Shown: in pieces, positions 1-10,602 of the stretch | Numbering within the stretch: the first letter of the stretch is position 1 | Layout of the letters: each line of letters begins with the position of its first letter | Source: Xanthovirga aplysinae | GTDB taxonomy: Bacteria; Bacteroidota; Bacteroidia; Cytophagales; Cyclobacteriaceae | NCBI RefSeq assembly: GCF_009711365.1 | Contig: NZ_SMMB01001185.1 | Coordinates: forward strand, 1-10,602 | Direction of reading: 5' to 3' | Length of the DNA stretch: 10,602 nt | Notes under the pieces: generated by a model | What the model saw: the letters and a program-made list of their open reading frames with translations, nothing else | Told to the model about the DNA's origin: nothing | Database searches by the model: none | Program-made: the position numbers and the translations under genes

Positions 1-100
1 ATATAGGATCATTGTTTTTTCATGCTTTATAGTGTTTGGAAGAAAACTATTAGTTTTTAGTTTCAAAAGGATATTTTTTGGAAAAAAATATTGCTAATTT

Positions 101-131
101 TTTGAGCAATTATGATTTTTTATTAAATTTG
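101..131 (+). promoter_or_regulatory. Candidate Bacteroidota sigma-A-type promoter: -33 TTTG at 101-104, 19 nt spacer, -7 TAAATTTG at 124-131
   Basis: Exact match to the Bacteroides -7 consensus TAnnTTTG, with a TTTG 19 nt upstream (consensus spacing 19-21). Lies in the AT-rich leader upstream of the gene cluster. It is about 360 nt from the first ATG, so it would imply a long 5' UTR. Confidence 0.3.
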
Positions 132-174
132 AAACATGTCGCACTGCTAATTATATTGGTGACTGGATCGGGCC

Positions 175-186
175 AGCCCATGGGCT
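175..186. promoter_or_regulatory. GC-rich perfect 12-bp palindrome AGCCCATGGGCT in an otherwise very AT-rich leader; possible dimeric regulator binding site
   Basis: Read directly: positions 175-186 equal their own reverse complement. The local context (ggatcgggccAGCCCATGGGCTttctg) is the only GC-rich island in the 1-490 leader. Confidence 0.25.
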
Positions 187-235
187 TTCTGAAAATTATT
201 TATTGATCACAAAAAATAGGAATATGAATTAATTA

Positions 236-268
236 TTTGATTTGAGTTGAAATTTATGATTACATTTG
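236..268 (+). promoter_or_regulatory. Second candidate Bacteroidota-type promoter: -33 TTTG at 236-239, 21 nt spacer, -7 TACATTTG at 261-268
   Basis: TAnnTTTG match, with a TTTG at the consensus spacing. Predicted TSS is about 275, roughly 220 nt upstream of the nfeD-like ATG. Confidence 0.3.
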
Positions 269-493
269 GCATTTTTCACAGCGTAAAATTATTTAAGTCT
301 GATTTCATGCGATCCTGGTTTGTTTTGGAGTGGGTTCTAAATACGAGAGAGGGATTTTTAAGAATTTTACAATTCTCTGAATGTGAGTAACTATGCCTTG
401 ACCGTTAGGTTTGTTGCTAATCTATAAATGCCCAGTAACCCAATCAAAAGAAGGGCCTTTTTTGATGATCTTTAACCCTTTAAACCCTCAGCT

Positions 494-1126
494 ATGAGTG
501 AACTATTTTCGGCTTCTGTTTCTGTTGTCAATATTATTCCAACTACCTTGTTGGTTTTTATATTAATCTACTGGGTGACCGTCATTCTTGGAGTTTTGGA
601 CTTTAATTTTCTGGATTTTGACCTGGAGCTGGATTTGGAATTAGATGCAGAGGCAGATGGAGAAATATCCGTGGCCTGGCTAAATTCTGTATTAGCCTTT
701 TTTAACCTGGGTAAGGTGCCCTTTATGGTGTTTATGAGCTTTTTGGCCTTACCCTTATGGATTATTTCGGTGTTGAGTAACCATTTCCTAGGAAATACTT
801 CCATACTCATTGCTTTGCTCATATTATTGGCTGACTTTTTTATAAGTTTGTTTGTGGCAAAATTTCTGACCATGCCTTTGATTAAGCTTTTTGGAAAGAT
901 GGAGGAAGATACCGAAGGGGCTGTTACCGTGGTGGGAAAAATTTGTACAGTTTTGCTTCGGGTAGAGGATGGAAAATTAGGTCAGGCAAAAGTCAATCAT
1001 TCTGGTTCACCTATTTTGCTAAATGTACGATCTGCTAAAGGGGTATCATTGAAAAAGGGGGAGACTGGTCTGGTGATTGACTATCTTGAAAGTGAAAAAA
1101 TATATTTAATTGAACCATATAAATAA
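494..1126 (+). CDS. NfeD/YqiJ/YuaF-like membrane protein. N-terminal multi-TM region followed by a C-terminal OB-fold beta-barrel. Typical partner of SPFH/flotillin proteins
   Basis: 210-aa ORF with an ATG start. The N-terminal half holds 3-4 hydrophobic helices (IIPTTLLVFILIYWVTVILGVL; FMVFMSFLALPLWIISVL; ILIALLILLADFFISLFVA). The C-terminal ~70 aa are Gly/Val-rich and beta-strand-like (GAVTVVGKICTVLLRVEDGKLGQAKVNHSGSPILLNVRS...GETGLVIDY), typical of the NfeD short-form beta domain. The stop lies 7 nt before the flotillin ATG, the same arrangement as yqiJ-yqiK and yuaF-yuaG. Confidence 0.8.
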   Translation: MSELFSASVSVVNIIPTTLLVFILIYWVTVILGVLDFNFLDFDLELDLELDAEADGEISVAWLNSVLAFFNLGKVPFMVFMSFLALPLWIISVLSNHFLGNTSILIALLILLADFFISLFVAKFLTMPLIKLFGKMEEDTEGAVTVVGKICTVLLRVEDGKLGQAKVNHSGSPILLNVRSAKGVSLKKGETGLVIDYLESEKIYLIEPYK

Positions 1127-1133
1127 ATAGTAA

Positions 1134-3284
1134 ATGGATATACTAGAACAAACCATTGGGGCTGCTATTATCATAGGAGTAGTAGTATTGATCGGAATCA
1201 TTGCCCTTTTCATTAAAATGTATAAAAAGGCTGTTCAAGGGGAAGCCCTTGTAAAGACTGGGCTTGGAGGAACGAAGGTTGATTTTTCAGGAATGTTTGT
1301 AGTTCCGGTATTACATAAATTGGAAAAAATGGACATCACGTTAAAAACGATTGTCATTTCCAGAACGGGATCAGAAGGGTTAATTTGTAAAGACAACCTG
1401 AGAGCTGATATCAAAGTAACATTTTTCGTTCGTGTGAATAAAACCGAGGAGGATGTAAAAGACGTAGCTCAATCTATTGGTTGTTCCCGAGCTTCTGATC
1501 CTCAGCAGTTGGAACAATTGTTCGATGCCAAATTTTCCGAAGCTTTGAAAACTGTGGGTAAACGTTTCGATTTTGTTGAGCTTTATAATTCTCGCAACGA
1601 TTTTAAATTGGGGATTTTGGATATCATAGGTACAGACCTAAATGGGTATGTATTAGATGACTGTGCTATTGATTACCTTGAACAGACTCCTGTAGCCTCT
1701 CTGGATGCCAATAACATTCTGGATGCACAGGGGATAAAGAAAATCACTGAACTTACATCAAAAGAAAAGGTGGAGGCGAACCTGATTGAAAATGAGAAGG
1801 AAAAGACCATCAAGCAGCAGAATGTAGAAGCAAAGGAAACTTTGTTGCAGCTAGATAAACAATTGGCAGAAAATGAAGAAAAGCAGAGAAGGGAGATTGC
1901 TACGATTAAGTCTAGGGAGCAGGCAGAAATAGATAAAGTAGCACAGGAAGAACGTTTAAAAGCCGAACAGGCTCGTATTGCTACTGAGGAGGAAATTCAG
2001 GTCGCCGAACAAAACAAAGCGCGGCAAGTACTGGTAGCCGAAAAGAATAAGGAGAAAACCGATGCTATAGAGTCGGAGCGTGTAGACAAAGAGCGTTTGT
2101 TGGAGCAGACTGAGAAGGATAGAATTGTAGCCCTGGCACAGATTGAAAAGGAAAAGGCACTTGAAGAAGAACGCAAAAATATTCAGGATGTGATCCGGGA
2201 GAGAGTTGCCGTAGAAAAAGCAGTGGTGGAAGAAGAAGAAAAAATCAAGGAAACCAAAGCAATTGCGGAAGCGGACAGAAATAAGAAAGTTGCGATCACC
2301 AATGCTGAAAAAGAGGCAGAGGAAACCTTGGTGAAGGAAATCAAACTGGCTGAAGCTAAACGTCAGGCAGCAGAATTTAAGGCCAAGCAGCTATTGGTAG
2401 AATCGGAAGCGGAACAGGCATCTGCAGGACAAAGAGCCGAGGCTATTAAGATATTAGCTGAAGCAGAAGCGGCTAAGGAGGCAGCTTTGGGAATGTCAGA
2501 AGCTCAGGTAATGGAGGCCAAAGCGGCAGCACTGGAGAAAGAGGGTGATGCCCAGGCTCATGTTATTGAAGCAAAAGGAGAAGCGGAAGCAGCAGCCCTA
2601 AAGAATATGGGAGTTGCACAAGCAGAAGCTGATAAGAAAATTGGATTGGCCAATGCAGAGGTGATGGAGGCCACAGCCACGGCTGAGGAGAAAAAGGGTC
2701 TTGCTGGAACACGGGTAGAGGCTGAAAAATATACCGTGGAGGCCAAAGGAATTGCCGATAAGGCGGAAGCTATGAAACAGTTAGATAACGTTAGCCGTGA
2801 GCATGAGGAGTTTAGACTGCGTTTAGATACTCAAAAAGAAATTGAAATGGCCAAATTGGAAGTGGAACAACGATTGGCTGAGGCCCAGGCGGGAATCATG
2901 GCTGAGGCACTAAAAGCGGCTAAGATTGATATTGTAGGCGGTGAAAGTATGTTCTTCGATCAAATTACCAAAGCCATTACCAAAGGTAAAGCCATTGACC
3001 GGGCGGTTGACAATAGCAAAACCCTGGGGCAATTAAAAGATAATTTCTTCAATGGGAATGGAAATGGGGAGGTTTCCTCTTTTAAAGAAAACCTTCGGGC
3101 CTTTGTAGATCAGTTTGGTGTTTCCTCTGACGAACTGAAATCTCTGAGCATTTCTGCCTTGCTGTTAAAAATGAGTCAGCAGACATCTAATCAGCAAGTG
3201 CAACAAACAATTTCCGAAATGGAAAATATGGCTAAAACCATGGGAGTTTCTGATAAAACGCTGAAGGCGATCGGCTTGGCGTAA
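1134..3284 (+). CDS. Flotillin family SPFH/band-7 protein (YqiK/FloT-like) with a greatly extended Glu/Ala-rich coiled-coil region
   Basis: 716-aa ORF. It has an N-terminal TM helix (IGAAIIIGVVVLIGIIALFI), then motifs I recognise from E. coli YqiK and B. subtilis FloT: ALVKTGLGGTKV, GLICKDNLRADIKVTFFVRVNKTEEDVKDVAQSIG, QLEQLFDAKF. About 400 aa of E/A/K/Q-rich heptad-like sequence (flotillin EA repeats) follow, then a Gly/Asn-containing C-terminal tail. Confidence 0.9.
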   Translation: MDILEQTIGAAIIIGVVVLIGIIALFIKMYKKAVQGEALVKTGLGGTKVDFSGMFVVPVLHKLEKMDITLKTIVISRTGSEGLICKDNLRADIKVTFFVRVNKTEEDVKDVAQSIGCSRASDPQQLEQLFDAKFSEALKTVGKRFDFVELYNSRNDFKLGILDIIGTDLNGYVLDDCAIDYLEQTPVASLDANNILDAQGIKKITELTSKEKVEANLIENEKEKTIKQQNVEAKETLLQLDKQLAENEEKQRREIATIKSREQAEIDKVAQEERLKAEQARIATEEEIQVAEQNKARQVLVAEKNKEKTDAIESERVDKERLLEQTEKDRIVALAQIEKEKALEEERKNIQDVIRERVAVEKAVVEEEEKIKETKAIAEADRNKKVAITNAEKEAEETLVKEIKLAEAKRQAAEFKAKQLLVESEAEQASAGQRAEAIKILAEAEAAKEAALGMSEAQVMEAKAAALEKEGDAQAHVIEAKGEAEAAALKNMGVAQAEADKKIGLANAEVMEATATAEEKKGLAGTRVEAEKYTVEAKGIADKAEAMKQLDNVSREHEEFRLRLDTQKEIEMAKLEVEQRLAEAQAGIMAEALKAAKIDIVGGESMFFDQITKAITKGKAIDRAVDNSKTLGQLKDNFFNGNGNGEVSSFKENLRAFVDQFGVSSDELKSLSISALLLKMSQQTSNQQVQQTISEMENMAKTMGVSDKTLKAIGLA
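2400..2780 (+). repeat. Densest Glu-Ala (EA) repeat block, low complexity, within the flotillin coiled coil (the coiled coil as a whole spans ~1750-2940)
   Basis: The translation reads ...EAEQASAGQRAEAIKILAEAEAAKEAALGMSEAQVMEAKAAALEKEGDAQAHVIEAKGEAEAAALKNMGVAQAEADKK...VEAKGIADKAEAMKQ, with recurring h-EAK/EAEAA units. The GC-rich GCN/GAR codon run also creates the spurious minus-strand ORF 2558-2746. Confidence 0.55.
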
Positions 3285-3306
3285 GATCAGATTGGAATTT
3301 CTTCCT

Positions 3307-3330
3307 AGAGACAAGGCATGCCTTGTCTCT
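3307..3330 (+). terminator. Perfect 24-bp palindrome (AGAGACAAGG-CATG-CCTTGTCTCT) 22 nt after the flotillin stop. Intrinsic terminator, attenuator or processing hairpin, or alternatively a protein-binding site
   Basis: Read directly: 3307-3330 is its own reverse complement. As RNA it gives a 10-bp stem (5 G:C pairs) with a CAUG tetraloop. There is no U-tract after it, which is common for Bacteroidota terminators but lowers confidence. Confidence 0.4.
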
Positions 3331-3369
3331 GCACCCATCAAAATTGTTTCTACAAGAAAAGGGAAACAT

Positions 3370-3786
3370 ATGAAGCAGGTATTTCAATTGAAGAAAGGGG
3401 AGATTACAATAAATGACGAGGAAATTATTATAAATGACCAAGCCGAAAGAGAAAACCGGAGGTGGCTTTTTAGTTCGGGCATATGGACAATTTATGGAAT
3501 AGCCTCTGTTGGAAGATATTTTACGACCGGGGACCAGTTTTTACTTTGGTCAGGATTATTGATAGGGATCCTTCATTGTATAAATTTCATCATTAGAATA
3601 ATTTTTAGATCAACCACAAGGCAAATAAAACTCCAGGAAATTGATTACATAAAAATTAAACAGAGGTTCAATAATAGGTTTCTTGAAATAAAACTTTTAG
3701 GAAATAAAGTAAGAAGGATCAATCAAATTCAGGATATAGAAGAAGACCTTAAGCCTTATTTGGGAAGATACTCCAAATCTAAATAG
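3370..3786 (+). CDS. Hypothetical small membrane protein, 138 aa. Short acidic N-terminus, two adjacent TM helices, then a charged beta-strand-like C-terminus
   Basis: The ORF-track frame 3292-3786 begins inside the 24-bp palindrome, so I use the in-frame ATG at 3370 (MKQVFQLKKGEITINDEEIIINDQ...). Hydrophobic segments are WLFSSGIWTIYGIASVG and FLLWSGLLIGILHCINFIIRIIF. The C-terminus has alternating I/L/V residues (IDYIKIKQRFNNRFLEIKLLGNKVRRI). No family recognised. Confidence 0.5.
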   Translation: MKQVFQLKKGEITINDEEIIINDQAERENRRWLFSSGIWTIYGIASVGRYFTTGDQFLLWSGLLIGILHCINFIIRIIFRSTTRQIKLQEIDYIKIKQRFNNRFLEIKLLGNKVRRINQIQDIEEDLKPYLGRYSKSK

Positions 3787-3799
3787 GCATTCATCAACT

Positions 3800-3821
3800 A
3801 AAAGGAGAATATTCCTTTTTT
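3800..3821 (+). terminator. Weak terminator-like hairpin (AAAAGGA-gaatat-TCCTTTT) followed by extra T residues
   Basis: 7-bp stem that is mostly A:U, a 6-nt loop and a T-run, 14 nt after the 3786 stop. Low predicted stability. Confidence 0.2.
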
Positions 3822-3904
3822 ACTAGCAAGAGAAACCTGGGGTATTTTCCTGATTTTGTCCGAGCTGAAGACTTAAAATTAATTTTTGACTAAAATCCTA
3901 TAGT

Positions 3905-4822
3905 ATGGAAAAAGAAATAAAATTAAAAAATAACGGTTTTTTTTACCTTTTTGTCCATCTAATATTTTTGTTTTCTCCCTTTCTTTTGATTTCCATTAGA
4001 GATGGCTGGGTGATTGCTGGGACACTCTTTTTATCCTTTTATGCTCTCATTGGGCTCATCGGATTTTTTATCGTTCAACCAAATCAAACCAAAGTATTGG
4101 TGTTCTTTGGAAAATATAAAGGCACGGTGAAACAAAATGGATTTTTCTGGTTAAATCCATTCTATACGAAAAAGAAAGTCTCCCTACGAGTAAGAAATCT
4201 TGAAACGGATATTATAAAGGTGAATGATGAGCAGGGAAACCCTATCCTAATTAGTGCCGTGGTGGTATGGAAAGTGATTGATACTTATAAAGCTGTTTTC
4301 GACATTGAGGCAAAGGAAGAAGTAGATTCCAAATCGGGGATGAAGAAAGTAAAGGCAGAAGAATCCTACCAAAATTTTGTGAAAATTCAGGCCGAGGCTG
4401 CATTGCGAAGAATAGCCCATTCCTATCCCTATGATAATTTAGAAGAGGGGCAGGAAGATGGTATTAGCTTGCGATCTGGTGTAGATGAAATAAATAAATC
4501 CCTTGCCTCTGAAATAAAAGAAAGGTTGAAAATAGTGGGTATAGAAGTGATGGAAGCCCGAATATCCAACTTATCATATGCTCCTGAAATAGCAGCTATC
4601 ATGTTGCAAAGGCAACAGGCTCAGGCTATCATTTCGGCTCGAAAGAAGATAGTAAAAGGCTCTGTGGGAATGGTGGAAATGGCACTGCAGGAGTTGTCAG
4701 AAAAAGAGATTGTGAAATTGTCCCCCGAAAAGAAAGCTTCCATGGTAAGTAATTTAATGGTGGTCTTATGCTCTGATCAAGGCACCTCTCCTGTGGTGAA
4801 TACTGGAATTGATCATAGTTAG
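3905..4822 (+). CDS. SPFH/band-7 domain protein of the stomatin/HflC/prohibitin type; second SPFH paralogue in the locus
   Basis: 305-aa ORF with N-terminal hydrophobic segments FFYLFVHLIFLFSPFLLISI and WVIAGTLFLSFYALIGLIGFFIV. A canonical SPFH core follows: VQPNQTKVLVFFGKYKGTVKQNGFFWLNPFYTKKKVSLRVRNLETDIIKVNDEQGNPILISAVVVWKVIDTYKAVFDIE. A stomatin-like helical C-terminus closes it: LKIVGIEVMEARISNLSYAPEIAAIMLQRQQAQAIISARKKIV. Confidence 0.85.
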   Translation: MEKEIKLKNNGFFYLFVHLIFLFSPFLLISIRDGWVIAGTLFLSFYALIGLIGFFIVQPNQTKVLVFFGKYKGTVKQNGFFWLNPFYTKKKVSLRVRNLETDIIKVNDEQGNPILISAVVVWKVIDTYKAVFDIEAKEEVDSKSGMKKVKAEESYQNFVKIQAEAALRRIAHSYPYDNLEEGQEDGISLRSGVDEINKSLASEIKERLKIVGIEVMEARISNLSYAPEIAAIMLQRQQAQAIISARKKIVKGSVGMVEMALQELSEKEIVKLSPEKKASMVSNLMVVLCSDQGTSPVVNTGIDHS

Positions 4823-4932
4823 GGAATACGAAATGAAATATTGTTTTTAAGGAATAGGATGGTGAAATTTTAGTTAACTCCCTTTTTCTGAACCTTAATG
4901 ATAAATGGTTGGCCAGGATAAAAACCGAAATA

Positions 4933-5349
4933 ATGAATACTATCTATTTGGAAGAAAAGATCAAAAGTTTAAGCTGGCAAAAAGAGCCTTTTTTGACCAA
5001 ACTATTAACCAGTCGACTGAAATATATGCAAAATGCTGGGTTTGCTGCAAGTGGTTTGGGATTAACGCAAGATAGGTTAGAAGCCAGAATAAAAAGAGTA
5101 AAACGGATCATTATCTTTTCTTCTATCCTCTTGGGCCTAAAGCTTTTAGTAGTTGCATTTATTTTTTTGGGGCAGAACCTGATAACCACATATACCATTG
5201 AGACCGATATTCTGTCCCCAATATTTTGGGCAGCCATTTTCTATGGAATTCGGCTGGAAAACAAGCTAAAGCTAGCCTATTTAGAAGAAATTAAAATGCT
5301 TAGACACATGCTCAACCCTGGAGATGAAGCAGAGAATTCTTTGTCATGA
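4933..5349 (+). CDS. Hypothetical small membrane protein, 138 aa. Helical soluble N-terminus, then 1-2 TM helices
   Basis: The ORF track starts this frame at a TTG at 4909. The first in-frame ATG is at 4933 (MNTIYLEEKIKSLSWQ...). TM segments are IIIFSSILLGLKLLVVAFIFLG and ILSPIFWAAIFYGI. No family recognised. Same strand as the cluster and properly spaced within it. Confidence 0.5.
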   Translation: MNTIYLEEKIKSLSWQKEPFLTKLLTSRLKYMQNAGFAASGLGLTQDRLEARIKRVKRIIIFSSILLGLKLLVVAFIFLGQNLITTYTIETDILSPIFWAAIFYGIRLENKLKLAYLEEIKMLRHMLNPGDEAENSLS

Positions 5350-5450
5350 CAAGAAGTCTTTAATATCCCGACGGGAATAGGGGAGGTGAATTACTCCTGG
5401 TGAATAAAATCCAAGATTTTGGCCTGATAAACCTCAAGATTGAATAAGAA

Positions 5451-8400
5451 ATGAAAGACAAGGAAACATTAGATAGATCAGTAGAATCCTCAGAGAAAAC
5501 TCAGTTGGAAAGTGGTACCTATGAAATCCTGCAAAATAGATTACAAAATAGCGGGCATGAATTAAGAAGCCGTTTGGAGCAGTTGAATGAAACCCGAAAG
5601 GAAGTTTTCGGATCAATAGAAACCAATCTGATTGCCACAGAGCGAGTGAATACAGAAAATAATTGCGTTTCTCGTGATATGGTGCCTTTGGGCGATCAGT
5701 TTATTTTTGGCTACAATGTTTTTATTGGCCTTAAAACTGAGACTAAGTTATCTGATGTTTTCAGTATTTACACCTATGAAGACCATAGTTTTCATCAGGC
5801 TACCATGGGGCTAATTGCCGATGATCGTTTTGAAGACGATTTCAAAAAGCTCTATAAATACTATAGGGATAGTCGTTTCCGAAAATTCGTTAAAAAGGAG
5901 GGCTTCCTGTATATGGTTTTTAAGATAGGGAAAGCGGAAACCGACTTGAAGGCCTTTAAATGGCGTATTGAGGGGAAGAAGCTTATCTATGTGGATAACC
6001 GCAGTGAACATGAAGTAGTGTTTCCTGATCAGCATGAGTTTCAATGGATCAGAACAAAAAGAGAGCAATACAGAGAAGGGAAGCATCCCCACATTTCCAT
6101 AGAAGATAAAATTTTTGTTGAGACCCTGGGGGGAGGTTTGACCATCAAGGTGGAAGACAACACCGAGGATGGGCAGGGTATTTATGCCGAGGAGGTGGAG
6201 CACAAAGAGCAACGCCTCGAAGATGCTGAAATCTACTATGCCATTATTGGAAACCTTATCGCCTTGAAAATTCGCCCTTTTCGGGAGGATGACTTCCGTT
6301 ATATTGTGTATAATAGCAAGCAACAGGAGGCCCGTCGAGTTGATGCCTTGAAAGACTCTTGCGTGCTCTTACCTGCTGATCACGGGATTATTTTCTCCCA
6401 TGGGTATTACTTACAAACTGGAGAGTTCAAGCTTTTTGATAATCAACTGACAGAAATGCTTTTCGAAAGGCAGTTGGTTTCTCCAAATGGGGAAGACTTT
6501 CTCTATGTTTTTTATAATAGAGCAGAGGGGCTTTACTTGTTGTTGTCTTACAATTTGATTGCCCAAAAGGTAGATAAGCCGATTCTTTGTCACGGCTATG
6601 CCTTATTTGAGAATGGGGAGCTATGTTTCTTCCGTGACGATGAAACAGCTAAAAAGCACCATGCTCTTCAAATTTGGCAAACTCCCTATACGGGGCCAAA
6701 TTTTGAATTACCCAAACTCAATGATTCCTACCTTTATAAGGTAGGAAATAAGGAAATCGTTACCGCCATGGCGGAAGCCTACGAACTCCTTACTCTTTTG
6801 AATAAAGAAGATTCCTATGAAGGTTTATATTATGACCTGATAAAAGGTTCTACGGACCTTCTAGACTCATATTATTGGTTAGATAAGGAAGATGCGTTCT
6901 CCCTTAAGGAACCTTTGAAGCAATTATTAGATACGGCTACTTCAGCAGTAGATGAATTTGATAAAGTTAGCCAGATAAAGGCCAATACCCAGGAACAAAC
7001 ATTAATCACCTTTGGTAGGGCAGATGAACTTATTAAGAAAATCAATAGGCAGAAGATTACCCACATTAATGATTTTGTTGCTTTCATTTCGGATCTAAGA
7101 ACTATAAGAGGAGAGGTTATTTCTCTAAAGGATTTGAGATATGTGGTTCTTGAAACCGTAGAAGAGTATGAAGGGGCTTTAGAGGACTTGAATAAAAAAT
7201 TGTCTGCCGATTGTGTGCAATTTCTTTTAAAAGTTGAAGCCCTGGCTCCTTATAGGGATAATGTAAATGAATTAAAGGGGGAGGTAGAGGCTGTTGCCAA
7301 GGTTAGTCAGGGCCGTAAACTGCAGGAAGAAAATAATAAATTGGCCAAAGAGCTGGAAATGTTGATTGATATTGTGAGCAACCTGCAGCAGGACGATGCT
7401 ACAGAAACTACCCGGATATTAGACAGCATTTCGGCTATTTATGCCAACTTTAACCAGATAAAAGCCTCTTTAAAGCGAAAGTTGAAAGAGTTGCTTCTGG
7501 TAGAAGGAAAAGCAGAGTTCAATGCACAGTTAAAGCTTATCGATCAAGGGGTGGCTAACTATCTGGACCTTTGTGACCAACCGGAAAAATGTGATGAATA
7601 CCTCACCAAACTCATGGTCCAAATTGAGGAATTGGAAGGTAAATTCTCCGAATTCGATGAGTTTATAGAGCGCCTTTCTCAATTAAGGGAGGAGATCTAT
7701 AATGCTTTTGACTCTAGAAAACAATTCTTGCTTGAAGCTAGAAACAAAAGGGCGAATACTTTGCTCCAGGCTGCTGACCGTCTTTTAAGTGCAGTAAAAA
7801 GCCGGGTCAATCGCTTTAAATCTGCCAATGAGGTGAATGGCTATTTTGCCTCTGACTTAATGTTGGAGAAACTTAGGAGTATTGTCGAGGAGTTGCAGCA
7901 AATGGGAGACAATGTTAAGGCTGATGATATTCAAAGCCGAATGAAGTCTCTCAAGACAGAAACCCTCCGACAGTTGAAGGATAAAAATGAGTTGTTTACC
8001 GAAGGGGACAATCTGTTGAAATTTGGTGATTATCATTTTACCGTAAATACACAGGCCTTGGGGTTAACCATGGTTTATCGTGATAAAAAGATGAATTTTC
8101 ATCTGACGGGTACCAACTTTTTTGAAGAGGTAAAGGACGAGGCATTCCTTTCTTGTCAGGAGGTATGGGAGCAGACTCTGGTTTCAGAAAATCAGCAGGT
8201 TTATCGCTCAGAATATTTGGCTTTTCAGTTATACCAACGTGCGCAAAGTTCAACCAATGAAGAGGGTGCACTAAACCTTCATGATTTATATAAATTGAAC
8301 GAACAGGAATTGTTGGAGTATGTGCAAGGTTTTATGGCTATTCGTTACAACGAAGGCTATGTAAAAGGAGTGCACGATCAGGATGCTGCAAAAATCCTGA

Positions 8401-10187
8401 AGGCTTTGGTGTCCCTGAAAACTAAAGCCAGTTTGCTGTCTTATGATTCCCTGAATCGTTCGGTGGCGGCACTTTATTGGAGACTTTTTGCCAATGAATC
8501 TAGCAAAGGGTCATTCGAGCAGCAGTTAAAAGGGGTTTCTGCTATCTTGAAAGTTTTCCCGGACAGTAAAGAATTCGAGGACTTAAAGAAAAACTTGCAG
8601 CAGCAAATTAATGCTTTTGCCGAAACAACCGGTTTATTCCAATTGGAAGATATTACCCAGGCAGGGGAATATTTATTTTATGAGTTGTTGGAGGATAAAA
8701 GTTTGGTGGTGTCTAAAGAAGCACAGGAACTTTATCAATTGTTTGAAGCTCGTTTAAAAGCCAAACAAGCCTGGAAATCTTTTGAAGCTTCTTTGCAAGC
8801 AATCCAAGAATCTCCAGAGTTACGATTTATTCAATTAACCCGCTGGTTAAGGGCTTTCGTTCAACAGGAAGGTTGTTATCAATATGTTGATAATATATCA
8901 GAAACGGCGGCTATTTTTCTTACTGAGGGATTTGCCAAAGCTAGGAGAATTGAAACATCTTTGGGAATGTCAATGGAAAGCTTACAGGGAGATCATCGCT
9001 TAATAGCCGAAAATGGATATCAATTACACCTAACAAACTTTATAAAACGTCTGAATAATTTTTCTCAACATACGGTTCCTTTGTTCGAGCAATTTTCGGA
9101 ATTGAAAAAACAACTGATCCACAAGCAGGAAGAAGTTCTCCGTTTGAAGGAGTTTAAACCGAAGGTGATGTCCTCTTTTGTAAGGAATAAATTGATAGAT
9201 AAAGTATATCTTCCTTTGATTGGAGCTAATCTGGCCAAACAGATCGGGACAGGAGGAGAAAATAAACGTACCGACCTGATGGGGATGCTCCTATTAATCT
9301 CTCCTCCGGGTTATGGTAAAACTACCTTGATGGAATACATTGCCAACCGATTGGGGATCATTTTTATGAAAATAAACGGTCCGGCTATAGGTCATGAGGT
9401 GACGGCATTAGATCCTGCTGAGGCGCCAAATGCAGGGGCCAGACAGGAGCTTGAAAAGCTTAACCTTTCTTTTGAAATGGGGGATAACGTGATGATCTAC
9501 TTGGATGATATACAGCATTGTAATCCTGAGTTTTTGCAAAAATTTATTTCTCTTTGTGATGCCCAGCGAAAGATTGAAGGGGTTTACAAGGGCAAAAGCA
9601 AAACCTATGACTTTCGTGGTAAGAAGGTTTGTGTGGTGATGGCCGGAAATCCTTACACAGAAAGTGGGGATAAATTCCAGATTCCTGATATGTTAGCTAA
9701 CCGGGCAGATATCTACAACTTGGGAGATGTGATAGGGGATGCTGAAGAAGTCTTCAAACTGAGTTATATTGAAAACTGTCTTACCTCTCATCCTCTGATG
9801 AACAAACTGGCATCAAAAAGCTTCAAAGACGTGCATGCCATTCTACGGCTCGCTGAAACAGGACAGCAGGAAGGGCTGGAATTTGAAGCGAAGCATTCGG
9901 CAGAAGAGCTAAATGAGTACGTGGCCGTTTTGAAGAAACTTCTTAAAGTGAGGGATATTGTTTTGAAAGTAAATATGCAATATATCTATTCTGCCTCCCA
10001 AGCCGAGGAGTATAGAAAAGAGCCCCCTTTTAAACTGCAGGGTTCTTACCGAAATATGAATAAGATGGTCGAAAAAATTTCAGCCATCATGAATGAGAAG
10101 GAGTTAAAAAGTGTCATCCTTTCCCATTATGAGGGAGAGTCCCAGACCCTAACCAGCGGAGCTGGAAGCGAACCTTCTGAAATTTAA
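5451..10187 (+). CDS. Giant (1578 aa) multidomain protein: an N-terminal ~430-aa beta-rich domain of unknown function, ~800 aa of alpha-helix/coiled coil, and a C-terminal MoxR/AAA_5-class AAA+ ATPase domain
   Basis: A single uninterrupted ORF with an ATG start. The C-terminal region carries Walker A LLLISPPGYGKTTLMEYIANRLG, Walker B VMIYLDDIQH, sensor-1 VCVVMAGNPYTESG and IPDMLANRADIYNL, matching the MoxR/dynein-like AAA_5 arrangement. The middle region is rich in L/E/K/Q heptad-like sequence. The N-terminal region alternates hydrophobic and polar residues (beta-strand-like) and matches no motif I recognise. Confidence 0.88.
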   Translation: MKDKETLDRSVESSEKTQLESGTYEILQNRLQNSGHELRSRLEQLNETRKEVFGSIETNLIATERVNTENNCVSRDMVPLGDQFIFGYNVFIGLKTETKLSDVFSIYTYEDHSFHQATMGLIADDRFEDDFKKLYKYYRDSRFRKFVKKEGFLYMVFKIGKAETDLKAFKWRIEGKKLIYVDNRSEHEVVFPDQHEFQWIRTKREQYREGKHPHISIEDKIFVETLGGGLTIKVEDNTEDGQGIYAEEVEHKEQRLEDAEIYYAIIGNLIALKIRPFREDDFRYIVYNSKQQEARRVDALKDSCVLLPADHGIIFSHGYYLQTGEFKLFDNQLTEMLFERQLVSPNGEDFLYVFYNRAEGLYLLLSYNLIAQKVDKPILCHGYALFENGELCFFRDDETAKKHHALQIWQTPYTGPNFELPKLNDSYLYKVGNKEIVTAMAEAYELLTLLNKEDSYEGLYYDLIKGSTDLLDSYYWLDKEDAFSLKEPLKQLLDTATSAVDEFDKVSQIKANTQEQTLITFGRADELIKKINRQKITHINDFVAFISDLRTIRGEVISLKDLRYVVLETVEEYEGALEDLNKKLSADCVQFLLKVEALAPYRDNVNELKGEVEAVAKVSQGRKLQEENNKLAKELEMLIDIVSNLQQDDATETTRILDSISAIYANFNQIKASLKRKLKELLLVEGKAEFNAQLKLIDQGVANYLDLCDQPEKCDEYLTKLMVQIEELEGKFSEFDEFIERLSQLREEIYNAFDSRKQFLLEARNKRANTLLQAADRLLSAVKSRVNRFKSANEVNGYFASDLMLEKLRSIVEELQQMGDNVKADDIQSRMKSLKTETLRQLKDKNELFTEGDNLLKFGDYHFTVNTQALGLTMVYRDKKMNFHLTGTNFFEEVKDEAFLSCQEVWEQTLVSENQQVYRSEYLAFQLYQRAQSSTNEEGALNLHDLYKLNEQELLEYVQGFMAIRYNEGYVKGVHDQDAAKILKALVSLKTKASLLSYDSLNRSVAALYWRLFANESSKGSFEQQLKGVSAILKVFPDSKEFEDLKKNLQQQINAFAETTGLFQLEDITQAGEYLFYELLEDKSLVVSKEAQELYQLFEARLKAKQAWKSFEASLQAIQESPELRFIQLTRWLRAFVQQEGCYQYVDNISETAAIFLTEGFAKARRIETSLGMSMESLQGDHRLIAENGYQLHLTNFIKRLNNFSQHTVPLFEQFSELKKQLIHKQEEVLRLKEFKPKVMSSFVRNKLIDKVYLPLIGANLAKQIGTGGENKRTDLMGMLLLISPPGYGKTTLMEYIANRLGIIFMKINGPAIGHEVTALDPAEAPNAGARQELEKLNLSFEMGDNVMIYLDDIQHCNPEFLQKFISLCDAQRKIEGVYKGKSKTYDFRGKKVCVVMAGNPYTESGDKFQIPDMLANRADIYNLGDVIGDAEEVFKLSYIENCLTSHPLMNKLASKSFKDVHAILRLAETGQQEGLEFEAKHSAEELNEYVAVLKKLLKVRDIVLKVNMQYIYSASQAEEYRKEPPFKLQGSYRNMNKMVEKISAIMNEKELKSVILSHYEGESQTLTSGAGSEPSEI
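9240..9800 (+). other. AAA+ ATPase module (AAA_5/MoxR-like) inside the giant protein: Walker A about 9306-9329, Walker B DD at 9504-9509, sensor-1 AGNP at 9642-9653
   Basis: Motifs read directly from the translation. The spacing Walker A ... ~60 aa ... hhhhDD ... ~45 aa ... hhhAGNP ... L-x-NRAD is the MoxR/AAA_5 pattern (GPPGxGKT / hhhDE / ATxNP / LxDRF). Confidence 0.7.
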
Positions 10188-10203
10188 AGCGCTTTCCGGT
10201 TGG

Positions 10204-10389
10204 ATGAGTGAAGAAGAACAAGAACGTTGGGAGGAGATCAAGCAAACTTTCCAGAAGCATCAACAATTGAAAGGCCTAGGTGAAAATAATCAGATGGCGC
10301 AATTGGTGATGGAAATGCAATCGCTTAGTGATGGGTTGGAGGGTATTAAAAAGGCTATTGCCAAGGATGGGATAGTGGTAGAAGAATAG
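10204..10389 (+). CDS. Small acidic helical protein of 61 aa, probably co-transcribed with the giant ATPase gene
   Basis: ATG start 16 nt after the 10187 stop, same strand. Sequence MSEEEQERWEEIKQTFQKHQQLKGLGENNQMAQLVMEMQSLSDGLEGIKKAIAKDGIVVEE is E/K/Q-rich and predicted helical. A strong hairpin follows 42 nt downstream. The short length keeps confidence modest. Confidence 0.4.
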   Translation: MSEEEQERWEEIKQTFQKHQQLKGLGENNQMAQLVMEMQSLSDGLEGIKKAIAKDGIVVEE

Positions 10390-10431
10390 TGATCATTTAT
10401 TAGGAGTCTAGTTTTTTTATTCTAAATGGGT

Positions 10432-10459
10432 GTATAGCCAAGAAATGTATTGGCTATAC
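10432..10459 (+). terminator. Hairpin GTATAGCCAA-gaaatgta-TTGGCTATAC (10-bp stem, 8-nt loop) at the end of the gene cluster; candidate terminator
   Basis: Read directly: 10432-10441 is the exact reverse complement of 10450-10459. A T-run (TAGTTTTTTTAT, ~10410-10420) lies just upstream rather than downstream, so the geometry is not the classical intrinsic type. Confidence 0.35.
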
Positions 10460-10602
10460 CAATATACTATATTAACTCGCTCATTTTAAAAGTTAAAGGT
10501 AGTAAGGCTACTCTTGTCGAAAATGATTGAAAATCCAACATTTTCCTCTGGAATCAAACACTCGATAAAGTTATTTCCTTTTTCTTTTTACTTTAATATG
10601 GG

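Follow-up and report, generated by a model that had tools for sequence, protein, structure and literature searches.

The window analysed here is the whole 10,602-nt stretch, forward strand, of Xanthovirga aplysinae contig NZ_SMMB01001185.1 (assembly GCF_009711365.1). In it, genes for an NfeD-like membrane protein, a flotillin, a second SPFH protein and a giant AAA+ ATPase follow one another closely on one strand. Which of these genes belong to a conserved unit, and what might the ATPase do next to membrane scaffold proteins? A first-pass annotation, made from the sequence alone, had read the cluster as a seven-gene module in which two SPFH systems are joined to the ATPase.

Results

Organization of the gene cluster

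An ORF scan of the window agreed with that annotation in the positions of the open reading frames, their plus-strand orientation, the small gaps between them and the lack of an intervening gene; no long ORF of another kind was found between the cluster genes. Pfam, hhalign and BLASTP likewise bore out the proposed identities of p1 (YqiJ/NfeD-like), p2 (flotillin), p4 (Band_7) and the ATPase (AAA_5). The number of genes had to be revised from seven to six, p1 to p5 and the giant ATPase, all on the + strand; the 61-aa "acidic protein" that had been counted as the seventh is the C-terminal tail of the ATPase, split off by a frameshift.

1..493, no strand given: leader, non-coding, AT-rich (31% GC), reaching the contig end
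494..1126, + strand: p1, 210 aa, YqiJ/YuaF-type (NfeD-like) membrane protein
1134..3284, + strand: p2, 716 aa, YqiK-type flotillin
3307..3330, + strand: perfect 24-nt palindrome, AGAGACAAGGCA followed by TGCCTTGTCTCT, beginning 23 nt past the flotillin stop
3370..3786, + strand: p3, 138 aa, small membrane protein of a small family of unknown function
3905..4822, + strand: p4, 305 aa, SPFH protein, stomatin/HflC-like, hydrophobic hairpin at the N-terminus
4933..5349, + strand: p5, 138 aa, hypothetical membrane protein, ORFan
5451..10389, + strand: ATPase gene, 1645 aa after repair of the frameshift, read as ORFs 5451-10187 and 10204-10389
10164..10165, + strand: frameshift site, +1, one extra G in GCTGGAAGC

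With the better-supported starts, the intergenic gaps measured 7 nt (p1-p2), 85 nt (p2-p3), 118 nt (p3-p4), 110 nt (p4-p5) and 101 nt (p5-ATPase). The start of p3 was placed at ATG 3370 because its homologues align from residue 1, and ATG 4933 was the better-supported start of p5. The Bacteroidota -7 box consensus, TAnnTTTG, occurred six times on the plus strand of the window; three of these copies lie in the leader (at 124, 261 and 406), and none was found in the four intergenic gaps from p2 to the ATPase gene. The region of the palindrome was predicted to fold with a minimum free energy of -23.8 kcal/mol (z -2.8), and no U-tract follows the 24-nt palindrome, which may be a terminator, an attenuator or an RNA-stabilising hairpin. 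Strong hairpins after the flotillin stop were common in related loci. Since a stable hairpin follows the flotillin gene both here and in many relatives, co-transcription of the cluster may be only partial.

A frameshift separates the ATPase from its C-terminus

Removal of one G at 10164/10165 gave a 1645-aa ORF that contains the family consensus SGAEANLLKFK and rejoins the 61-aa ORF. ATPase homologues are 1632-1692 aa long, with a few longer, and their C-termini (..SGAEANLLKFK...RW..IK..F..) match the 61-aa ORF, the sequence of which, in related loci, always matched inside the ATPase ORF. A separate gene for an acidic protein was thus ruled out by the conserved ATPase C-terminus together with the G deletion, and the suggestion that the acidic protein and the small membrane proteins serve as adaptors lost one of its members to the ATPase itself. 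Either a mutation or an error of sequencing accounts for the frameshift.

The YqiJ-like protein and the flotillin

About three TM segments were seen in p1 by hydropathy analysis. The protein also has a D-rich, acidic loop and ends in an OB-like beta domain. Alignment with E. coli YqiJ by hhalign gave a probability of 96% (E 4.6e-9), and Pfam YqiJ_N was matched by 8 of 24 p1 homologues. In the flotillin, p2, a single TM segment at the N-terminus precedes the SPFH/Band_7 domain, which is followed by a long helical region rich in E, A and K and by a C-terminal domain; p2 is 30% identical to E. coli YqiK over 444 aa (BLASTP, E 1e-48). When full-length p2 was scanned against Pfam, no match was obtained. 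Band_7 was detected (E 1.2e-11) only when the N-terminal 230 aa were scanned alone, and the Pfam Flot domain was found in neither the full-length nor the partial scan. Because the flotillin partner has no Pfam match at full length, neighbourhood screens based on Pfam miss its association with the ATPase.

Domains of the giant ATPase

In the ATPase, a beta-rich DUF3686 domain is followed by a long helical region and the AAA+ core. Pfam matches were to DUF3686 (E 1.9e-186), DUF7902, AAA and AAA_5.

5559..6875, + strand: DUF3686, residues 37-475
7236..7490, + strand: DUF7902 helical domain, residues 596-680, Pfam E 2.6e-26
9288..9659, + strand: AAA+ P-loop core, residues about 1280-1403, Pfam AAA E 1.1e-6 and AAA_5 E 1.8e-5

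The DUF3686 region begins with a long helix and continues with a beta-rich part, weakly beta-propeller-like, and then a helical bundle. Walker A (GYGKTT), Walker B (YLDDIQH), sensor-1 N1400 and R1418 were all invariant in the family alignment. Walker B carries DD in place of DE, and therefore ATP hydrolysis may be slow or switch-like. No TM segment was found by hydropathy in the ATPase, in contrast to the membrane-anchored p1 and p2, and it is predicted to be a soluble, cytoplasmic protein. Its sequence matched PDB entries only around the Walker A region, those of p97 and RuvB, and no nuclease, helicase, DNA-binding or protease domain was detected by profile searches. NCBI and Pfam name the protein 'DNA repair ATPase' or 'ATPase involved in DNA repair', a name that hides its genetic link to flotillin. 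No experiment, solved structure or interaction data for this ATPase family were found in the literature or the PDB.

A trio of genes is conserved across bacteria

Related loci were drawn from genomes as the 80 best-scoring of at least 565 matches to the ATPase; 63 of them, from seven phyla, had at least 3.5 kb of upstream DNA. A flotillin gene lay directly upstream of the ATPase gene on the same strand in 60 of the 63, and both a flotillin and a YqiJ-like gene lay upstream, in the same order and on the same strand, in 57. Given this selection from the top of the match list, the adjacency figure of 95% holds for the closer subfamily. More distant relatives were spot-checked in three cases, and the trio was also present in P. 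fluorescens pQBR103, Streptomyces and Deinococcus (ATPase identity 34-42%). Overall it spans about ten phyla at an ATPase identity of 34-63%. The gap between flotillin and ATPase genes shrinks in relatives to an 11-nt overlap. At least five loci (L001, L012, L022, L026 and L043) have the ATPase without adjacent p1 or p2. By sequence comparison, the conserved unit consists of three genes, which encode a 3-TM protein of the YqiJ/NfeD-like family, a flotillin of the YqiK type and the AAA+ ATPase. Had the ATPase homologues generally been encoded away from SPFH and NfeD genes, the adjacency in this window would have been idiosyncratic; since a flotillin gene adjoins the ATPase gene in 60/63 loci, this is not the case. 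The proposed tie between the ATPase and the NfeD-flotillin pair therefore held, with linkage in 57-60 of the 63 loci.

Variable genes at the flotillin-ATPase junction

No homologue of p3, p4 or p5 was found in any of the 80+ related ATPase loci, even at E<=10. The p3 family comprises 142 representative clusters, and its members occur in unrelated gene contexts. The second SPFH protein, p4, matched Band_7 (Pfam, E 2.5e-24) and fell far under the model cut-offs for hflC (25 vs 134 bits) and hflK (17 vs 159 bits). It belongs to a well-conserved, stand-alone SPFH family of Bacteroidota, in which homologues with 67-76% identity reside in housekeeping contexts that lack p3, p5 and the ATPase. The p5 protein matched nothing in Pfam, and only p5 itself was recovered from 5.8 billion proteins; it is inserted cargo, or possibly not a real gene. 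The cargo of the flotillin-ATPase junction differs elsewhere: the genes found there in the closest long relative are others, and in locus L084 the junction holds genes for GPP34, DUF5687 and an ABC ATPase. Thus, p3, p4 and p5 are unrelated genes lodged in a variable junction, outside the conserved module, and p4 would be a housekeeping bystander rather than a further arm of the machine. The first-pass view of two joined SPFH systems was not supported, given the absence of p3-p5 from the 80+ loci, the stand-alone nature of p4 homologues and the ORFan status of p5.

Linkage of the trio to PspA and CesT genes

In relatives, the recurrent partners of the trio were PspA, CesT and polyamine genes. 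Directly upstream of the trio in Bacteroidota, 22-24 loci carried genes for PspA_IM30, CesT_Tir/YbjN and a divergent HTH-S24 regulator, and six carried a PLD gene. On pQBR103, YjfI and PspA genes lie upstream in the same operon as the trio. In many bacteria the trio makes up the distal end of a PspA/CesT envelope-stress operon. The window contains no PspA or CesT coding sequence, and none for PspA, CesT, HTH-S24 or PLD was found in the leader (1..493); PspA, CesT and PLD genes are not visible because the contig stops 493 nt upstream of p1.

Discussion

We regard it as reasonably probable that the window holds a copy of the conserved trio, with p3-p5 lodged in it, whose ATPase remodels flotillin and/or PspA assemblies at the expense of ATP. 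Flotillin would build a membrane-anchored cage or microdomain on the cytoplasmic side, helped by its YqiJ-like partner, whose OB domain would bind SPFH proteins. The ATPase would dock through its N-terminal beta-rich and helical domains and might use ATP for the assembly, remodelling or disassembly of flotillin and/or PspA (ESCRT-III-like) polymers, possibly at times of membrane stress or repair. Its role would then be that of Vps4 for ESCRT-III. Physical contact between the proteins, the ATPase as remodeller of the scaffold and the Vps4 analogy are the three elements that we infer. The more specific proposal, that the DUF3686 ATPase is the long-sought bacterial Vps4 counterpart, an ATP-driven machine by which PspA (ESCRT-III-like) and/or flotillin cages are taken apart or remodelled where the membrane is damaged, on a platform of flotillin and the YqiJ-like protein, is put forward tentatively, as a possibility on the doubtful side.

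The conserved adjacency would fit equally well if the ATPase were a client, enclosed or corralled and regulated by the flotillin/YqiJ assembly while working on some other, membrane-proximal substrate, and HflK/C-FtsH provides a precedent for such an arrangement. We nevertheless judge it unlikely that the scaffold is the regulator: the ATPase lacks a TM anchor as well as any protease or other effector domain, any hexamer of a 1645-aa protein would be very large and its enclosure is hard to picture, and the PspA/CesT linkage points to polymer dynamics. Extending the module to the seven genes first proposed, with the second SPFH and small membrane proteins as working adaptors by which, in this lineage, the ATPase is coupled to two SPFH scaffolds, would agree with the single strand, the gaps of at most 120 nt and the lack of TAnnTTTG in all four gaps between p2 and the ATPase. 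It is very improbable, however, given that p3, p4 and p5 are missing from all related loci, that p4 homologues stand alone, p3 homologues keep unrelated company and p5 is an ORFan, that the 'acidic protein' is the ATPase tail, and that the closest long relative has other genes at the junction.

An anti-phage or other conflict system organized on a flotillin platform had been raised as an alternative. Some trio copies reside on plasmids or megaplasmids, the cargo at the flotillin-ATPase junction varies, the stand-alone ATPase of locus L022 adjoins a DNA methyltransferase gene, and scattered PADLOC matches occur among flanking genes. However, the core proteins had no significant match in PADLOC-DB v2 (two at chance level only, to the generic AAA region of the ATPase, E 0.015 and 0.025), none of 2.9 million viral contigs yielded a relative, and no defence family recurred in the flanks. 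Moreover, a 1600-aa ATPase that retains 34-63% identity over about ten phyla is unlike fast-evolving defence genes, and those that recur beside it are PspA, CesT and polyamine genes. The lack of a significant PADLOC match for the core, of viral relatives and of a recurrent defence neighbour makes a defence function quite improbable. Even less credence can be given to a DNA repair ATPase, as the database name says, with an incidental flotillin neighbour. Its support consists of the Pfam and NCBI names and a weak P-loop similarity to RuvB, which covers about 45 residues around Walker A, whereas domains of a nuclease, a helicase or a DNA-binding protein were not detected and synteny with membrane proteins and PspA extends over about ten phyla.

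Comparison with known systems

Pairs of genes for an NfeD-like protein and a flotillin are represented by yuaF-floT of B. subtilis and yqiJ-yqiK of E. coli. In the window, the homologues of YqiJ and YqiK, p1 and p2, stand in the same order, 7 nt apart. In E. coli K-12, however, yqiK is followed by sibD/ibsD and no ATPase gene, whereas in the window a gene for a 1645-aa AAA+ ATPase goes with the pair. HflK/C-FtsH, in which an SPFH cage surrounds an AAA+ protease, resembles the trio in that an SPFH scaffold is tied genetically or functionally to an AAA+ machine. In contrast to FtsH, the ATPase of the window lacks TM helices and an M41 protease domain (no match to Peptidase_M41) and is not an FtsH relative, the P-loop being the sole similarity; the scaffold, too, differs, being of the flotillin and not the HflK/C type.

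The first-pass annotation knew of no described system of this composition. Ravi et al. 2024 (mSystems 9:e00847-23, PMC11237479) did describe the same operon in silico: comparative genomics defined it within PspA/CesT envelope-stress operons, a role in sub-membrane dynamics was proposed, and 'abbreviated operons' without PspA were noted. The window shares with that operon the YqiJ/YuaF-type 3-TM protein, the flotillin and the AAA+ ATPase in same-strand adjacency and, with no PspA, CesT or PLD gene visible before the contig ends, looks like the abbreviated form. It differs in that three further genes, one of them for a second SPFH protein, separate the flotillin gene from that of the ATPase, and in the frameshift of the latter. 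The trio is thus widespread and already described by comparative genomics, and this window is a further copy, which adds one case of cargo inserted between the flotillin and ATPase genes and a frameshifted copy, with little new biology otherwise.

A gene for PspA, a member of the ESCRT-III superfamily, shares one operon with the AAA+ ATPase gene in relatives, a parallel to ESCRT-III/Vps4 of archaea and eukaryotes and to bacterial PspA/Vipp1 that suggests ATP-driven polymer remodelling. Unlike Vps4, the ATPase has no detectable MIT or Vps4_C domain, its N-terminal region is built differently, and the AAA similarity is confined to the P-loop; the parallel is one of mechanism and does not make the ATPase part of the Vps4/ESCRT-III machinery. 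In the ydjFGHI operon of B. subtilis, the SPFH protein YdjI is linked genetically to PspA and needed for its recruitment to the membrane (PMC7619361); unlike the trio, that operon lacks an AAA+ ATPase, its SPFH protein is of another subfamily, and the partners are others (YdjG, YdjH). A Vps4-like ATPase appears to be absent from bacteria according to a 2025 review (PMC7619361), and this view, that PspA polymers have no Vps4-like regulator in bacteria, would be overturned if the DUF3686 ATPase were such a counterpart. The trio is in any event a concrete, testable candidate for the energy source and disassembly mechanism of bacterial PspA and flotillin, the two membrane-shaping systems to which it is genetically tied.

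Conservation of the YqiJ-like, flotillin and ATPase genes

The window spans an entire contig of 10,602 bp from Xanthovirga aplysinae (Bacteroidota, Cytophagales relatives), and its large protein has a 100% match to an NCBI entry for this species. An ORF scan placed all long ORFs of the window on the plus strand, and those found on the opposite strand were short and overlapped the plus strand genes. The plus strand ORFs were as follows:

494-1126, plus strand: p1, a YqiJ/NfeD-like protein with about three transmembrane (TM) segments
1134-3284, plus strand: p2, a YqiK-type flotillin
3292 or 3370 to 3786, plus strand: p3, a small membrane protein with two candidate starts
3905-4822, plus strand: p4, a second SPFH (stomatin/HflC-like) protein
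4909 or 4933 to 5349, plus strand: p5, a possible small membrane protein with two candidate starts
5451-10187, plus strand: a 1578-aa ORF, the giant AAA+ ATPase
10204-10389, plus strand: a 61-aa ORF

At least 565 relatives of the ATPase were detected across 185,579 scanned species genomes, and the best 80 loci, with 47-63% identity, were taken for neighborhood analysis. These loci belonged to Bacteroidota, Planctomycetota, Verrucomicrobiota, Desulfobacterota, Clostridia, Kiritimatiellota and Omnitrophota. Their six-frame ORFs were searched with the window proteins, and counts were made for the 63 loci that had at least 3.5 kb of DNA upstream of the ATPase gene. Within this subset of the best 80 of at least 565, a p2 homologue was located upstream of the ATPase gene on the same strand in 60 of the 63 loci, and homologues of both p1 and p2 were present in 57. 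At one extreme the flotillin and ATPase genes overlapped by 11 nt, and at the other they lay 2360 nt apart; the median spacing was near 120 nt. The ATPase gene was without adjacent p1 or p2 in at least five loci, three with ample upstream DNA (L022, L026 and L043) and two with only ~1.4-1.5 kb of it (L001 and L012).

More distant, full-length relatives of the ATPase (34-42% identity) were detected by tblastn in plasmid records. The order small protein, flotillin, ATPase was retained in the Pseudomonas fluorescens plasmid pQBR103, a Streptomyces linear plasmid and a Deinococcus plasmid, and profile searches identified the upstream genes in all three as p1 and p2 homologues. Because this trio of genes recurs both in the related loci and in distant plasmids, the link of the ATPase with the flotillin and YqiJ-like protein is strongly conserved across about ten phyla. 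The coupling of the ATPase to an NfeD-like/flotillin pair, which the first-pass annotation had proposed from the window sequence, was thus borne out by the neighborhood analysis.

Family assignments of p1 and p2

On its own, p1 gave no significant Pfam match. In a 24-member alignment of its family, approximately three TM helices could be made out, together with a loop that is acidic and rich in D and, at the C-terminus, an OB-like beta domain. Eight of the 24 members matched Pfam YqiJ_N, and comparison with Escherichia coli YqiJ using hhalign gave a probability of 96% (E 4.6e-9). Similarly, full-length p2 had no Pfam match, while its first 230 residues, when scanned alone, matched Band_7 (E 1.2e-11), and p2 was 30% identical to E. 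coli YqiK over 444 residues (E 1e-48). A PDB sequence search with p2 found no match. Pfam-based neighborhood screens would overlook the SPFH link of this flotillin family. The precomputed Pfam field was also empty for the flotillin homologue (4103-6238) of L084, the Fulvivirgaceae BMA10 locus.

The ATPase and its split reading frame

The ATPase, named 'DNA repair ATPase' in databases, matched DUF3686 (E 1.9e-186, residues 37-475), DUF7902 (596-680) and an AAA/AAA_5 core (1280-1403), and no TM segment was found in it. Besides a long helix and a helical bundle, an AF2 model of residues 1-560 (pLDDT 82.9, pTM 0.76) contained a region rich in beta structure (59-410); confidence for the C-terminal AAA+ region was too low for use (pLDDT 61.8). 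Walker A (GYGKTT), the sensor-1 residue N1400 and R1418 were invariant. Walker B was an invariant YLDDIQH (residues 1352-1358; window 9504-9524), with Asp-Asp in place of the usual Asp-Glu, so that relative to the DEIH motif of RuvB, to which it was likened, the catalytic Glu is replaced. This substitution may slow the hydrolysis of ATP or make it switch-like. A PDB sequence search with the ATPase profile matched only the surroundings of Walker A (p97, RuvB) and returned no solved structure related beyond that motif. We found no experimental work on this ATPase in the literature.

The 61-aa ORF had initially been read as a seventh gene for an acidic protein. The large protein has homologues of typically 1632-1692 aa, whose C-termini follow the pattern ...TSGAEANLLKFK...E..RW..IK..F....G.G..NQ..., which recurs in the 61-aa ORF. 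Matches to the 61-aa sequence were found in 73 of the 80 best loci (of at least 565), always within the ATPase ORF or its C-terminal fragment. Taking out one G at 10164/10165 (GCTGGAAGC) gave a 1645-aa ORF containing an exact copy of the near-invariant SGAEANLLKFK. Thus, the ATPase gene carries a +1 frameshift and the cluster has six genes: an extra G at 10164-10165 breaks the frame 77 codons before its natural end, and the conserved tail, with its RW..IK..F motif, is split off as the 61-aa ORF. The frameshift is either a true mutation or a sequencing error. In the NCBI annotation, the truncated 1578-aa product is given as complete.

The ATPase of L046, a Rubripirellula MAG locus, is likewise divided between two ORFs (9926-12256 and 12578-15241), and broken or frameshifted copies are therefore not confined to the window.

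The junction between the flotillin and ATPase genes

The genes p3, p4 and p5 had no homologues in any of the related loci (80+ loci), even at E<=10. A clear Band_7 protein (E 2.5e-24), p4 falls in a well-conserved SPFH family of Bacteroidota (67-76% identity) whose members stand alone in housekeeping surroundings; its exact sequence had no match in the contig collection. The p3 family comprises small proteins of ~140 aa, in 142 representative clusters with unrelated genomic contexts. One p3 homologue, P0242 (275 aa), is twice the usual length and has two stretches that match the p3 query, which suggests a tandem duplication of the small membrane domain. No homologue of p5 was found among 5.8 billion proteins. 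This ORFan (4933-5349) may not be a real gene, in which case ~630 nt upstream of the ATPase gene would be non-coding.

Of the relatives with a long contig, L084 is the closest, and its junction (6369-9889) holds two small ORFs, GPP34, DUF5687 and an ABC ATPase. The Hymenobacter junctions (L008/L009/L080, ~9350-9970) hold a small ORF family, and outside Bacteroidota the junction is mostly <150 nt. The junction is a variable-cargo site, with different cargo in different Bacteroidota (3370-5349 in the window), and p3, p4 and p5 are best read, from these comparisons, as lodgers in it. Repeats flanking p3-p5 that might mark a mobile cassette were only short and at chance level. The earlier suggestions of a dual-SPFH design, and of the small membrane and acidic proteins as adaptors, do not hold: p4 is absent from related loci, p3 and p5 have no counterpart there, and the acidic protein is the ATPase tail.

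A perfect 24-nt palindrome (3307-3330) starts 23 nt past the flotillin stop codon, in a region with a predicted fold of -23.8 kcal/mol (z -2.8). Many related loci (L038, L031, L056, L010, L002 and others) have a hairpin of comparable or greater strength just after the flotillin stop, in some cases, such as L010 and L002, with a T-run. This recurrence suggests partial termination or attenuation between the flotillin and ATPase genes, which would yield more scaffold than ATPase. In those other species in which the two genes overlap, their co-transcription is very likely. Three of the six plus strand copies of TAnnTTTG, the Bacteroidota -7 box consensus, lie in the 493-nt leader of the window (at 124, 261 and 406), and none lies in its internal intergenic gaps. 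A scan of the window for sigma-70 promoters and intrinsic terminators gave counts near shuffle expectation, using a consensus unsuited to Bacteroidota. As a start codon for p3, TTG 3292, which would leave a 7-nt gap after p2, was rejected; translation would read through the palindrome, and p3 homologues align from ATG 3370.

Possible function of the trio

Beyond the family identities, topology, conserved synteny and PspA linkage in relatives, all of which are observed, we propose that the YqiJ-like protein and flotillin would build a membrane platform on which the soluble ATPase docks, and that the ATPase may, under membrane stress, spend ATP on remodeling polymers of flotillin and/or PspA. 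A 2025 review (PMC7619361) noted that a Vps4-like ATPase appears to be absent from bacteria. The main rival to this remodeling role is an FtsH-like model, in which the ATPase would be a client.

A role in anti-phage defense, raised earlier as an alternative, has a low probability. The six core proteins had no significant PADLOC match, and a search of 2.9 million viral contigs found no relative. The PADLOC matches of 130 flanking proteins, taken from 11 loci and pooled without per-locus resolution, were spread across generic models, and no defense family recurred among them, a result that leans against a defense role. The Pfam make-up of these flanks was mixed housekeeping. The very high conservation of the ATPase also speaks against an arms-race gene. 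Literature on SPFH proteins in anti-phage defense and on YqiK/YqiJ held nothing that we found relevant to the ATPase.

Genomic context and a previously described operon

Wider context was obtained by clustering all ORFs of the related loci and, for L084, from precomputed Pfam matches. Among the best 80 of at least 565 loci, a CesT_Tir/YbjN-like gene and PspA_IM30 precede the trio in 22-24 Bacteroidota loci, and a PLD gene occurs in six. A divergent HTH_3/Peptidase_S24 (HTH-XRE, LexA/CI-like) regulator gene lies upstream of CesT-PspA in 22 Bacteroidota loci, ~3.5-6 kb from the ATPase gene. In several Verrucomicrobiota (L051/L053-L055/L057) and Kiritimatiellota loci, a different small HTH-like gene adjoins p1, usually divergently. 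These differing neighbors suggest dedicated, lineage-specific regulation. No PspA, CesT, S24 or PLD sequence occurs in the window, whose contig stops within AT-rich non-coding DNA 493 nt before p1.

Genes for DUF4178, DUF350 and spermine synthase come after the trio in L084. In pQBR103, the order is YjfI-PspA-rhomboid-DUF2491-DUF350-DUF1190-glutathionylspermidine synthase, then the trio. This locus (L090, P. fluorescens SBW25 megaplasmid, 84437-97641) thus holds the full ten-gene operon, from YjfI-PspA through GspS to the YqiJ-like, SPFH and ATPase genes, and pQBR103, a well-studied experimental-evolution plasmid, offers a ready genetic system for it.

Ravi et al. 2024 (PMC11237479) described, by comparative genomics, a CesT/Tir-PspA operon with a band-7/flotillin protein, a YqiJ/YuaF 3-TM protein, an AAA+ ATPase and sometimes a PLD gene, and reported that abbreviated operons without PspA are more widely spread. 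The relatives of the window match this operon in their arrangement of CesT/PspA and trio. The system, first taken to be undescribed, has therefore already been defined in silico, and the window adds a new member, slightly damaged and interrupted, to this known but experimentally untouched system.

Follow-up and report, generated by a model that had tools for sequence, protein, structure and literature searches.

The window, by which we mean the whole 10,602-nt stretch of Xanthovirga aplysinae DNA that was analysed, ends in the gene for a giant ATPase. ORF calling recovered positions 5451..10187 (+) as one uninterrupted open reading frame of 1578 amino acids as annotated, just as a sequence-only reading of this DNA had reported, and its product is 100% identical to the NCBI protein 'DNA repair ATPase [Xanthovirga aplysinae]'. 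From Pfam and BLAST matches and homologue lengths, we identified this ORF as a DUF3686-type beta-propeller-helical-AAA+ ATPase that is truncated by a frameshift. When the window DNA was compared with homologues, the site proved to be a 1-nt insertion at 10164..10165 (+), where the window reads GG and the homologues imply a single G: homologues read ...SGAEANLLKFK..., whereas in the window frame 0 ends in ...SGAGSEPSEI* and EANLLKFK... appears in frame +1. From 10165 on, the +1 frame (10165..10389, +) encodes 74 residues and a stop, EANLLKFK...RWEEIK..., a C-terminal tail that is conserved in all full-length homologues. This tail is 54% identical to residues 1575-1642 of the homologue P0003 (BLASTP, E=9e-23) and keeps all of the near-invariant columns (E, A, N, L, K, R, W, I, G, L, I). 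The 61-aa acidic ORF at 10204-10389, previously read as a separate downstream gene, sits inside this stretch and is the ATPase's own frameshifted tail. With the frameshift mended, the product is 1571+74 = 1645 aa, in line with homologues of 1633-1660 aa. We conclude that the frameshift, by which the final 74 residues are cut off, arose either as an error in sequencing or as a mutation of very recent date. Hydropathy analysis predicted no TM segment in the ATPase (maximum KD19 = 0.97): it is a soluble protein of ~1645 aa.

All five window proteins encoded upstream of the ATPase are predicted to contain TM segments. The first gene (494..1126, +), which follows 493 non-coding nt at the contig start, encodes a YqiJ/YuaF-type (NfeD-like) multi-TM protein of 210 aa that orthologue profiles and synteny identify as the first member of a conserved triad. 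This protein has five hydrophobic segments; the window copy matches Pfam YqiJ_N weakly (E=0.18), 8/25 orthologues match the same profile (best 3.6e-8), 1/25 matches NfeD, and the family profile matches the YuaF structure 2k14 marginally (E=0.48). The second gene (1134..3284, +) was assigned from source names, profiles and synteny to a flotillin-family (YqiK-like) scaffold of 716 aa, with one N-terminal TM segment, a divergent SPFH domain and an A/E-rich coiled-coil region. It is named 'flotillin family protein' at NCBI and 'YqiK' at JGI. The window copy has no Pfam match, and two of 30 orthologues match Band_7 (2.1e-6); the family profile matches the SPFH protein QmcA in the PDB at E=1.3e-3, and a weak phmmer match to flotillin-2 was also obtained. 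Against a 305-aa Band_7 protein encoded further along the window, the same profile aligned in register where the SPFH domain begins, but weakly (hhalign, probability 4.7%), and we set this match aside as evidence. Taken with the source names, the other weak profile matches suggest that the 716-aa product is a flotillin. A repeat scan returned a single internal repeat, which lies in the flotillin gene.

The gap between the flotillin and ATPase genes is occupied by a lineage-specific insertion of three genes (3292..5349, +). Two of these, orf164 (3292-3786, +) and orf146 (4909-5349, +), encode membrane proteins according to TM prediction; the third, between them, encodes the 305-aa protein (3905-4822, +), a second SPFH/Band_7 protein (Band_7 E=2.5e-24) that is likewise a predicted membrane protein. 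In 83 other loci, no counterpart of any of the three lies within 10 kb of the ATPase gene, and the flotillin-to-ATPase gap measures 2167 nt in the window versus a median of 363 nt in related loci. That these extra genes split the flotillin gene from the ATPase gene was counted against the remodelling role considered below. An Rfam search of the window returned no match. Sigma-70 promoter-like sites (31 versus 23.3±5.3 in shuffled sequence) and intrinsic-terminator-like sites (13 versus 9.5±3.1) were about as numerous as expected from shuffling and gave no information on operon structure.

We compared the window with 83 related loci, 67 of which were informative, that is, had at least 3 kb of upstream sequence. 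A flotillin-like gene lies upstream of the ATPase gene on the same strand in 64/67 loci (it is missing nearby in L022, L025 and L040), and a YqiJ-like gene is likewise upstream on that strand in 58/67. The window has the same order, YqiJ-like, flotillin-like and ATPase, all on the + strand. From these results, we conclude that the ATPase gene is the last of a conserved unit that runs from a YqiJ/NfeD-like gene through a flotillin (YqiK-like) SPFH gene to the ATPase. In many Bacteroidota, CesT-PspA and a divergent cHTH-S24 regulator lie ahead of this unit. PspA occurs in 22/67 loci and CesT in 21/67, so the CesT/Tir-PspA dyad, present in only 22/67, is optional; it is not visible in the window because the contig ends upstream. 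Unbiased clustering of neighbouring ORFs across the 83 loci recovered YqiJ, flotillin, PspA, CesT and the S24 regulator as the only recurrent neighbours. The absence of a VWA partner, to which the sequence-only reading had drawn attention, was borne out: no window ORF contains a VWA domain, and no VWA gene is found among the conserved neighbours in the 83 loci. Because the clustering finds no such conserved gene, the missing VWA partner is a family trait. The partner that matters here is flotillin/NfeD. Ravi et al. 2024 (PMC11237479) have described this operon, with matching gene order and domain architecture, and proposed roles in sub-membrane dynamics. The window represents their 'abbreviated operon' form (flotillin, YqiJ/YuaF and ATPase), and it differs in carrying the 2.2-kb insertion (three membrane-protein genes, the second SPFH included) and the 1-nt frameshift.

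Within the ATPase, the domain order proposed earlier, a recognition domain followed by a helical spacer and a C-terminal AAA+ motor, agrees with our analysis. The protein begins with a long helix (aa 21-53; 5511..5609, +) modelled by AF2 at pLDDT ~90 (model m0e92e1a30513). The N-terminal domain had been described as beta-rich and as matching nothing recognised; the first description holds, but the domain is Pfam PF12458 (DUF3686), which matches aa 37-475 at E=1.9e-186 (620.4 bits, cut-off 25) over profile positions 1-448 of 448. The core of DUF3686 (aa 59-410; 5625..6680, +) contains ~27-28 strands in the AF2 model (mean pLDDT 82.9), which probably make up seven propeller blades. Consistent with this, its Foldseek matches in the PDB are beta-propellers: the Fbw7 WD40 domain, the clathrin N-terminal domain, CyRPA and prolyl oligopeptidase. 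On the strength of these models, the DUF3686 domain is predicted to fold as a beta-propeller. It contains 44 invariant positions in an alignment of 64 cross-phylum sequences.

The middle of the protein had been read as a coiled coil of ~800 residues (aa 430-1250), and this holds only insofar as the region is largely helical. Helical region A (aa 427-846; 6729..7988, +), delimited from the AF2 model, Pfam and a heptad score, consists of long helices (486-533, 650-707, 736-786 and others) that reach 48-58 residues and are interrupted by short loops. Pfam DUF7902 (PF25472; aa 596-680, nt 7236-7490, 92.1 bits) lies within it, as do 39 invariant positions of the 64-sequence alignment. The heptad score, a crude, home-made measure that we used qualitatively, is high in patches only. 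Region A is followed by a 5-stranded beta unit (aa 855-893) and a globular domain of short helices (aa 897-1157), both AF2 predictions spanning 8013..8921 (+), with further strands at 1172-1193. In the model, aa 855-1193 is mixed alpha/beta, not a coiled coil; the beta unit and globular domain are the ATPase's least conserved part (mean column conservation 0.44 over aa 897-1157). Two long helices (aa 1194-1265; 9030..9245, +; AF2 model m22d71f430e5c) then lead into the motor and carry an invariant motif (F1243, R1245, N1246 ... G1258, N1260, K1263, Q1264). The longest Foldseek alignments, over aa 1-1200, were to clathrin heavy chain, ROD of the RZZ complex and IFT-A, in which an N-terminal propeller likewise precedes a helical region; with very low TM-scores of ~0.1-0.2, identity of ~10%, a match driven mainly by the propeller and no AAA+ module in any of the three, this is a resemblance only.

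The proposed C-terminal P-loop AAA+ module was confirmed: Pfam AAA (29.6 bits) and AAA_5 (25.2 bits) both match aa 1280-1403, and Pfam, AF2 and the alignment together place the alpha/beta core at aa 1266-1425 (9246..9725, +). Walker A is SPPGYGKTT (1284-1292), the protein's only P-loop; Walker B is MIYLDD (1348-1353), with DD in place of DE; sensor-1 is N1400, and R1418 is a candidate arginine finger. All four are invariant in the 64 sequences, which come from at least six phyla and in which 75 of the 160 core positions are invariant. The family motifs SPPGYGKT, DDIQH, MAGNPYTE and LANR are all present in the window protein and invariant in both the 60- and 64-sequence alignments. To judge from its sequence, the motor looks catalytically intact and strongly constrained. 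A Walker B DD is known from DnaA, and here it might give slow, switch-like hydrolysis and not processive remodelling. The core is followed by a helical lid/C-terminal domain (aa 1426-1571; 9726..10163, +; AF2, alignment) with the invariant motif P1525-F-x-x-Q-G-S-Y-R1534. In the AF2 model, a pre-sensor-1 beta-hairpin (1374-1387; strands 1374-1379 and 1382-1387) lies between alpha3 and the sensor-1 strand. Because of this hairpin, and because PF00004 is matched at profile positions 1-73 of 131 only, we place the ATPase outside the classical AAA clade; the PDB sequence matches that it has to p97 and Vps4-class proteins extend no further than the P-loop. More generally, when the protein or a 60-sequence profile was searched against PDB sequences, all that came back were P-loop-level matches and a spurious coiled-coil match to TEX12, with no solved relative.

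The closest structures to the AAA+ module appear, by a narrow margin, to be the MoxR-type proteins NorQ and CbbQ. One could suppose that the ATPase is a classical MoxR-type maturation chaperone whose VWA/MIDAS partner is encoded elsewhere in the genome, its linkage to flotillin being incidental. We regard this as improbable. The structural margin is narrow, small over ClpA and dynein; the fold is also near ClpA, ClpB and Lon, and Foldseek does not favour MoxR. The pre-sensor-1 hairpin is common to the RuvB, Clp, Lon and MCM clades and is therefore not specific to MoxR, and no match to Pfam AAA_3 (MoxR) was listed for the ATPase. CbbQ and NorQ, which belong to Pfam AAA_5, are stand-alone proteins of ~260-350 aa with adjacent VWA/MIDAS partners (CbbO and NorD). 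In contrast, the AAA+ module here is the last fifth of a 1645-aa protein with SPFH/NfeD partners, and the helix-2 insert is not evident in the model: in this single AF2 model, aa 1310-1327 form a conserved, irregular loop of ~18 residues before alpha2, with no hairpin. The ATPase is also about five times the length of a MoxR protein, its propeller could itself serve as an adaptor, and the conserved neighbours described above include no VWA gene. A MoxR ATPase with a VWA partner was dropped as an assignment on account of the protein's length (1578/1645 aa) and of the lack of a VWA gene in the window or conserved nearby.

Our results place the protein in a family that is already known. It is collinear with more than 100 proteins at 57-63% identity over 98-100% of query length; across Bacteroidota, Planctomycetota, Verrucomicrobiota, Desulfobacterota, Clostridia, Kiritimatiellota and Chitinispirillaceae, identity is 46-63%. 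The architecture does not vary: DUF3686 matches 761 clusters at 50% identity, and full-length members have 1600-1930 aa. By sequence comparison, the ATPase is an orthologue in this widespread bacterial family, which combines DUF3686, DUF7902 and a C-terminal AAA+ module. The architecture is recorded in Pfam and NCBI, and the operon in Ravi et al. The sequence-only reading had allowed that profile searches might lead to a well-characterised family of known role; the family to which they led is catalogued and experimentally uncharacterised. Searches of the literature for DUF3686, PF12458 and 'DNA repair ATPase' with flotillin returned no papers, and we found no experimental study of any family member; a search that combined SPFH, NfeD and AAA+ turned up no relevant work.

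NCBI names the family 'DNA repair ATPase', and Pfam describes it as an 'ATPase involved in DNA repair'. If these names were right, the protein would be an SMC/Rad50-like long-coiled-coil protein acting on DNA, and such a role might draw on the weak RuvB_N matches, which are confined to the P-loop, and on the LexA/CI-like cHTH-S24 regulator that adjoins the extended operon in 21 loci and may indicate induction by DNA damage. We consider this role very unlikely. The ATPase domain is an unbroken AAA+ module at the C-terminus rather than a split ABC head, and there is no N-terminal P-loop; Pfam, NCBIfam and PDB searches detected no nuclease, DNA-binding or hinge/zinc-hook domain, and NCBIfam returned only sub-threshold RuvB and CDC48 P-loop matches. 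The neighbours include no repair genes, the conserved partners being membrane proteins, and we found no paper in support of the name. Beyond legacy names, there is no evidence for 'DNA repair ATPase' as a function. An SMC/Rad50/RecN type was dropped given the lone P-loop in AAA+, the N-terminal propeller and the absence of SMC_N, AAA_23 and Rad50 matches.

Defence systems commonly include large NTPases of several domains, among them repeat sensor domains, and the sequence-only reading had entertained a defence role. In such a system, the ATPase would be an anti-phage or conflict NTPase that serves as effector or sensor and has a long helical spacer, and one homologue (P0096) is indeed plasmid-borne. 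However, none of the seven window proteins matches PADLOC-DB 2.0 at E<=0.01, and on these grounds we dropped the defence role, to which we assign the lowest probability of those considered here. In 64/67 loci the gene lies in synteny with membrane-scaffold genes of a housekeeping type, no nuclease or other effector domain was detected, and the full-length identity across at least six phyla given above is unlike that of patchy, fast-evolving defence genes.

What, then, does the ATPase act on? The earlier suggestion of a mechanochemical or scaffold ATPase fits our evidence, and the gene order indicates that the ATPase most likely remodels flotillin and YqiJ membrane scaffolds. As the best explanation, which we hold to be somewhat better than an even bet, we propose that the ATPase works in the cytoplasm and uses ATP to remodel membrane assemblies of flotillin/NfeD (and PspA). 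Its AAA+ modules would form a ring in the cytoplasm, probably a hexamer, although the oligomeric state is assumed. The propellers, on helical arms, would dock onto the cytoplasmic flotillin/NfeD assembly and, where present, onto PspA polymers; ATP binding and hydrolysis would then drive assembly, disassembly or turnover of membrane-scaffold oligomers, in the setting of membrane maintenance or stress. We infer physical contact of the ATPase with flotillin, YqiJ or PspA from gene order only. Several other observations weigh against the proposal: Walker B has DD, an aromatic pore loop is not evident between beta2 and alpha2, three of the 67 loci have no flotillin gene nearby, and PspA is not seen in the window.

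Functionally, this would parallel the action of Vps4 on ESCRT-III, or the pairing of FtsH with HflK/C. PspA/Vipp1 proteins are bacterial ESCRT-III homologues, and in the 22/67 loci with PspA, as for Vps4/CdvC and ESCRT-III, there is genetic linkage between an AAA+ ATPase and a polymer that remodels membranes, and ATP-driven turnover of that polymer is the role proposed. Unlike Vps4, the ATPase is far larger, lacks an MIT domain (Pfam) and is linked more tightly to flotillin than to PspA. As for FtsH-HflK/C and prohibitin-m-AAA, the shared feature is an SPFH-family scaffold paired with an AAA+ ATPase, and SPFH-AAA+ partnerships such as HflK/C-FtsH are established. FtsH, however, is membrane-anchored and has a protease domain, and our ATPase has neither; the HflK/C cage is periplasmic, and a YqiK-type flotillin is expected to face the cytoplasm.

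The same flotillin/YqiJ synteny would also be explained by a client-directed quality-control unfoldase. In that case, the flotillin/NfeD cage would serve as a platform for extracting or unfolding membrane or membrane-proximal clients and would not itself be remodelled, much as FtsH works within HflK/C, here with no fused protease. That SPFH cages house AAA+ proteases is established, a propeller on a long arm suits client capture, and the likeness of the fold to ClpA, ClpB and Lon points the same way. Still, we found neither a protease domain in the ATPase nor a conserved protease neighbour, the conserved loop between beta2 and alpha2 shows no evident aromatic pore-loop motif, and the ATPase lacks a TM anchor. 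We thus view an unfoldase as a minor contender, though a more serious one than the MoxR chaperone.

Returning to the remodeller, a more detailed version can be offered tentatively, with the odds against it: a hexameric MoxR/dynein-like ring, with six propeller-tipped helical arms on flotillin/NfeD cages (and on PspA/ESCRT-III polymers where co-encoded), may be the missing ATP-driven remodeller that assembles, disassembles or recycles these scaffolds. If true, the ATPase would be the functional counterpart of Vps4 in bacteria, assembled from unrelated parts that include a clathrin-like propeller-plus-helical module. According to a 2025 review (PMC7619361), no Vps4-like ATPase is known for bacterial PspA. 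Meanwhile, the misleading name 'DNA repair ATPase' stands in thousands of genome annotations. Because of its extreme conservation (nearly half of the motor core) and its place almost always right after the flotillin and YqiJ genes, the protein is a candidate remodeller. For the assembly and disassembly dynamics of flotillin/SPFH microdomains and of PspA (ESCRT-III-like) polymers, this giant ATPase is an obvious candidate.

The gene at 5451..10187 (+) encodes a 1578-aa product whose sequence is that of 'DNA repair ATPase [Xanthovirga aplysinae]' at NCBI; the organism belongs to the Bacteroidota, order Cytophagales, and one entire contig of 10,602 nt forms the window. The open reading frame and its coordinates are therefore real, and the sequence-only reading was right to treat the gene as genuine and correctly delimited, with an architecture roughly as it had proposed. 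It was wrong to describe the N-terminal domain as without a match, because Pfam places aa 37-475 in the catalogued domain DUF3686 (PF12458, with the description 'ATPase involved in DNA repair'; the whole profile is covered, at E=1.9e-186). DUF7902 (PF25472) follows at aa 596-680 (E=2.6e-26), and AAA (PF00004) and AAA_5 (PF07728) match aa 1280-1403 weakly, at 29.6 and 25.2 bits. DUF3686 is matched in 761 clusters at 50% identity, and the family's architecture is fixed, with full-length members of 1600-1930 aa. By scanning one genome per species, we found at least 588 relatives; the best 80 of these are 45-63% identical over the full length and come from Bacteroidota, Planctomycetota, Verrucomicrobiota, Kiritimatiellota, Desulfobacterota, Clostridia and Chitinispirillaceae.

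To these 80 we added three further loci, and 67 of the resulting set have at least 3 kb of upstream sequence. Upstream of the ATPase gene and on the same strand, an orthologue of the window's 716-aa flotillin/YqiK-like protein is encoded at 64/67 loci and one of its 210-aa YqiJ/NfeD-like protein at 58/67; further upstream lie PspA (22/67) and a CesT/Tir-like gene (21/67). All-versus-all clustering of the open reading frames of all loci returned as recurrent neighbours only the flotillin, YqiJ, PspA and CesT families and a divergent cHTH + Peptidase_S24 gene. Synteny with flotillin and YqiJ/NfeD is thus near-obligate, and with PspA-CesT it is frequent; that the ATPase is instead a defence NTPase we consider extremely improbable. 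Exactly the same unit, with CesT/Tir-PspA combined with the three genes, was described by Ravi et al. (mSystems 2024; preprint 2020; PMC11237479), who report abbreviated operons without PspA as more widespread. In their Table S3, Dokdonia donghaensis has the gene order that we recovered, including the divergent 'cHTH+Protease' gene, which is listed there without discussion. Because that work describes the same unit, the architecture and genomic context of the family are already known in silico, and the window adds no new principle beyond the 2024 publication; we found no experimental study of the function. Directly downstream of the ATPase gene, five loci carry a DUF4178/unknown/DUF350/spermine-synthase module (15077-19203 in the Cytophagales locus L001; also L007, L023, L046 and L079), an arrangement linking two classes of operon kept apart by Ravi et al. 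The window itself ends 213 nt past the stop codon of the ATPase tail.

The cHTH + Peptidase_S24 (LexA/CI-like) gene lies immediately upstream of CesT-PspA, in divergent orientation, at 21 loci (798-1580 on the - strand in L001, 4867-5457 on the - strand in L003, and 19 further loci), and it is present at nearly every locus that has the CesT-PspA dyad. The operon may be regulated by this gene, which could tie expression to RecA-type signals. A true DNA-repair ATPase draws its whole support from this neighbour and from the protein's name; we found no paper tying the name 'DNA repair ATPase' to any experiment, nor any paper mentioning DUF3686 or PF12458, and we regard this function as highly improbable.

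Within the window, the 716-aa protein (1134..3284, +) is a 'flotillin family protein' at NCBI and 'YqiK' at JGI. Band_7 is matched by 2/30 of its orthologues, and further weak profile matches are to QmcA in the PDB (E=1.3e-3) and to flotillin-2 (E=0.09); weak as they are, these matches agree with one another in pointing to a putative flotillin. The A/E-rich region of its gene contains an internal direct repeat (2490-2704), with 153 nt (51 codons) between the starts of the two copies, which are 71% identical at the DNA level over 62 nt; this is consistent with growth of the coiled-coil part by repeat expansion. The 210-aa protein (494..1126, +) has five hydrophobic segments, and among its orthologues Pfam detects YqiJ_N in 8/25 (best 3.6e-8) and NfeD in one. 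The 493 nt preceding its gene (1-493) are non-coding and AT-rich (31% GC), with stops in all six frames, and are probably the promoter region of a YqiJ-flotillin-ATPase operon. PspA and YqiJ are in some relatives separated by as little as about 70 nt, and by that standard PspA does not directly adjoin YqiJ in the window. Between the flotillin and ATPase genes (3292-5349) are three genes for membrane proteins, of 164 aa, 305 aa (a clear Band_7/SPFH paralogue, E=2.5e-24) and 146 aa; at the other 83 loci, nothing corresponding to any of the three lies close to the ATPase gene. Other Cytophagales carry different insertions at this junction (five genes in L001, a PH_40 protein in L002), and it therefore looks like an insertion hot spot. 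Transmembrane segments are predicted in all five proteins encoded upstream of the ATPase in the window and none is predicted in the ATPase protein, which is soluble by this prediction.

Two AF2 models, both built on 60-sequence alignments, cover aa 1-1200 (mean pLDDT 82.9) and aa 1101-1578 (74.6). A single long helix (aa 21-53) precedes about 27-28 beta-strands (aa 59-410), and we found by Foldseek that this N-terminal domain falls among beta-propellers: the Fbw7 WD40 domain, the clathrin terminal domain, CyRPA and prolyl oligopeptidase. The DUF3686 N-terminal domain is thus a predicted beta-propeller; E224, T231, K233, E235, N237, N346-D349, H404 and W409 belong to its conserved face. Helices of 15-58 residues joined by short loops follow (aa 427-846), then a five-stranded beta unit (aa 855-893), a globular domain of short helices (aa 897-1157), strands (aa 1172-1193) and two long helices (aa 1194-1265), leading into the AAA+ alpha/beta core (about aa 1266-1425) and a helical lid (aa 1426-1571). 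The coiled coil of ~800 aa originally proposed shrinks to about half that length: some 420 residues are modelled as long-helix hairpins or bundles, whereas the next 400 are mixed alpha/beta, and a crude heptad score is high in patches only. The longest Foldseek alignments of the aa 1-1200 model are with the propeller-plus-helical proteins ROD, clathrin heavy chain and IFT-A, but they are very loose.

Across 64 sequences from at least six phyla, 75 of 160 positions of the AAA+ core are invariant; the motor looks intact and is extremely constrained. Invariant elements include Walker A (SPPGYGKTT, aa 1284-1292, with K1290), Walker B (MIYLDD, aa 1348-1353, window 9492-9509; DD, not DE, at D1352/D1353), sensor-1 N1400 in MAGNPYTE, and the candidate arginine finger R1418 in LANR. 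Walker B motifs of the DD type are known from DnaA, whose Walker B the DDIQH of the ATPase presumably resembles; the DD may signify slow, switch-like hydrolysis. Also invariant is a beta-hairpin at aa 1374-1387; its position, after alpha3 and ahead of the sensor-1 strand, places the module in the clades bearing a pre-sensor-1 hairpin. The nearest group is marginally CbbQ/NorQ/AAA_5 (MoxR-type), so that the label 'MoxR-class' was a fair approximation, although membership is not demonstrated and a helix-2 insert is not evident in the AF2 model. The VWA partner expected from that label has given way to flotillin/NfeD as conserved neighbours, with no VWA-like gene recurring in the clustering of all loci; a MoxR-type chaperone whose VWA partner is unlinked seems to us improbable. 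No aromatic pore loop is visible in the module. A client-directed unfoldase, with the flotillin cage as its platform, is a reading that we hold to be unlikely. An invariant motif, P-F-K-L-Q-G-S-Y-R (aa 1525-1534, window 10023-10052; AF2 pLDDT <50), may serve as sensor 2 or act between subunits; alternatively, it may bind a partner and become ordered only in the oligomer.

The 61-aa acidic downstream gene (10204-10389) of the sequence-only reading proved to be a frameshift artefact. Full-length homologues have 1633-1660 aa and pass from ...HYE.E.QTLT.GA into EANLLKFK...RWE.IK...G...L..I. At the end of the ATPase gene, frame 0 reads ...TLTSGAGSEPSEI and then a stop, whereas translation in the +1 frame from nt 10165 gives EANLLKFKALSGWMSEEEQERWEEIKQTFQKHQQLKGLGENNQMAQLVMEMQSLSDGLEGIKKAIAKDGIVVEE, again followed by a stop. 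Aligned with residues 1575-1642 of the homologous protein P0003, the +1-frame peptide shows 54% identity (E=9e-23), and it keeps every near-invariant residue of the conserved C-terminal tail. Therefore, an extra G (GG at 10164/10165), a single-base insertion that shifts the reading frame, splits the gene; once this is corrected, the protein has 1571+74 = 1645 aa. Since the tail is undecayed, the insertion most likely stems from an error in sequencing or assembly, or else from a mutation of very recent date. In the NCBI annotation, the truncated product of 1578 aa is treated as an intact protein. About 40 nt past the stop codon of the tail lies a perfect 10-bp inverted repeat, GTATAGCCAA ... 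TTGGCTATAC (10432-10459; 8-nt loop, no T-run), which may be a transcript-end hairpin.

We infer, with a little better than even confidence, that the ATPase is an AAA+ ring that uses ATP to remodel flotillin/NfeD scaffolds, together with PspA where present. The AAA+ modules would form the ring, and the propellers, carried on helical arms, would attach to the flotillin/NfeD assembly in the cytoplasm, as well as to PspA where it occurs; ATP turnover would then power the building, dismantling or recycling of these scaffolds in membrane maintenance or stress. According to a 2025 review (PMC7619361), a Vps4-like ATPase is apparently absent from bacteria. At three loci, L022, L025 and L040, the upstream sequence extends for 7.6 kb or more, yet the ATPase gene has no homologue of flotillin or YqiJ in its vicinity; these loci could reveal whether the ATPase works without a linked flotillin. 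The family merits experimental work and a better name.
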